Shown: one piece after another, positions 1 to 64,000 of the stretch
Layout: each line of letters starts with the position of its first letter
Position numbering within the stretch: position 1 is the first letter of the stretch
From: Schmidtea polychroa
Lineage: Eukaryota
Length of the DNA: 64,000 nt
Direction of reading: 5' to 3'
Assembly: GCA_044892525.1 (NCBI GenBank)
Contig: CM097888.1
Span: 53,878,001-53,942,000 of the forward strand
Position numbers and translations under genes: made by a program
Notes under the pieces: generated by a model
The model's database searches: none
The model's input: the letters and a program-made list of their open reading frames with translations, nothing else
Told to the model about the DNA's origin: nothing

Positions 1-3000
1 ATTTATTTATAGTCTGATTATTTCAACTCATTTCAACTCTTACATAACATTTTTGGTTTATATTTTTGTATCGTTGAAAATGTATAATTCAAAATAAAAC
101 TAATTTCAAACAATGAGGATGGCGATTTCATTGATATTCTATATATTAAAGACAAATATATAACATTGTGCTAATTAAAACAAACATTATGATATCTTGT
201 TAAATGAATATATATATATATATATATCAAAGATTTATAGTTTATGATGGAATAATATTACAAGTTGAAAATATTTACACTGACATAAAAATTCCAGGTG
301 AAAAAACTGTTGCTGAAGCTCACCACCTGAGAAGGTTCAGAAAGTTTTTTATATTGAAATTAATATTAAGTTTGTTTGCTATTTAAATAATTAATTTTCC
401 CTGGATTTCCTTCTTAATGTCAGAATTCAAAACTAATTATATCATGCCAAATTAAGCCTCTTTCCTATATGAAACTTATTATTTCATTTTAGCTTGATTT
501 CCCGAAAATGTGTATGAAAATTACATCAAAAAGAAAAGAATATCATAGCTTTCTATAATCATTTACAATACATTCCACAATAATTAAAAAAAATCACAGG
601 TAAAGGGTTAAATTATGGAAAATGCTACATAAACCAAATAATTTACAGAAATCATGAAAGAAGTCAAATGAACAAAAGTTGTAGAATGAAATGTTTATGA
701 ATTAAATTTCTACTCAAAAATGTCATGCACTACAAAATGCTTACGGTTAAAATGTCGGTCGAAACATTATCTTTAAAATTTTGTTTTAATAAATATCCTA
801 AAATGTGAAATTATTTCAAAGATTCAATTGAAATATTGGAAAGCTGAAAAGACATTATTTTTTTCAAATAATTAAATTAAAAATAACTTGTTCTTTAACG
901 CAGTGATTTTCAAGCTTTTTTTCTTTCACGGAACCCTTTTAATTATCTACAAATATCAAATATCAAATGTAATTGTACTGTAAATAAGACTACTCGTATA
1001 TATGTATTATTATTTATCTATTTCTCATTTATTGTTTCAGATACCAAAGATTATGAAATAATGTTTTTGATAATAGAAGTTTATTTTCCTTATATATGCT
1101 ATTTCTCAATTGCTTAGTGACAAATATATAATAATAATAATACTTTTAGATGTACTGAGCTAATGTTGTTTTTGCACTAAAACATGGAATTGAAAATATA
1201 TATATCTGAAGGTTCTAGTACAAATCTTAGTTGCCAATCATTACCTGAACATATTTTGTACAAGATGTTCACCGTTGCATAGCAGATGAGCCGTTAGCAC
1301 TTCAAGTTTACCAACGAGTGCGATTTACACTGAAAATATTTGACCAATTTTTTTACTAATTTTATGTTAACTNNNNNNNNNNNNNNNNNNNNNNNNNNNN
1401 NNNNNNNNNNNNNNNNNNNNNNNNNNNNNNNNNNNNNNNNNNNNNNNNNNNNNNNNNNNNNNNNNNNNNNNNNNNNNNNNNNNNNNNNNNNNNNNNNNNN
1501 NNNNNNNNNNNNNNNNNNNNNNNNNNNNNNNNNNNNNNNNNNNNNNNNNNNNNNNNNNNNAAATAAATTTCATTAGATTTTCAATTTATAATGAACAAGC
1601 ATTTAACTGTAAATTAAATTAGCCGATAATTAAAAGTTAATCAAATAATTAAAAAATAAGTTTTTATTTTTTAAAATATATCGATTTAGGATTAATATTT
1701 TAAAATTGACAGTAAAAATATCTGAAAATTAGTATTGTTTAATTTTGCAAAATATAATTAAATATTTTGATTACATATTCGGATGAAGTTATTTTTGTTA
1801 ATGAGGAAATATATTTTCAATCAAATTAAGAATTAACCCCTTTCATCTCACTTAAAAAACAATTTAATGTTTTATGTAAATTTGTTTTTGATGAAATACC
1901 AGAGAAATTCATGAAATCACACACCAGGTTAATTTTGATGTAATTTTTAACAAATTTTTGAAAATCAAGATAAAACGTTTTATTACGTTTCACATTAAGA
2001 AAGAGATAGATGTAATTGTTTTTATGTGGAAGAATAAAATATAAACTCAAACATATTAGTGAAAATTTGATATTAATGAGAATGNNNNNNNNNNNNNNNN
2101 NNNNNNNNNNNNNNNNNNNNNNNNNNNNNNNNNNNNNNNNNNNNNNNNNNNNNNNNNNNNNNNNNNNNNNNNNNNNNNNNNNNNNNNNNNNNNNNNNNNN
2201 NNNNNNNNNNNNNNNNNNNNNNNNNNNNNNNNNNNNNNNNNNNNNNNNNNNNNNNNNNNAGTATTGTTAAGGTTTAAATTGTAAATGTTGGTTAGTTTTA
2301 GGATCACCATAAAAATATTAATATTCAGCAGAATTTTTTTAAAAATACTTTAAATTACAATAAAAATTAACAAGAAGTTTTCAAAGAAAAATGAAATTAT
2401 TTATTACACAAAATATTTGTAGGTTTAAATTCAGATTACGACATTCTTTTCCCAAAAGAATTGATAATTCCCTAATATCCTGTCAAATACCAGCATTAAA
2501 TATTTTTTTAAATAAAATTCATAGTTTTATTTTAAATACTTGTCTGATTTATTCATTTATTTAAATTATCAGTTTTCCTAATATTTAAACAAACTAATAT
2601 TCATAGAAATAATATCAAATGGAAATGGACTCTTTTTTAAATTAATTTTTAAACTAAATTAATATAAATATTAAATCTCCCATGAAAGGTATCAAAATAA
2701 CGGCAACGGTAGTAAAAATTGAAAAACCAACTGAAAAATCTGTTCTTTCTGGAACGTTTTTAGTTATGTTTTTACCATCAAAAAAATAATTTTGTCTTTT
2801 GTAGTCATATATTTAGTCTTTAAAATCTAGGAAATGCAAAACGATTATTTAATGAATATGACAAATTGTCACAATCTGTATTATAGGGATAAAAATGACC
2901 CAATGCTTCCATTCCTTTCCATCCTCTTTCATAATGTGTTCTTTTGTGGGGTTGTATTCTTTTTTGTATCCCTATTTATCCCTATTTATTCTTGGTTATT

Positions 3001-4396
3001 TACTGTTGTGACAAGTTTGTATAGACTTGGACCTTTCTTTGCTGTTCTATCATTTTGTATGTGAATTCTATGTACAAGTGTAGATTAGTAAAAATAATGT
3101 TTTGTAAACCGTTTTATATTTAAGTCTTGCAATTCTATTTTAAATAAAATTGCCCGTTTAATTAATATTTTCGCTCTTAAGAATATATTATTTTCTAATG
3201 GGAATTATCAAATATCAATTTAGGATGTATAAATACGTTTAGCTTTAGTTACTTACTCAAGGCGCTTACACGAAAATGTTACAACATGAGTATTTACATG
3301 TAGTTTTTTATTAGTAAGCACCAGTGAATACATGTAAAACATGCACCAAAATAAGATGTACATTGAAAAAGACCTTTAAAGGATTTTTCTGAAGAAAAAT
3401 ATTAATAATAAACAAAAAATATGCTTGGATAGTGAAATGAAGACATGTTAAGCTCCCATTACATACGGAAAAGGATTTACAAATTCGAACAGTTAATAAC
3501 ATCATTTAGCATATAACTGTCATTTCTAAATAAATAAATTAGAATCTTGAAATTAAATGAGTCAAAATTAAAAAAAAAATATAAAATAAAAACATAAAAT
3601 AAAATATAAATTTATATTAAATATTAAGTCAATTAATAATTTTTTTTGTAAAGCGTTGACCAACAATTACTGAATTTAAATTGAAAGAAATCTTTGCGTA
3701 ACATGAAAAAATAAAAACGCATTTGAAATATAATAACAAATATCGCTTATAAACAAAATTTTTAACATTGATTCAAACAAATATATTAACTTAATTCATT
3801 AAAATATTAATTCATTAATTCATTAAAATATTAATTCATTAAATTATTCAAAAATTACTATTTTTCAATCTGCATTACTATAAAAAATGAATTATATTAA
3901 ATTAAATCAAACAAGTGCATTAGGGCGATTAACAGGTTCAACTCGAAAACATGAATCCTATAACATTTCATTTATTTTCATTATGACTAAAGATCATTTT
4001 TCAGTATACAACACCAATTTTTTTATGCTTAAAAAATAAAATTAAGGAAAACAAAAACAAATCAAAGGTGAAAAATATAAAGGATTTAACCACTAATTTC
4101 AACTGTATTTAAAATATTAAATATTTAGTAAAGTTTCTTTAAGTAATTAAATTACAGTGATTTAAATCGAACTTTTTAAATCGAATATTTAAATTCTTTA
4201 AATTACATAATAATATTTCTATATTATAAGTTGTGATATTTAATTATTATAATTGTTTAAATAATCAATTGTTTGAACTTTTATAAAGAGAAATTGTAAT
4301 AAATAAACTTATGACTGAAATCAAGTGTTTAAAAAATTAGTTAGATTTAACTTTATAGTTTTGAGTGTATTTTGAATGTAAAATGGGGAATATGTA

Positions 4397-5380
4397 AATT
4401 GTTGTTGTTGTTGTTGGGTTTTATTAATTCAAGTCGGTACTCTGACTCCACGTGTCCTTTTAATCGTAAATAACAAAACAATAAACTACCCAACGTATAT
4501 TTGAATCACACAAATCTCTCAAAATCTAAAGATACAATCAACGACAGAGTTTTATAAGTTTAATCGGTTCTCCGCTCGAGGCTGATGCTTTTTTAAAATA
4601 TTTATCAATATTCACCTTTCAATAGAACTTTTTCTATTTGATCTGGTCCGCTCCAATTCAATTATCTTCTCACGTCTCAAATATTTACTAAATCTTTCCG
4701 GTCGTTTCCCTACTTCCTGATTATCCTAAGCTCGGTTTCTTCGTGTCCCTAGCTGAGGCTGAATACCGGTTTGCTCTGATTTTTCCATTCTTTATATACT
4801 CTTCAAAATCGGAATAACAAATGCTTATTGCCGAGACAATCTCTCTCTTGACATTCGACTCCATATATCTCCTTCGGCTGTCACCCAGAATGGTTCAACG
4901 AACAAAGACCATTAATGGCCCACCCGGGCCTTTCTACACGCACTATCTTTTTCTTAGTCTACTCACATTAATCATTGTGACACAGTAATGAGCCCAAATC
5001 TTCCTTCTGTTTACTTTTCTCTTTGTTTACCAAACTCGGGATTTCTTTCTACTAGCTAATTAATTAATTAATTAATTTCATTTTCTTGTTTTTCCTCTTT
5101 TAATCACCTTTTTGCACTCTCCCTTGCACTTTCTGAAAATTCCGTTATTGTCATGTTATTCCCAACTATCTGTTACCTCATGACCATTTTTGGGTCTTTA
5201 ATTCGAATTTATGAATTTGTTATCGATTTTTCTCAATTCACATTTTTTGTGGTTTTCCCATACACTGATACATCTTCTCGAGCCTTTCTCCGAATTTTAT
5301 TTTTTCGCATTGTCAATTCTCTCCTTGACCAGTTTTACCCTTCTCTCATTCCTTTAATTACAAATATAATTCACTTTTAA
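4397..5380 (-). mobile_element. Degenerate Ty3/Gypsy-like integrase remnant with possible short 3' LTR
   Basis: Broken minus-strand frames give a zinc-finger-like KNGHEVTDSW...RKCKGECKK, then VFVR*TILGD, and a GPY/F-like LNWSGPDQIEKVLLKGEY. They are followed by a ~115-bp TG...CA segment with AATAAA and (CAA)n. Many stops and frameshifts. Confidence 0.45.
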
Positions 5381-5629
5381 TTTTAAATATTATAACCTCA
5401 ATATTGTTTTCAAATTTTTTGAATGGTTAAATTTGTAGGTTAATTTCTAAACTTTTAAAATTTTAGACTGATAAGTAAAATCAAAATAAATCATTTTGGA
5501 TGTGAATTAAATGTAATTTTGAAAATAAGGTTAAATTTAAAAATAAATAATTACTTAAATTAAAAAAAAATTTAAATAATAATTATAACTTGTTTAAATC
5601 TATAATGTTTGTAACTCTTTCTATCCTGT

Positions 5630-5662
5630 CTGATGATGAGAGCAAGATTGTCGAAATATATC
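5630..5662 (+). ncRNA. Degenerate minimal hammerhead-like motif (family B)
   Basis: CTGATGA-T-GAGAG-caaga-TTGTC-GAAA-TATATC; stem II imperfect; same family as 6222, 40505 and 55755. Confidence 0.4.
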
Positions 5663-6188
5663 ATGAAACGTATATATGAGTGACGCTTTCTAATAACTTT
5701 AACTTCGGCTTATTTAACTTTTTAAAAACACATTTTTTAATTTTTATATATTTTTGATATTGTTTTTATTCACAGAATTATACATTTGAATAAGTTTTTT
5801 TAATATCAACATAATTTATTTCTGTTGCCGAATAAATGAATGTGTAACATACACCAGATAGTTTTTTCATTAAGCAATTCCAGTAATAAATATTCAGACT
5901 CGTTATATAACTAAATTACTGTGAAAAGAACTTCCGAATAATTATAATATAGTAAATTTACCGACAAGCACTTGGGCTCATGTAATGAAATTTATTTTCT
6001 CCTTTTGAGAATCAGTGGCAATATATTTTGTTAATCGAAAAATAAATTGAAATTACTAAAAATATATAAAAGAAGTCTAAGTTCTGAAAAATTTTAATTT
6101 TCCTTAACATTTAAACTTTAAACTTACCTAAATTAGCGTAACTTGTAAGTGGTAATAGACCCAATTATTTTTATATAACTAAAAACGC

Positions 6189-6221
<33 letters not shown>

Positions 6222-6222
<1 letters not shown>

Positions 6223-6253
6223 TTCGACAAACTCACTGTCATTGTCAGGTACA
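6222..6253 (-). ncRNA. Degenerate minimal hammerhead-like motif (family B)
   Basis: Reverse complement tgtac-CTGACAA-T-GACAG-tgagt-TTGTC-GAAA running into (TA)n. Confidence 0.4.
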
Positions 6254-7699
6254 ATTGAAATTCAAACTAAACCAATTTAAATTTCTCTTTTTTGAACAAA
6301 CCAATTGATCAATGTTTTTCAATATAATTTTGCTAAAAAATCATAAAATTCTGTTTTCTCAATTCAAACTTTTAAAAATTCTAAAAGTTTTAAAATTTTA
6401 AAATTCACAAAAGTTGAAATCAAAAAACATTAGAATAAATTTTTCACAAAATTGTGTTTACTAATATTAATCAATTCCTTCAGTCTTCAAATCAAATTCC
6501 TTCAAAACCAAGATCTGAATTCAATCTAAGCAAGAACCAAAATAGACCAACTTCACAATTTGTATCACACATAGCCAATCATTAATTATTTTTATGATTC
6601 ATTTTGTATTTGAATACAAAAATAATATTTTTGGAAATTTTTTACTGTTGAAAAATTTGTAAAAGACTCACTATTACTAAAATTAACCTGGTAAATAAAG
6701 ACAATATAGAGCTTCTTGATATAACAAAGATTTAATGTTCAAAATTTTCATTTGAATTAAAAAATAACTAATAATTTAATATATTTTTTCAATTTCCTAG
6801 AACAGTAATTCTCACATTTTCTTTGCTAGCAACCAAAAATTAGAAAAACATTTTTCTTCACCATTCAATGTATGAAGATTAGCATTATGTTTTTAGAAAT
6901 AATACTTCGAATATTTGTCTGAGTATTTTTTTTATTTTTCAAAACCTTCCGAAAACCATATCTGGAAATTCAATCAATTCTTCGAGTCGGATTTCCTGTT
7001 TAATTTCTCAGCCTTTTAATGCTTGCTATTGACATTTAAACAATTCTTGGTAGTCGAGTTATCTGCTTACATATGTTTACGAACTCGGAGTTGAAAATAT
7101 AATGATAAAAAGCAAATTACTGTATAAAGTATTACGTAAAATATTCGCGTACAGCGTAACTTCTATAAGCGGGGCACGAATTTCCCCATGTAGACCGCTC
7201 ATGGAAAATATCAAAAATAAAATGTGCCAATAATTATTAGAAATAGTAAAGTTGGAAATTTGAAATCAAAAACGCCAAATAAACATGCTAAAATATATTT
7301 ATAAATGACAATATTTAAACTAAGATTTTTATTAATATTATTTTTATGCAGATAAACAAATGATTAACTGAATTAAAAGAATTAATTATTATTATTTTTA
7401 GAGAAAATTTAATAAATAGACATTTTTTGTTCACAAAATATAACTTATTTTTGTTAGTTTATATGGCTGGTAGCTATTTTTATGTTAGATTATTAAATAA
7501 ACTATTAAAAGAAAATTAAACCAGATAATAACTAACCAAAAAATAAGTTGTCTCGCTTGGAGGAAAGACACTTCATATGCTAAAATACCATTTTCAAAAA
7601 TTTTCAGACATTAAAATATATATGCTCAATTACATCCAATACAAGTGCTAACGTTAGACCATTTTTAAATCGGATTTTCTATAAAGAAGGCAATTTTTA

Positions 7700-8050
7700 A
7701 ATCATATACAAACGATATTTTGTGTAACTGAAAGAAAATACACATATGTACTTAACTCAAAATGATGTGCTCATTTTTTATCATGATGTTTGTGGATAGA
7801 ATCGAATTTATTTCGTTTTTGCCTAGTGATTTTGACTATTCCATTAGTAAGTATATGTGCATTCATCGGACAATATATAGATTTTTCTGTTTATAGCAAA
7901 TCGGATTTGAAATTGGTGCATAATTCTACAAAAATCAAATTTCCTGATGAAAAGTTGCGGTAAATGCGAAGGCGAGTCCGCAAACTTGCATGTGAAATGC
8001 AATGAAATCTCGGATTCAACAACAATTGCAGCAACATGATATTAACTAAT
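7700..8050 (-). pseudogene. Highly degraded Tc1/mariner-type transposase remnant
   Basis: YILSDECTYTY*WNSQNH resembles the first catalytic-Asp region (xFSDExxF...N.QN.R.W); multiple stops. Confidence 0.4.
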
Positions 8051-9279
8051 TAAATTTTCCCATGAAAACAATTTAAATTATTTTCTAATGTAAAAGAATA
8101 TTTATTTTTTATTAACATTGAAACGAAAAATTTACGACATCAAAAGCAAAATTTATAATCCCAAATTTTCACTAAATTGATAATTCTAGACTCAAACAAT
8201 TAAATCCTGTAAAGAAATTAATAAATATATTATTTAATTTTGATTATTTAAATTTTATTAACAATTAAAAGGTTTTTTTTTGGCATTGAGTCCTTATTTT
8301 CACGCAATAATTTCTTTCTTATTTTACACTAAATAATAAAATTCAATAATTATTAAACAAATAAATATGATCGAAGTGAAAATGTATGAAATGGAGGATA
8401 GGTTATTCGAGAATTCTGAGAAAAAAAATCCACACATTTCATTGATATATGGACAAAGATTGAGGGGACTTACATGGTGATTTATTATAGAAAGGCAGAA
8501 AAATAATTTTGCTGAGAAAAATAAAATACAAACACCCTACACACAAAACACTATAATTACACACAGAAAGACAAATATTATTCAAATATCACTCATTTAT
8601 TACGGTATTTTTTAATTAAAAATATGCAATTTCAGGGTATTTCTAGCGTTTTATCCCATTCCAACTTTCTATGAGCTGTAAAGAAACAAATTGAAGCAAT
8701 GTAAATTATACTTTATTTAAAAGAATTCCAATGTAAATTCTTTTTAGAAATTTGGAAAATGAAGATAGATTACTGAAGATTATGGAAAATATAAGAGAAA
8801 AGCATAGAAAACCAATTTATAATTGAAATATTAAATTTCAATTTAAACATTATTAAATACTTCGAAGTTGATAAAAAGACTTGTATCAATTACGAAATAT
8901 AGAAATATTTACAGCAAATATTACCTTTTCTCAACATTTTCGGTTATAAATTATTTATAATTAATTTTAACCGGATTTTTACGTATTTATTAATAAAAAT
9001 TTGAATTTATTTCGATACAACGTGAGTTCTATTATTTTTAAATTAATTAATTAGTAAATATAATTTATTCATTTCCAAAGAAATATATTTTTTTACAACA
9101 TTTAGGGAAAAAACGGTGAAGTGTTCAAAATAGTTTTCCAAAATTTTATAATCATCTTTTTTTTCAGCTCACCTTCCAGAGCCTCATTGACTAAATCGGT
9201 CATTTTTTTCTAAATATTTCTGTAAATGATTTATTATATTGCGTTTATTCATTACAAGGATTTTACATATCGAAGTTTT

Positions 9280-9465
9280 TACTATGTGTTGTGCTTGTGT
9301 GTGTCAGTTTATTTTTTCTACCACTTCCTTACTTTCTATATTAAATGCGTTTATTCATTACAGCGATAAAATCAACACACAGATAAGTTTGTGTGTTTAT
9401 ATAATATAAACTTATTGACTTTTTGTAACATTATAGATTCGTTTATTCATTTTCAAACGGGTGTA
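9280..9465. repeat. Subterminal fragment related to the Tc1-like element at 30398-32389
   Basis: Shares tgtgttgtgcttgt...ttttctaccactt...acacacagataagtttgtgtgtt with 32205-32390, 36000-36100 and 43270-43434; ends in GGTG|TA. Confidence 0.55.
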
Positions 9466-10429
9466 CATGAATACATCAACATAATCAAGGTTATGCCAAT
9501 GTCAACGTGTAATTTGTCAATTATTGGTTACATCTTTAATAATTCCAATTTAGCAAAAATAGTTTAAACTAAATTTTTTTAAGATTTTCCACAAAAATAC
9601 TTAATTAATATTAGAATTAAAACTATTATAAATTAACTTTCGCTAAATCAAAAATATATTTCTTATAAAATGTCTAAAATAAAGTTTTATTCTTTGAATG
9701 TGTCATGAAGTGACATCTAATCAAATATTATTTATTTTTTGAGAAAAATTTCTTTACAACATAAACTATTTGACCATGAATGATTATAATTACAATGAAT
9801 TTATAATATAAAGTACAAGAATCTTTTTGATATATTTTTTGTTAGATATTCTTTGTAATAAAAAATAAATTATTATTATTTTTAATATATTATTTTTAAT
9901 ATATATATTTTTAATATACATAACTACTCTTCGTAAGTCAGTCATACTAAGATTTAGATTCCTGAGACGATTTTCAGTAGCAACATTGTAAAAAAAATTA
10001 TTTTTATGTGCAATTTGTTTTCTATGTTAAAGTTGGCGGTGTTCTAGAGTTATTAATTTGATTAATAAAATATGCTAATATTATTCGATTATAATTTATT
10101 TCTTTTGATAAAAAATTATACAAAACTAAAAGTAACCTTTTACACAATTAAATTCTGTCGTTTTCGAATATTATTTAAACAAAACAAAAATAAAATAAAT
10201 CTTTTCTATAAATTCATTTTGAGTAGACTATTTATACATGGTATTCGTGATAAAGGTTTAAGTAAATGTAATGTTTTTTATATTTTCTTTTTCAAATATT
10301 TTTAAAAACGATAATTTCTATAGAAGCCACTATTGCATTAGTTTTTTAAAAGTCGACATATTAAATCTAAATTTTCAAAAAATCATTCAACAATGTCAAA
10401 TTCTGGAAATTTAAGATTTTGCTATGATA

Positions 10430-10870
10430 TTAATATTATCTCTGATAGAAGATTATGAAAGCCTTCAGCTGAGTTTAGTCATGGTGAGCGGAATATATTG
10501 TTAAGAAAGGAATATTCTAACAGACCGACATTAAAATCAGTAAGTGACAACATTTCTATAATCAAGGGTCCTATTACAGAGAATAAGCAGATCAATATGA
10601 GAGACTTGGATTCCATAACTGGACCTTTTGAGAAATGAATTGAAACTCAAGCCTGTCTCTGTAAAATGTGCTCCTTAAAACCTGACTGACGAACCAAAGA
10701 TAGAAAGAATTGAACAGTGTTGTACATTTTTTACGTAATCTATATTTTTCCATTAAACGTAATTAAAGCAAAACACTGTTAAATCTCAAGGTCACATTAA
10801 TGGATGAAAGACTTTTCTTACATACTATCAATGAAGTAGAATAATTCGTGGGCTTCCAAAGTCAAAATTA
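10430..10870 (+). pseudogene. Degenerate mariner-type transposase remnant
   Basis: LLRNELKLKPVSVKCAP*NLTDEPKIERIEQC matches the mariner linker pattern (L..KVSARWVP..LT.EQK..R...C); stops and frameshifts. Confidence 0.65.
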
Positions 10871-11329
10871 ATTAAACTATTTCATATTAAATTTGGAATA
10901 TAAAAGTGAAAAATCCTAACAATATTAATAATTGTCATTTAATAATTATTTTGGAATTTTGGAATTTTGTAAATTCTCGCCTGAAGATGTAATACTTGTT
11001 CCGAAATAGACGACAATTCTTTCTGTTTTACTGAACGAAAAACGATATTTGATAAAAAAATACTAAAATATATTTAAAATTATTAAGAATTATTTGATCT
11101 AACAAACTGTAAATATATTTTAAGATTAAATAACAATACTTAAAACGATATATTATTGAAAAGGAAACCATATATATTTTATATGTATGTCTACACCACA
11201 TTCATCATTGGAATATAAAAATCAATTACATAATCCGAAGACGGAGACTGTCAAGATAATCAATCAAACATGCAGGCATTCTACACATATATAAACTACA
11301 TAATATAAGACATAGTTTTCCAAAAGATC

Positions 11330-11560
11330 TAAAATATAGAAGATATGACAAATTCAGTGTCATATGACCTTTTCTATGGTGGGTCATTTTGATGTTTTTA
11401 TAACTTTAGCAGGTGATAAATAAACCAAACAAAGTGAAGAAGTATAAGTTAAAACATTACCATATAATGTTATATATACATATCAGTCATTATTTTAGAA
11501 GCAATCTTATAAGTTACAAAGAAGCAAAGGGTGCCTTTTATCAGATAAAGTGGCTCATAC
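11330..11560 (+). pseudogene. Possible piggyBac transposase remnant
   Basis: SYDLSMV and PNKVKKYKLK resemble the piggyBac SIDESMV...KP.KYGIK region; heavily decayed. Confidence 0.4.
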
Positions 11561-13610
11561 GTCCAGTTTTGGTGACAAAGTGATCTGATTCGAAATTACT
11601 GGTAATAATAAAAGCCAAATAATCTCAAAACTAGTCTGCCATTAGAAATGTCTAAAACTTTATTTTCTATACATTATTTATTAAAAAGCTTGAATATGAA
11701 TCACTAAATATATCAAAGAAACATCGATATATTTACTGATTCATAGTCTTCAAGATTTTGTTAATAAATACAATGTATACATTAACTAGATAGTGTATAT
11801 GTTACAGTTAAAGTAGACAGTCACTAATAAATGTATATATTAACGTGAATTTTTAGACAATAATAAATTGCACACTATATCCAGCTAAAGTATGCAGTAT
11901 TGCAACATGATATACTAGAATGACATTTATGTATTTTAAAAGAGAATGTATACATGTATAAAATAATTAAAAAAAGTAACAAATTGAAAGTTTATTTTAC
12001 GGACCTTTTACAATCAAATTCAAAACATTTCACGCACACAAAGATCTAATTTACATAAATATAAATCCAAATCAAACAAACTGCAACAGAAAATCAAAAT
12101 GCCAAATGCTTAGTAAAAGAGTTCAAATTAAAACAAAATCTCTCAAATCAAATGAGTTTCAAATGTTTGATTTATTGACAAGCACTAAAATTACAGGAAA
12201 AAAGGTGAAGATTTTTTAAAAAAATCTAGGAAATGAAATAAATGCAAATATTTCCATTTGTTGTCAACTGAAAATAAAAACCGATATGAAAGAATAAAAA
12301 TGAGAGTTGAATTGCTTACGAAGTCAAACAAAAAAGAATAATTATAGAAAATTCATTAAATAAATCAAAAAGTTTTATTGTACATTTATCAAACAATAAT
12401 TCGTTTTCATGGAGTTGAATTAATTTATATTTGATTATTGTTATCATGAATCAAAAGACTTTTTCAATTGCTCTTTCGATATTTCCGGAGGGTCGTCATT
12501 TGCATATCTGCCGGTTAAGCGAACATTTTTGTTGAGATTTGGTAGTCCCATTTTTTTGGCTGATTTAGGAAGAAATTTACTCAAATCATTTTTACAATTA
12601 AAAAAGGAATTTAAGTTTAAAATAATTATTTCGTATTTTGATTTATTAGAATTTTGATTATGTTCATTAAATTAAATTTATTAATATAAAAAATGTATAT
12701 AAAATTTTATTTATTTATTTTTTCTTCAAAGTTAAAATCTCAGACATTTATTACACAAATAAGCGTTTATCTCTGCATCTTAAATATCTTTAAATAAGGA
12801 TTAATTATTTATAATTTAAAAACAATAACAAAAAACCGCCCTAGAACCGAAAAAAATCCAAGTAAATTATTTTTTATTACCCAATGTAATGATAGATTTT
12901 AGTAGTTCNNNNNNNNNNNNNNNNNNNNNNNNNNNNNNNNNNNNNNNNNNNNNNNNNNNNNNNNNNNNNNNNNNNNNNNNNNNNNNNNNNNNNNNNNNNN
13001 NNNNNNNNNNNNNNNNNNNNNNNNNNNNNNNNNNNNNNNNNNNNNNNNNNNNNNNNNNNNNNNNNNNNNNNNNNNNNNNNNNNNNNNNNNNNNNNNNNNT
13101 AATTGCTTTTCTACAAAAAAAATTATCAAAAAAATATTTTAATTAAAATATTGCAAAATATTTTCAAACTGAACATTAATTAAATAAAAGTTATTTGGCA
13201 TTTTAGAGCAGAAAAGGCGGTAGCATTAAAAGATAAAGAAATATAATTCACCCATTCAAGTGGAAGAAATAATATTAGATTTCTCATTCGATCAATGCTA
13301 AAAATTTCATCGACAGATTATAAAAAAATTCAAATAAAAAATCTAATTATTAAATCAACATTGAAAAAGAAATAAAACCGATCCGGCCATAAAACTAGAA
13401 TTAGCTCGAAAATTCTATGTTGAATAAATTAAATATCACTGTTCAATGGAAAAAAAAGATTTTCGAAACGAATTATAATGAAACAGTTATTTTTTTGGAT
13501 TTTAAATGTTGGCAACATTTAATAAAAATCAAAATTGTTTTAGTAAAATTTATTATTTAAATATTTGATCATAATAATTCATTTGATAAACATTCAGGAT
13601 AAATTAGTTA

Positions 13611-13745
13611 TTATTTGAAAAAGGCAGTGCGGAAAATTCGTGAGTATCAAAAAACATCGATTTATTACTGATTTATAGTCTTTAAGCTCTCTTTTTAATA
13701 AATATGCTTGAAGACTCTAAATCAGTAATATGTCGATGTTTTTAA
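13611..13745 (+). repeat. Penelope-associated terminal repeat family A with U3-A8 hammerhead-like motif and short inverted arm
   Basis: ttat-TTGAAAAA-GGCAGTGCG-GAAAATTC-GTGAG at 13611-13644, then acatcgatttattactgatttatagtc and its inverted copy. Related copies near 11700, 19070, 19630, 26940, 35145 and 59695. Confidence 0.65.
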
Positions 13746-15399
13746 TTAAAACCTTCAACAGCTAATGAACTAAAGTTAAATATATTATCGTTTTCAAATT
13801 TACAAAAATGCCTTTTGACTTTTTATTATTTTAAAATAATTATTTGATAACATATTTAAGATTTATTCTATTTTTAATAAAAACATTATATTTCCAAAAA
13901 CTCACCACCCTTTTATTTTCTTTTCTTTTTAATATAATTAAGTGGGAATTCCAAATTCATTACACCATAGGATCAATTAAACAAGATCAATGAAAAACAC
14001 TCTCTATGATTGAATTTGAAATGAGGATTCTTCTTGAAAATGCCCATAGTTGTCAAAAATCATCCCGACTATTTGTTTATAATTCAAAAGAAAATTTTAC
14101 ATTTCGGTAACATTGTTCACACTTAAATAATTTTTCACTAAATATTTTAAAAGAAAAAAATAATAAAAAAATTTAAATAATTTTTTCAATAAAATATTTT
14201 ATCCCCTGCACCACTGATCAATTGTTTTTATTATTGATTTATTTTTTATTTATTTCTAACTAAATATCAATATTTATATTTGTTTAACAGAAAGTTTGGC
14301 ACAGATTTATTAAAAAACAATTAAAATTAAAATGTTTCAACTAATTATATTTTTTAAAATTAATTAATTATTCAATTAAATTTAATAAATTTACTATTAC
14401 AAATATGAAATATGTTAAATATTATTTTGATAGATGTGTCAACGTCAGATAACAGACAAGACCCCTTAGAAAGAAGGTCAAATTTTTTATGTAATAAGGA
14501 GGTCGCTGATAAGCACGGAAACCATAAATAGTTAGGGTCAAAACAAGGTACGCTGCATATAGAAAATAACTAGGTCAATTTGAGGATATTTTGAATGTCA
14601 AATATTAATTTTAAATTAAGTAGGTCAGTATAAAATAAAATAATGCTAAGAGACAATGTCATGTTTTTCCAAATATTTCCTTAAAATAAAAAATAAAACG
14701 TAAAAAGAAATTATTATTAACAAAAATGAAATATTTGGCTTCGAGATTTAATTTTTGTGTAATTAAATTGATCGAAAATGTTACATTTAATTGCCATTTG
14801 TAATAGATCATCAAAACATTTCTGAGAAGTAGGCTTTTACAGGAAAAGTTTTAATAATTTCATTCATGAAAATCATTTTCATAAATAAATTTTAAATATT
14901 TTATTTATTATTATTATGACAATCAAATAACACTTGGTGAAGTCAGTGATGAAAATTAAATTTTTTGATTTATAGTCATAATGAAAATAAATCAAAGGTG
15001 AATAAAAAAAATTAAAATTTCGCATAATTGTTTTAATGCTGGTGTGTTATTTTTTATATATAACCTTAACCTATAACTCTAAAATTAAAATCAACTGCCC
15101 CGTAAAAATTACGCTTGTCAGTACGGGTTGCATAGTGCTGTACATTTTTTCTTGAATCTTGCAAATTCAATAAAGATATTGCAAGAATTTTCTGAAAACT
15201 AAGATATGTTTTACTTCCTTTATGTTTGTTCAATAACCAATGTGTGTTCTATACTGAAATATTAAGTATACGAAATACCGCTGTTATGTACCACCTAAAG
15301 GTCGTTTCGGTCTACACCTGATATGTATTTAATGTAATCTGCAATCATTATGGGTTTTTGTGATATAATCCCCTTTATGTATTCATTTATTTCGGCATT

Positions 15400-15750
15400 A
15401 AGCAAAGATGATATCATCAAGACAATGCGTTACCTATATCGCCATTCGTAAATCTTTTTCACTATATTTCGATAGCATCACCAGGTTACCTACATTCACG
15501 ACGGATGAATAACTATACTATATTGATAATATATAAACAAATTATAAGCAACCAATCCAATTGAACATAGTTTTTCATCTAAGGACTTCCTCCGTATCTT
15601 TTCTGTTTCCAACATTCTTCTAAGCGTTCTTTGATGTATTAATTGGATATTTTTATTTGAAAGGCAATCACTAAGCTTCATTTTAAAAAATGAAGGAAGG
15701 AATTATCCTTTCCTCGACACAAGTTTCAAGAAAACAAATATCCAATTCCT
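15400..15750 (+). pseudogene. Possible Penelope-like reverse transcriptase remnant
   Basis: LMY*LDIFI (YVDDIF-like) followed by NEGRNYPFLDT (E.N..LPFLD-like, typical of PLE RT); very degraded. Confidence 0.35.
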
Positions 15751-16257
15751 TTTTTCTAAGCGCACAAATTCAAGAAATATAATACTATTAAAATATTATT
15801 TTTTGTATTTTTTGATTTGAAAGACAGTCATGGAAGTCAATGAGACTCACATAGGCTATTCCATATTTTATGTTTCACTGAAAGAAAAATAAAAGTGAAG
15901 TTTCCCAAAGCATTTATTGGACTTTTAGTGTCTAATTGAAAGTCAACAAATGCAGGCGTTGATAAAATATATTACTAAGTGTTACATTTAAAATTATAAA
16001 TAATTCTAATTTACATGAACACCGCTGAGCTAGTAGTAAAAAAGATAATTTAAAAATAATTAAAAAAACATGTTCAAAGGCAAGCATGAATACGTATAAT
16101 AATTATTTCAATATAGTCGGTAAAAACAAATAATATCATTAATTAATATTATTAGACGGAAAATAAGTAATTTAATTCTTATAAGCTTATTATCAAATTA
16201 GGTAATCTAATTTTGATATTAAAATACCATTTATTTTACAAAACCAAATAAAATAGT

Positions 16258-16622
16258 AAAAAAGGCCGATTGATTAAAGCACCAGCACTCAAGGCTTCCA
16301 TGAAAGCTTTGATAACTAATCTGGCGATTGTACCGAGATTGTTGATGAGTTCAGCTTTAGTCATACCGACTCCATTATCGTACAATGTCAAATTATTGGA
16401 ATCTTTATCTGGAATAACTTTAATCATTGACTCCTTTTGGCTATCCAAGACTGATTTACCCGTTAAGGTCTTATAACGAACTTTATCAAGAGCATCGCTA
16501 TCATTGAAAATCAATCCTTTAAGGAAGATTTCTTTGATTGAAAAGGTGTTGATGATTAAGCTCATCAACTGAGAGATCTCAGCTTGGAAATCAAAGGTTT
16601 CAGCTTCTCAAATTTTTGACAT
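16258..16622 (-). pseudogene. HSP90: Hsp90 N-terminal fragment, intronless, with in-frame stop
   Basis: ATG at 16622: [49 protein letters not shown]...[34 protein letters not shown] at codon 5; the FYSN motif is shortened; similarity ends around the DISMIGQFG region. Confidence 0.9.
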
Positions 16623-16789
16623 TTTTTTAATAGATGTTCGAAAGAAGCATGTATGTTATTTTTTGAATATTTAAATAATCATTTTAATTTAATCAATTTA
16701 ATAATGTATTTTAAATTTATTTAATAAATTGATATAATTATTAATTTGCAAGTCAAGCACTACAATTAGTAAAATTAAAAATTTTCAAA

Positions 16790-16975
16790 AAAGTTACCTT
16801 CGATCGATTTGAAATTTTAAAAGAATGCATTGTTGTCAACCACGAATTTATCTGAGAAATATCAGCTCAATCCAATCACGGAAGTGGGTTAATTTGCCTT
16901 TACAAGATTTGCGTGGCTCATACAAACATACAAACATACATACAAAGTGAAGTTAATATAGGAGTTTAAAAAATG
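16790..16975. mobile_element. Helentron-associated (HINE/DINE-1-like) non-autonomous element fragment
   Basis: atcacggaagtgggttaattt, (ACAT/ACAA)n tract and gtgaagttaatata end; homologous to 40590-41215 and 56010-56310. Confidence 0.5.
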
Positions 16976-17001
16976 ATTGAAATTATAAATACAATTGTGT
17001 A

Positions 17002-17316
17002 CAGGAATACCTCGAACAGTACGGTTAATCGGTTCTGGAATTTAGCCGTACCATTTGAAACCAGACTATTCGAGGCATTCTGGCGCTAATAAATTTACAG
17101 CTTATTTATTCAATTTTTTATTAAAACTACAAACCAGAAATTAAACGTAACAAAACAAATTATTAAACACGTGCCGTATGATTTAATTTTTAAAAACTTT
17201 TTTAAATTTCGAAAATTTTATTTAATCACTTTAAAAACAATCATATTTTGAATATTTCAAAACCGTACTATAGAGAAACCGTACTGATCGAAACCGTACT
17301 ATGCGAGGTATTCCTG
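17002..17316. mobile_element. Tc1/mariner-superfamily (pogo/Tigger-like) MITE, 315 bp
   Basis: TA|CAGGAATACCTCG..AGTACGGTT and AACCGTACT..CGAGGTATTCCTG|TA terminal inverted repeats with TA TSD. Confidence 0.9.
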
Positions 17317-17361
17317 TATATACTAATTGACAAACCCTTAGTAATAAAAAAATAATATTAA

Positions 17362-18121
17362 CCTTGCAGCAGGCGCTTGTCGTAAATTTTACGTCATCAA
17401 GTTTTCTCCATGTAAGTGGTGTTTTCTTTATATAAATGTTGGGTAATTTCTGTAGGTTATGAAAAATTATTTGACTTTCTTAAAAAAACGAAACAACACT
17501 CAAAATATGCTAATATTTCAAAACAAAATATTTTATAGACCTATTTTATTTAAGTCAGAATCAATATTGTCATCCTTACAATTGTTACAAACTATCTCAA
17601 CTGAAGAATGGTTCTTGCGTGTAAAGGACCTGCAACGGAAACACTTCATTGATGCTGAGGATCTTTTCTTATCCACTGCACATAACCGATTTATTTTTTC
17701 CAATGTAAAAATCTTCCATTGTTTTCTCCTCTCCTTCAGATTCATCTGTAGTGTTTTTTTGTTCAGTAGCACTTTCTTCAGCTTGTTGCTCGATTTCTTC
17801 TTCCGAAAACTTGCTGTCACTCGAGGGAAAAAAGTCTCATCTCCATAAAAAGAAACAATATAAGTGAGAAATCAATAAAAAATGTAGTTTATTTAATATA
17901 CTTACACTTTAAGGCGCGTGTCGTAAAATTTATGATCAACGGAAATTTCAAAATATCAATGTATAACAAAAACGTCAATGCACACCCGGTACGTCTGCAG
18001 TTTAGAGAGACACTGACCATAGCAAACCTCGGAGCTCGATGCAAGAAACTAAGTGGTTAGAGTGGGGGAAGCGGTAATGTGCATTTGTCGTAAAGTTTAC
18101 GACAGTGCACCCACTGAAAGG
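17362..18121 (-). mobile_element. Internally deleted piggyBac element, 760 bp
   Basis: TTAA|CCTTGCAG...GTCGTAAA and TTTACGAC...CTGAAAGG|TTAA ends. The minus ORF 17820-17533 ends in RLCAVDKKRSSASMKCFRCRSFTRKNHSSVEIVCNNC, like the piggyBac C-terminal Cys-rich domain. Confidence 0.85.
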
Positions 18122-19069
18122 TTAACTAAATAATAACCTAATTTGAAATCCTTAATCCGTTTATAGCCAGCGTTCCAAATAGAAACAATTAAAAATAATT
18201 GTATATTTTATATTTTCAAATATTTTTTAATTTTTCATTTTAGTTTAATATTTATTTCACAAATGTTCTAGTTTTATTTGGAGATTTAATACATAAGCTT
18301 ATAAAATTGTTGTTATCTGCTATAAGTTGATATCCGAAGAACTATAGGAAATTTGGTGCCAAATGGTTTAATCTTATTTAATTAACATAAAATTTACATA
18401 AACTATAAGAATAATAAAATTTAAATCACATAAATCATACAAAAAAGTTCTATACTTTATCCACGAAACAAGAACTACTAAATCCATTCAGAAATGTTTC
18501 TATAAGGCTATGTATGTCCCTTGCTATATCTTGCTTTTGTCATATTTACATTTATCGGGGATAATAATTATACAATGGCACGGAATTACATTTTAATGCA
18601 ACACTATTAACACGTCTATATCATTTGTATATTATTTCCCAGGCAATAGTTACAAGTCTCGAAAATTTCTAAGAATGCAAATATGTTCATATTTTCATTT
18701 TTCTATCAACATTTTTTCACGTGTATTTTTTAAATAATAAAAAATATTCAAAGCAACATCTACAATCGGGTGTTTCTTAGGGTGTCTAAAGAAGTAAGAT
18801 TTTTCTTCTATGTTATAACAAAAATTCAAATTTTTACTGTTCCTCAATCTAGAATAACTAGTAAAAATTATTAATTATTTACAATTAAAAATAATAAAGA
18901 GGTTGTAAATAAAGTGGAATTGGGTGAGGAAAACAGGGGGAAATTTTATTTAAATACAATTTTTGAAAATTTCCAGCTTACTAATTGTTTCTAACATTTA
19001 TTATTGAAAAATAATATTATTTTGAATGTTAATTTCTTTTAATAGAAAATTAGTAAGAATGATAGATGT

Positions 19070-19745
19070 TACTGACTATGAATCAGCAAAGATATCGATG
19101 GTTTTTTGATATTCAGTAATTTTCGGCAAAGCCTTTTTTGAATGATTTTAATCATTATCTATTAAATTTTGAAAATATGGGGAAAAATGAATTTATTTTG
19201 TATTATATATTAATATTATTTGTCAATTTTAATTTTAATTTTTAATTTAAAATTTTAAATAATATTAAGTTTTAAGATAATTTTGATTTAAATTTTACAA
19301 GTTTTTTTAAATAAAAGTTTTTTGATAAGAATTTCTGTGCTTAATCTTTGTAATGTATTTTTGAAGGCATCTTGTATCATTAGGCATTTTGTTTCGTGTA
19401 ACAGTGGTGCTGATTTCTGTAGTATTTTCCGGTGTTCGAGATAATTACTGGTTTTGTTTTTGATGTGTTCGCTGAGTCCTGTTCGAAATGTTCTATGTGT
19501 TTCCCCTATGTACGATGCGTCGCATCTTGTGCAAATGATTTTATATATAATATTTTTTGAAAAGTAAAAACATTGTGTAGAAGAGTGGCATAGACAATCT
19601 CCACGAAACAGGTCTGATGCTGGTCTGATATATGAATCAGTAAATATATCGATGTTTTTGATATTCACTAATTCGTATTCTTTAAGCTTTTTAATAAATA
19701 TAATGGAAAAGATCAGTGGTGAAATTGGTAAAAAAGTTCTTATAA
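19070..19745 (-). mobile_element. Truncated Penelope-like element: GIY-YIG endonuclease fragment between family-A direct repeats
   Basis: ORF 19668-19288 contains IIYKIICTRCDASYIGETHRTFRTGLSEH. Repeats tatgaatcag(c/t)aaa(g/t)atatcgatg...ttttgatattca occur at ~19078 and ~19631. Confidence 0.8.
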
Positions 19746-20039
19746 AATATATAATAGAAAATCACCAACTAAGTATATTAAAATATAACATTGCTATATA
19801 TTTCAACCGTTTAACAATCTTCTTCAGGCTAAGAATCGTATTAATCAAAACTAAACAAAAATAATAATATTCAAACAAGTTAACAAATAATAATCGTTAT
19901 CAAAGTTTACCAAAAAGATATTTTAATAAAATTTTAAAAAACATTTTTTTTAATTATATAAAAATTATTTTATTTTTAAAAACGCACACAATTGTTAACA
20001 TTCTCTAGATAAGAAGATTGTTTCAACGTCTTGCAAGGT

Positions 20040-20286
20040 TCGTAGCATGTTCAATAATAAGTCGACAACTTTAGTAGGTCTGTGTTCAGAACTCTTGTAT
20101 CAATTTTCACGTAATGGGTGTAATACCACATATATTGTAGATTGCCTATGATTTCTGCACTCGAGTTCTTGAGCATTGCCGACGGAATGGATTGACCCAC
20201 ATTAGTGATCATTTTAAGAAGTGTACCAGTAAAAAAATAAGTATTGCTGATTTTATGATCTTTGCCTAAAGAAGACTGTTGACGAT

Positions 20287-20290
<4 letters not shown>
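20040..20290 (+). mobile_element. Second Penelope-like GIY-YIG remnant ending in a decayed hammerhead-like motif
   Basis: YQFSRNGCNTTYI...TRVLEHC...HISDHFKKC with a frameshift, then cctaaagaagactgttgacgatcaaaa running into (TA)n. Confidence 0.65.

Positions 20291-20357
<67 letters not shown>
20291..20357. repeat. (TA)n microsatellite
   Basis: Direct observation. Confidence 0.95.
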
Positions 20358-20361
<4 letters not shown>

Positions 20362-20949
20362 GAATGATATATTCGTTTTCGGCTTTTTTATCGAGAATAT
20401 ATTTTTAGGCTTTGTAACGCAATTTCCGTTTTATGTATTTTAGTGAAAGTTAATTAATATTTAAAATTAATAAAACACTTTATTTAATCAAAATTAAAAA
20501 AATCCTACAATATTTGTAATTATTTCTGATTTCTAATTATATTCACCGAAATTCGTCAAATAAAAAATCGAAGTTGAAAATAAATAGTTTGTAAACATTC
20601 TTAGTCAAGTTAGCAAGACTTAATGAATCTTGATAAAGAATGAGAAATAAATCTGCCGGTATACTTAAGGTTTTTATTGATCTAGTGTTCGGAACACACC
20701 ATAATATAATAAAAATAAAATAATTGCTCTTTAATAAATTTTAAAAAATTATCTAAAATGATTGGATAATTAAAATATCAAATTTTAATTAAATATCTAA
20801 AAATATCTTTATAAAATTGGTCTATTAAAACAAAAAAAAATTATACAAATTGTTCATCAAACCAATTACTTATAATGAATTTTGAGTTTTACATTTCATT
20901 TGAAAAGAAAACGAAATTAAGGAAAGATAAATTCATAAGGTACACTCAC

Positions 20950-21072
20950 TCAATACTTTGCAATGCAGTAGGAGGTCAAAATGGACATTTTTCTCTGCTT
21001 TGAAGTCAAACGTTTCTTCTAATAACGGTTCACTGGCAACCTCAACAGAAACAACGATTTTGTGAACTGTTT
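20950..21072 (-). CDS. Candidate internal exon (123 nt, phase 1-1), unknown protein
   Basis: ttttctaatttag acceptor, GTGAGT donor, open frame ETVHKIVVSVEVASEPLLEETFDFKAEKNVHFDLLLHCKVL. Confidence 0.5.
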
Positions 21073-23161
21073 CTAAATTAGAAAATAAATTTGTAAAATA
21101 TAAATATTTTTGTTTTATTTTGCTGATTTCATCTCTTTTATAGAATTTATGGATGTGAAACAAAATCAATAATAAAAATATTTGAGGGCCCAAATTTTCA
21201 AAGATTTTCAAAATATTATAAAATTAAATAAAGTTTACTTAAGTTCGAAATTTTGCATTTATAATCATTTATTTTGCTTTTATTTTTAATAATTAATTAG
21301 CTGTAAAATGATAAGCATTTTTTTCTTAAAATTACGGCTATATTTACATCTAGGTTACACATTTTTCACAGAGAGGTCATTGGTGAATTTCCTTATTTCC
21401 TTTTTCAAAATATACAAAACGATGATTAAATCTAAATTACTCAAAAGTCACACGTTGTTTATATACAACGTTCATTAATGGTACTTTTAGCTTTCGCTAT
21501 TATTACTTTTATTTTTTTTAAATTTTAAAATTTATTTATAAATTTTTACTTATATAATTTTAGTTTTTTTTATTTTAATAATAGTCACTAGGTCAGTTTT
21601 GCAATTATATGAATGTTTATTATTGTGAGGTGTGAGTTTATAATTTTCAAAAAATAATAAAATTAAGTTGGATTTAAAGAAAATTGAGATTATAATTTTA
21701 ATATCAATTAAATTAAATTTAAATATGCAATAAAAATAAATTTATACAGTATGTTGAAATGTATGGTTGAAATTAAAGATTTATCTTATCAACATACATT
21801 ATAGAATTATCGACACCTCTGAAATACATTTGTATAAAAGAGGTTATTGCCTTGTAGTTGTTTAAATAATAGTGTTGTGTGAAAAATAAACTGTTGGAAT
21901 TTAAATCTTTTTTTTTAAAATTTAATTACGATGACAGATGAAAATGATTGCAACTAACAACTATTATTTATACATATAACATATGGCTGTTTTTAAAATT
22001 AATTCAAAAAATTTAATTTAAATTATAAGTTCATTTTATAGAACGACATAATATTATAAAGTTTGCAAATCATGGCCTTAAATAGTAAAAGAAAAGAAAA
22101 TATTCTTAATCTTAGAAAATATTTGAAGGTGACAAAAGATATAATACAAAAACAAGGTTGATTAATTTATTTTCTTTTTAATAAAAGTTGTAGTTATCGT
22201 TGACGTTTATTTATCTTTTATATTCTAATTGGTAGCTAGGCGTACACTCGACTTATTCGACTTATTCATAAACTCGACCTATTCATAACATACACGCACG
22301 CCTACTGTCCCAAACAGTCATTTTTGCGGAAACTCTGTTGGCCTCAACAATCTTCCTCTACTCAATATCTCCAAGTCATTTTTTCTTTTAAGGAATAAGT
22401 AACATAATTACTAACATTTATAATTGTATTTTGATAACATAAATATTTTATCATATATGTCAAATGCATTTGTAATTTAAGAAAGTATGCTTATAAACTG
22501 GAATAGACCAAATTGGTAGTCAATTTTATAGTACAGTGAGTAATACAATGAGTTAGTGATTATGCAAGCTCTACTATTTAAAGAATACAATTATGTTATT
22601 TAAATATAAATTTAAAGATGAATTCAAGAGTACTAACTGGAATTATTTCCATTTCAAAGTAAATCATAATAAATGTCATTGCTGACAGAGGTTTCAACAC
22701 ACAGATAAGTTTCCGTGATTTCTATATACAGTAATTTTGTTTAATTATTAAAAATGTAATGGATTGAAAAGGTGTGAGGCTGATAGTTAAATAATTAATG
22801 AAAAAATAAAAAACAGGATTACGGTAAAAAAGCATAATTGTCATGCTATAATCAATGTAATGCATAATGTAAAACGAATTCGTTAAATATTATATATTGA
22901 TATCAACAGTTCCTTGAGCTCTTTATTTTCATCACATATAATGACAGTAGGATAACTAATAATTACTTGATGTATTTTTTAATTAGTTCTTTCTCTCAAT
23001 TTTTATGCATGAGACCTATGAACCAGTAGACTCTTTGAACAACTTCATTACATATACTGTATAATTAAAAATGAATTTTCGAATTAATGAGTTTTCGAAT
23101 TTTTAATAACATTAATTATTAAAAACACTATTATTATATTATTATTATTTTATAATTATTA

Positions 23162-23164
<3 letters not shown>

Positions 23165-23225
<61 letters not shown>

Positions 23226-23240
23226 ATATTATTATTATAA
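23165..23240. repeat. (ATT)n microsatellite
   Basis: Direct observation. Confidence 0.95.
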
Positions 23241-26200
23241 AACATTAATTAAATGTTAAACAAGTAAATGATAATATAGGTCTTTTGCTGCAAAGTAAAA
23301 GGTAAATATTTTAGATTATGAAAAACTCTCATTTTATTCAATATATACTTTGCAGCAAAAGGCTTTTATTATCNNNNNNNNNNNNNNNNNNNNNNNNNNN
23401 NNNNNNNNNNNNNNNNNNNNNNNNNNNNNNNNNNNNNNNNNNNNNNNNNNNNNNNNNNNNNNNNNNNNNNNNNNNNNNNNNNNNNNNNNNNNNNNNNNNN
23501 NNNNNNNNNNNNNNNNNNNNNNNNNNNACACTATAATGGCTTTTGTATTTCAAATTTTAATTTCATTTTTCTGTCATTGTATTATGTCAAGTGTTAAATT
23601 AACTTATAAAAATGAAACGAAAAATAAACTTAAAATGTTTTATTAAAAAATCTAATGATACTTCAACTAATTAATGTAATATTTAAATAAATTTTAAATA
23701 AATTTTCTTTGCGAGATGTTAAATTTTAAAATATTAAATTTCTTTCAAACCTTTAAAGCCATTTTATACATCATAAAATTAAATTAAATAAATATCCCTT
23801 AAAGAGGCCCAATCACAGAAACGGGACCAATTTCCAAGCATCCGCAATCCACAGGATTCCGAATTCCAGCCCTTTGCAAGTTTTTTAAAAATACTATTAA
23901 CACAAATAAATAGACAAAATTTTATATCTTGTTTTTTCTATAATAAAACTAAATATATTGGTTATATGTTCAATTTTAAATTTCGTGTTCTTTTAATATA
24001 TTAAGGGACCCCGAAATTTCTGTTATTAGCCTTGTCTTTAAATTAGGTAACCAGCCATTATTTGACATTACCATTATATTTTCACCCATTAAATAAAATA
24101 GAAATTCATAAAAAAATTTACACAATAACCAATATGACTAAATTTTATTTTTAACAATGTGTTAATAGATTTTGTGAAATATTCCATAAAAGAGAAAATC
24201 CAAAAAATAACAATAATAAATATGTACTTTTATATATTTTTATTGTATTTTATGCATCTTACATTTACGAATATTAGTTGAATGATTTTAAGTATTATTA
24301 TTTGTAAATCCGTATTTGCCGCGATCTTGTGAGTATTGCTCAATGGGAGGCGGCGGTTTGTCTTCAGCATTCTCTTAACTCCAGATCATCCAGGATGAAG
24401 CGCAAAAAAAAAGCACAAACACTATAATAATCTAAAAGGGGAAAATACTTAAAAACAATACAAAAGCCAAAATCTAAAACTGCCATTTATATAAAATACA
24501 ATAGGGAAAAGTTAATTTTTTTCTTTTTATCAACGGTTGGCAAATTTTCCGAAATGTTTTGTATTCACAATAACTTCAGTTTAAAAGTTTTTGTATAATA
24601 AAACATTCCAATTTTTATACGTTACAATTATTTAATAAAATCATTTAAACAAATAATCATAAATATTTTTCAAAAACTAACAACTCACACTTATCTATTA
24701 TGCATGAATGATTACTTAAATTAAGAAAATCATCCATTATTTCAATTATACGCTGAAGAATAAAAGAACAAATAAAATGTTATTCTAAGTGGTTTTGATA
24801 ATTAAAATAAAAATATAAGATAAAAATCAGAAAAATGACTCACAGTAAAACTTGTCAAAAGCATTCCCTAGATCAGCTTCAAAAATTAGATCAGTTCAAG
24901 ATTCATCCGTTAAAACACTATATCCTTAGTAGACCAAGAAATATTAAGAATAAAATGAATTTATTAACCGATGGTACTTAATAATATCATCAGCGGGAAT
25001 AATGTAAATAAAGTAATTGTGAATATTTTGTCATTTTAATTATTTTTCATTTTTATAAATTGGGACTTGATCGTATTTGAAGTAGTTTTATTTTTCACTA
25101 CTGCTACAGATATATATATATACTAATTCCTTATAAGTTACATATTTATGACACAATGAGCATCTCAACGTTAAGGTAGTAAAACTTAAAATAATTTATA
25201 TTAAATAACATATGCATACATGTTAAATTTGTTTTAATTATTATAAAACTAAATATAAAAAGAAATTTTAAATATAATTAATTAAAACAATTTACCTGAA
25301 TTAAGTTTTTAAGGAAATTAAACATTAAAAGAAAGAGTATTAACTATTATTCACAAGATTACTGAGTTAATTGATAACTTTCGGGGTATAAAATTAATTT
25401 TATATAATTCTGAAACATTTTGTTTGATGCAAAATTCTTTTGAAATTAAAAAAATTAGTTTATAAAAAATAAAACTATGTCAAGGTCAATATTTCTCATA
25501 TTGAAGTAAATGATAAATGAATGAAATTCTACTGGAATTTTATATTTCAATACTATTTTAATTAAAATGATTTTATTATTTGACAAAAATTGGTCAATAA
25601 GAGATTCGAAAAGATAACCATAAATTTTAGATCCAGATTTTATCAAATGTTAATAAATGTTTATTTATTACGGAAGACGTCTTTAAAAAGACCACTCAAA
25701 GTATATTATTCTAATGTTCACAAAAACTTATTTTTTCTCATTTGTTTTTTGTCAATAAATTAAATAAGATTTATGTGAAAGATCGAATCATGATATACAC
25801 ATAAAGCAAACATGAAGAGTTACATATGATCAAATAGAAGTCAGAGTAATCAAATATCTCAAAATTATTTTTAATTAAATCACAAAAACTTTTATTTATC
25901 TGAGAAAGTTTAATGTAACTTTGTGTATATGATTTTTCACCTACATATAGTTTTATGTGATAATGCCATTTATAATACAGGTTAGTGCAAACCAATAGAT
26001 GAGTCATTATTTGTCAGTAATTATGAATTAATTAAATAATTCCTATGACAAATTTCATTCAATATTGACAGTAATTATGAATTCTTTAAACATAAATTCC
26101 TAGTTATGATTTATTTTCTTTTATTAAAATAATTTCAATAATAATTTATATTATATTTATATTTAATTAATAAATCAACTCCCGGATTTTTAACAATTAC

Positions 26201-26939
26201 TAAAGATATATTTTATTCACACTTTATCACTTTGAAATATTTAATATCGACCTAAACGGAACGGAACACGCAATTCAATTTATTTGACATATGAGAATAC
26301 TCAATTATTCATCAAGTGCAATAGCGTTTTCCTATATTCATAAGTAAACTGTTAAAAAGAAAATTTTCATTTTTTATATAAAAAAAATAAATTCGTAAAA
26401 TGGATGTCTATACAAAAAATATTCATAAATATATATTTATTAGTCTGGCATTCATCTCTCACAATTGTTTCATTAATTTCATCTGGATTTGAAGAATCAG
26501 GGAGGTAGCTAGGGGTGGCGGGCATAGTGGATTATTAAATATAAGTTAGGGATGGCATATTTTAATAATATCTTTATTTTGGTTTTGTTATTAGAATTGT
26601 ATGAGAATAAAAAAACAATGTATATTTTTAGTTAAGTCTTTTCAAATACAAGACAGTACAACTATGCTCGTGCTAGCTATTCCCGTAGTTTGTGGGTTTT
26701 TTCGGCACAACAAAGTACACAGAAGAGAGCCGGTTTAACGCGCGCAACCAACCCACACTTCTCGTATATGGCACATTTACGGGTGTTAGAAATACCATGA
26801 ATGATAAAAGGTTAAACGGTTTGGCTTTGTTATATTCATCAAAACATTAAAATAAATCCAGATGAAATACTTTCTGAATTAATGAAGGTACAAAGAAGAA
26901 TTAATATTATATTGTAATATATTCTATATACATAATATA

Positions 26940-27135
26940 CATTATTAAAAAGAGAGTTTGAAGACTATAAATTAGTAATATATCGATGTTTGTTGATACT
27001 CACGAATTTTCGGCACTGCCTTTTTCAAGTGAATTTTCAAAATTCAAAAAAGGCTGTCTTCAAACTCTCTTTTTAATAAATTCAAAGGAAATAAAAATCA
27101 GTGGTGAAATTGGAAGAAATAAAAGTTCTTATAAT
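26940..27135 (-). repeat. Penelope-associated family A repeat with inverted arms
   Basis: ttattaaaaagagagtttgaagac ... gtcttcaaactctcttttaataa inverted arms followed by the family tail aatcagtggtgaaattggaa; close copy at 35145-35315. Confidence 0.75.
26999..27033 (-). ncRNA. Minimal type I hammerhead-like motif with U3-A8 core variant
   Basis: 5'-UUCAC UUGAAAA A GGC-AGU-GCC GAAA AUUC GUGAG-3'. Stem I UUCAC/GUGAG, stem II GGC/GCC, palindromic AAUU helix III, UUC cleavage triplet. Confidence 0.6.
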
Positions 27136-28805
27136 AATAATATACATTGTTAATAATTAATAATAAATTTAATCTTAAAATATTTTTTTCTATTTTTCCG
27201 TGTCAACTTTTAACTTTGCTCGATGAATTGTAATAATTAATAATTCCCCCCCCCCCCCCAAGCTGCGAAGAATATATATTATATTAGTGCGAAGAATATA
27301 TTATAAAAGAAAAAAATAAAAAAAAGAAAAGAATGAATATAGCAACAGTTGATTAAGGAAATCTTTACTATACAAAGCTGAACAATACAAAAAAAAGCTA
27401 ACGGTTTCACCAAGAAAATAACGTAAAGCCATTTAAATCAGTAAGATTATTAAAATAAGAGTCTCTAAAATATTCCTTGAAAAGTTTGAGATGACATAAA
27501 TACTTCAAATAAAGAATTAATATTTCATAGACAACATTAAACCGTATGACAAATATTTTAGAGATTGATAATCTCAAATCTAAATTAGATGTATAAAAAA
27601 GACAGATTTTAACATACTATTTTTCAATGTAAAAATATCATTTTTGCAATATCTCCTGAGACAAATGTCCTATATCTCTCGTGACTAACAACTTTTGCAT
27701 CATTTACTCTTTTAATTACTTTTCATAAAGCAAAATGCTTTATTTCATATCAAAATGACTTTATAAAATATAATAAGAATATTGAAAATAATAAAAAGAA
27801 CGACAAAAAATATTTTTTAATATTGATTGTTTGTCATTTTTTATATAAAAAAATATTTTTGATCAATGATGAAAATAAAAAACTTTATTAATATTCTAAA
27901 TATAATAATTATCAATTTTCTAAACACCGTGTAACTCTTTAAAATTATTACAGCAGTGCATAATAATTACTAAAAATTGTTATAGCAGCAAATAATAAAT
28001 CATTTCCAAATTAAATATTTTATATACAGACAATTTGTACGTCACACTTACTTGACTTTTTTATATCAATACTTCAGAGTCTAAAAAACTTAAAATTGTA
28101 TGTAAGTTTGTTTGTAATTTTGGTAGTTCGAAAAGATCTTGAAGTCGGTCTCTTATATTGGACTGTATGAAACTAACAAGTGTATATACATACAGGTAAT
28201 ACACACATTCTTCCACTTATATCAGATTGAATTTGGAAATAGTTTATGTTTATAAAATAATTTCAATAAAAAAATCATAATGTTGAATAATTTTCCTACA
28301 TAAATAAGATTATGAATATGTTGTCATTTTCAATATCAAATGTTATTAAGGTGATTAACATCATATATAATATGTAATATTGCTTAATTCAAGATAAAAA
28401 GATTTAAAAAATATTTTCGTAGAAAATAAGAAAATAATATTTCATCACAATTTGATAATTGTATAGATTTATTTAAAATAAAAATAAAAATTTTAGAATT
28501 TAGAAAATTTATATTTGTGACTTCAGAATTTTTAATTTTTATAATTGAGATATTAATCTTTTAAATATCCGATTGGCTTGAATTACATAAAATACACCTA
28601 TGCACGAGAGGAAGGAATCTAAATTGAAGTCAATATCGGTAAGTCCCATTAGATTGCAGATTATAAAAGGAAACTCAACCTGAATCAAAAGACTCAATTT
28701 GTAAAGGAGAAAAGAAAACAGAATTAAAACAAAACCCAAGGTAAATTACGAAATTATCGAAAAAACGATTTTAAACGAATTAAAGTCATTGATAAATCAA
28801 GTTAA

Positions 28806-29050
28806 CCCTACACTGCATATTATATCACTGGTGATACACAATTATCTTATTAGAATAAAAACTGTCTCGTTCTTGTTCTCGGTAAATGTTCTCTCATATT
28901 ACATTGTATTGGCTATATTTGCAATATAATACAAAAAAACCGTAATGTAATTCTCAATAGTTTTGTATTACCAAATCAATTTTTAAAACGTCTTACAGTT
29001 TAAGTGAAAGTGTACAATATATCAAATATAAAAAGTCATGCAGTGTAGGG
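28806..29050. mobile_element. piggyBac-type MITE, 245 bp
   Basis: TTAA|CCCTACACTGCAT ... ATGCAGTGTAGGG|TTAA. Confidence 0.9.
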
Positions 29051-30397
29051 TTAAAGCTAAGAATGCAACTAGATCTAATTTACCGATCATTGAAACTAGA
29101 AACAGTATTCAAGTGGTTTTGAATTCCAAGTTGTATTGTAAACATGCCATTCCTTTCGAAGGGTTGCAATAAGCACTCAAGCTATTGTTCTAAAATTGAA
29201 CTATTGGTGTCTCTGTAAATTGCTAATTAATTGTTTTAATCAATAAAAGTTCGTTATAGTTGTTAATCATGACACGCTTTGGAATCAGATAAATAATTGG
29301 TAATAATTAATTTTACCGACAGCCCCAACAATAGTTATACATAATAAAAATGTAGTATTGGGAAACTCTGTATTTTAAATCATTTCGTTGAAAAACAATC
29401 GAAGAAAAATTCTGCTTACACCATTACAGTTGATTTTGCCAGAAAAACTGTAAAAAAATAATATAACTAGCAAAATAGAAATTTCGGATTTAACAGAATC
29501 AGAAAATAAAATAAATTAAAACATTTGATCTCGTTTGATATTTCCTTTGTAGCCATAACAATTATTATAACAATTATTATCAAATTATTACCCAATCAAA
29601 TAACAGATAATACAATTTAAAAATATGGATATTAATTATTAATAATATTATTGTTTTTATAAACGATACAACAAATAAGGAACATTGTTAAATTTTTCAA
29701 AAGTGAAAATTTTAATTAAATAATTGAAATAATCTCACCTGTTAATTATTTCTCGAAAAATCAATTTCAATAATTATAAAAAAATACATTTTTGTTACAC
29801 GAAAAATAAAAATCAATGAAATAGAAATTCATAGACATTTAAAATAAGTCAAAAAATAAAAATATTTTTAATTTAAGCTATATAAAATAAAGGTACTTTT
29901 ACCTATAATAAAATCATAAAGGAAAATAAGAATATATTTATAAAAAAATGCATATATTTACAACGCGTTGCAAAATATAAAAACTTTATGGAGTTTGCTG
30001 ACAGTATTTACATACAAAAAATGAGTAAATTACCGTTTACAAATGATTATACACATTTTTAATCAAATTTTGGAAATTTCTCATTTTAAATTATTGTCTG
30101 ATTATCAATGTATATGTGAATGGAAGTTTTTTCAAAAAAGAAATTACTTTCAATAGTCAAATTTATTAAATAATTAAAGAAAGATTAATATGATTTAAAA
30201 CTTTATTTAGTCAATCGCTCATAATTTCTTGTATCAAAGATTTTGTAAAAAAAATTCAAATATGATGAAAATTATTTTTAACAATAAATTAACAATTTTT
30301 ATTAATAAACAATTAGAACTCAAAAATTTCTTTCGTCGTTTTCGCAAAATGAATCCATTTTAGGTGGTGTATTTTATCACTTGTTTGTTTTATTATA

Positions 30398-32389
30398 CAC
30401 CTAACCGCGAAAGTTAACATTGTCTATAATATACGTTGGTGTGCACACCACCTGAGGTGAGTCACCAATTATATGACAATGTTAACTTAATTTCATTTAT
30501 TCTATTTTTCAAAAATCATTTTAAGGTAAGTTTTTGAATTGAAGTAATTTTTAGGACTTGAATTTTGATTTTATATAATTATGAGATCATTATTCAAGTT
30601 CTTAAATATTACTTTTAGTCATCATTTATAATTTATCATTTATAAATATATTAATAATTAAATTTCAGTTGTTTTTTTAGGAAATCTATGATATTTTATG
30701 CATTAATATGGAATTATTTCGCTAAAATGTAAGTTAAATATTTTTATATTTATAAATAAATAAAGTAATCACCATACACATTTATTTTTTTAATACATTT
30801 AGGGAAAAATCGGCGTACATGAACGAAATAGTTTTTTAAATTTTTATAATCTTCTTTCTGTAGCTCATTTTCGATGGCTTCTTTGACGATGTCAAATCTG
30901 CTTGGGAAGGACATTGAACTGAATCCATTTGTCCTTGATATTACTTTTCTGATGCTGCCTTTGATTTTACTAAACACGCTTTCTATTGGATTGAGGAATG
31001 GGCTATATGGTGGTAGGTGTTCTATATAATTATTCGGAGAAATTGCTCCACTATGAATTGAAGCATTGTCATGAATGAGACGGTATCCTGTCCCATTCAA
31101 TTTTATACTTAATTCATTAATAAAATTTTGGTAGGTATCCTTTTTGTAGGATCCTACAATTAATCGGTGATGAATTGCACCTTTCACACCTATTGCTAAC
31201 AGAAATGACATGTTTTTTCCTCGATTATTTGAAACTATGGAGTATATTCCTTCTCCTTTTTTCTTCCTTCCATAGGTTTGTGTAGTCCACGTATTGAAGC
31301 TGCATTCATCAATAAAAACGAGATTTTTATCTCGCCAGACTTCTTCGAGAAAGCGTGTGACATACTCCATTCGGATTTGAAGTACGCGATCTGAATTTCT
31401 TGCTTCCACACATGGTCTTACCTTTTTAACCGTTATTAAGTGATTTTTTAGAAATCTTGAAATAGCAGTTGTGGATGCCGAGCAATTTTGTTGTAACAGG
31501 AAAATTCGCATTTCTTCTAACGTTGCATAAAAATTGGCTTCGACAAAATCCAACAAATTATTTCCCTGTTCTTCTGAAATAATTTGTTTTCTGCCACTTC
31601 TTTTTCCTTTTGTAATTTCGGCATATTTCTTATATTTGTAAATTATTGAAATAATTGAATTTTTGGGGATTCCGAGCAATCTTCCAAATTCTTTATAATT
31701 GTCCCCATTTTCAAATGCATTAATAAGCCGAATTTTATCTATTTCTGTAATTCTTTGAAAATATTAATTTGTTAAAATAATTTATTAAAATTTACGATTT
31801 GCGATTATTTTTCTGCAAATTCGAAGTTGTTGAAGGACCTTCTTCAATATTTGAAATGGTACCTTCACGCAAAGAAATATCTGTTATACTGTAAAATATT
31901 TTAATATTTTATATTTTAATGAATAAATCTTACATTGTCAGATCTTCAACTTCGCAAAAAGCCACTGTGTCCTGTGAAATATCTGTAAATCTAAAGAAAT
32001 TTTATATTCCAAATTATTTTATAATTAAATCTTACGATATATCTTCTTTTTTTTCCCTAAAGCTCAACGTAGAGCAGTCGGAATCTGATTCAAAAGTTTT
32101 TTTGTACATAATTTTTTAAATAATTTAAAAATATTGATATGTTAATTATATGTTAATCAATCTGAATTTCGCATGAAAAACACTTTACTTAATTTTGTAT
32201 GTATTTTTCATTATGTGTGCTGTGCTTGTATGTTTAATTATTTTCTCTCACTTTTTAGATTCCTATAATAAATATGTTAAATTTCGCGGCATTAAATTTC
32301 TACACACAGGTAAGTTTGTGTGTTCCTATAATATATATTTATTGATTTTTTTTTAGATTACAGATAATGTTATATTTCGCGGTTAGGTG
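30398..32389 (-). mobile_element. Apparently full-length IS630/Tc1/mariner-superfamily DNA transposon, 1992 bp
   Basis: TA|CACCTAACCGCGAAA at both ends (15 bp perfect, ~28 bp imperfect TIR), TA TSD, encloses a transposase ORF. Confidence 0.85.
30750..32109 (-). CDS. Tc1/IS630-like DDE transposase; predicted 4 exons (32109-32036, 31990-31934, 31888-31796, 31752-30750), 408 aa
   Basis: HTH-like N-terminal region plus LVFIDECSF, LIHDNASIH and LPPYSPFLNPIE motifs. The unspliced frame has no ATG; three GT-AG introns (45, 45, 43 nt) join it in frame to an ATG at 32109 (1227 nt total). Core ORF confidence is high; splicing is predicted. Confidence 0.85.
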
Positions 32390-33049
32390 TAGAAATTGCA
32401 CACACGATTTTTGTATTTTACTCATTAAAATTTTCTACCCTTTTCTGAATTCTATAATCAATGAAAATAATATTTAAATAATGTCTTATGTTATATATTT
32501 GTTTTAAAACAATAATTGACAGAGTTTTCTCGAAGACATAAAACATTTTTCTTTTTTAATTTAAACATAATTTTTAGAAATAAAAACGATTCACATATTT
32601 ACAGAATATAAATGTGAGAGCCATTAAAATTATTCATCACTTTCCTGTTGTTAGATTATTTCAAAAAATTAAGAAACCATTTTGTTAATTAGTTTTTTTC
32701 AAAATTGAAAATATTTTACTTAAATTAACTTATTAATTATAGTTAATTTGTCAAATAACTACAGAAAAAACAACATATATACAATGCAACGTTTATGAAA
32801 TAAGGTTGCTTATACAAATTTTCTTGATTTTTAGTTTTAAAATAAACTNNNNNNNNNNNNNNNNNNNNNNNNNNNNNNNNNNNNNNNNNNNNNNNNNNNN
32901 NNNNNNNNNNNNNNNNNNNNNNNNNNNNNNNNNNNNNNNNNNNNNNNNNNNNNNNNNNNNNNNNNNNNNNNNNNNNNNNNNNNNNNNNNNNNNNNNNNNN
33001 NNNNNNNNNNNNNNNNNNNNNNNNNNNNNNATACCCAGTGGAAATCCCA

Positions 33050-33091
33050 ATAGTAGACTAATTTCGAGCTTTTGGCTCTCATCAGTACTAT
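33050..33091 (-). ncRNA. Complete minimal type I hammerhead ribozyme motif
   Basis: 5'-AUAGUA CUGAUGA GAGC-CAAAA-GCUC GAAA UUA GUC UACUAU-3'. Perfect 6-bp stem I, 4-bp stem II, canonical core, GUC cleavage triplet. Confidence 0.85.
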
Positions 33092-33437
33092 GCAGGAGAC
33101 GCGAAGATTTCTCTTTGCGCCAGGTAAGTATACAATATCGCTGATTCAACTCTATTGCATACTTTCCCCGGTACACTGGAAATCACATCACTTGCTTATT
33201 AGCTTGGCCAAAGATAATATGTAAACTTGTAAACATGGAGTATGAAAAATCATAATCACTTCTGCGGACTAAAAGATTAGTCAATACACAGAAACTGTTT
33301 ACAAGTGCATCCGATTACCTTTAGCATTTTTAATTTATAAAGTAATGGTGTAAAATATTTTTGTCGGATGTCTTACATTTGAATAAAATAAACTTGAATA
33401 AAAACTTACCTGGCGCGACAAGAAATCTTCGCGTCTC

Positions 33438-33476
33438 CTGCATGAGAGCCAAAAGCTCGAAACTAGTCTACTATTG
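33438..33476 (+). ncRNA. Damaged hammerhead copy (9-nt deletion of stem I 5' arm and core start)
   Basis: ctgca-tgagagccaaaagctcgaaactagtctactat; lacks tagtactga relative to the 33050 copy but keeps a perfect ACUAGU helix III palindrome. Confidence 0.7.
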
Positions 33477-33571
33477 GGATTTACATTGGGTGTCACAAAG
33501 CTTGTGCCGTTTGTTTTATTCAAGTGTAAGACATCCTACAAAAAAATTTTACACCAAAAATCTTTTAAAAT

Positions 33572-33574
<3 letters not shown>

Positions 33575-33657
<83 letters not shown>
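33575..33657. repeat. (AAT)n microsatellite
   Basis: Direct observation. Confidence 0.95.
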
Positions 33658-33659
<2 letters not shown>

Positions 33660-35144
33660 GTAACAATAATAAAGTGAAATAAGAATAGATTATGCTAAAT
33701 ATATATTTAAGCAGTACACAAGTAAAATGATTAGGAATTAAATTAATGTCTAGATCCTTAATTAAATATTTCAATTACGAAAAGAAATTCTTGTATAATT
33801 ATATATTTCATAAATCATTTTTCTTTTATTGCATTTGTTTTAACTTGTTACAATAAGACATTTGTGAAATAATTTTAACAAAGTAGTTTAGTAAATGAAA
33901 GGAAAGTTGACATAGACTCGTGAAGTAAATGTAAAATAAAAAGTAACTAAATAATCAAGAATGGGGATGGAAATTATAAATTTACAAACAAATGTTAAAT
34001 AAAATAATAGCGATAATTATAACCATGATGAAAGCCAAATTGAATTTATATTATAAAAATTTATTTCTACTAAAACTTAAATTATTTTAATTTATTCTAT
34101 TATTCCTCCATTTATCTCTGATTAAACAAATCATGTTCTTAGATTTTGTCATACAATATTTATATTAATATCCGATATTTTTAATAAATTTTTCCATTCA
34201 GCGTCAAAAATAAATACTGCATATATACATTATAACATTTTAGTCTTTTAAAACGCAGTGTATGAGTTTTCCGGTGGCAGGCAACAAGATTTTACATTGA
34301 GATAAATTTTGTATAATACATTTGTATATAAAGTAGTCAATAATACAGATTGGTATGCAAACCAATAGATGACTCATAATTTGTCAGTTATTATATTTTT
34401 ATCAAAAATTAAAAAAATTGTTTTTTTGGGATTTTTTTACAATTTTTAGGCAATGATTTCCAAACTTAATGATACTAAGCCCCCTTTTAATATTGTATAT
34501 TTAATTTCTAAGGTATGTTTTGATAATCTTTAATTAAATTTACTTTCTTTATATTTTCATTTTATTTATGCATTTTGAGAAAAATGGCGAATATTGATAA
34601 AATAATGTTTATATATTAATGTATTTCCTTTGTTAAGTCTAGTTTTTCAGATTTCTAAATTATAAAAGCTAAATTAATTTTTATTTATAAATGAAATTAG
34701 TTCTCATCGTTTACTTTGTTCTCTTTATTTTCACGATAACTCATTTTTGTAATAAATTAATTTTATTAGTGTTTTCGGCATTACATTCTAAATTTATATG
34801 TTATTTTTTTCTAAAAAATTAATTTTTAAAATGTTTTTATTTCATTCAACAATTACACATATTGAACGTTGTACATGCATTTTATACACCTATTTTCAAT
34901 GAATAAAAACTTCTATAATCTAAAAAAAATCAATAATTTTATAGTATCGAAACACAAACTNNNNNNNNNNNNNNNNNNNNNNNNNNNNNNNNNNNNNNNN
35001 NNNNNNNNNNNNNNNNNNNNNNNNNNNNNNNNNNNNNNNNNNNNNNNNNNNNNNNNNNNNNNNNNNNNNNNNNNNNNNNNNNNNNNNNNNNNNNNNNNNN
35101 NNNNNNNNNNNNNNNNNNNATGAATAAAAACTGTTAACATATAA

Positions 35145-35315
35145 TTTATTAAAAAGAGAGTTAAATGACTATAAATCAGTAATATATCTATGTTTATTGA
35201 TACTCACGAATTTTCGGCACTGCCTTTTTGATTTATAGTCTTCAAGCTCTCTATTTAATAAATTCAATGGGAAAAATAATCAGTGGTGAAATTGGAAAAA
35301 AATGTTCTTATAATG
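35145..35315 (-). repeat. Penelope-associated family A repeat, hammerhead core truncated
   Basis: Near-copy of 26940-27135; retains aaaaaGGCAGTGCCGAAAATTCGTGAG but lacks the upstream cacttg. Confidence 0.7.
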
Positions 35316-36915
35316 TTAACATATTATTATTATTATTAACATGACGAAAAATCTTCGTAAGATTTTTTTATAAAGTTATTATAAATTAAATATTTCTATA
35401 GCATTTCAGATATTTCTGTGAAAACGATGCCTTTTTCCGAACGTGAAAAAATGACAACCATTTCAAATATTCAACCATGACAAAATTCGAATAATTACAG
35501 TGAAACATATATCTGACTTACACTAAATCTAAATAATTCTAAAATTCATTATATTCATTCTTAAAATTAAATATAAATTATAATATAAATGTTGAATAAA
35601 GTAATATTTAATTCTTGCCAGCCAAGTGATTCCAAATGGAATCATTAATTCAAAATTCAATTTTTATCTTTTGAAGATTAAAAAAGTTGGCTGCAACTAA
35701 TGTGAATGCATTTTTAACATTTTGCAATACTGAATACACATAAAAATTGTATTAGATAACAAAAATAATTGCATTTACCAGCGTCCTGTCGCATAACCTA
35801 TACTGTGCATATATGAAATCAAAATGCAAGCCTTACAATTTAATTAAAATTAAAAATCATACTTGAAAGATATTTCTAAAATGGCTAAAATAAATGAATT
35901 TGTAAATGAATTTAATTTTCTCACAAATGGTGAGTCACCTATAATTAATGTACACACCTACCTGCATTATAACAATTTTTATTTATTGAGAATATGTGTA
36001 CTATGAGTTGTGTTTGTGTGTTCAATTTAATTTTTCTACCACTTTATCAATTTCTATATTAAATGATGTTATTCTATACAACATTAAAAATCAACATACT
36101 TATAAGCTTTAAAATCTTTTAAATTTCTTGCTTTATTTTTCTTCAGTTATTTAGTTTGATTATGGATACAATAATTACTCGAAGTACGGAAAAATCAACA
36201 ACATTAAAATATACCAACATTCTGAATCCAATCACATTTACAATTTCAAGTAATATGATGTGATTTTTAAGGTTTTAAATAAGAGAAATTGAAAAAAAGA
36301 TTCTTTAAAGAAATGTTTCCTGAAAATCAAATATTCCAATTATCTTATCCTCTTGTAATCATCTCATCAAATTTTTGATATTTTTAAATAAATAATGGAT
36401 TTGATTTTTAAGTGCCATAAAGGAAATAAATATGTGAAATTCCCATTGAACAAACTTTTCAATCCATTTAAATAAAGAAAAATTAATTTATATCCAATAA
36501 ATTTCTTTTATTTATTTCGAATGAACATTTCTTTTTCTGAAATGCTTTAAATTGTTTTAATGGAGTTTATAAGGAGTTTTCAATGAATTGTGAATAACAT
36601 TTTACTTGATAAAGGCGAAAGGTTTTCATTAATTGAATGAGTTAAAAATGTTCATGCAGGTTTCATGTAGGTTTCATGTAAGCATCTTTTCCGAAAGTCT
36701 GACATATGGAATATGAAGCATTTTACTAGCAACAAAGATATGAAATAAAATGACATCTGCAATAAGCATGTGATATTTTTCAAAGTTTGTATACCACCAT
36801 TATCATACGATGAGTTTTCATATATTATTAAAGAAAATTGCAATTTTATAAAATTATTTATTAAGCAATAACCAAAAGAAAATTTGTAATTTTGATGTCA
36901 TCTTATTGTCTAAAT

Positions 36916-37164
36916 CAGTGGTGGCCAACCCAAATCAATCGAAGGGCCAAATTTTCGGGAAAATACTATCACGGGCCACAATAAATTCATTTAAATAAAT
37001 ATAACTCGTTTTTACGATTCAAGTAAACTTAGAGTAAATTTTTTAAATTAAAAACATGCTTAATTCGAATATAAATTCTAAAAAAGACAATTATTAATTT
37101 GATGTTTAAAATTGTGTCCGGGCCACGTCAAAACGCTTCGCGTGCCACCGGTTGGCCATGGCTG
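36916..37164. mobile_element. hAT (Charlie-like) MITE, 249 bp
   Basis: 8-bp TSD GTCTAAAT on both sides; CAGTGGTGGCCAAC / GTTGGCCATGGCTG imperfect TIRs. Confidence 0.9.
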
Positions 37165-37439
37165 GTCTAAATCATTACTGTATCTTAAATTTTATTATTT
37201 ATTATTTAAGAAATCTACTATTTAATTTTTTAATAATAATTTATAAATTTAGTAATTACTTTTTGTTGAAATATTCAATCAATAATCACTAAATTTAAGA
37301 TTATTTTATCATTTAATATAAATAAGGGTAAAAGGATATTATTCATAATTATAAAGAAATATTTTAGTTTTATCTTAGAGATGAATTTTAATAATATCCT
37401 ATGTAAAGGTAATAAAAAGATGAACGGAAAACCTAGAGC

Positions 37440-38200
37440 AGTTTGGTCACTGTTTCAAAAATCGGAAATATAACTTTCAAGAAACAATGTCTATCCTCAA
37501 CAAAATGCCTACTGAAGAAATTGTTTTGAGAAGATTCAGAAGTTTGAATCAGCAAATAAAAGATAAGAAGAAAAGGATAAATGTCTTAGCCTTGAGCTTG
37601 TAGAATTATGGAAACGGTTCAGCTTTCTAACATTAGCACGATCCACAATAGTAAAGAAGCTTTAAGCATTAGTTGATAAAAGTGACAAAAATCTAAAACG
37701 TCCGTTGAAGAATTATGATTTCTCCTTATTTTTAACATAACGTCAGGTAAAGGCACTTGGCTATACAAAGAAGATAAAGAGTCTTATGACTTACAATTAA
37801 AATCAAAGGGCAAAATAAGATTTTGTACCAACCACATTGACAATTCGAAAATACATCCCTCCAAGAGAAAAATAGTTCATACTTCAGATAATCAGTTTGC
37901 AGCAATATCTACAATAATGGCATGTTCTATGTCCGAATACTTTAGTTCTAATAAAAACGAGGCTTTGGAAATTTCATCCGAAAGTGATAGGCCTTTGAGA
38001 AATAAAAGGACATATAACGATACAAAAGCGGCTATAGATATTGTAGCCACTACACAAGTACCCATCAAAAAAGCGGCAAGTATTTGTAAAACTTTAAAAG
38101 ATGTCGACAATAAACATACCATCGTCATCAGTTTCCGGAGTTTCCCATCAATGCCGCTGAGAAACTGAACAAACAATACTAGCAGGAATTACAAAAGGAA
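37440..38200 (+). pseudogene. Degenerate ORF remnant, probably an unclassified DNA-transposon protein
   Basis: GC-elevated, codon-like broken frames (..WLYKEDKESY.LQLKSKG..IHPSKRK..YNDTKAAIDIVATTQVPIKKAASICKTL); family not securely recognised. Confidence 0.35.
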
Positions 38201-38481
38201 GACCGGAGTCCGTGTAACGCTATTTAAAGGTTTGAAATGAATATTGTTAGTTATTGTTTAGTTATATATTAGTTATTGACTATTTTTTATTTTTATATTT
38301 TTTATTAATATTTCTTTTAAATATTTTTCCACAAATATTTCCACATAAAATGTTTGAACATAAAAATAGGAATTTTAGAAGAAAATTATGTATTTTGATT
38401 TCTACGCTGCGAGGACATAATAGTAAATAATTATAAAAAGCTGAAATTTAAACAAAAAAGACTAAAAACAGTTATAGCTAG

Positions 38482-38696
38482 TGTTAGGGATATTTAAATA
38501 ACTAATTTATAAATAAAATATATATGTATTATAAGTATCAAATACTATTATAAAGTAAAAGTATAATAAGTATAAATACTGGCACGCATAATTATCATTA
38601 TTATTAAATTAATGAATTCGCCATTTAAATCGGTTGTTTGAATAATACCAGTTTTAGGTAATTAGTCATTAGGTAATTAGACTTCAATTATTAACA
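38482..38696 (+). repeat. 5' LTR of a Ty3/Gypsy-like retrotransposon, 215 bp
   Basis: TGTTAG...TTAACA termini, immediately followed by a PBS-like sequence and gag. Confidence 0.7.
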
Positions 38697-39763
38697 TGGC
38701 GACCCTGGCAATGATCAATAAAATGATCCCAGATATTTACGATGTCAGCGTCGATGTAGAAGTTTTTATTGGAGGTATTTCCAATTATGTGGACTAGAAC
38801 AATCCAGTCAAAGGATGATAATCAAATGTTTGATCGCAAGAGAGTTGTTGCAAATTTATGAAGCAATAGAAGAAAATGAAACTTGTTTTGAAGACAGATT
38901 GAAAAAAACTTTCAAGAAGCCAACGACGTTGATAGGGGATTTTCTAACCCTCTGCAATTATGAAAAGAACAAAAATACTGCCCCAGTATATTTCGAAAAA
39001 ATAGAAAAGATGGTTGACCAAGTTCTGAAGCATAAATGTGACAAGAAAGAATTAATGTCATATCATTTGGTCCATTGAAAGAAATAAAGATGAAAATGTG
39101 ATGAGCATTGACGAAATAAAAGGAGTGATAAGGTCGATGATATAGACATTGAAGTATCCGGAATTTCAGTTCTAAATAGAAGGAAGGAAACGTTTGCAAG
39201 TATTGTCAAAACAAGACAAGAATTTGCCGATAGACAGAACCAAAACAGAAATTTTACAAATTCACAACGGAGTGAACAAAGATATGATTCAACACCGAGG
39301 ATGAAAGCCGATAATTTCCAGAACAAATTCCAACAAAGAGAAATGCTGGTTAGAAACAGACCAGTTATTACATGTTGGAATTGTCAGGAGATGGGTCATA
39401 TGAGTCGAGAATGTCGGAAACCAAGGATTCAGAAATGCTTCCAATGTTGAAAAGAAGGGCACCAATCCAGAGAGTGCAATCAGAGAGCACATAATGCAGA
39501 GATGAGATGTTTTGCGTATTGGACACAACAGAAGAGAATGCCCATCAATATTGTGCTCAGGATGCGGTAGAAGAGGCCACTTACGATTTCAATGCTGGAA
39601 TCAGACAAACCGAAAAAGATACGCAGACGAGCGTGGACCAACGAGACGGACACAAGTAGCCGCGTTTCAGACTGAAGCCGAGAACGACGAAAAGATCTCA
39701 TGTCAAGACGAAGACTACCCAAACCAAGAATCTTTAGACGAGATGATTGGGGCAATAAATTAA
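38696..39763 (+). pseudogene. Frameshifted gag with four tandem CCHC zinc knuckles; pol absent
   Basis: CWNCQEMGHMSREC, CFQC*KEGHQSREC, a frameshifted CFA..GHNRREC, and CSGCGRRGHLRFQC; stops and frameshifts upstream. Confidence 0.85.
38697..38709 (+). promoter_or_regulatory. Putative primer-binding site TGGCGACCCTGGC
   Basis: TGG complementary to tRNA CCA directly after the LTR-terminal CA; TGGCGACC would fit a tRNA-Arg-type 3' end (inference). Confidence 0.65.
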
Positions 39764-40504
39764 TGGGTAATAATAACGATTAATTAAGTAGAATTGTAGG
39801 AAATATCGATATAGTTGAAAATAATAATGAGCTGGAAACAAATTTTAAAAATGCGAATCAATGTGAAATATTGGAAAATCTAAAAAATAAAGTTACGGAT
39901 ATTCATGATGCAAAAATGTCCTTCAAAATTCTTGTGAGTAAAACGAATAAACAAATGATTATATATAATTTGTAATTTGCGTTCAAATAATTATTTATTC
40001 ATAAAATTACATTCTACAGCGTAACAAATGTAAATTTAATATTTCTATTGTTTTAAATAAATAAAAAAAATTTATTAAAAATATTATTTATATTTATAAA
40101 ATTATTTGCTTAAAAATATATATTCATTCACGTGCTGAACTCATACTAGTTCATGATCTAGATAAATATCAAAAATAATTTTTTTACGTAATTGACTGAC
40201 AAAAGAATTATAAATATAGCAAATGTTTCAATAATTATGAACGACAGTAATCAAATCTTTTTGAAATTTTGAATTAAAGAGTTAATTTATTTTATTTTAA
40301 TCTCGTTTTTTGGAACTGAAAATATTTTACAAGTAACCCAACAAATAGATATAAATATTTTAAAAACTCAATTTTAACTAAAAGTCCTCTATTAGGGTCA
40401 TTTTTTAATTTTTAATTTTTTTTTGTATTTTTTTGACTATTATTTGCATTTGAATTACATTAGGTAAATTTTGTTTATATATAAAACGCCACTCAAACAT
40501 CTCT

Positions 40505-40545
40505 TATACGATATGTTTCGACAGGTTCACTGTCATCATCATATT
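40505..40545 (-). ncRNA. Degenerate minimal hammerhead-like motif (family B)
   Basis: ATGATGA-T-GACAG-tgaac-CTGTC-GAAA-CATATC-gtata; perfect stem II, C3 replaced by A. Confidence 0.45.
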
Positions 40546-40589
40546 GAAAATAAAAAAATATATTAATATTTATAAATTCTTGTTGAAAC

Positions 40590-41215
40590 AAATTATGGAA
40601 ACCTAACCGTTAAAAACATAGTATTCAAAACTCTCTCCATATCTCACTCTTTAAAGTTCTCTCAAAGTCAAAATTTCACTATGGATCCTCAATGATATGA
40701 AATATTTACGCTTTGAAAAAAACATTTTATTAATATTTTTTTATTATTTACGTGATGTTATAATCACACAAGGAACGAAATTTAAAGATACTCAAATAAA
40801 TTCAATTTCCTGATGGCCATGAGGCTAAAAGTCTAATCTAAAACTTAAATCACTCAATGACATAAAATATTGCACAATTTGTGCAAAATAATTTTTTTCA
40901 TATTTTCACCAGCAAACAATTTACGGTACTAATTTTTGTAGCACAGAGCCAGTGGTGAAAATATTTTAAAAATTGACAAAATCGTTAAAATTTAAAATAT
41001 TAGAGATTAAGCAATATTTCTCCATTGGGATATGTAACCAAATTGAAAATTTTTTAAAGGTATAATTACAGTACCTACGATCAATCTAGGCGACAAATCA
41101 ATCTGCGAAATTTCAGCTTAATAAGATCACGGGAGTGGGTTTTTTGTCCTTGCAAGATTTTCGTGACTTATACAAACATTCAAACAGACATACAAAGTAA
41201 AGTTAATATAGAGAG
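40590..41215. mobile_element. Helentron-associated (HINE-like) element
   Basis: Shares aaaaacatagt..aaactct start and atcacgg.agtgggtt...atacaaaca..aagttaatata end with 56010-56310 and 16790-16975. Confidence 0.5.
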
Positions 41216-41279
41216 AGAAAAAATCTAAATCACCTCAATTTTCAAGTAGCGTTTATTATTGTCGGTTTAATTCGACTTT

Positions 41280-42230
41280 TATTCCGCATCCCTCGATTTT
41301 ATTTAAATCTTTTCTTTTAATACGATTTGCTCAATAATTGGATGATTCTTTGATTGAATGCGTTTTGCAAAACATTTATATAGTAAGTTTGGCGCTTTAT
41401 TCATCATCAAATGTAAAGGTCCAAGAGGAAACTATATTAGTTTGAGCGTGGAAAATGAAATAAAGCCAATGAACAGGATAAAAAATGTGGTAGAAAATAC
41501 TTTCTCAACAATATATAAGAACCGGAAAGACATCAAATCCGACCTTTATGAAAATCCGCAACAAAAGAAATTCAAAATGATAAGAAATGGAAAACACAAT
41601 GATCTTGACCAAGTTGTAATAACATTTGTCAACGAAGCCCTCATACAGGAAAAAGCAAAGCAATTGAGCAACAATATAACAATTGATAATCTTTGACCCA
41701 GTTCAGGTTGGCTTCAAAGATTAAAAAATTGAAATGTTCTGAGATGGAAATGTCTAACTGGGAATGCTGCTCAAGCTTATGAAAGTGTTGCAAATGAATG
41801 GCTAGTAAATGCATTTCGGGCATTACTTTTACTTTATAATAAAAATGATATTTTCAATGCTAAAACCAAAAAGGAGCGCATCGCACGAATGGGTTGTACT
41901 AATATGGCTGGTTTGGAATGAAAGAAACCCTTCAATTATTGGACTATCAAAGAATCCAAGTTGCTATAAAAATATTACAAGCTTTCCAGTTGACTACGAA
42001 AATAATAAAAAACCTTTATTTGAAAAATGGCTCATTGAACTAAATAAGAAGTTTAATCAAGAACACAAAAGTTCAGCTCATGGAAAAAGTGAAAAAGAAT
42101 AAATAAAATCCATTAGATTGGAATGTTTCCACCAAATCTTACATCGACAATAAACATTTTATCAAAGGTTTGGGATACAAAACTAACTTCAACACTAATT
42201 GAAAACTGTTTCCATAAATCTGGATTCATT
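41280..42230 (+). pseudogene. pogo/Tigger transposase remnant (CENP-B-like HTH plus DDE fragments)
   Basis: STIYKNRKDI..RNGKHNDLDQ..IQEKAKQL..SSGWLQR, then NMAGLE..IIGLSKNPSCYKNITSFPVDYENNKK, and VWD..TLIENCFHKSGF. Confidence 0.85.
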
Positions 42231-42789
42231 GTTTCATAATTTCAAGATTAGGATAACCTACCATTAGAATATTATTTTAAAATTATTTTAAGGTTTAGAG
42301 CCTACAAAAAAAATCTACAAATTTATAAAAGGGAAAAAAATCAAATTGAGACAATCGAAGTTTAAACTCAGTCTAAGAATTCAAAATTAAAAAAAAGGAT
42401 TTTCATTACAAAAATTTGATGTTATTCCAGCCTAATTCTAAGAGAATCAAAGACATATAATATATTGTTTTCATTTGTTAATCCTTTACGGCTGTTGAAC
42501 TATTAATAACTATTTCATTAGTTACTTGTGATTAAATTTAGAATTATTTATGTATATAAAATATGTACAATCGCTGAGAGAATATTTATTCTTCACTTGT
42601 TAAATAAAATTCCTTACTATTGTTTCATTATTTTTTGTACTTTTCGACTACTTCATTCCTAAATATAATTCCGTTCTACATTGCCTTATTGACAAATTAT
42701 AATAATGAGCCATAATTACGTATCAAATATTACCGAAGTCCGAAGTTTGTCCTTAAACCAAAAAAAACCTATTTTCTAAAGTGGTGGTT

Positions 42790-43434
42790 AGTTTTCACCA
42801 ATTTAATGAATTAATTCTAGAAATTTATTTTAGCCATTTTTGAAATATATTTCAGGTAAGACGTTAAATTTAAAATGTTAATTTAAGGTAAATTTTAAGG
42901 CTTAAATTTTGATCCATATAGATGTGAGATCATTATTCAAGTTCTTAAATATTACTTTAAGTCAACATTTGTATTATAAATATTTTATAATTATTTCGAT
43001 AAAATGTAAGTCAGATCAATTATTAATTATAATTAAATAATTAAATCAATCACCAAAAATGTATTTTTCTAATTCTAATGAATAACTTAATTTTAACTCA
43101 AAAATAATTCCTATGGTGATATTTCGTCATTTTCATGAGAATTTAAAGTAATTTCTTTAAAAATACAGTTAAAAACATTTTCAGCGATCTTTTTCTCAAA
43201 ATTGTCTAAAATGAAGTTATTATAGAAATGAATCTCAGCGGCGCGTTTCTATATATCGAAAGTTTGCATGTATATTTTAATATGTGTTGTGTTTGTGTGC
43301 AGTATTTAATTTTTCTACCACTTAGCGTATGAGAACATCAGCGTGAAATCAAAGTAAGTTTGTATGTTTCTAAAATGTAAGATTATTAATTTTTTTCTTA
43401 TATTACAGGAAACGTATCTCAGTGGTGTTTGGTG
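42790..43434. mobile_element. Non-autonomous deletion derivative related to the 30398-32389 element
   Basis: gagatcattattcaagttcttaaatattactt matches ~30583-30615; the right part matches 32205-32389 and ends GGTG|TA. Confidence 0.7.
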
Positions 43435-45889
43435 TAGCAACTATTTTTGTATAAACCTTAAAATGTTCCAAAATATTTACAACGCTCCCCCAGAAATATC
43501 CACATCTTAAAATATTACTTACAATTTAGGACGATTCATATCGTGACAAATAAATTTTAAATTACAAATCAAATATTTATTTTATTTATTATGAATATTA
43601 AATAATTTCCTCATTCAATAGAAAATATTCTTTCCCAGAAAATTTCAATAAATATTGCGTGTAGAGAAAATAAGTTTTTTATTAATTAATTTGCTTGTCA
43701 TGTATTGCTGACGTCTGAAACTTGCTTAATTTTGTCGGTTAACTTAGATAATATGCCAAAAGGGTAAGGAGTCCTTTTTTGGAAATAAATAGATTTGTAA
43801 ATGAAAACAGATCAAACGGAAAGAACTTAAAAAATTTGAATAAGAAATATTTAATATAAGTTGAAGAAAAAAAGATATTTTTAAAGATCTGTAAACCAAC
43901 GACAATTGGTCACCCTAGCTTAACACACATTGAAAATTCATTTATACACAAATGAGCCATAACCCAGAGAGGCAGTCGGTTTATAATTCCCTACTCTATT
44001 CCTTTGAAATAAAATAAAATAAAATAATTTCCTACCGAGAAAATGTAATTATTAATTTAATTTAATTACCAATTCCTAGTATAAATTTTATAAGACACTG
44101 ACAAAACTTTTAAATGTTCTTTAATTTTAATTCATTTAAAATGGAGAAAATTTGAAAAAAATAAATTTCTAACTTCCCCATGAGACTTTTCTTGATTAAG
44201 TTTACTCTCGCAATAATTTATAATATTTTATTAAGTTTCGTAAAAGACATCTTTATTGACTTTTTAATGAAATAAAAAAATTTTTGTAAATAATTTTGAA
44301 AAAAATTAACTATAATTATATTTATAATGTAAATTATTGATAAAAATTTATCCAGTAAAATTTTTATATAATTTTTAAAGATTAAATAATCCTTGCTTTT
44401 GTTATTTTAAATAAAAGCTTTTACTCAAATGATGCATAAATTTGTTTTAAACATAAAAAATTGCCAGAATTTAAAACTAATTTCCAATATTAATTAATTT
44501 CAATATAAGCGCCTTTTAAAATTTGATGACAAAAAATTTATATCAATAAAATCATATATATTTTTCTTAACCTTTATTGTTTTTTCCCCTTAAAATCTTT
44601 TGATTAATTAACTAAATTTTCATGTTACACCAAGGCAGAAATACCACGGGTAGTTTACAACAAATTAAGGTCTAATATAAGGTCTGATATACTTAATTTA
44701 TATAGAAGAAAATAAACACCAAACAATATGGGCGACTGACGTAAATAATGTAAATATACATATTAAAGAAAAGCATAAAAATAATTTTGGTGAGAAAAAT
44801 AAATTAAGAACGCAACTGCGCTTATAAAGGACAATATTATTACTACTCTTATCGCCAGTTATTCTTACAATAAATATTTATAAATAGTTTGGGTTATAAA
44901 TTGTGAATATGCAGACTGTGGTTTTTTTCAAATGTATAAAATTATTAAATTAAATATTTTATAAATTTTTAAAAACTTATAAATCATGAAAATTAATATA
45001 TATAAAATTTATATTAAATAAAATAATTTAAAATCGTTATATTTTAGGATAAATTAAAAAATAATTTAATTCGAATTTAATTTGAATTTGAATTTAATTT
45101 GAATAATTTATAATAATTTGTATTGTATTTTTGTTAATGTTATTTCGAGTATAAAGCAATAATAATTTGAATAAATATAATTTTCATGTACTTTTTCACA
45201 GAAAAACAGAAAAATTGTCAGGAGTCCATAAATATATATGATAGCTGTGGCATTATATATATTTCAAGCAATTTGAGCTGCATTGTTTAGAGTTGTAATT
45301 TTTTGTATAATTACACTTATAAAAACATTTTTATTTTAATTTAAGCTTATCAAATAACACGCATTGCAATTTTAATTATAAAAAATCATTTTTCATTTAT
45401 ATTATTTTATTTTCTCACTTGAAGCAACGAGGCTTATAATTAAAAAACACGTATAAAGCAGGACTTTTAAATGAAAATATTTCCCATTATTTATTAAATT
45501 AAATTATGAAAATGTTGAGTAAATTAAATAAATATTGCAATAAATGGAAAATTAACATTAATTAAGGCTTATCAGTAAATCATTATTTTTTGTTTAGATT
45601 CTTATTTTATTTATCTTTATTTATCAAATATTTAAAAAAGGTTTCATTGATGTCTGATAAGTTAAATTTGTTTATTTGTTGTCAAATTATTTTTAATTTT
45701 GATTATGTAAAAAATTTTTATTAATTTTTATTTTTGGAAAGAATTCTGAAAAATTTGAGTGACTTTGTTTTAAATTGTAAAATAGATATAAAATTTAAAT
45801 TTTGGAAATATTTTTATTGAGTTTTAATAGTTATTCAGTTTTCATAATAAAGAAGCTCTTTGTCAGTAATTTTCATTTTTCAAAGTTAA

Positions 45890-46800
45890 TCATGATGTCA
45901 AGGAGTCAGGGTGTAGAAACAAATATTATTGAACATATTGATGATGAATATGACGAGGAGTACCTAAACCTTAGGAAGAAGTCTTTTGTGAAATTCAGAC
46001 TGATGATAGGGATTTGAATTCGAATCAAAATGAACGGTAATGATATGTCCAGAAACATTGTTGATGAAATGGTTCGTTGATATTTCCAATGATGAAATGA
46101 ATTGGTACAGAAGGTTGAATCATACAATGTAGATGCAGTAAATATACGTATAATTATCGAAGAAATGCGTAATAATGATGGTAAAACAAATAAATTACTA
46201 TCAATTTAAAGAAAATACATTTGAAAATTGAAATGTTGATGAAAATGTTTCATGGGATTGAAATCTGGTCCCACGGAATATGCCAACGGAGTATGCCAAT
46301 GGAGAATGCCAACTGAGTATGGGATTTTGATCAGAGTGGATCAATTGCTATAGAAATAGCGGCGACAGATAATAAAAATAAAAAGAAATTTCTATGGAAG
46401 TTGCAAAATTTGATGTAATATTTTCAATAGTTTTAGAGTCTAAAATTTAAACGTTTATTACTTCAATATAATCCCAAGGATGAATGTCATTATGATTGGT
46501 TTATGATTTAATGGATCTATAGACTTGAACTGTTACTGTCTTTTCCAGTGTTATTTTGATTTTTATTTTATATTTAAACTTGGTTGTATCATAATTTATT
46601 TAGTTTTAAACAAAAGGTATAGGAGAATGAAAACAAAAGGAATCGTGATAAATGAGGTTTGGGGAAAAAGCCTTTGTAAGTTTCTTGACTTGTCTTTTAA
46701 AAGCAGGTATTTTGATTCATTAATAAATGACGCAACCCCATTTAGATTTCTTTAATATTTTTGATGTGTTTATTAGATAGAAAACAGAAGGTAAATTGAG
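45890..46800 (+). pseudogene. Possible piggyBac/PGBD-like transposase remnant
   Basis: Acidic N-terminal stretch, FMGLKSGPTEYA and SFKSRYFD..FRF resemble piggyBac-family motifs; many stops. Confidence 0.3.
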
Positions 46801-47211
46801 TCACATTTTTAAACAATATTATTTGAAAAATAGTTAAAAGATTTTTTATAAATTGTATTTTTAGAAGAACAGAAGTTATTAAATATTATACGTAATTACA
46901 GATGATAGTGGTTCTTGTTGACATCATTTCCTTCCATGAGAAGCATATACTATAGTATGAATGTATTCTCAAGCTTATTTTTCTATTTAGGGCAGTGGGC
47001 CACTATGATTATGTCATTAATGCGAGGAATGCACTATGTTTTGTAGTTCAGGGATTTTTGTACAAGGATTTTGGTATCATGCATTTTTAAACTAAATTTT
47101 TGCTCATGCTAAAAAGAGTCAGCAGTGGGATTCGACTGAGAAATTAAAAAGTAATTAATGTAATCAACGTTTGTATGCTAATTTTTATGAAATAAATAAA
47201 ATAATAAATAA

Positions 47212-47212
<1 letters not shown>

Positions 47213-47275
<63 letters not shown>
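47213..47275. repeat. (AAT)n microsatellite
   Basis: Direct observation. Confidence 0.95.
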
Positions 47276-47279
<4 letters not shown>

Positions 47280-47544
47280 TAATTATAATAATTCATCAAA
47301 TCAGGTACTAACAACTAGATCCACAAATATCTCCCCCTGAAAATCAATTACGAAAAAATTTACTAAATAGTTTCATTCTACTCAATTGATAATCTTTTGC
47401 TAAAATAATGTAATTCGTATTTCTACTTAATATTCACGCTCTTTTCATCAATTACATTTCAATGAATATTCACCTCTTCTAAGTATATTTTCTCTCTTCA
47501 TTGAGTGATTTTACTTCCACTAATGCATCAATAAATAACCCCTT

Positions 47545-47684
47545 AATGAATAATTCTGCCTCCATTTCTATGTCCAATGAATAATTCTGCCTCCATTTCT
47601 ATGTTCAATGAATAATTCTGCCTCCATTTTTATGTCCAATGAATAATTCTGCCTCCATTTCTATGTTCAATGAATAATTCTGCC
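47545..47684. repeat. 31-bp tandem repeat, ~4.5 units
   Basis: aatgaataattctgcctccatttctatgt(c/t)c repeated; the last unit is interrupted by a hAT MITE. Confidence 0.95.
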
Positions 47685-48087
47685 CAGTGCTCGAAGTGGA
47701 ACAAAATATGTGCCGGGATAGGCATGCTGTGGCACCCGGGATTCCAGGCTTTTATGCAGAAATTTTCAGTTGGGGGTGTTGCAAAACTTTGGGGGGGGGG
47801 GGTGTCCACCCATTTAATCATAAGTTTCAGAATATACCTACCTATCCATTACTGCTGCTTGGGAAATTCTTAATTGAATAGAGAATAGAGAATAAAGAAT
47901 ATATATATACATACATATATGGATGTACTATGTGTGACCTTAATTGCAGTATTTGTGTGCCTATAAAATGAAATAAGTACCGGGATAAACCTATAGATTA
48001 TATGAAATGAAGTGCCGGGATGCAATTCCGCCTACATAATCAATGCCGGGATAATATCCCGGCTATCCCGCCTCACTTCGAGCACTG
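47685..48087. mobile_element. hAT MITE, 403 bp
   Basis: Perfect 14-bp TIR CAGTGCTCGAAGTG; 8-bp TSD ATTCTGCC; GC-rich subterminal CCGGGA motifs. Confidence 0.95.
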
Positions 48088-48267
48088 ATTCTGCCTCCAT
48101 TTCCAAATTTCAATCAAAATTCTCACCTTAGAGTATTAATTTAATTGCTAATTTTATTGAAATTTTCCCCCTTTATTAAGTAATTCTATCTCCATTTCCA
48201 TGTTCAGAGAATAATCCATGTTTCCATTTCACGCTTCAATGACAGTTCTTACTGCATGAGAATATTA

Positions 48268-48482
48268 CCGTATTAGCCCGAATATAACGCGACCCCGAAT
48301 TTAGAAAAAAAATACTTATAAAAAATTTTAAATTAAGGGAAATTCAATCAGATAAGCGTTTGGTTAGGTGATTAAAAGTAATATATAGGTTATATTCATG
48401 ACAATAAATTTAATTAATTTAAACCAAAATTTAATAAAAATAAAATGTTAAAAATTGTCGCGTTATACTCGGGCCAATACGG
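48268..48482. mobile_element. pogo-like MITE, 215 bp
   Basis: TA|CCGTATTAGCCCGAATATAACGCGAC ... GTCGCGTTATACTCGGGCCAATACGG|TA; second copy at 52813-53008. Confidence 0.85.
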
Positions 48483-49148
48483 TATTTTTATCAAAGTTTT
48501 TATATTGATTAAAATTTGTGATAATTTGCCTAATTTAAAGAGAAATATATGATCTTTTAGAGAAGTTGGAGTTTAAATATCTATGTTTAAGAATCGAAAT
48601 TTAATATAATAAACAAATTTGATTCTTTATCAATGATTTTAAAGGGGAACATTTATATTTGATTGTATAATGATAACAAATAGTAGAATATTGTTATTTA
48701 AATGAATTTTTTAGTGAGGTAGATTGATGACTGAATTTTCTGAATACTGAGTAATAAACCAATCAAATTGTGTATTAAGTTGCACATTCTCGAAAATTAT
48801 AATTAAATGGTAATATTTTGATCTGAATCCACCAATCAAATCGAGTATACACGTGATAAGAGTTTTTTCACATTCGTGTATTTGTTGACCTGATTTGTTT
48901 AGACAATCCTCATTAGAATTAAATTAACTTGAATTATGATCTTAAATGATTCTTATTTAGGATGATTGTTTACTTGATTATTAATGACTAGAATTTAAAG
49001 TGCTTTTGTTATCCAATGTGCTTATTAATCAACTTTCCATGATATTATTAACTATGTTTTGAATAACTTTAATTTAAATATTTATTTTTATTTCTTATTT
49101 TTTAAATTTTGATTCAAGAATGAATAATTTTAATATATTATTACCTAA

Positions 49149-49522
49149 CGGTACTTCCGTGTTATCTTACCCCCAAAAATTAAATTAAAAAAGAACACAT
49201 AATTATTATATTTATTTTCTAAATCACAGTTACAAACTCAGCAAATGTTTGTAAAGAGTTTGTAAATGGTCATCCAGGTGGCCAGAAAACCACAATGTCG
49301 TTGAGAATAGTGTCGAACACATCGGCACTGTTGCTTAGAACACGTTTGCACCACATAAACTCACATAATCACATAACCACATAAATCACAGATAGCCTTA
49401 ATAAATTCATGTTCAATAATGTTCAATAACGTCATCAATAATGTATTCTCTCATTTTTTATATTGTTATTTTAATTGTATTTTATAATTTAATTTTTGGG
49501 GTAAGATAACACGGAAGTACCC
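49149..49522. mobile_element. MITE with ~38-bp TIRs (PIF/Harbinger-like if the TSD is TAA)
   Basis: GGTACTTCCGTGTTATCTTACCCCCAAAAATTAAATTA and its reverse complement; flanks read as TAA/TAA or CTAAC/CTAAC. Confidence 0.85.
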
Positions 49523-50499
49523 TAACTATTGAAACTTCCCACCAGTACTGATTATCAATCACAATGATTTTTAATAATTTTATCATTTAATGAGTACCAA
49601 TTTCTTAAAAAAAAAGAGAAAAGATTTCCAAGGATCATTTAATTACATTCATTTTTATTCAAAAACTAAGAACATAATTCTCATACTTCGTATATAAAAT
49701 ACATGTTTTCAATATCTATCAATACCCAGGTAGTAGTAGTGATTTTGGAACTTGATATCACTTACATTTTGTAAGAAATTCATTGAATAATTCCCACATT
49801 AAAGCAATTAGTAAAAGTAAGTTCTGAAAAGCTCGCAGCCAAAAGACAAAATCCAGTTATCCTAACGAGAAGGAAATTAGCACATGCAGCCTCGAGAATA
49901 TATTAGTTTTTGGTTGATTGTCAGATAGCATTGTGGTTGATTAAGTATTATTTTATACGATGCATTATATTTCATTTTTAGTTGTCTACTCAGTTATTTT
50001 ATACAGGATCTACAGTATAGAGTTGATTACTTAGTGTATTAAATTGATTGATTAGTTGTTAGTAACCAGTTGTTAGAATCTGCTAGTAACTTTTACTAGA
50101 GTGCATTCTTCACATTGACATGGCCATAGTGGCTCCTTACCCCCAGTGATTTTTTACGAGGTCCAAAATAGGCTTAACTATAGTCACAGTTTAACATTGA
50201 CATATCCAAAGTGATTCACTGTCCCATATAGAAAGAAGCCTAAGGCAAAAGTAGGGTTCCTACAGTACATTCTTCAAATTGCACCCATGTTCAAATAGTC
50301 ATTTATTACACCAATAGGGCGGTGGGAGAGGGAAGAAGGTTAGCGGACAAGAGCCACTAACTACATACTAATGTTTTATTTGTAAAATAATTGGTTAGAC
50401 AATCGGAAATTTTATAATATACTGATGACAAAACTAGTATAAATTTACTCGATTTTGAAATTCATGACCTTTCAGAGCCTCAAGAAACTCTCCTCAAAA

Positions 50500-51000
50500 T
50501 CCACCAACTACAGGGTGTTCCTAGCAAGAGCCTCAAGTGCCGCCCTACATGTATTGAGATTGGTTACTTTCTCAACCGTACCCATACATGATAATCCATA
50601 GAATCGCAACCAGCTGAGTAAGAAAGGGGTTGCATACAAGCAATTGAACTGGTAAAATCCTAAACTCTCGGGCAACTATTTGTGTTTTTTCAAAGATATG
50701 GCATGGAACTGAATCTTGCTACCAGAAGCCATCCTATTCACGTAAAGTGTGACCACAGTGTTCAGCAATTAAACATGTCATTTAACTTATGCTAGGAACC
50801 TTATTCACGACTAGTGAGGTGGCATAACATCACCCTTAATGGAGACATGTCAAAAACCATCATAGTATAGGGGAACTTGGTCTTCATGGTACGAGAAACG
50901 TCATATGGATTTTCAGTAAGCTATTTGTTATTTAGTGGGGGTGTACTTGGTTCTAACAAAATTCTTTTCGTCAGAGAATATATTACATGTTAAACCAGAT
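50500..51000 (-). pseudogene. Degenerate maT (DD37D-like) Tc1/mariner transposase remnant
   Basis: FSDEKNF, MKTKFP..MVF, GDVMPPH, LLNTVV, QDSVPCH..KTQ and MDYHVW motifs in order across frameshifts. Confidence 0.75.
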
Positions 51001-51221
51001 GATAAATGTTTTAAACTCAAAATATGAACAGATGACCTATCACTGACAACACATTAAACTCCCGATGCCAAATTCATGTATTACTCAATATTGTTTTATG
51101 ACATGGCAGCCTTTTACCCAGCTCCACCCAGAATAGATTCAAACTCATTTTTTATTCATTATAATTAATTTTATTCATCATGTTATTACAAAATGCAATA
51201 CTCATTTCAATCATTGGTCAG

Positions 51222-51372
51222 AATGAACAATGCTGTTGAATATTGGATTATTCCAACATACAGCTGTCAATATGAAACGCACTTGTCTGTCAAATTCAAC
51301 CCTTTAAGCGAAAAGAAAGTAGAAATTAGCACAGATTACAACAAGGAAAGAATAAAAGAAAACCTTTTTGCT
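51222..51372 (+). CDS. Candidate exon, unknown protein
   Basis: Open frame MNNAVEYWIIPTYSCQYETHLSVKFNPLSEKKVEISTDYNKERIKENLFA ending at a GTGAGT donor; weak acceptor. Confidence 0.35.
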
Positions 51373-51888
51373 GTGAGTATAAACTTTAATACATAAGACA
51401 ATAATGAGAATTTTTTATTATGAAATAGTTCTCTTTAATCTGGGTCAAAAAATAATTGGATTGTTCATCAGATATTTATTTAATGTAAAATCTGAATTTT
51501 GATTGGCTATCAAATATTGGGTATTAAATAAGTATTTTTAAGATTTTTTTCTATTTCAAAATATTATTCATTTTTTTTGTCTCTAAATATTTATTTGTTT
51601 TCAATTTTTAATTAATGTTAGTTAATAAAATGTTAATAATTTTTATAAGGTGAATATTAAGAAAAATCAAATTTGTTATTCTAAATTTTTAAGGTGTAAA
51701 TATAAAATATTTAGTAAACATTATTAACATTTATTTCTTAACATAAACATAACATAATTAATATTATTATTATTGTAAGTTACTTGTACAAATAGGGGGG
51801 ACGTCTGAACCTTTAATAATTACTCATAAATATTTACAATTCTTTTTAGAAATAATTAAAAATAATTAATTTTATTTTTGTTTCCTAC

Positions 51889-52211
51889 CTGTCAGATGTT
51901 GAACTTCTTCAATCTTAAAAAATTTCCCATTAGAATTTACAGCTGAAATCTTTATCCCATAGCTATGATCAAGGTAAATAACGGCTTCGTAAGTGTTTTT
52001 AAACGCCAAAAACCCAAGCGACGAGAAATATTTGTTCGGTCCGACCAATTCTGCCAATACGCATTGGTCATAGCTTGCGTCATCCGTAAATTGAACGTGA
52101 CTCGTAGTTTTCTTTTTCAATATCTGCTTAAAATGCCTTTGATAAATCCAATTGAAAACATTTCCCAACATACCGGTTTCATTCTTTCGTTTGATTCCAA
52201 TGACCAATTCA
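51889..52211 (-). CDS. Candidate exon, unknown protein
   Basis: 111-aa ORF with normal amino-acid composition and a CAG|GTAGGA donor (phase 1); 5' boundary uncertain. Confidence 0.5.
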
Positions 52212-52387
52212 CTGATTTATTTATTTGTTTGCTTTGAAATTCATATTTATTATTTGCAAAAATGGAGCATTTAAACAAACTGTGTTATTTGTTGAAAATG
52301 AATAAGAAAAAAAACATTTAATTGTAAATTTCTTTATATAAACACACACACACACAAATATATATTTAATATATTTAATATATATAT

Positions 52388-52606
52388 TTAATACAAGAAG
52401 TGCGATAATGATATACAATTTTCATTCAAATAATTTGAGCTGTCGAATTTTTGTTTTTGATTGAATTGGTCGTCTGTATGTTGGCAACAGGTATAAAAGG
52501 GTAGAAGGCTGGAGGTGGCCGTCGGTTCAGTCATTGATGTAGAAATTAAATTCGGGGATAGAAAACATGAAATTAAATTGTCTGGCATTACAGATGGCTG
52601 TTTGAT
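52388..52606 (-). CDS. Candidate exon, Ser/Thr/Pro-rich; possibly the cadherin cytoplasmic tail
   Basis: aatttag acceptor then an open frame IKQPSVMPDNLISCFLSPNLISTSMTEPTATSS...LSHFLY*. Confidence 0.45.
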   Translation of the reverse strand: MKQPSVMPDNLISCFLSPNLISTSMTEPTATSSLLPFYTCCQHTDDQFNQKQKFDSSNYLNENCISLSHFLY

Positions 52607-52812
52607 CTAAATTAATTTATTTTTAAAATTTAATTTAAATCTATGATAATTTAATTCATAATAAATATTTATTTACGATTTTAATCCCAATAATGATAAT
52701 AAATCAAACGATCCCAAATTATTTAGTTAAGATTAATATTTTGATATTATATATTTGTATATGTCATTTATGTATAATAATTGCTCTCAATATCTTGTAC
52801 ATTTATAACTTA

Positions 52813-53008
52813 CCGTATTAGCCCAAATATAACGTGACATTATTTTAGCAATATTATTTTTATTAAATAATCAGACTCGCGCTAAATTCTGGGTTTAAGT
52901 AATGTAATTTAAATAACGACATTAATTTGAATTTTTTTTCTAAAAATCTTTATGAAAATTTTGGTGTCGCATTAAATTCTGGGTCGCGTTATATTCGGGC
53001 TAATATGG
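52813..53008. mobile_element. pogo-like MITE, copy of the 48268-48482 family
   Basis: Matching CCGTATTAGCCC..ATATAACG TIRs. Confidence 0.8.
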
Positions 53009-53668
53009 TGTTTGAAATTGTAGAAATAAATAATTAAATATGTTGACTGTCATGCCAGTCACCGATGTCCGACACTAATACCTATACTGACACCGTGCTG
53101 GTCATCGGTGACCGGCCTTTTATATAGTTATGAAAACATATTTAAGTATTGACACTGACCTCAAAATTAGTTTTATCTATATATATTACAAGAATAGAGA
53201 CCTGCGATTTGAAATTTTAAAAAAAATGTTACAATAGCATCAGTTAATTAAATTATGTCACCTTTAGGTCACCTAAATTCAAAGTCATGTCTTCCAGGAC
53301 TACTTGAATCTAATTCATTTAACCAAGACAACTATCAAACGACAAACACAAAAAAATATTTCTTAACAATGCATCCTTAAAACTCTAATCTAAAGGTTCA
53401 TATACCACCTTTTCCTTCAATAAAATTACCGTCCCTTATTAAACACCACAACTTCCTCCACTAGTATACCCTTCTAACTAGCAAGAATAAAGTGATTGCG
53501 GACGAAAACATTTTTACCCCGGTCATATTTGACAATATGGTTATAAATTCTTTAGATAAAATTTATTATTTGTCATTTGTTTTAATTTCCTTTTGAGAAA
53601 GTCCTGATTAAAACAATTTATTAAAATAAGGTTAGAAAAAATAAAATATAAAATACAATTCAACATAC

Positions 53669-53809
53669 GTCATAAACGGAGGATAAACAAAGTTTGTTGT
53701 GGCTCTGAATTAAATCGTTTTGGTTTTTAATGCGTTGGCACTCCATACAGGTCTCTTCATTGAATACTTTGAAATTCATTGGAATGTCCAGGTCGATGGT
53801 TTCTGGCAT
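53669..53809 (-). CDS. Candidate exon, unknown protein
   Basis: Open frame MPETIDLDIPMNFKVFNEETCMECQRIKNQNDLIQSHNKLCLSSVYD with a GTATGT donor, phase-compatible with the 52606 acceptor. Confidence 0.4.
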
Positions 53810-54320
53810 TGAGACAGCCTTTTTATCCACTTGAATAAAAAAATTATTTTTAATAATAATTTATATAATTTATAATTCAGCAATAACACATTTTTAATAC
53901 AGAAGTGTTTTGTTTAAAAATTAATTTTTTGTCACTTAATGTTGGCTCTTTTCCTTCACTCTAACTATAGATAAATACTGAGGGAGTTAATTACAAAATC
54001 TGTTTTAAATGGATAATACTCCTATACGTTTATGTGCTTTCTACTCTGAAATTTTAATACTACATCTATATTCACCTCTTTCAACAAAATATTTTCAAAT
54101 AATGTGTGGAACATATTGAATAGCATTCATAAAACACTTTAGGAAACTTTATATCCGAAAACTTTGTCTTTTTTAGTCTGGTGTGTGTTCATACCTAGAG
54201 AGGTAGTTAAAAAAATGTTAATTTAGTATATATAATATGAAAGAATACTATTAGTGAAATTAGTTTCTTTTAAAATCTGACTTTCAAGGTTGCTGAAATG
54301 AATGAAGTTTTACAGCTTTC

Positions 54321-54765
54321 TCAATATAACTATACTATAAAACAAAAAAATCATTTATCTGTCTGTCTTTTGCAAGAACTCTAACCAAATGATGAACAGT
54401 AGCGATATGACATTTGCGCATGTCATTCAGGATGTCATTTCAATGTTATCTGTGCTATTTTCAACGTTCAACTTTCTTTTCACCTAAAGTCACAGTCTTG
54501 TATTTGTCAGACAAGCGCGTCTCATATTGACATCTGTATGTTGAAATGTCAAAGGTGAATGATCCCAAAGCATTGTTCATTCTCACCAATGATCAACAAA
54601 ACACTAAAAATATTGTATATAGATAAGTATTGAAATGGATTTGTAATTAAATATATTAATTATTCAATATGTTAATTATAATTGATTAAGAATGAATTCA
54701 AAAACTCTAGATTATTTTAGCTTTAATGTTTTTAATATTTATGATATTGTTGGGTTATTGATTAG
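54321..54765 (+). mobile_element. Non-autonomous Helitron carrying the Pif1 helicase C-terminal remnant
   Basis: 5' ctatactataaaac...tgtctgtct; SY*HLYVEMSKVNDPKALFILTNDQQNTKNIVYR*VL matches the Helitron SHGQLYVA.SRV..P..L.I...TKNIVY.EVL tail; degenerate 3' end. Confidence 0.75.
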
Positions 54766-55754
54766 TAAGTCGGTTAGTCTCTAATTCATCGTGCTCCATT
54801 TTATAAACCAAATGACCAAGACCCAACACAGAATTGGTTGACTCTCAACACAATTTACAAAATCGTCAAAACATTTGCCTCTTCTTTCAAATCAAATTTC
54901 AACACTTAAGTCGGAAAACCCAATGGGGAATTTTTCATTCTGGTACATCTAGTTTAGTAAAGAACTCGATTACAAATATTTTTTCCCCATCCTCTGTTTT
55001 ATCCTTTTGATACTCTAACTTTATTTTTGATTTCTTCGACAAACTGACAACTAGTCTTTCTGCATTTGGCTTTTACATTTTTTCTGTCATGACAGTTTAA
55101 TTGTTGTCGGATAATTATTTCCAAAATTTGGCTTTAATTGCCTTCAAAACAAAACAATTTGCCTAATCTTCCGCCTTGCTGTTTGAGGCATTTTATCATT
55201 AATTATTTGAATGATTATTCGGGGGTTCCTATACAGCTCGCCTCCTTAAAAAACTCAGGTTTTCTACGCTGCTCGAATTTCTAATTAGTAAATTAATTCA
55301 TTACTTTGTTATGTCGTTATAACTTTCTTTAAGGACCGTTCACTTAATTTTCATTATCACTTTTTGGATTCCTCTCATGATTCGGCGTTCAACCGAATTT
55401 TAATGAATTTTAATTAATTGCTCTTTTATTATTTTTGGTGTCTTATTTGATTTTAGCCGTGCTTCTATTTTATTTTCTCTGCCTTTTTATATTAAACCGA
55501 GCAATATCCGTATTTAAAAGTTAAAAGATTCTAAATTTTATTAATTCAGAAATTATTTTCGTCTCGATAATATTATATAAACACATCTGTAAACATAAAT
55601 ATAGAATTTAACAAACAACACGAAGGAATAACATTCCCCGGCCTACCAAAATCTCCAGTCAGACAGTTATTTACCTATTGCAGTTTATAATGAACGTCTG
55701 CTGTGCAAATATGAACAAAAATGGGAACAGTATTCACAACACCATTTTTTAAAA

Positions 55755-55790
55755 ATATTTCGACAGGTTGGCTGTCATCATCATGTACTA
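55755..55790 (-). ncRNA. Degenerate minimal hammerhead-like motif (family B)
   Basis: gtac-ATGATGA-T-GACAG-ccaac-CTGTC-GAAA-TATT; perfect stem II. Confidence 0.4.
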
Positions 55791-56009
55791 AGCAGCTTCA
55801 ATAAAAACGATTATACCTAGAGGTATATTATGTGATTATATAATTATGCAACGGGTATCAGATCAAAATATTTTCTTAAATGCATGTGGTTAATGTATTT
55901 TATATATTGTATGTATTTGTTGGATTAAATCACAATAATTAATTAATCATTACATTCTTACAAGTTTTATATTTTATATTTTACCTATTTAAAAAAATAT
56001 CAACCATAA

Positions 56010-56310
56010 AAAACATAGTTTTTGAAACTCTATATTTCACTCTCTTAATTTCAACATAATCTTTCTCTCTTTGATCCGAAGTTAATGAATAGATAAGAAT
56101 TTATATTGAAATAAGGAAATAACACTAGATTTGACATATCAATATTTTTTAAATTAACCCACTTTCCGTGATCGGATCGTTCTGAAATTTTGATATCATG
56201 CAGTGTTCTCGACAACGAATCTACTGCAAAATTTCATCTCAAGAAGGTTAATTTGACCTCACAAAATTTGCGTGCCACATACAAACATACATCAGCGAAG
56301 TTAAAAAGTA
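56010..56310. mobile_element. Helentron-associated (HINE-like) element
   Basis: aaattaacccactttccgtgat, an acatacaaacatacat tract and a gcgaagttaa end; homologous to 16790 and 40590. Confidence 0.5.
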
Positions 56311-57018
56311 AAAAATGTTTCTGATAACTTAAAGATTTTATACTAAATTTATTTATCTGTTTTTATGAATAAATAAACAAATATTTGGAAAATTAAATTT
56401 CTATAAATACTTTTCTGAATTTATTTATTTCAAACAAAATTAAATAAAAAACGACTCACAGACATTTAAAATTCTAAAAAAGAAATCGATTCCACCATGG
56501 AATGTTGCTGGAAATAATTCTAAAGGCGGCATAACAAAAAAAAGTATTGGGCTCTTTTGTTTTTAATTATACGCCTAAATTCCTGATAGACTCTTTACGG
56601 CAATATTATAAATTATAAAAGATATCTGTAGAGAATTCAATTTTATGAATTTTCCCGACCTAAAAATAAAATTACATCTCTGAAATTAGAAAGGCACAAT
56701 TGTCAGGGAATTCTAATATTATAAAATCAATACTTTAATAAAATATTTAATATTCTAAAATGGTTTTAAAATTTACATTTAAGTAAATTGAAATGAAAAT
56801 AAATATTTTTAAACCATAAAATGTGGAGGGGTAAATGTTATGTTATTTTCAAAACCGTATATAATTATTTCTAAGAAATTAATGGACACGGAAAACTAAA
56901 ACATATTATTTATAATTCAATAATTTTCACAGTAATATTTGTAAGACTACAGATCAAAACAATATATAAGGTAAATGATATCTCGGGACAGCCTTTATCA
57001 GGTAACTGTAAAATATAC

Positions 57019-57050
57019 ACACTTGAAAAGGCTGAGTCGAAATATAGGGT
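57019..57050 (+). ncRNA. Minimal hammerhead-like motif with U3-A8 core
   Basis: acac-TTGAAAA-GGC-tga-GTC-GAAA-TATA-gggt; a second decayed motif lies on the minus strand at ~56975-57005. Confidence 0.4.
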
Positions 57051-57415
57051 TATTGAATTAAAAAAAATCAAAAGTGAAACAAAAAGATAGATATTATTTA
57101 TAAATAAATTTGATTTAAAAATCAGCTCTCATTGATCAAAAGTATTTTTTAAAAATTATTCTGTTAATGTAAAAATAAAAAAATAATCCAAAACTAATTT
57201 TAAAAATTTAAAAATTTAGAAAAGCGATATTTAGTTGGATAAAGTAGAAACACGTAGCAAATAATAAGAAAATGAAAAAATACAAATTAAATTAAAATTT
57301 CTTGATAACAATAGTCATTTCTTTTGGAAAACAAAATCTCTGAGTTAGCCAAGCCCGATAGAGGCCTGTCAAGCTGCGGTCTTGTTGTAAAAATTCACAT
57401 TTATTCATTTTGCAG

Positions 57416-57515
57416 TATCATGAAAAATTGTATAATATTGTTGATCTAGGTCCAAAAACTAAAATAGTTAATGAGAATCCAATGTATAAAAAAGGAAGAA
57501 CTTTGTCAAGTGCAA
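57416..57515 (+). CDS. Candidate exon with NPxY-like motif
   Basis: Strong tttattcattttgcag acceptor and GTGAGT donor; open frame YHEKLYNIVDLGPKTKIVNENPMYKKGRTLSSA. Confidence 0.35.
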
Positions 57516-59279
57516 GTGAGTGAGGAAATTGTCAACATTTTTAAGTATTATTTGTTTATTTAAATAGATTTCTTGTAATCTAAGAGTCAATTGATAAAAA
57601 TTTATAAGTAAAATTTTAATTGTGCATTTTGTGCATTATTAATTGATTATAACAATTTTAATTTTAAATGTTTAATAGCACTCTATTTTAGGTAGACATC
57701 GATAGGATTTGATATTTAAATGCAATCTTTTAAAAAGGCATAAATGAAAAAAATATACAAGTCAGATTTGAACGGTGACTTCTAAAAGATGCAGTTGGTG
57801 TGAGATATACAAGACGTCGAGACAGATTTTATGGAATGCAGATTTTTGCGTACCGAAGCCATCAAAATGAAGAATATACATTAAACAACTGATAAATCTG
57901 CCTTTTTACTAATAAGAAAGCTGTAAAATTATTTCATTTAAATATTAACGTCGTTATTAACTACTGACATAATTTAAATTTCTGTTTAAATTATCCGCAA
58001 TAATGTTTGATGTTTAAAACGATGAATAATTATCCATGTAGATTTAATGGATAGTATTTCAAAAAATTTCTACTTACAGATTTTGCCCCTGATTTCATTA
58101 ATTACAGAATTATATATAATTAAATATCAAAATAACTTTTAATCCAATTATTTTTTGGTAAGCAACTCAAAATTCAATTTAAACAAATTTCGAAAAAAAT
58201 AAATTACCATAATTTTTTTTTTCACGCGTTCGATTTGACTTTATATATATAAATTGAAAAGATAAAATCACTAAAAATCATTTCGATTTCAAAAATAATT
58301 TTTTAATTTGTCGATAAATTTAAAATTTTGAAACTGATACGATCTAAAAATGGGGAAATATATTTTATTTTTTGGCTTTATTTCATGAAAATAACAAAAT
58401 GGTCAAATTACAATTATGTACATGTCAGAGATTAAAACAAAAATTAATTAAAATTTTTAAATTAAAAATGTTGAATTTTTGATTAAATTTAAGAATTGTT
58501 ATGGAAAATGTAAAATTAATTGAATTAAATAATATATATAAATATACTTTTCAAATTTAAAAATTTTTTTTAAAATTTTTAATAAAATAAAATTTACTTG
58601 CGTTGGTAAGAATAAAAATGTTTTTCCTGAAAATTGAAATTGGAAATATAATTTTCAATAAGAGTTCAAATATTTCAACATGATATAACAAGCTATAAAA
58701 TACATTTGAGAAAACAATTTCGCCAATTTTCTCGTTCGTGATATAATGTAATTTCAATATATTTATTTTCAGTTTCAAAAACATTTATTATATATCATTT
58801 GTTTTAATTTGCCTAATTCTTTTTTATTTTCTATACAATAATAAACCTTGATCTTTTAAACGCCAATTGAAAAGAATTGATACTGATTCCTCGTCATTTA
58901 TTCTTTCCGCTACTTTTAATATTATTTTCTCTTTTTTCTAGGTCGTTCATTTAAGGATGAAATAGATATACAATTAATAACAATTAGAAATTCATAATAA
59001 AATATTCGACCCTTACAACATTTGTTTATCCTGTATATTTTTTTCAATAATAATGTGATTGGTGTGAATTGAATACTTGACTTTAAATCTTACTGGTTGA
59101 GTTTCATTATTTTAATAAAGGACATGTGAGTCAGATTATTAACTATTTTTCTACCGAAACAATTATAATAACCCATCGAAACGTAGAATTGACTAGCAAA
59201 GGAAATAGATCGAATCAAAAATTAATATTTATTAATACTGTTTATCTTGACAATTATAAGAAATACGACATAAACTTAC

Positions 59280-59556
59280 CATTTTCTAATTCATAACAAA
59301 TTAGGGGAGGTTTAGCCTTCTTTCTGCATTTGATGATGACAATTGTTATGAAACTGCCTAAGGCTAAGACGCTGATTATAACTGCTATAGTTATAACTAT
59401 CATTTCTTTATTAATTTTCTCTTTGTTTTCGTTCGAATGAACATTATTCTTTGGCGATAAAGGCTGCGAATCATCAATGGTGATTTGGAGTTCTATACTT
59501 GATGACTTTGGGGGGTTTCCTCTATCTTTACCAATAATTACCAATTTGTGAATACC
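59280..59556 (-). CDS. Cadherin-family gene exon: end of last EC repeat, transmembrane helix, start of cytoplasmic tail
   Basis: tatatttcag acceptor, G|GTAAGT donor; GIHKLVIIGKDRGNPPKSSSIELQITIDD (A.D.G.P..S motif), hydrophobic MIVITIAVIISVLALGSFITIVII, then KCRKK. Confidence 0.85.
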
Positions 59557-59734
59557 CTGAAATATAAATATTTTTATTTAAAGGTAAACATTACTAAACA
59601 GATTTTATTTTTATTCGTATACATGTATTTTAGTTTAGAAATAATCAATTTTAGCAAAAATAAAATATCTATTGATAAATATATATTTATAAAAAAATTG
59701 ACTATGAATCAGTAAAGATATCATAAGACATCGA

Positions 59735-60160
59735 ATTGGGTCAAAGATTATCAAATGTTATATTGTTGCTCAATTGCTTTGCTTTTTCCTGTATGAGGAC
59801 TTCGTTGACAAATGTTATTACAACTTGGTCAAGATCATTGTGTTTTCCATTTCTTATCATTTTGAATTTCTTTTGTTGCGAATTTTCATAAAGGTTGGAT
59901 TTGATGTCTTTCCGGTTCTTATATATTGTTGAGAAAGTATTTTCTACCACATTTTTTATCCTGTTCATTGGCTTTATTTCATTTTCCATGGTCAAACTAA
60001 TATATTTTCTTCTTGGACCTTTGAATTTGATGATGAATAGTAAGCGTCAAGCTTACTATATAAATGTTTTGCAAAACGCATTCAATCAAAGAATCATCCA
60101 ATTATTGAGCAAATCGTATTAAAAGTAAATATATAAATAAAATCGAGGGGTGCCGGAATA
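59735..60160 (-). pseudogene. Second copy of the Tigger 5' fragment, inside the cadherin intron
   Basis: Nearly identical to 41280-41700 in reverse orientation. Confidence 0.85.
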
Positions 60161-62439
60161 CCTTCATAATAAATCCATTTAAAACCTATTTGGTTATGCA
60201 AATTTTATAATTCAAAAATTCATTTGTTTAAATGATGATTTTAATTATATAAGTTGATAATTGTATAAATGCCAATACAGCGATAGAATTGGGGAAATCA
60301 TTTAATAATTAACTGAAATAGGTTAGTAAAATTTTATTTCAAATTTCCTTTCCTATTAACATTTCTTATAAAAATATATTGGGAAATTTACAATACAGAT
60401 AGCCATCAACAAATTTGTTCATTTAATTCAGTTGATTTGTCATGAAACGACATTGGGACAGAATGTATAGCTGCCAACAAATGCGCAATCATAATTACTT
60501 CTGTCCATNNNNNNNNNNNNNNNNNNNNNNNNNNNNNNNNNNNNNNNNNNNNNNNNNNNNNNNNNNNNNNNNNNNNNNNNNNNNNNNNNNNNNNNNNNNN
60601 NNNNNNNNNNNNNNNNNNNNNNNNNNNNNNNNNNNNNNNNNNNNNNNNNNNNNNTATTTATTTTGTTTTAATGGAATAAAATTCATCCATTGCTTCATTA
60701 ACTAGAATTTGAGGAATGTTTCTGATGTATTATTATTATTGCTCTTATTTTCATTTTAGATTTATCCAAGTTTAATTGAAACTAAAATCTCCCTTTTTCA
60801 TCAGTCATGCGTGACGTTTCAAATATTGTTTAGATTCTTAATTTCATGATTAATCGTTCTCCATAGGAAAAGAAATATCAAGTTAACTGGATTACTGAAC
60901 CTTAACTAAGGAAAAAATTTCCTTTTATCTTATTTACACTTTTTGATAATTTAGTTTTTTTTATAAATTACACTCACGTATCATATTGTTTGTATCTTTA
61001 ATTAACGATTTTCGCGTTTCTTTAATATTGTTTTATTGCTCGAAGTTCTAACAGTGAAATTGAAAAATGATAACTCTTCATGTTCGAAATATAAAATTCC
61101 TTAAATTCATATTAAATTACATAATTTCAAACAAATGTATAATTATTATATTAATGACCAATAAAACTGATTAGAAAGACATTCATTCTTACTAAGTGTT
61201 TTTTACAGCATTAAAAAACTGACTAATTAGAAATTATTTTCAAAAAAATAGTAAAATAATAAAATTTTAAAAGATTTGAATAAAATAAATTTAAAAAAAA
61301 TTAAATTAAATTAAAAGAAATCAATTTGAAATGAAAAAAAAACATTTGAAAATTTTGCCAATACATTTCAGAAGTAAAACAAAAAATTAAATTTTTATTT
61401 CAATTTTGGAAAATAAAAAAAATTATTTTTATATTAATCCGAGATCAATGGTAGTAATCAGGGAATTTAGAAGAAATTATCTTTCATGCAATTTTACCAG
61501 GGTTCCCAATGTGGAATATATTAACTATTGTAATTAGACATTTTCTAGAATACTAAATAATTTTCCCACTTTTAAATACTATTGCAATCTGCCTTGTCCT
61601 TGTTCATGGATATTTCATTTAGGATATTTTTTTATTCTTATTTTTTNNNNNNNNNNNNNNNNNNNNNNNNNNNNNNNNNNNNNNNNNNNNNNNNNNNNNN
61701 NNNNNNNNNNNNNNNNNNNNNNNNNNNNNNNNNNNNNNNNNNNNNNNNNNNNNNNNNNNNNNNNNNNNNNNNNNNNNNNNNNNNNNNNNNNNNNNNNNNN
61801 NNNGTATCACTTATATTTAGAGTTGCAGCTAGAAATTCATTAGTAAAAATAAATATTAAAACTATAAGGGAATGCAAAGTAAATAAAAGAAATATATATT
61901 AATGTATTAATATATAATAAGGAATGGAGTGAAACATATTTGACAGAAAGGTATTCGGCAGGCAGAACAAATGAATTTTGTTCTTTTCTCAATTTTTAAT
62001 GTTGAGCACATTACAGACTAACAGTCGACTTCTTTTATTCGCATACGGTAACTTATACGAATTTCTTGACGCAATAGAATAGAGTGAAAGGTAGGGAGTG
62101 ACCGATGAGAATATATATCCTAACTGTAAAGGATAACTTAAAAGGTTAACGCGTGCGTGGGAATAATACATTAATAATAATGTATACTGGAGTAATAGTC
62201 CAACAGTTGATTTTCACTTATATATTATTTCTCTATTTCTATAATTCTATTAACAATACCAGCTCATTAAGTTGTTTAAATGTTTAAAAATTTTATGATT
62301 ACAAAAAAAGATCAAAACTGAAAAGAAATTCACTGAAAATTGAATAGTAGTTTTATTTTAATTACGGGTGAAAATATTTCAACTCTAAATGATTTCACTC
62401 GTGGGAAACAATAAATTTCTATTGCAAACAGAATTTTAC

Positions 62440-62625
62440 CTGATGTTCGGACTTCAATTTCCTATTTAACTTTACACTTTGTCGATTCCTATCAATCGAG
62501 AAATACTGAGCTATAATGCCGGGTTTGATTGATAAATCGACAACTGCATTAGCACCGGAATCTTTGTCTTCGATGAAAAGGGCAATCAATTCGTGTCTGA
62601 CATATTCCTTGTAGGAAACTTTTGT
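62440..62625 (-). CDS. Cadherin-family gene exon: first two-thirds of an EC repeat
   Basis: ttctattccag acceptor, CAG|GTAAAA donor, 186 nt phase 0-0; TKVSY...IEDKDSGANAVV (DxDxGxN motif)...YFSID...VKLNRKLKSEHQ; joins in frame to 59556. Confidence 0.85.
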
Positions 62626-63018
62626 CTGGAATAGAAAAATTTTAATCATTGCTATTACTAAAAACAAAGTAATAAATAATAGTTAATAAAACAAATTCAC
62701 TTATTTTTCGGGAACGAAAAAATATTAAATTAATCAGCTGAAAGATAATTATTCAAATAGTGCATCCTGTTATTCGATGACATTTCTAATGTTAAACTAG
62801 TTTCGAGCTTATCCAATCCGATATCGAGCCGAATAATCCGGTAATTATATCCAATGATATCATCACTCCATCACTAAGCTATATCATTTCTTTATCTTTC
62901 TTATCAAATCTTTAAATATATTTGACATTTTGCAAATTATTCAAAAAAGAAACTAATTTACCATTAGAAAATGTATTGATTCCGCCAATTATCAATATTC
63001 AATTTAATTACTCTAAAT

Positions 63019-63469
63019 CAGGGGTCTCAAACACGCGGCCCGCAACGAAAAAACATAGATTTGTAATTTAACCAAACTTATTTAACAATTAAAATCATAA
63101 TGGGCTGTATAAATTAAAACTTATCTTTNNNNNNNNNNNNNNNNNNNNNNNNNNNNNNNNNNNNNNNNNNNNNNNNNNNNNNNNNNNNNNNNNNNNNNNN
63201 NNNNNNNNNNNNNNNNNNNNNNNNNNNNNNNNNNNNNNNNNNNNNNNNNNNNNNNNNNNNNNNNNNNNNNNNNNNNNNNNNNNNNNNNNNNNNNNNNNNN
63301 NNNNNNNNNNNNNNNNNNNNNNNNNNNNNNNNNNNNNNNNNNNNNNNNTTTTAGTTTTGTTGAGTTTTTAATTAAATAAATATTAACGTCGGAGTTTCAG
63401 ACTCCACATGTTCTGAAAAACAATTATTTATGTTGCGGCCCGCAGGCCAGTTTGAGTTTGAAACCCCTG
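63019..63469. mobile_element. hAT (Charlie-like) MITE spanning an N-gap
   Basis: 8-bp TSD CTCTAAAT; CAGGGGTCTCAAAC / GTTTGAAACCCCTG TIRs; subterminal GCGGCCCGC motifs. Confidence 0.9.
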
Positions 63470-63909
63470 CTCTAAATCGTGTAATTCATTTAATTATTTT
63501 TATTTTTTATATTAAATAATTAATTTATTATTGTGCTCTAAAATATATCTATTTTGGAAACTAAAAATTCTAAGTTGTTCTCTAAAAAGATTTAAAAGAT
63601 TACATAATTATTTTAATAGAGCTGTTGTTTAAAATGAGCTATAATTTTTATTAGATGAAATCCTAAAATAGATTATCGAAAGCTTAAATAAATTAAATGG
63701 AATTTTAAAATTTTTCATCTTAATTCTAAATNNNNNNNNNNNNNNNNNNNNNNNNNNNNNNNNNNNNNNNNNNNNNNNNNNNNNNNNNNNNNNNNNNNNN
63801 NNNNNNNNNNNNNNNNNNNNNNNNNNNNNNNNNNNNNNNNNNNNNNNNNNNNNNNNNNNNNNNNNNNNNNNNNNNNNNNNNNNNNNNNNTATTTATATTA
63901 GAGCACACC

Positions 63910-63910
<1 letters not shown>

Positions 63911-63980
<70 letters not shown>
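63911..63980. repeat. (ATT)n microsatellite
   Basis: Direct observation. Confidence 0.95.
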
Positions 63981-63981
<1 letters not shown>

Positions 63982-64000
63982 TGAAAATTAATAAAGACAA

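Follow-up and report, generated by a model that had tools for sequence, protein, structure and literature searches.

The stretch of Schmidtea polychroa DNA analysed here (64,000 nt, hereafter the window; 24.7% GC, 1,730 N) carries, near 27 kb on its minus strand, a motif whose letters match a minimal type-I hammerhead with U3-A8 in its core. The motif heads a repeat of ~150 nt, ordered as hammerhead, body of ~57 nt and optional tail of ~57 nt, which was found at five loci in the window (Table 1). Other features were also present. A 337-aa frame of the Tc1/mariner type, with DDE_3 and transposase HTH domains, occupies 30750-31763 (-), and a mir-753/bantam-like microRNA precursor (30548-30608, +; E 1.6e-12, 61.8 bits versus a gathering score of 62) lies 140 nt from the end of this transposase ORF; mir-753 is a family of planarian microRNAs, so the match points to a planarian. 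An HSP90-like fragment (16236-16607, -; Pfam E 0.004), a zinc-knuckle gag-like fragment (39112-39450, +; E 1.3e-7) and a frame resembling by eye an exon of a cadherin-type membrane protein (59254-59577, -; no Pfam match) were also observed. Two inverted copies, 41286-41704 and 59733-60153, are 95-96% alike over ~420 nt and hold a short frame with no Pfam match, and a 31-bp tandem of 4.5 copies lies at 47545-47684.

Table 1 Features of the hammerhead-bearing repeat and the endonuclease relic at 19 kb (positions in the window)
Feature	Position	Strand	Basis and details
Inverted pair of body fragments without hammerhead	11675..11775	+	9-bp flanking repeat at 11668 and 11776
Copy with U3-A8 core and broken G10.1-C11.1 pair	13611..13743	+	Inverted fragment 13708-13743 behind
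Decayed family copy, G5 lost, in 3' pLTR position	19050..19149	-	BLAST, alignment
C-terminal GIY-YIG endonuclease fragment with Cys-rich linker and stop codon, without RT	19288..19630	-	Pfam, HMMER
Same-strand body fragment 19673-19631 (-) and inverted tailed copy 19687-19753 (+)	19631..19753	-	BLAST
12-bp flanking direct repeat, left (candidate target-site duplication)	26932..26943	.	Repeat comparison
Copy A: hammerhead and ~57-nt body, tail-less	26944..27036	-	BLAST; contigs cover 26942-27036
Minimal type-I hammerhead motif	26999..27033	-	Sequence, folding, descriptor search
Locus-specific junction with short inverted copy of the hammerhead's 5' half	27037..27055	+	Contig depth, folding
Copy B: inverted, more truncated, with tail 27080-27136 (~57 nt)	27056..27136	+	BLAST
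12-bp flanking direct repeat, right	27137..27148	.	Repeat comparison; insert-free contigs
Second head-to-head unit	35143..35313	-	Copy A 35229-35144 cut inside core; inverted tailed copy 35229-35313

The minus-strand core of the 27-kb motif reads U3 U4 G5 A6 A7 A8 A9 (C2.1 at 27029, U3 at 27028, G5 at 27026, A8 at 27023, A9 at 27022), followed by an extra A at 27021 and then G10.1 (27020), which pairs with C11.1 (27012). The 3' part of the core comprises G12 (27011), A13 and A14, A15.1 (27008), U16.1 (27005) and C17 (27004), giving a GAAA box and a UH cut site, and cleavage is predicted at 27004/27003, after C17. Stem I has 6 bp and stem II, GGC and GCC around an AGU loop, has 3 bp and a 3-nt loop. 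Helix III is an AAUU palindrome (27008-27005) that forms no stable helix. The preliminary description had read the letters of the motif correctly, and its view that helix III is so reduced that a dimer would probably be needed also held, the 4-nt palindrome being all there is. Folded in isolation, the motif forms stems I and II (6 and 3 bp) at -8.5 kcal/mol, with 4 of 200 shuffles folding equally well. A strict U3-A8 descriptor, which was built to fit this motif, found it as the sole site in the window and matched in 4/300 shuffles. The 29-nt core, allowing up to 3 mismatches, occurs at 3 sites in the window, the source itself included, and in none of 100 shuffles. An Rfam scan of the window returned no family at gathering score, and at E values up to 10 the interval 26900-27200 matched no hammerhead family, giving three weak unrelated matches only.

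The preliminary description had listed four related motifs. Three of these proved homologous to the 27-kb copy with their flanks included, at 93% (13611), 93% (35203) and 79% (19113) identity over 76-87 nt (BLAST). Their cores are damaged, the first lacking the G10.1-C11.1 pair, the second U3-U4-G5 at a junction and the third G5. Among the copies in the window, every core and stem position is present in the 27-kb copy only, and only there are the YUGANRA and GAAA boxes, the UH cut site and the 3-8 pair complete. The window copies look decayed or misfolded rather than maintained. The fourth motif (57019-57050, +) shares no flank similarity with the family. It is U3-A8-like, without the extra A, with an AUAU palindrome, A17 and one stem I mismatch, and lies inside an open frame of ~50 codons. 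It is one of two real matches to a relaxed descriptor, which was written after the motif was seen and matched in 3/300 shuffles, and is possibly a member of another decayed family or a product of chance.

Copies A and B at 27 kb stand head to head and share a perfect 24-bp inverted repeat, one arm of which is 26942-26965. This layout is common to the units at 27, 35 and 19.7 kb, with a shorter form at 11.7 kb, and an adjacent inverted 5'-truncated copy together with a one-sided tail was found at 27, 35 and 19 kb and in part at 11.7 kb. Copy A itself would be a 5'-truncated pseudo-LTR (pLTR) end. The starts of the copies are scattered (27036, 35229, 13611, 27056 and 19673), and a tandem-repeat listing of the window (22 rows) held no tandem array of the unit. 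Four of the five loci, all in AT-rich DNA, are flanked by direct repeats, of 12 bp at 27 kb, 11 bp at 35 kb (35132 and 35314), 11 bp at 19 kb and 9 bp at 11.7 kb. At 13 kb no flanking repeat was found, the longest shared stretch being 5 bp, and the inversion is opposite to that at the other loci. Repeats of at least 11 bp flanked 0.09% of 20,000 random pairs and 0.25% of 5,626 AT-rich pairs, and repeats of at least 9 bp flanked 1.0% and 2.6%, respectively; the unit ends for this comparison were chosen by the analyst, and the left end at 19 kb was shifted from 19073 to 19050 after its 11-bp repeat had been spotted by eye. A fold-back DNA element (MITE) that resembles a hammerhead by chance would account for the extended inverted arms and the duplications flanking several of the loci, and would agree with the lack of an Rfam hammerhead match. 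We give this reading scarcely any credence and regard it as largely refuted: the arms vary in length and position by locus, being internal pieces of one linear unit, the duplications range from 9 to 12 bp and are not fixed, one copy stands behind the endonuclease of a Penelope-like element (PLE), and all listed traits of PLE minimal hammerheads are present.

The connection to PLEs suggested by the preliminary description exists and rests on the locus at 19 kb. Here an inverted tail copy comes first, followed by a short tandem piece, the endonuclease fragment and the hammerhead, the whole bracketed by one 11-bp repeat (19040, 19752), and the decayed hammerhead starts about 140-145 nt past the endonuclease stop codon on the same strand. 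The endonuclease fragment matched the Pfam GIY-YIG profile at E 0.005, below cut-off; among its Atlas neighbours (0.95), GIY-YIG was present in 51% of members. A full HMMER search returned 207 relatives at E values of 0.001 or lower. Among the best 150 of the 207, 12 are at least 500 aa long and all 12 match the RT catalytic pattern; of the long relatives scanned, 7/7 match RVT_1, 6 of them above cut-off, with an RT followed by a C-terminal GIY-YIG. The Cys-rich linker of the fragment is of a kind described for the Neptune and Nematis clades. Word-indexed protein searches with the fragment alone found no relative (70 and 2 candidates). When 24 proteins derived from a profile search were compared with the window, they gave 16 matches to the fragment, a partly circular result given that the profile contained the fragment, and the same 24 proteins detected no other PLE remnant in the window. 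Neither an RT remnant nor a full-length RT-endonuclease element between two such repeats was found in the window. The link is seen at 1/5 loci, and the copy there, 79% like that at 27 kb, has a dead core.

Two coding interpretations of the repeat were not borne out. A few protein alignments enter 19631-19761 weakly as a coding linker, and its DNA match to the repeat is stronger (85%, 74 nt, E 7e-16). An ATG-led frame in the tail occurs in the 35-kb and 19-kb copies, with ATG the majority state at 27086; as the start of a PLE ORF it produced only 4 short matches (E 0.01-0.04) among the 24 proteins, at non-terminal positions.

A second, different PLE endonuclease relic (19999-20270, +; frameshift near 20140-20160) lies 250 nt from the 19-kb unit, head to head with it. 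Directly behind this relic is a decayed minimal hammerhead (20248-20300, +) that runs into a (TA)n tract, and on its 5' side there is an inverted C3-G8 hammerhead copy (19791-19832, -) with an AUAUAU helix III. With an unrelated PLE relic so close by, PLE debris clusters in this part of the window, which counts against the PLE link of the 19-kb copy. A further hammerhead family was observed at 33035-33125 (-), with a type-I hammerhead of the canonical C3-G8 form (C3 at 33085). A strict descriptor picks it out and matched in 0/300 shuffles, and Rfam HH9 matched it at E 0.36. An opposite-strand copy of this family with a partly lost core lies ~330 nt away, at ~33405-33485 (+). Both copies are preceded by ACTTACCTGGCGC, which we take to resemble the 5' end of U1 snRNA.

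To place the family beyond the window, contigs of four public runs (four studies) were aligned to 26880-27200, giving 25,003, 11,458, 800 and 439 records, a count that also takes in a host repeat flanking the insert. One of the runs, X8, bears the label of a second organism, while X1 may derive from the same sample as the window. X7 is RNA by guess only, none of 23 runs is listed as RNA, and small-share rows were left out. The contigs cover copy A and the tail and hardly cover 27045-27055; in run X1 summed depth, which was not taken as copy number, falls ~2000-fold over the junction at 27037-27055. In other copies the tail continues straight from copy A, as read from contig loose ends before 26942. 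From this coverage pattern it follows that the family is abundant and the 27-kb junction rare. Contigs that lack the insert and connect 26927 directly with 27138 (19 in X1, 10 in X5, 1 in X7 and 0 in X8) are consistent with an empty site in a host repeat. We consider it probable that the motif belongs to the pLTR of an endonuclease-bearing PLE, short 5'-truncated ends of which were probably copied many times through the genome.

The same data bear on another reading, in which the unit is a dedicated non-autonomous element of ~150 nt (SINE- or retrozyme-like) that stems from the pLTR of a PLE and is moved in trans, and the 19-kb copy is an older relative and no more. Four of the five loci carry no coding sequence, and many contigs stop at 27036-27037 with loose ends that agree poorly (0.44-0.46), as if most copies start near the 5' strand of the hammerhead. 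Against this, the window itself departs from the family at 27037, so that loose ends are forced there. Animal retrozymes have been argued to be pLTR-derived (bioRxiv 10.64898/2026.07.22.740005), and animal non-LTR retrozymes (PMC7229834) share with our unit a short non-coding hammerhead repeat, probably moved by PLE proteins. However, these retrozymes are tandem and mostly canonical type-I, whereas the unit here is dispersed, minimal and non-tandem in the window, and the scattered copy starts are those expected from 5' truncation. Overall, we regard a dedicated element as unlikely. Rather less likely still is a non-autonomous PLE derivative, ~150 nt long and present in very high numbers, each copy of which begins at the 5' strand of an uncut hammerhead, the fold being kept not for cutting but to mark an RNA start, a stop of reverse transcription or the binding of a PLE protein. 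If true, this derivative would have the smallest PLE hammerhead fold (3-bp stem II, 4-nt helix III, U3-A8), and with so many copies 5'-end statistics could be used to test the contested role of PLE hammerheads.

Microheterogeneity was apparent among the contigs of the four runs. The commonest listed change, G1.5 to A (24.6, 23.4, 17.5 and 7.9% of depth), is one-sided and turns a stem I U-G pair into U-A. Other listed changes at or above 2% included C17 to U (up to 9.9%), which is allowed, C11.2 to U (up to 2.8%), which gives G-U, and G1.1 to A (up to 5.6%), which breaks the first pair. G12 to A, a change expected to kill catalysis, reached 1.7-5.7% of depth. No two-sided compensatory change in stems I or II was among the variants listed for the four runs. 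Likewise, no change of U3 or A8 was among the variants listed at 2% of depth or more, and therefore U3-A8 is the inherited state of the family, the outcome of one event, with no repeated covariation. Selection for function had been proposed earlier from the joint change at positions 3 and 8 in several copies. This argument did not stand, because the copies descend from one ancestor and inherit one ancestral state, and because only 2/5 of the earlier-listed motifs (27 and 13 kb) are jointly intact at U3 and A8. With a single inherited event the argument from repeated co-change falls away, which does not show the swap to be neutral. The two changes, C-to-U and G-to-A, also run the way in which a sequence of 24.7% GC drifts.

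Drift alone would mean that an ancestral C3-G8 pair became U3-A8 under A+T bias, leaving the motif as a passenger without catalysis or as a fold to which protein binds. Each of the two changes is a transition towards A+T, they trace to a single event, and the variant at G12 points the same way. Catalytic mutants of the anole PLE hammerhead, whose cleavage is protein-assisted, kept undiminished insertion in vitro (Frangieh et al. 2024; PMC11167929). Even so, we judge this reading very unlikely, since the same swap occurs in schistosome PLEs (PMC4209133), U3-A8 has been reported active in vitro (PMC3088659), C3-G8 is retained by two further hammerhead families of the window, and the majority state keeps G5, G10.1-C11.1, G12 and the G-C stem II.

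Folding in context was also modelled. All four copies that bear the motif are predicted to lack stem I in their own context (probability 0.0), and at 27 kb the junction is predicted to pair with the core, blocking the hammerhead fold. Stems I and II of this copy reach probabilities of 0.86 and 0.93 without the inverted arm and 0.0 with it. The dispersed copies in the window are likely to be inert. For two units, a double hammerhead was modelled at -12.0 kcal/mol versus -28.0 kcal/mol for a stem-II-swapped dimer with helix III open, and this more stable dimer makes cleavage without help appear doubtful.

Under the PLE pLTR reading preferred here, a tandem source PLE would be transcribed, as suggested by published PLE biology. 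Its RT-endonuclease would nick AT-rich DNA and prime reverse transcription at either of two sites downstream of the hammerhead, yielding ends with and without the tail; synthesis would usually halt after ~100-150 nt, and a second, inverted product would join the first. The two kinds of 3' end agree with the pair of internal priming sites shown for the anole PLE (PMC11167929). Two hammerheads of the source transcript are predicted to pair via AAUU and to cut weakly after C17, probably with the help of a PLE protein. U3-A8 would preserve the 3-8 pair and would have arisen once in the ancestor of the family before being copied. Points against this scheme include the weakness of a 4-bp A-U helix III and a tail of ~57 nt that exceeds the 30-40 nt described for endonuclease-positive PLEs (Craig et al. 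2021, PMC8557442; PMC11167929). Features shared with the endonuclease-positive PLEs of these two papers include 5' truncation, partial tandems, an inverted neighbour, a tail at one end, AT-rich targets and a pLTR hammerhead after a C-terminal GIY-YIG.

The core itself has precedents. The preliminary description held that U3-A8 variants can stay active and that some natural hammerheads tolerate an additional nucleotide behind A9; two papers document both features in natural hammerheads (Perreault et al. 2011, PMC3088659; Cervera and de la Pena 2014, PMC4209133). The former describes natural hammerheads in which, as here, C3-G8 has covaried to U3-A8, citing in vitro activity from its ref. 32, and its section 8 gives the U3-A8 examples without PLE context or rate. 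The latter reports U3-A8 covariation in the Cercyon PLEs of Schistosoma mansoni (~1,300 motifs), together with the family traits of a base between 9 and 10.1, G10.1-C11.1 and a palindrome at 15.2-16.2. In its Fig. S3 the entry S. mansoni(4), flagged there as PLE-associated, has UUGAAAAA as its core. The novelty implied earlier for the swap is lost, as this same 8-nt core is already in print. Like the 27-kb motif, S. mansoni Cercyon has an identical UUGAAAAA, the extra base, G10.1-C11.1 and a two-base palindrome at 15.2-16.2, and it too occurs as dispersed single copies from truncated PLEs and as opposite-strand pairs. In contrast, stem II is 3 bp with a 3-nt loop here and 7-8 bp in Cercyon, stem I is 6 bp against 4-5 bp, and the palindrome is AAUU against ACGU. 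The alignment in PMC4209133 includes an A-U-U helix III in Crassostrea, the row with which our AAUU palindrome agrees, and for C. briggsae a stem II of 3 bp, GGC with GCC. The paper also reports low activity of S. mansoni hammerhead dimers and a C3-G8 state for the Schmidtea motif included there.

Literature searches returned no paper on this planarian family, although Lunse et al., on PLE hammerhead dimers, or repeat libraries may already list it. When a metagenome was scanned with a pattern that allowed any base at positions 3 and 8, L001 was the single match. It has C3-G8, shares the stems, the extra A and AAUU with the 27-kb motif, and is located 220 nt after a PLE endonuclease. The likeness of its stems was built into the search pattern; the PLE context was not. 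L001 (66-1084) consists of a PLE thumb-linker-GIY-YIG frame and the C3-G8 minimal hammerhead, followed directly by an RT fragment from a different retroelement (RVT_1 E 7.5e-10). Outside the motif, L001 hardly resembles the 27-kb family in its DNA, and it serves as a comparator rather than as a demonstrated relative.

PLE hammerheads with the U3-A8 swap, with the extra base and with a helix III that depends on dimers are thus already in the literature. What this family adds is a U3-A8 PLE hammerhead from a second lineage of flatworms, one that is unusually compact, and we infer that its U3-A8 state probably originated independently of that in schistosomes. L001, with C3-G8 and the same stems, and the 27-kb motif form a natural matched pair for the cost of the 3-8 swap. 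Finally, both CUGANGA searches and the Rfam scan used here overlook what is an abundant class of repeat.

What the first reader, a model, noticed from the sequence alone, without database searches (positions are those of the whole stretch)
30398..32389. Apparently intact Tc1/IS630-type transposon whose transposase needs three tiny introns, probably from tandem exon-intron duplication
Seen: the long ORF lacks a start codon, but three GT-AG introns (45, 45, 43 nt; all phase 2) link it to an ATG at 32109, giving an uninterrupted 408-aa protein. Introns 1 and 2 both start GTAAGATTTA, and exons 2, 3 and 4 begin xTDIS, xTDIS and ITEID, i.e. a repeated module of about 100-140 bp. TIRs and TA TSD are intact. 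Inference: the ~75-aa acidic Ser/Thr-rich N-terminal extension grew by duplication of an exon-intron unit. Splicing could regulate transposase expression, or the gene may be partly domesticated. It is the only undamaged TE ORF in the window.
Basis: partly seen in the sequence, partly recalled or inferred. Interest (0 to 1): 0.8.

Follow-up and report, generated by a model that had tools for sequence, protein, structure and literature searches.

The report
Intact transposon with three mini-introns
This is a complete cut-and-paste DNA transposon of the IS630/Tc1/mariner group whose transposase gene can only be read after three ~45-base introns near its start are removed, a layout its relatives share, so it is real and neat but a variation on a known theme.

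Summary
Window 30398-32389 (minus strand) is a 1992-bp element with matching terminal inverted repeats, TA on both flanks and an uninterrupted 333-codon ORF. The ORF passes NCBI's IS630 transposase model, matches Pfam DDE_3 and folds like Mos1 mariner transposase. It has no in-frame ATG.

Such a path alone is weak evidence: 24-33% of null sequences yield some path, and 0.2-1.8% yield one as long with equally good donors. Comparison is stronger. All 8 relatives of 40-49% identity with DNA available carry a 38-49 nt GT-AG interval at exactly the same codon position and phase as intron 3. Several have one more intron upstream.

The N-terminal exon plus last intron is therefore ancestral to this clade. 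Tandem duplication is well supported for units 1 and 2 and only suggestive for unit 3. The D-to-E spacing (28 residues; 27-30 in relatives) matches no named family that I found. No transcript data were available and the host was not identified. Overall: a new variant of a known kind, of moderate interest.

The parts
30398..32389 (-). Whole transposon (1992 bp), transposase sense on the minus strand
   Evidence: Inverted terminal repeats and TA on both flanks
32390..32391 (.). TA flanking the 5' end (putative target-site duplication)
   Evidence: weak evidence by itself in a ~24% GC genome
30396..30397 (.). TA flanking the 3' end (putative target-site duplication)
32354..32389 (-). 5' terminal inverted repeat
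   Evidence: (I1) and 7: 36 nt, 86% match to the other end, first 15 nt identical
30398..30433 (-). 3' terminal inverted repeat
32274..32289 (-). Sub-terminal second copy of the TIR core (candidate second transposase binding site)
   Evidence: D7 (15/16 with 32367-32382) and I23 (94% complementary to 30405-30420); function inferred
32110..32353 (-). 5' untranslated region / presumed internal promoter region
   Evidence: Lies between the TIR and ATG 32109; 23% GC over 32110-32389, TIR included; promoter not shown
32036..32109 (-). Exon 1 (74 nt, starts at ATG 32109)
   Evidence: 32% GC
31991..32035 (-). Intron 1 (45 nt, GTAAGA...TTTAG, phase 2)
   Evidence: 13% GC; a 45-nt homologue with both splice sites is kept in a related relic
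31934..31990 (-). Exon 2 (57 nt, symmetric phase 2-2)
   Evidence: open 57-nt homologue in the relic at 35402-35458
31889..31933 (-). Intron 2 (45 nt, GTAAGA...TTACAG, phase 2)
   Evidence: 75% identical to intron 1 with flanks
31796..31888 (-). Exon 3 (93 nt, symmetric phase 2-2, ends in a basic patch)
31753..31795 (-). Intron 3 (43 nt, GTAAAT...CAAAG, phase 2): the intron shared with relatives
   Evidence: Same codon position and phase in L001-L008
30750..31752 (-). Exon 4 (1003 nt including the stop at 30750-30752): DNA-binding and catalytic domains
31620..31730 (-). First helix-turn-helix of the DNA-binding region
   Evidence: Pfam HTH_SB E=1e-7, below its gathering score; weak match to the Sleeping Beauty PAI subdomain 6urs; helices in the model
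30945..31322 (-). DDE catalytic domain. D at 31308-31310, D at 31068-31070, E at 30981-30983; 79 and 28 residues between them
   Evidence: Pfam DDE_3 63.6 bits; NCBIfam IS630 116.7 bits; triad invariant in 18 sequences
30434..30749 (-). 3' untranslated region
   Evidence: Between the stop codon and the 3' TIR; 22% GC over 30398-30749, TIR included

Best explanation
Window 30398-32389 is an autonomous-looking cut-and-paste DNA transposon of the IS630/Tc1/mariner group, sitting in a very AT-rich eukaryotic genome.

Its single gene has four exons. The host spliceosome must remove three very short, AT-rich introns (45, 45 and 43 nt, all phase 2) to join ATG 32109 to the main ORF. The product is a 408-aa transposase. 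It has a 75-residue acidic, Ser/Thr-rich N-terminal extension that ends in a small basic patch. [quoted passage not shown]

By analogy with solved Tc1/mariner transposases, the protein would bind the terminal inverted repeats (and probably the sub-terminal copy of their core), cut the element out and insert it at TA.

Each donor is G|TAA in frame, so an unspliced message stops after 25 codons. Splicing is therefore obligatory. Exons 2 and 3 are symmetric, so skipping either one keeps the frame.

The last intron and an N-terminal exon are ancestral to this clade. The extra exon-intron units arose by tandem duplication of a roughly 100-140 bp segment running from the N-terminal exon, through the intron, into the first codons of the following exon.

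Shown: the anatomy, the family assignment, the conservation of intron position, and the similarity of units 1 and 2. Inferred: actual splicing, present activity, the role of the extension, and the duplication origin of unit 3.
For: Family and integrity:
- Pfam DDE_3 63.6 bits; NCBIfam IS630 equivalog 116.7 bits against a cut-off of 100.
- AlphaFold model with pLDDT 81; its best structural matches are full-length Mos1 mariner transposase (E=1e-10) and the Sleeping Beauty and SETMAR catalytic domains.
- The D/D/E triad is invariant across 18 aligned sequences.
- The window copy departs from only 4 of 55 highly conserved columns; relatives depart from 0-6.
- TIRs and TA flanks are present.

Introns:
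- GC is 32-37% in exons and 9-13% in introns. Codon usage favours the proposed frame.
- All 8 relatives with DNA (L001-L008, 40-49% protein identity) have a pyrimidine-rich ...AG acceptor 1 nt plus 4 codons before the conserved D-K (E-K in L007) of the first helix. That is the position and phase of intron 3.
- In the 7 relatives whose contig reaches far enough upstream (all but L001), a GT donor lies 38-49 nt before the acceptor.
- 5 of the 8 have no in-frame ATG between the nearest upstream stop and the helix-turn-helix.
- In L004-L008 the same search joins an ATG-initiated exon through that intron.
- Internal exons of relatives are also multiples of 3 nt: 54, 57 or 60, and 63.
- Two copies of one relative (L004, L005) lie in different flanks. 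They differ at 10 of 991 positions in the main exon yet encode the identical protein.

Duplication:
- Unit 1 against unit 2: z=4.2, p<0.002, and 75% identity against a maximum of 73% for 60 between-element pairs.
- Exons 2 and 3 share an identical 11-mer start.
- Coding introns number 1-2 in relatives and 3 here.
- A related relic in the window keeps a 45-nt homologue of intron 1 and an open 57-nt homologue of exon 2.
Against: - No transcript evidence of any kind was available, so splicing is inferred.
- Some ATG-linked path exists in 24-33% of null sequences, so the path alone proves little.
- The window's N-terminal peptide is not significantly similar to those of relatives once composition is preserved (best p=0.053). 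Only short motifs are shared.
- Introns 1-3 and 2-3 are no more alike than unrelated introns of the family.
- The acceptor of intron 3 (CAAAG) is the weakest of the three.
- More distant relatives (25-35% identity) mostly begin with an ATG 4-12 residues before the helix-turn-helix and have no intron. The extension is therefore not needed for the fold.
- The protein runs 5 residues beyond the point where nearly all relatives end.
- Only one full-length copy is in view, and the host and its usual intron size are unknown.
Confidence: 0.78

Rival explanations
1. A dead copy. The element lost its start codon by mutation, and the three upstream 'exons' are chance open stretches that happen to be linkable by GT-AG pairs in AT-rich DNA.
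For: Some ATG-linked path with up to 3 short introns exists in 24% of shuffles and 33% of genomic decoys. The window's N-terminal peptide is not significantly similar to those of relatives. More distant relatives have an ATG just upstream of the helix-turn-helix.
Against: The last intron lies at the same codon and phase in 8 of 8 close relatives, and 5 of them also lack any in-frame ATG. The exon/intron GC contrast is sharp. A path this long with all-GTAA donors occurs in only 0.2-1.8% of nulls. A diverged relic in the same window keeps intron 1 at exactly 45 nt with both splice sites. The main ORF shows no excess loss of conserved residues.
Confidence: 0.08
2. A host gene derived from a transposase (domesticated or on the way to it). 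The introns and the N-terminal extension would reflect recruitment into host gene regulation rather than a mobile life.
For: Intron-bearing ITm transposases in bivalves (TLEWI) were interpreted this way (bioRxiv 10.1101/656579). Only one intact copy is visible in 64 kb. The ORF is well preserved.
Against: Both TIRs and the TA flanks are present, together with a sub-terminal repeat of the TIR core, whereas TLEWI lack TIRs. Three deleted relatives ending in the same ...GGTG|TA lie in the window. The relative L004/L005 sits in two different flanks. The element lies in TE-rich, gene-poor DNA.
Confidence: 0.06
3. The introns are real, but the usual product is shorter. Exons 2 and/or 3 are skipped, or only part of the 5' structure is used, so the 408-aa form is one of several isoforms or a minor one.
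For: Exons 2 and 3 are 57 and 93 nt, both phase 2-2, so skipping keeps the frame. Relatives function with one N-terminal exon (L005, L007, L008). Alternative acceptors lie 8 and 19 nt inside exon 2.
Against: Those alternative acceptors need a poor GTTGAA donor to restore the frame. There are no expression data either way.
Confidence: 0.08

Closest known systems
Bacterial IS630 family transposases (NCBIfam NF033545)
   Same: The main exon scores above the curated cut-off of the IS630 equivalog model (116.7 against 100 bits, residues 7-270). It has a DDE triad, an N-terminal helix-turn-helix, a TA target and short TIRs.
   Different: It lies in a eukaryotic setting and carries spliceosomal-type introns and a 75-aa N-terminal extension. 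The D-to-E spacing is 28, against 35 for IS630 itself (table in PMC11544213).
Tc1 and Tc3 of Caenorhabditis elegans, and Minos of Drosophila hydei (Tc1 family, DD34E)
   Same: These are TA-inserting elements with TIRs whose transposase genes carry one short intron in the 5' part, so the full DNA-binding domain is made only after splicing. This rests on my own knowledge of the literature and was not checked with a tool here. The fold class is the same.
   Different: The spacing is 28 rather than 34. There are three introns instead of one. The extension is a repeated modular unit lying upstream of the helix-turn-helix rather than an intron within the DNA-binding domain.
TLEWI, Tc1-like elements with introns in pteriomorph bivalves (Puzakov et al., bioRxiv 10.1101/656579)
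   Same: An ITm transposase split by 2-5 GT-AG introns, with intron number varying among members. The authors call introns in class II elements rare.
   Different: TLEWI have a DD36E signature, lack TIRs, are low-copy and are proposed to be domesticated. Here the TIRs and TA flanks are intact, the spacing is 28, and all introns cluster in the first 360 nt of the gene.
Mos1 mariner transposase (PDB 3hot, 5hoo)
   Same: Best structural match of the predicted model over its full length: two helix-turn-helix motifs plus an RNase H-like catalytic domain.
   Different: Sequence identity is 16-19%. Mariner has D as its third catalytic residue with a spacing of 34, no introns and no acidic extension.
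Drosophila P element (splicing-controlled transposase)
   Same: Transposase production depends on intron removal by the host (cited as Laski et al. 1986 in 10.1101/656579).
   Different: It belongs to an unrelated superfamily. Retention of a P intron yields a repressor protein that keeps the DNA-binding domain. Here an unspliced message would give only a 25-aa peptide, so no such repressor is expected.

Membership tests
IS630/Tc1/mariner (ITm) group | DDE/D catalytic triad in an RNase H-like domain | tested here: met
   Pfam DDE_3 63.6 bits; triad D148/D228/E257 invariant in 18 sequences; the model matches the Mos1, Sleeping Beauty and SETMAR catalytic domains
IS630/Tc1/mariner (ITm) group | N-terminal bipartite (paired-like) helix-turn-helix DNA-binding domain | tested here: met
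   HTH_SB E=1e-7, though below its gathering score; six helices in residues 3-102 of the model; full-length structural match to Mos1
IS630/Tc1/mariner (ITm) group | Terminal inverted repeats and a TA target-site duplication | tested here: met
   36-nt TIRs, first 15 nt identical; TA on both sides. TA alone is weak evidence in AT-rich DNA
IS630 family (NCBIfam equivalog NF033545) | Score above the curated cut-off of the model | tested here: met
   116.7 bits against a cut-off of 100
IS630 family (NCBIfam equivalog NF033545) | Prokaryotic insertion sequence with one uninterrupted transposase gene | tested here: not met
   No in-frame start without removing GT-AG introns; eukaryote-like, TE-rich setting
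Tc1 family (DD34E) | [quoted passage not shown] | tested here: not met
   28 residues here, 27-30 in 17 relatives
mariner (DD34D) and pogo (DDxD) | D as the third catalytic residue | tested here: not met
   E257 is invariant; no Pfam match to mariner- or pogo-type transposase domains
TLEWI (intron-bearing Tc1-like elements, DD36E) | Spliceosomal introns in the transposase gene | tested here: met
   Three GT-AG introns, the last shared with 8 relatives. Splicing itself was not observed
TLEWI (intron-bearing Tc1-like elements, DD36E) | DD36E signature and absence of TIRs (10.1101/656579) | tested here: not met
   Spacing is 28; TIRs are present
Named ITm families in general | Placement inside a named clade in a phylogeny with reference transposases | not tested
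   Reference sequences cannot be fetched by name. The families listed in PMC8533490 have spacings of 34-41 or 82, and a search for DD27E-DD32E in the paper library found only a DD31E signature listed for one partial Wolbachia-phage transposase, no named family
Domesticated transposase gene | Loss of TIRs; single copy at the same site in related species | tested here: not met
   TIRs and TA flanks are present. Orthology across species cannot be tested with these tools

The most novel reading that the evidence does not exclude
This would be a previously unnamed clade of IS630-like eukaryotic transposons (D-to-E spacing 27-30). In it, the transposase's N-terminal regulatory tail is built from a cassette of symmetric phase-2 mini-exons and ~45-nt introns. 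The cassette multiplies by tandem duplication, so copy number varies between lineages (1 to 3 coding introns). In-frame exon skipping or intron retention would then let the host splicing machinery set how much transposase, and which isoform, is made. That would be a Tc1/mariner-group counterpart of P-element splicing control.
Probability: 0.15. Interest if true: 0.6.

Novelty: new variant of a known kind. Interest (0 to 1): 0.4.

Why it matters
Transposases of this group are normally annotated as single ORFs. Here the start of the gene is invisible unless ~45-nt introns are recognised.

Several database proteins of the family carry wrong N-termini for this reason. Either an intron has been translated through (P0001, P0003, P0005) or the protein has been cut short inside the first helix (P0002, P0004, P0009).

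The locus gives a clean small example of an exon-intron unit being duplicated in tandem inside a mobile element. It also points to a clade with an unusually short D-to-E spacing that I could not find named in the literature I could search.

If splicing is confirmed, the clade would be a useful case for asking how dependence on host splicing limits where and when a DNA transposon is expressed. Introns in Tc1-type genes are already known, however, so this refines the picture rather than changing it.

Tried and rejected
- **Host identification.** The HSP90-like ORF returned only unnamed fragments. The window holds just an N-terminal HSP90 fragment. The sample accessions of the relatives occur in no searchable paper. 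Rfam and tRNA scans found nothing.
- **More close relatives.** The metagenome scan returned 80 loci, all 24-36% identical. They were useful only as an outgroup that is mostly intronless. DNA was not retrievable for P0011 and P0016.
- **Homology of the N-terminal peptide.** The relatives are significantly alike among themselves, but the window against relatives is not. I therefore do not claim sequence homology of the whole extension, only shared short motifs, shared position and similar composition.
- **Duplication of unit 3.** Local alignment and intron-identity tests were not significant.
- **Tandem Repeats Finder.** It sees no 100-140 bp period; the units are too diverged.
- **Literature.** 'DD28E' and neighbouring signatures turned up no named transposon family. 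I found no citable open text for the introns of Tc1, Tc3 or Minos, so those statements rest on my own knowledge.
- **Spliced protein in remote tools.** The 408-aa protein has no reference id, so I did not send it to the remote search or structure tools. It was built only inside scripts, from exons as they stand, to test the splice model.
- **Short peptides in a script.** In one search I copied short peptides printed into a script for the shuffling test.
Full report
**1. What is there**

The window is very AT-rich (20-32% GC in 2-kb bins) and carries ten N runs. Read on the minus strand, 32389 to 30398 is a 1992-bp unit bounded by inverted repeats. The first 15 nt are identical at both ends and occur nowhere else in the window. 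Identity is 86% over 36 nt. TA lies immediately outside each end. A second copy of the repeat core sits about 90 nt inside the 5' end (D7 and I23).

The only long ORF in the whole window lies inside this unit. From 31751 to 30753 it gives 333 codons.
- Pfam finds DDE_3 (63.6 bits) and a sub-threshold Sleeping Beauty-type helix-turn-helix.
- NCBI's IS630 equivalog model is passed (116.7 bits against a cut-off of 100).
- An AlphaFold model built on 18 aligned sequences has mean pLDDT 81.
- The best PDB matches are full-length Mos1 mariner transposase (E=1e-10), then the catalytic domains of Sleeping Beauty and SETMAR.
- The catalytic residues are D148, D228 and E257 in exon-4 numbering, with 79 and 28 residues between them. 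In 17 relatives the second spacing is 27-30.
- The copy departs from the family at 4 of 55 highly conserved columns, inside the range of its relatives (0-6).

**2. The splice model, tested on the sequence alone**

The ORF is closed 5 codons upstream of its first residue. It has no ATG until about residue 82, which would remove the first helix-turn-helix.

I wrote a path search that knows only these rules: begin at any ATG, allow GT...AG introns of 35-75 nt, use at most three, permit no stop, and arrive in frame in exon 4. It finds only ATG 32109 and four paths.
- exons 32109-32036, 31990-31934, 31888-31796 and 31752-30750;
- introns of 45, 45 and 43 nt, all phase 2;
- 1227 nt in total, giving 408 aa.

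Null models show how little the mere existence of a path means. With the upstream 637 nt shuffled (dinucleotides preserved), 24% of sequences give some path. With random pieces of the window, 33% do. Requiring at least 60 added codons and all-GTAA donors brings this down to 0.2% and 1.8%.

Two independent features agree with the model. Exons 1-3 have 32-37% GC like exon 4 (33%), while the introns have 9-13% and the UTRs 22-23%. The proposed frame also fits exon-4 codon usage better than the other two frames.

**3. Relatives decide the matter**

The closest proteins in 5.8 billion sequences are only 40-49% identical. They are unnamed and lie on 1.2-2.5 kb contigs from environmental or run-level assemblies. 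The exhaustive search finds 35 clusters at E<=1e-30.

I fetched the DNA for eight close relatives (L001-L008) and read their upstream regions.

- In all eight, a pyrimidine-rich stretch ending in AG stops exactly 1 nt plus 4 codons before the conserved D-K (E-K in L007) that opens the first helix. This is the position and phase of window intron 3.
- Where the contig reaches far enough (all but L001), a GT donor lies 38-49 nt before the acceptor.
- In five of the eight there is no in-frame ATG between the nearest upstream stop and the helix-turn-helix, just as in the window.
- In the other three (P0001, P0003, P0005), the gene caller's 'N-terminus' is the intron translated through.
- For L004-L008 the same path search joins an ATG-initiated exon through this intron.
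- L004 and L006 have a second coding intron upstream, and L002 has at least two.
- Their internal exons are again multiples of three: 54, 57 or 60, and 63 nt.
- The exon before the last intron ends in a basic patch in each of them, as exon 3 does here.
- Near the start of their N-terminal exons, L002 and L006 read YSDISSAS, L007 reads YEDIS and L004 reads FSNISSAT. Window exons 2 and 3 read FTDIS and ITDIS.

L004 and L005 are two copies of one relative in different flanks. They differ at 10 of 991 positions in the main exon yet encode the same protein, the signature of purifying selection on a mobile gene.

More distant relatives (25-35% identity) mostly start with an ATG 4-12 residues before the helix-turn-helix and have no intron. 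L031 appears to have an 11-nt first exon and one intron.

The simplest history is an intronless ancestor, then gain of an intron just upstream of the DNA-binding domain in this clade, then changes in the number of upstream units.

**4. The duplication claim**

- Unit 1 (end of exon 1 plus intron 1) aligns to unit 2 (end of exon 2 plus intron 2) with z=4.2 and p<0.002.
- With 15-nt flanks they are 75% identical. That is above all 60 pairs of introns taken from different elements (mean 57%, maximum 73%).
- Introns 1-3 and 2-3 reach 65% and 64%, which is within that background.
- Exons 2 and 3 start with the same 11 nt at the same offset from the acceptor, and exon 4 starts similarly. My own binomial estimate is about 1e-3 for exons 2/3 and about 0.015 for either against exon 4.
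- Both internal exons are symmetric (57 and 93 nt).

A tandem duplication with one breakpoint in the N-terminal exon and the other a few codons into the next exon would give this pattern. The new internal exon would open like the helix-turn-helix exon and close like the N-terminal exon.

A related, heavily deleted element in the window (about 34.9-36.0 kb) adds to this. It keeps a 45-nt homologue of intron 1 with both splice sites (34/45 identical). It also keeps an open 57-nt homologue of exon 2 (39/57), whose translation begins ISDIS and ends EREKMT. That sequence bridges window exon 2 and the modules of the relatives.

I rate duplication of units 1/2 as well supported and that of unit 3 as plausible. 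The extension as such was not created by the duplication, because relatives with a single upstream exon already have it.

**5. How it most likely works**

- Shown: the parts list above.
- Inferred from the family: the transposase binds the terminal repeats through its two helix-turn-helix motifs, and the DDE domain cuts and rejoins at TA.
- Inferred from the anatomy: splicing is obligatory, because every donor forms an in-frame TAA with the last exon base, and an unspliced message would yield 25 residues. Skipping exon 2 or 3 would keep the frame.
- The extension has 15 acidic, 9 basic and 20 Ser/Thr residues among 75 (net charge -6), against +19 for the rest of the protein. It is probably disordered. 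The basic patch next to the DNA-binding domain is a candidate nuclear-import signal. None of this was tested.

**6. What is known**

Named ITm families have spacings of 34-41, or about 82 for Sailor (PMC8533490). I found no named family for 27-32.

Introns in this group are described as rare. The TLEWI elements of bivalves have 2-5 introns but lack TIRs and have a DD36E signature (10.1101/656579). From my own knowledge, Tc1, Tc3 and Minos each carry one short 5' intron.

This element is therefore a new variant of a known kind. Membership of the ITm group is met on every feature tested. It is not a Tc1 (DD34E), mariner, pogo or TLEWI member by their defining features.

**7. Limits**

There were no transcripts. 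The host is unidentified. Only one full-length copy is in view, and there are no close copies for a selection test on exons 1-3.

Noticed in passing
window ~8916-9453 (+), ~42750-43421 (+), ~34885-35979 (transposase sense on +): Three diverged (68-85% identical), internally deleted relatives of the element. They lack most or all of the transposase ORF but keep parts of the 5' and 3' untranslated regions. Each ends in ...GGTG followed by TA, like the intact copy, though their outer repeats differ from its 15-nt terminus. The third spans an N run, which was left as it is.
   Followed up: partly
window 32303-32322: A 20-nt palindrome-like motif in the 5' UTR (CACACA...TGTGTG arms) is conserved in the deleted relatives. 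On the plus strand, antisense to the transposase, it reads AGGTAAGT, a perfect 5' splice-site consensus. Its meaning is unknown.
   Followed up: no
proteins P0001, P0003, P0005 (loci L002, L007, L008); also P0002, P0004, P0009: Database proteins of this family have artefactual N-termini. In three, the gene caller translated straight through the last intron. In three others, it started at an internal ATG that removes part of the first helix.
   Followed up: yes
L004:329-1702 versus L005:250-1629: Two copies of one relative lie in different flanks. They are 95.5% identical overall, with 10 differences in the 991-nt main exon and an identical protein. A 6-nt length difference falls inside the upstream intron.
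   Followed up: partly
L005:1-200: About ten tandem copies of a 21-nt unit lie immediately upstream of the relative. The reverse complement of the unit begins like the CACCTA terminus of the window element.
   Followed up: no
L007:22-88: The contig begins with what looks, from my memory, like a sequencing-library adapter. The first ~90 nt of that locus should not be read as genome.
   Followed up: no
L031:200-300: A distant relative (31% identity, 30% GC) seems to have an 11-nt first exon (ATG plus 8 nt) and one intron of about 52-60 nt, close to but not clearly at the same codon as intron 3.
   Followed up: partly
window 16269-16607 (-): An isolated fragment equivalent to residues ~5-118 of cytosolic HSP90 (61-71% identical to database fragments). 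No further HSP90 exons are in the window, so it is likely a pseudogene or a captured fragment.
   Followed up: partly
window 19291-19668 (-) and 39512-39760 (+): Short ORFs with weak, sub-threshold Pfam matches to a GIY-YIG nuclease domain (E=0.006) and a CCHC zinc knuckle (E=0.0007). They are probably remnants of other mobile elements.
   Followed up: partly
window 30753-30767 (-): The transposase runs 5 residues past the G-D where nearly all relatives end.
   Followed up: no

What the first reader, a model, noticed from the sequence alone, without database searches (positions are those of the whole stretch)
33031..33556. Intact minimal hammerhead ribozyme with a divergently oriented, complementary-damaged twin in a foldback structure
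Seen: the minus strand 33091-33050 reads AUAGUA-CUGAUGA-GAGC(CAAAA)GCUC-GAAA-UUA-GUC|UACUAU, with all core nucleotides and a perfect 6-bp stem I. The inverted copy at 33438-33476 has lost 9 nt of stem I and core but keeps the perfect ACUAGU helix III palindrome. Known: Penelope-like elements and retrozymes carry minimal type I hammerheads with very short palindromic helix III that work better as dimers, and they often have inverted terminal repeats. Inference: this is a short non-autonomous PLE/retrozyme-like unit. The intact ribozyme is on the same strand as the cadherin and candidate exons, so it could cleave a host pre-mRNA if the locus is intronic.
Basis: partly seen in the sequence, partly recalled or inferred. 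Interest (0 to 1): 0.8.

Follow-up and report, generated by a model that had tools for sequence, protein, structure and literature searches.

The report
Decayed hammerhead retrozyme insertion, head-to-head
The hammerhead ribozyme motif is real, but it belongs to an old copy of a very abundant ~376-base non-coding retroelement of a known kind (animal "retrozyme", moved by Penelope-like elements). Its broken mirror twin is the usual by-product of how such elements insert.

Summary
Minus strand 33091-33050 is a complete type I hammerhead: full core, 6-bp helix I, 4-bp helix II and a very short palindromic helix III. The inverted copy on the plus strand lacks exactly 9 nt, which are the 5' strand of helix I plus C3-U4-G5.

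The "spacer" between the arms is part of the repeat. Public contigs of the same species show thousands of copies and a head-to-tail junction that gives a unit of about 376 nt.

The locus is one near-full unit on the minus strand (33403 to 33031, running into an N run). It abuts, head-to-head, a 5'-truncated inverted copy (33404-33557) that ends in AT-rich (TAA)n DNA. This matches published animal non-LTR retrozymes and Penelope-like-element insertion structures.

- **Age:** both copies are decayed.
- **Ribozyme access:** a transcript across the whole locus is predicted to bury the ribozyme in a ~90-bp foldback.
- **Host gene:** the nearest same-strand cadherin-like ORF is 26 kb away, so cleavage of a host pre-mRNA is unsupported.

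One oddity remains. A 13-nt look-alike of the U1 snRNA 5' end plus a GNRA hairpin lies upstream of the ribozyme, and this module is the only part shared with a second species.

This scan has noted the same family many times on other DNA of this genome.

The parts
33050..33091 (-). Type I hammerhead motif: helix I AUAGUA/UACUAU, core CUGAUGA, helix II GAGC-CAAAA-GCUC with the G10.1-C11.1 pair, GAAA, and helix III/loop UUAG with A15.1-U16.1.
   Evidence: Rfam HH9 at 20.2 bits, below threshold.
33055..33056 (-). Predicted self-cleavage site GUC|U, between C at 33056 and U at 33055.
   Evidence: Read from the motif. Not shown experimentally. The contigs carry no end information (table 6: none).
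33100..33119 (-). GNRA hairpin CGCAAAGA-GAAA-UCUUCGCG with one A x C mismatch in this copy. The family majority letter at 33116 makes the 8-bp stem perfect.
   Evidence: table 3: 33116 T>C in about 98% of depth in runs X1 and X6.
33119..33131 (-). AUACUUACCUGGC, a look-alike of the U1 snRNA 5' end. The opposite strand reads a perfect 5' splice site, CCAG|GUAAGU. It is predicted to pair in cis with 33160-33171.
   Evidence: The match to U1 is from memory, not tested against this species' own U1. No U1 Rfam match even at E up to 10.
33031..33403 (-). Copy A, a near-full repeat unit. Its 5' end has an 11-nt terminal duplication at 33394-33403. It runs through the 33131-33393 body, the U1-like strand, the GNRA hairpin and the hammerhead. 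Its last ~20-33 nt lie under the N run.
   Evidence: high depth over all of 33031-33390, and a joint 33373->33031 with 33 letters between. (pairs I2, I4). (fold z -7.55).
33404..33557 (+). Copy B, an inverted 5'-truncated copy that starts at ACUUACCUGG. It contains the GNRA hairpin, the dead hammerhead, the 3' hairpin and a 52-nt run-on.
33438..33476 (+). Dead hammerhead of copy B. The 9 nt AUAGUACUG (helix I 5' strand plus C3-U4-G5) are missing between 33441 and 33442. It keeps the perfect ACUAGU palindrome.
   Evidence: One contig table 4 has an extra 9 nt, ATAGTAGTG, at 33441, so the loss is private to this copy.
33496..33508 (+). AC-rich 3' hairpin CACAAAGCUUGUG. Many other genomic copies end at about 33505.
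   Evidence: table 7: 38 contigs in X6 and 5 in X1 diverge into unrelated AT-rich DNA after 33505. This resembles the AC-rich stem-loop at which a PLE reverse transcriptase initiates (PMC11167929); that is a resemblance only.
33506..33557 (+). Run-on ('tail') of copy B past the usual 3' end. It equals the 5' part of the unit (33393-33346 on the minus strand).
   Evidence: I2: 48 nt, 92%. The head-to-tail junction has the same order of parts.
33574..33657 (.). (TAA)n microsatellite and AT-rich DNA directly after copy B. Probable insertion target.
   Evidence: PLE bias toward AT-rich and microsatellite DNA (PMC8557442; PMC11167929).
32849..33030 (.). N run that cuts off the 3' end of copy A. It was not filled. 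It is one of 10 such runs in the window.

Best explanation
The locus is a single old insertion of a very abundant, ORF-less, ~376-nt hammerhead-bearing retroelement. That makes it an animal non-LTR retrozyme, that is, a non-autonomous derivative of Penelope-like elements (PLEs). Copy A (minus strand, 33403 to 33031 and into the N run) is a near-complete unit. Copy B (plus strand, 33404-33557) is a 5'-truncated copy joined head-to-head to it, and it runs 52 nt past the usual 3' end into (TAA)n DNA.

Inferred life cycle of the family:
1. Multimeric transcripts are cut by the hammerhead at GUC|U. Helix III forms between two neighbouring ribozymes through the ACUAGU palindrome.
2. The unit-length RNA is circularised by a host RNA ligase into a highly self-paired circle.
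3. That RNA is copied into AT-rich DNA by a PLE reverse transcriptase/GIY-YIG endonuclease acting in trans. Priming on both strands and internal initiation by that enzyme produce tails, partial tandems and inverted truncated copies.

At this locus the element is a fossil. Copy A differs from the family majority at more than 20 listed places. These include C15.2 to U in helix III and a mismatch in the GNRA hairpin. Copy B has lost the helix I 5' strand and three core bases. The foldback is a by-product of insertion and not a working device. In a read-through transcript it would sequester the one intact ribozyme.
For: Shown here:
- The motif is intact and beyond chance.
- The family is multicopy: 3713 contigs laid in DNA-like run X6 and 340 in RNA-labelled run X1, with depth across all of 33031-33390, so the 'spacer' is element.
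- A head-to-tail junction (33373 back to 33031 with 33 letters that equal the reverse complement of copy B's 33496-33528) appears in an RNA-labelled contig (X2, 322 nt, depth 81.7). Similar junctions appear in X6. Together they give a ~376-nt period.
- Many copies end at about 33505 and begin about 14 nt beyond 33373, then diverge into unrelated AT-rich DNA. This shows dispersed insertions with defined ends (table 7).
- Several opposite-strand joints at different positions occur in other copies (table 5).
- There is no ORF of 75 aa or more apart from read-through of N. GC is 35%.
- Unit RNA folds at -110.7 kcal/mol against -73.5 for shuffles, z -7.55.
- No variant of 5% share or more is listed inside the core or helices I/II in organism A. 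The 85-nt ribozyme module is kept in a second species.

From the literature:
- Animal retrozymes are 150-450-bp, low-GC tandem units with canonical type I hammerheads, expressed as 170-400-nt self-paired circRNAs (PMC7229834).
- They are related to PLE pLTRs (bioRxiv 10.64898/2026.07.22.740005).
- PLE insertions often carry an adjacent inverted 5'-truncated copy, tails and a microsatellite bias (PMC8557442).
- Hammerheads in pairs on opposite strands 100-700 bp apart were reported (PMC4209133).
- A PLE-type GIY-YIG ORF fragment lies in the same window at 19288-19668(-).
Against: - No cleavage, circle or RNA end was shown. The runs are assembled contigs without direction or ends, and the junction also stands in DNA-like runs, so it may reflect tandem DNA and not circular RNA.
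- Rfam's curated threshold is not met (20.2 against 52 bits).
- No compensatory covariation in helices I/II could be counted, because individual copies could not be retrieved.
- No autonomous PLE sharing this module was identified.
- No target-site duplication can be read, because one end is under N.
- Whether A and B came from one insertion event or two is not decided. They share no private variants at the places that could be checked.
Confidence: 0.85

Rival explanations
1. A functional U1-mimic or splicing-related RNA. The AUACUUACCUGGC segment with its GNRA hairpin is presented by the (circular) RNA to bind 5' splice sites or U1 partners. Alternatively it records capture of a U1 5' end by template switching. 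In this reading the hammerhead only processes the RNA.
For: A 13-nt identity to the U1 5' end lies at 33131-33119(-), and copy B has 12 of 13. The family shows no listed variants in 33120-33129. In organism B, similarity to this unit starts exactly at 33129 and ends near 33045, so the U1-like 10-mer, hairpin and hammerhead are the only part shared between species (tables 3, 7, 8). The same module was noted repeatedly elsewhere in this genome (leads only).
Against: No Sm site is evident, and there is no U1 Rfam match even at E up to 10. The segment is internal to the hammerhead-processed RNA and not at its 5' end. It is predicted to be base-paired in cis with 33160-33171, and the family variant 33169 C>T improves that stem, so it may simply be one strand of a hairpin. 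A 10-13-mer is a small target. No paper in the library connects U1 with PLE or retrozyme hammerheads.
Confidence: 0.05
2. A foldback or MITE-type DNA transposon whose terminal inverted repeats happen to carry hammerhead motifs.
For: Two ~95-nt inverted arms, 93-94% complementary, flank ~274 nt. A very stable DNA/RNA foldback is predicted.
Against: The arms are not termini. Copy B continues 60-115 nt beyond arm I1, and copy A runs into the N run. The interior is the same repeat as the arms' own family, in head-to-tail register. Other copies end at about 33505 and about 33387, not at arm ends. Inverted joints in other copies sit at many different positions. No target-site duplication is visible.
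Confidence: 0.03
3. A host-serving intronic ribozyme that cleaves a cadherin pre-mRNA.
For: The intact hammerhead is on the minus strand, as are the cadherin-domain ORF at 62419-62667 and the transmembrane-like ORF at 59254-59544. Intronic type I hammerheads (HH9) exist in amniotes, and HH9 is the best Rfam match.
Against: It lies 26 kb downstream of the last recognisable cadherin ORF, with a Tc1 element, a gag-like ORF and other repeats between. It is one decayed copy among thousands. Helix III cannot form within a monomer, because a 2-nt hairpin loop is sterically forbidden, and there is no same-strand partner nearby. The foldback buries it. In Xenopus, retrozymes are depleted from introns.
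Confidence: 0.03
4. A plain satellite repeat that carries a hammerhead motif but is not retrotransposed. Copies spread only by DNA-level amplification.
For: Head-to-tail junctions stand in DNA-like runs. Classical hammerhead satellites (newt satellite 2, Schistosoma Sm-alpha) were first described this way.
Against: Many copies are dispersed, with defined ends running into unrelated AT-rich DNA. 5'-truncated and inverted junctions are common. Those classical satellites are now classed as retrozymes (PMC7229834).
Confidence: 0.04

Closest known systems
Metazoan non-LTR retrozymes (Cervera & de la Pena 2020, PMC7229834)
   Same: Both have a canonical type I hammerhead with 6-bp helix I, 4-bp helix II and a tiny palindromic helix III. 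Both have an ORF-less, low-GC unit of a few hundred nt (here ~376; mussel 350-390), head-to-tail copies, thousands of copies and a highly self-paired predicted RNA.
   Different: Circular RNA and cleavage are not shown here. This locus is a single decayed unit plus an inverted fragment, not an array. The U1-like 13-mer and GNRA hairpin upstream of the ribozyme are not mentioned in that paper.
Penelope-like element pLTR hammerheads and PLE insertion structures (PMC4209133, PMC8557442, PMC11167929)
   Same: Both show an inverted 5'-truncated copy directly abutting the 5' end, a run-on 'tail' past the usual 3' end, an AT-rich or microsatellite target and an AC-rich stem-loop near the 3' end. Pairs of hammerheads on opposite strands 100-700 bp apart were reported.
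   Different: There is no RT/GIY-YIG ORF in the element. The hammerhead is the canonical type, not the min-HHR typical of metazoan PLE pLTRs. The tail is 52 nt, against the usual 30-40.
Rfam Hammerhead_HH9 (RF02275), intronic amniote hammerhead
   Same: It is the best Rfam match. It shares the core, a CAAAA-type loop 2 and a 6-bp helix I closed by an internal loop and an outer stem.
   Different: The score is 20.2 bits against a gathering score of 52. Helix III here is 1-2 bp against 3 bp plus a loop. This element is a mobile repeat, not a conserved single-copy intronic element.
SINEs with snRNA-derived heads (SINEU) and U1 snRNA
   Same: The first 13 nt match the U1 5' end.
   Different: Nothing beyond 13 nt is U1-like. 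There are no U1 stem-loops and no Sm site, and there is no Rfam U1 hit.

Membership tests
Hammerhead ribozyme, canonical metazoan type I | Conserved core: C3 U4 G5 A6 N7 G8 A9, G12 A13 A14, the A15.1-U16.1 pair, and H17 at the cleavage site. | tested here: met
   CUGAUGA ... GAAA ... GUC| at 33085-33056(-). Copy B fails: C3 U4 G5 are deleted.
Hammerhead ribozyme, canonical metazoan type I | Helix I of about 6 bp, helix II of 4 bp with G10.1-C11.1, and open ends in helix I. | tested here: met
   AUAGUA/UACUAU and GAGC/GCUC. An outer closing stem UCCUG/UGGGA lies beyond a 1-nt bulge.
Hammerhead ribozyme, canonical metazoan type I | Helix III of 1-2 bp capped by a 2-4-nt palindromic loop (dimer-type). 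| tested here: met
   AUUAGU in copy A is self-complementary only with two G.U pairs. ACUAGU in copy B and in about 97% of family depth is perfect.
Hammerhead ribozyme, canonical metazoan type I | Reaches the Rfam curated gathering score. | tested here: not met
   No hit at gathering score. HH9 scores 20.2 bits against 52, E 0.023. The shortfall lies in helix III and the helix I loop of the model.
Hammerhead ribozyme, canonical metazoan type I | Self-cleavage at the H17 site. | not testable with these tools
   Only assembled contigs were served, and no ends are reported (table 6).
Hammerhead ribozyme, canonical metazoan type I | Stems supported by conservation or covariation across copies. | tested here: inconclusive
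   Conserved: no variant of 5% share or more is listed in helices I/II or the core. Species B changes fall in loop 2, position 15.2 and flanks. No compensatory pair could be counted, and 20 further variant places were not shown.
Non-LTR retrozyme | Type I hammerhead inside an ORF-less unit of 150-450 bp with GC under 50% and no LTR, PBS or PPT. | tested here: met
   Unit of about 376 nt, GC 35%, no real ORF.
Non-LTR retrozyme | Head-to-tail tandem copies in the genome. | tested here: met
   Junction contigs in X6 and X2 for other copies. At this locus only a 52-nt run-on (33506-33557) is visible. The other end is under N.
Non-LTR retrozyme | Expressed as unit-length linear and circular RNA. 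| tested here: inconclusive
   RNA-labelled runs X1 and X2 hold the unit. A junction-spanning 322-nt contig plus two ~117-nt variants together close the circle. However, the labels are guessed, DNA carries the same junction, and contigs cannot tell a circle from a tandem.
Non-LTR retrozyme | Highly self-paired predicted RNA. | tested here: met
   -110.7 kcal/mol, z -7.55 against 100 shuffles.
Penelope-like element (autonomous) | RT plus GIY-YIG ORF between pLTRs. | tested here: not met
   There is no ORF in or beside the unit. The only GIY-YIG-like ORF is 14 kb away at 19288-19668(-), scores 17.2 bits (below cut-off), and is not linked to the unit.
Penelope-like element (insertion signature, applies to elements moved in trans) | An inverted 5'-truncated copy abutting the 5' end, a tail extension and an AT-rich or microsatellite target. 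| tested here: met
   Copy A's 5' end (33403) abuts the start of copy B (33404). There is a 52-nt run-on, and (TAA)n follows.
U1 snRNA / snRNA-headed SINE | U1 stem-loops and Sm site beyond the 5' splice-site-binding end. | tested here: not met
   No RF00003 match at E up to 10 in 33031-33600. Only 13 nt match.
MITE / foldback DNA transposon | Inverted repeats at the element's termini, flanked by a target-site duplication. | tested here: not met
   The arms are internal to the two copies, and family ends lie elsewhere.

The most novel reading that the evidence does not exclude
The U1 5'-end look-alike (AUACUUACCUGGC) and the adjoining GNRA hairpin may be a selected part of the retrozyme RNA. 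With the hammerhead, they are the only segment shared between two species. Such a segment could let an abundant circular RNA engage 5' splice sites or U1-binding factors. Alternatively it could be a splice-site-sequestering hairpin inherited from the intron-bearing pLTR of a Penelope-like ancestor.
Probability: 0.06. Interest if true: 0.7.

Novelty: new member of a known kind. Interest (0 to 1): 0.28.

Why it matters
As it stands, this is an annotation point. It marks a decayed copy of a high-copy hammerhead retroelement. It also gives a worked example of how PLE-type insertion produces mirror-image ribozyme pairs that can be mistaken for designed foldbacks or MITEs.

The family as a whole is probably a major source of small structured, possibly circular, RNA in this animal. 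Summed depth suggests on the order of 10^4 copy equivalents.

The conserved U1-like module would matter only if shown to be functional. It would then link retrozyme circles to the splicing machinery.

Tried and rejected
- **Rfam at gathering score:** no hit.
- **Metagenome scan** for ACTTACCTGG...CTGATGAG...CGAAA: nine loci, all chance matches inside GC-rich bacterial-looking coding DNA.
- **Literature search** for the ribozyme's literal sequence: no paper.
- **Other copies in the window:** none. Low-stringency blastn found only weak AT-rich matches and pattern searches found nothing further.
- **Sense-strand intron ending at helix I**, as in D. virilis Penelope (3' splice-site-like CAUAG| at 33091-33087, branch-like CUUAC inside the U1-like segment, upstream GUAAUC/GUAAGA): considered. 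No matching 'skip' joint appears among the listed joints of the RNA-labelled runs, so it was left as unsupported.
- **Arm B as a working partner for a dimeric ribozyme:** rejected. It is on the opposite strand and lacks C3-U4-G5.
- **The N run as a sign of a collapsed array:** not inferable. There are ten similar N runs in the window, and the DNA left of it does not continue the unit.
- **Organism identity:** not pursued. The runs are coded, and a sediment metagenome also holds the module.

Full report
**Observation**

On the minus strand, 33091-33050 reads AUAGUA-CUGAUGA-GAGC(CAAAA)GCUC-GAAA-UUAGUC|UACUAU. All hammerhead core positions are present. Helix I has 6 bp. Helix II has 4 bp and starts with the G10.1-C11.1 pair. 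The cleavage triplet is GUC.

- It is the only CUGAUGAG...CGAAA match in 64 kb on both strands, with none in 100 shuffles.
- It is the only hit of a fuller descriptor, with none in 100 simulated sequences of the same dinucleotide make-up.
- Rfam finds nothing at gathering score.
- With the relaxed threshold the best family is Hammerhead_HH9 at 20.2 bits against a gathering score of 52 (E 0.023). The alignment shows the same core, loop 2 and helix I layout.
- The inverted copy is real: two arm pairs are 93-94% complementary, and it lacks exactly AUAGUACUG, which is the helix I 5' strand plus C3-U4-G5.

By the definitions of Cervera & De la Pena (PMC4209133), this is the 'canonical' metazoan type I form (6-bp helix I, 4-bp helix II, 1-2-bp helix III with a palindromic loop). 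It is not their 'minimal' PLE form.

**What the unit really is**

Contigs of four public runs were laid on 33031-33570 at 80% likeness or more. This changed the anatomy.

- In a DNA-like run of the same species (X6), 3713 contigs lie on the stretch. In an RNA-labelled run (X1), 340 do.
- Depth is high over all of 33031-33390, not only over the arms. The 274-nt 'spacer' therefore belongs to the repeat.
- A 322-nt contig of RNA-labelled run X2 (depth 81.7) joins 33373 back to 33031 through 33 letters. Those letters are the reverse complement of 33496-33528 in copy B. X6 has similar joints. This is a head-to-tail junction with a period of 343 + 33 = 376 nt.
- Thirty-eight X6 contigs and five X1 contigs leave the stretch after about 33505 into unrelated AT-rich DNA. 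Fourteen leave about 14 nt beyond 33373. The family therefore has defined ends and is dispersed.
- Several opposite-strand joints at differing positions show that inverted junctions are common in the family.

**Reading of this locus**

- Copy A is a near-full unit on the minus strand. It runs from 33403 (with an 11-nt duplication of its own 5' end, pair I4) to 33031 and into the N run.
- Copy B starts at 33404 directly against A's 5' end, in the opposite orientation. It is truncated at ACUUACCUGG. It passes the usual 3' end at about 33505 and continues for 52 nt into the 5' part of a next unit (pair I2). It then meets AAAAA and (TAA)n.
- No other copy lies in the window.

**State of the two copies**

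- Against the family majority, copy A has U for C at position 15.2 (33061). This turns the perfect ACUAGU palindrome into AUUAGU.
- Copy A also has A for G at 33116, which breaks an otherwise perfect 8-bp GNRA hairpin. More than 20 further differences are listed (table 3).
- In the minimum-free-energy fold of copy A's ribozyme region, CUGAU of the core pairs with AUUAG. The 33061 change plausibly favours this misfold; that is inference.
- One contig lying on copy B has an extra 9 nt, ATAGTAGTG, at 33441, where B's 9 nt are missing (table 4). The deletion is therefore private to B.
- Both copies are old and decayed. The ribozyme of A is intact by sequence only.

**RNA properties**

- Unit A has GC 35% and no ORF.
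- It folds at -110.7 kcal/mol against -73.5 for shuffles, z -7.55. This is the 'highly self-paired' property reported for retrozyme circles.
- Helix III cannot close as a hairpin in a monomer, because a 2-nt loop is forbidden. The motif therefore depends on a second ribozyme in the same RNA, as described for most metazoan type I hammerheads.
- A minus-strand transcript over the whole locus folds into a ~90-bp foldback (-213 kcal/mol, z -16). In that fold the ribozyme of A is fully paired with the antisense of B, and the 9 extra bases bulge out.

**Comparison with what is known**

- Animal non-LTR retrozymes are ORF-less, low-GC tandem units of 150-450 bp with canonical type I hammerheads. [quoted passage not shown] Mussel units are 350-390 bp (PMC7229834).
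- A 2026 preprint ties them to PLE pLTRs.
- PLE insertions are typically 5'-truncated and in partial tandem. They often have an inverted 5'-truncated copy directly at the 5' end, an optional tail at one end and a bias for microsatellite or AT-rich DNA (PMC8557442).
- A purified PLE protein cleaves and extends both DNA strands. It initiates reverse transcription internally in an AC-rich stem-loop, which explains the tail (PMC11167929).
- The unit here has an AC-rich hairpin, CACAAAGCUUGUG, at its 3' end. This is a resemblance only.
- Pairs of PLE hammerheads on opposite strands 100-700 bp apart were already reported in Schistosoma.
- A PLE-type GIY-YIG ORF fragment lies 14 kb away in the window, so PLEs are present in this genome. 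I did not link it to this family.
- The locus is a member of a known kind. Cleavage and circularity remain inferred.

**The host pre-mRNA idea**

Cadherin-like ORFs on the minus strand are at 62419-62667 (Pfam Cadherin, 28.2 bits) and 59254-59544 (transmembrane-like). These are 26 kb from the ribozyme. A Tc1-type transposon, a gag-like ORF and other repeats lie between. Nothing shows that the locus is intronic. The foldback and the lack of a same-strand partner argue against activity in a read-through RNA.

**The unexplained part**

- On the ribozyme strand, the arm shared by A and B begins AUACUUACCUGGC (AAACUUACCUGGC in B). From my own knowledge this equals the 5' end of metazoan U1 snRNA. 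A GNRA hairpin follows, and then the hammerhead.
- The opposite strand reads a perfect 5' splice site.
- In a second species (run X5), similarity to this unit begins exactly at 33129 and ends near 33045. That ~85-nt module is the only shared part.
- The module's 31-mers were also found in another run of organism B and in a sediment metagenome.
- In unit A the U1-like strand is predicted to pair with 33160-33171. The common family variant at 33169 turns a G.U pair there into A-U. It may therefore be just one strand of a conserved hairpin.
- There is no Sm site and no U1 Rfam match at E up to 10.
- No paper in the library links U1 with these elements.
- I give a functional U1-mimic reading about 5%.

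**Earlier notes of this scan**

Earlier notes describe the same module and 371-373-nt tandem units on other pieces of this genome. One follow-up also called it a retroelement fragment. These are unchecked leads that agree with what I measured here. They were not used as evidence.

**Limits**

- Only assembled contigs were available, so ends, strand and circles could not be tested.
- Individual copies could not be fetched, so covariation was not counted.
- One end of copy A is under an N run, which was left untouched.

Noticed in passing
window 19288-19668 (-): A 126-aa ORF with a PLE-type GIY-YIG/Zn-finger-like motif (Pfam GIY-YIG 17.2 bits, below cut-off). It is probably a remnant of an autonomous Penelope-like element. 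My descriptor found no canonical hammerhead beside it.
   Followed up: partly
window 33119-33131 (-) and 33402-33414 (+): A 13-nt look-alike of the U1 snRNA 5' end upstream of the hammerhead. It is conserved in the family, and in a second species it marks the exact boundary of the shared module. The opposite strand is a perfect 5' splice site.
   Followed up: partly
window 62419-62667 (-) and 59254-59544 (-): A cadherin-domain ORF (Pfam 28.2 bits) and an ORF ending in a transmembrane-like stretch. These are the only host-gene-like ORFs on the ribozyme's strand, 26 kb away.
   Followed up: partly
window 16236-16568 (-): An ORF resembling the N-terminal ATPase region of HSP90 (Pfam HATPase_c_3, 17.8 bits, below cut-off). 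It could be an exon or a retrocopy fragment.
   Followed up: no
window 41358-41696 (+) and 59741-59995 (-): Two ORFs encode nearly the same ~85-aa peptide in opposite orientation. These are two copies of another, unidentified repeat.
   Followed up: no
window 39512-39763 (+): An ORF with CCHC zinc-knuckle motifs (gag-like). Several antisense ORFs overlap it at 38.9-39.8 kb. It is probably a retrotransposon remnant.
   Followed up: no
window, ten N runs (1373-1560 ... 63732-63889): The N runs are 146-220 nt long and occur about every 6 kb. The one beside the finding is therefore not a special sign of a collapsed array.
   Followed up: yes
window 33296-33356 (+): A sub-threshold Rfam match to mir-2067 (25.3 bits against a gathering score of 70) inside the retrozyme body. 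I take it as chance in an AT-rich hairpin.
   Followed up: no
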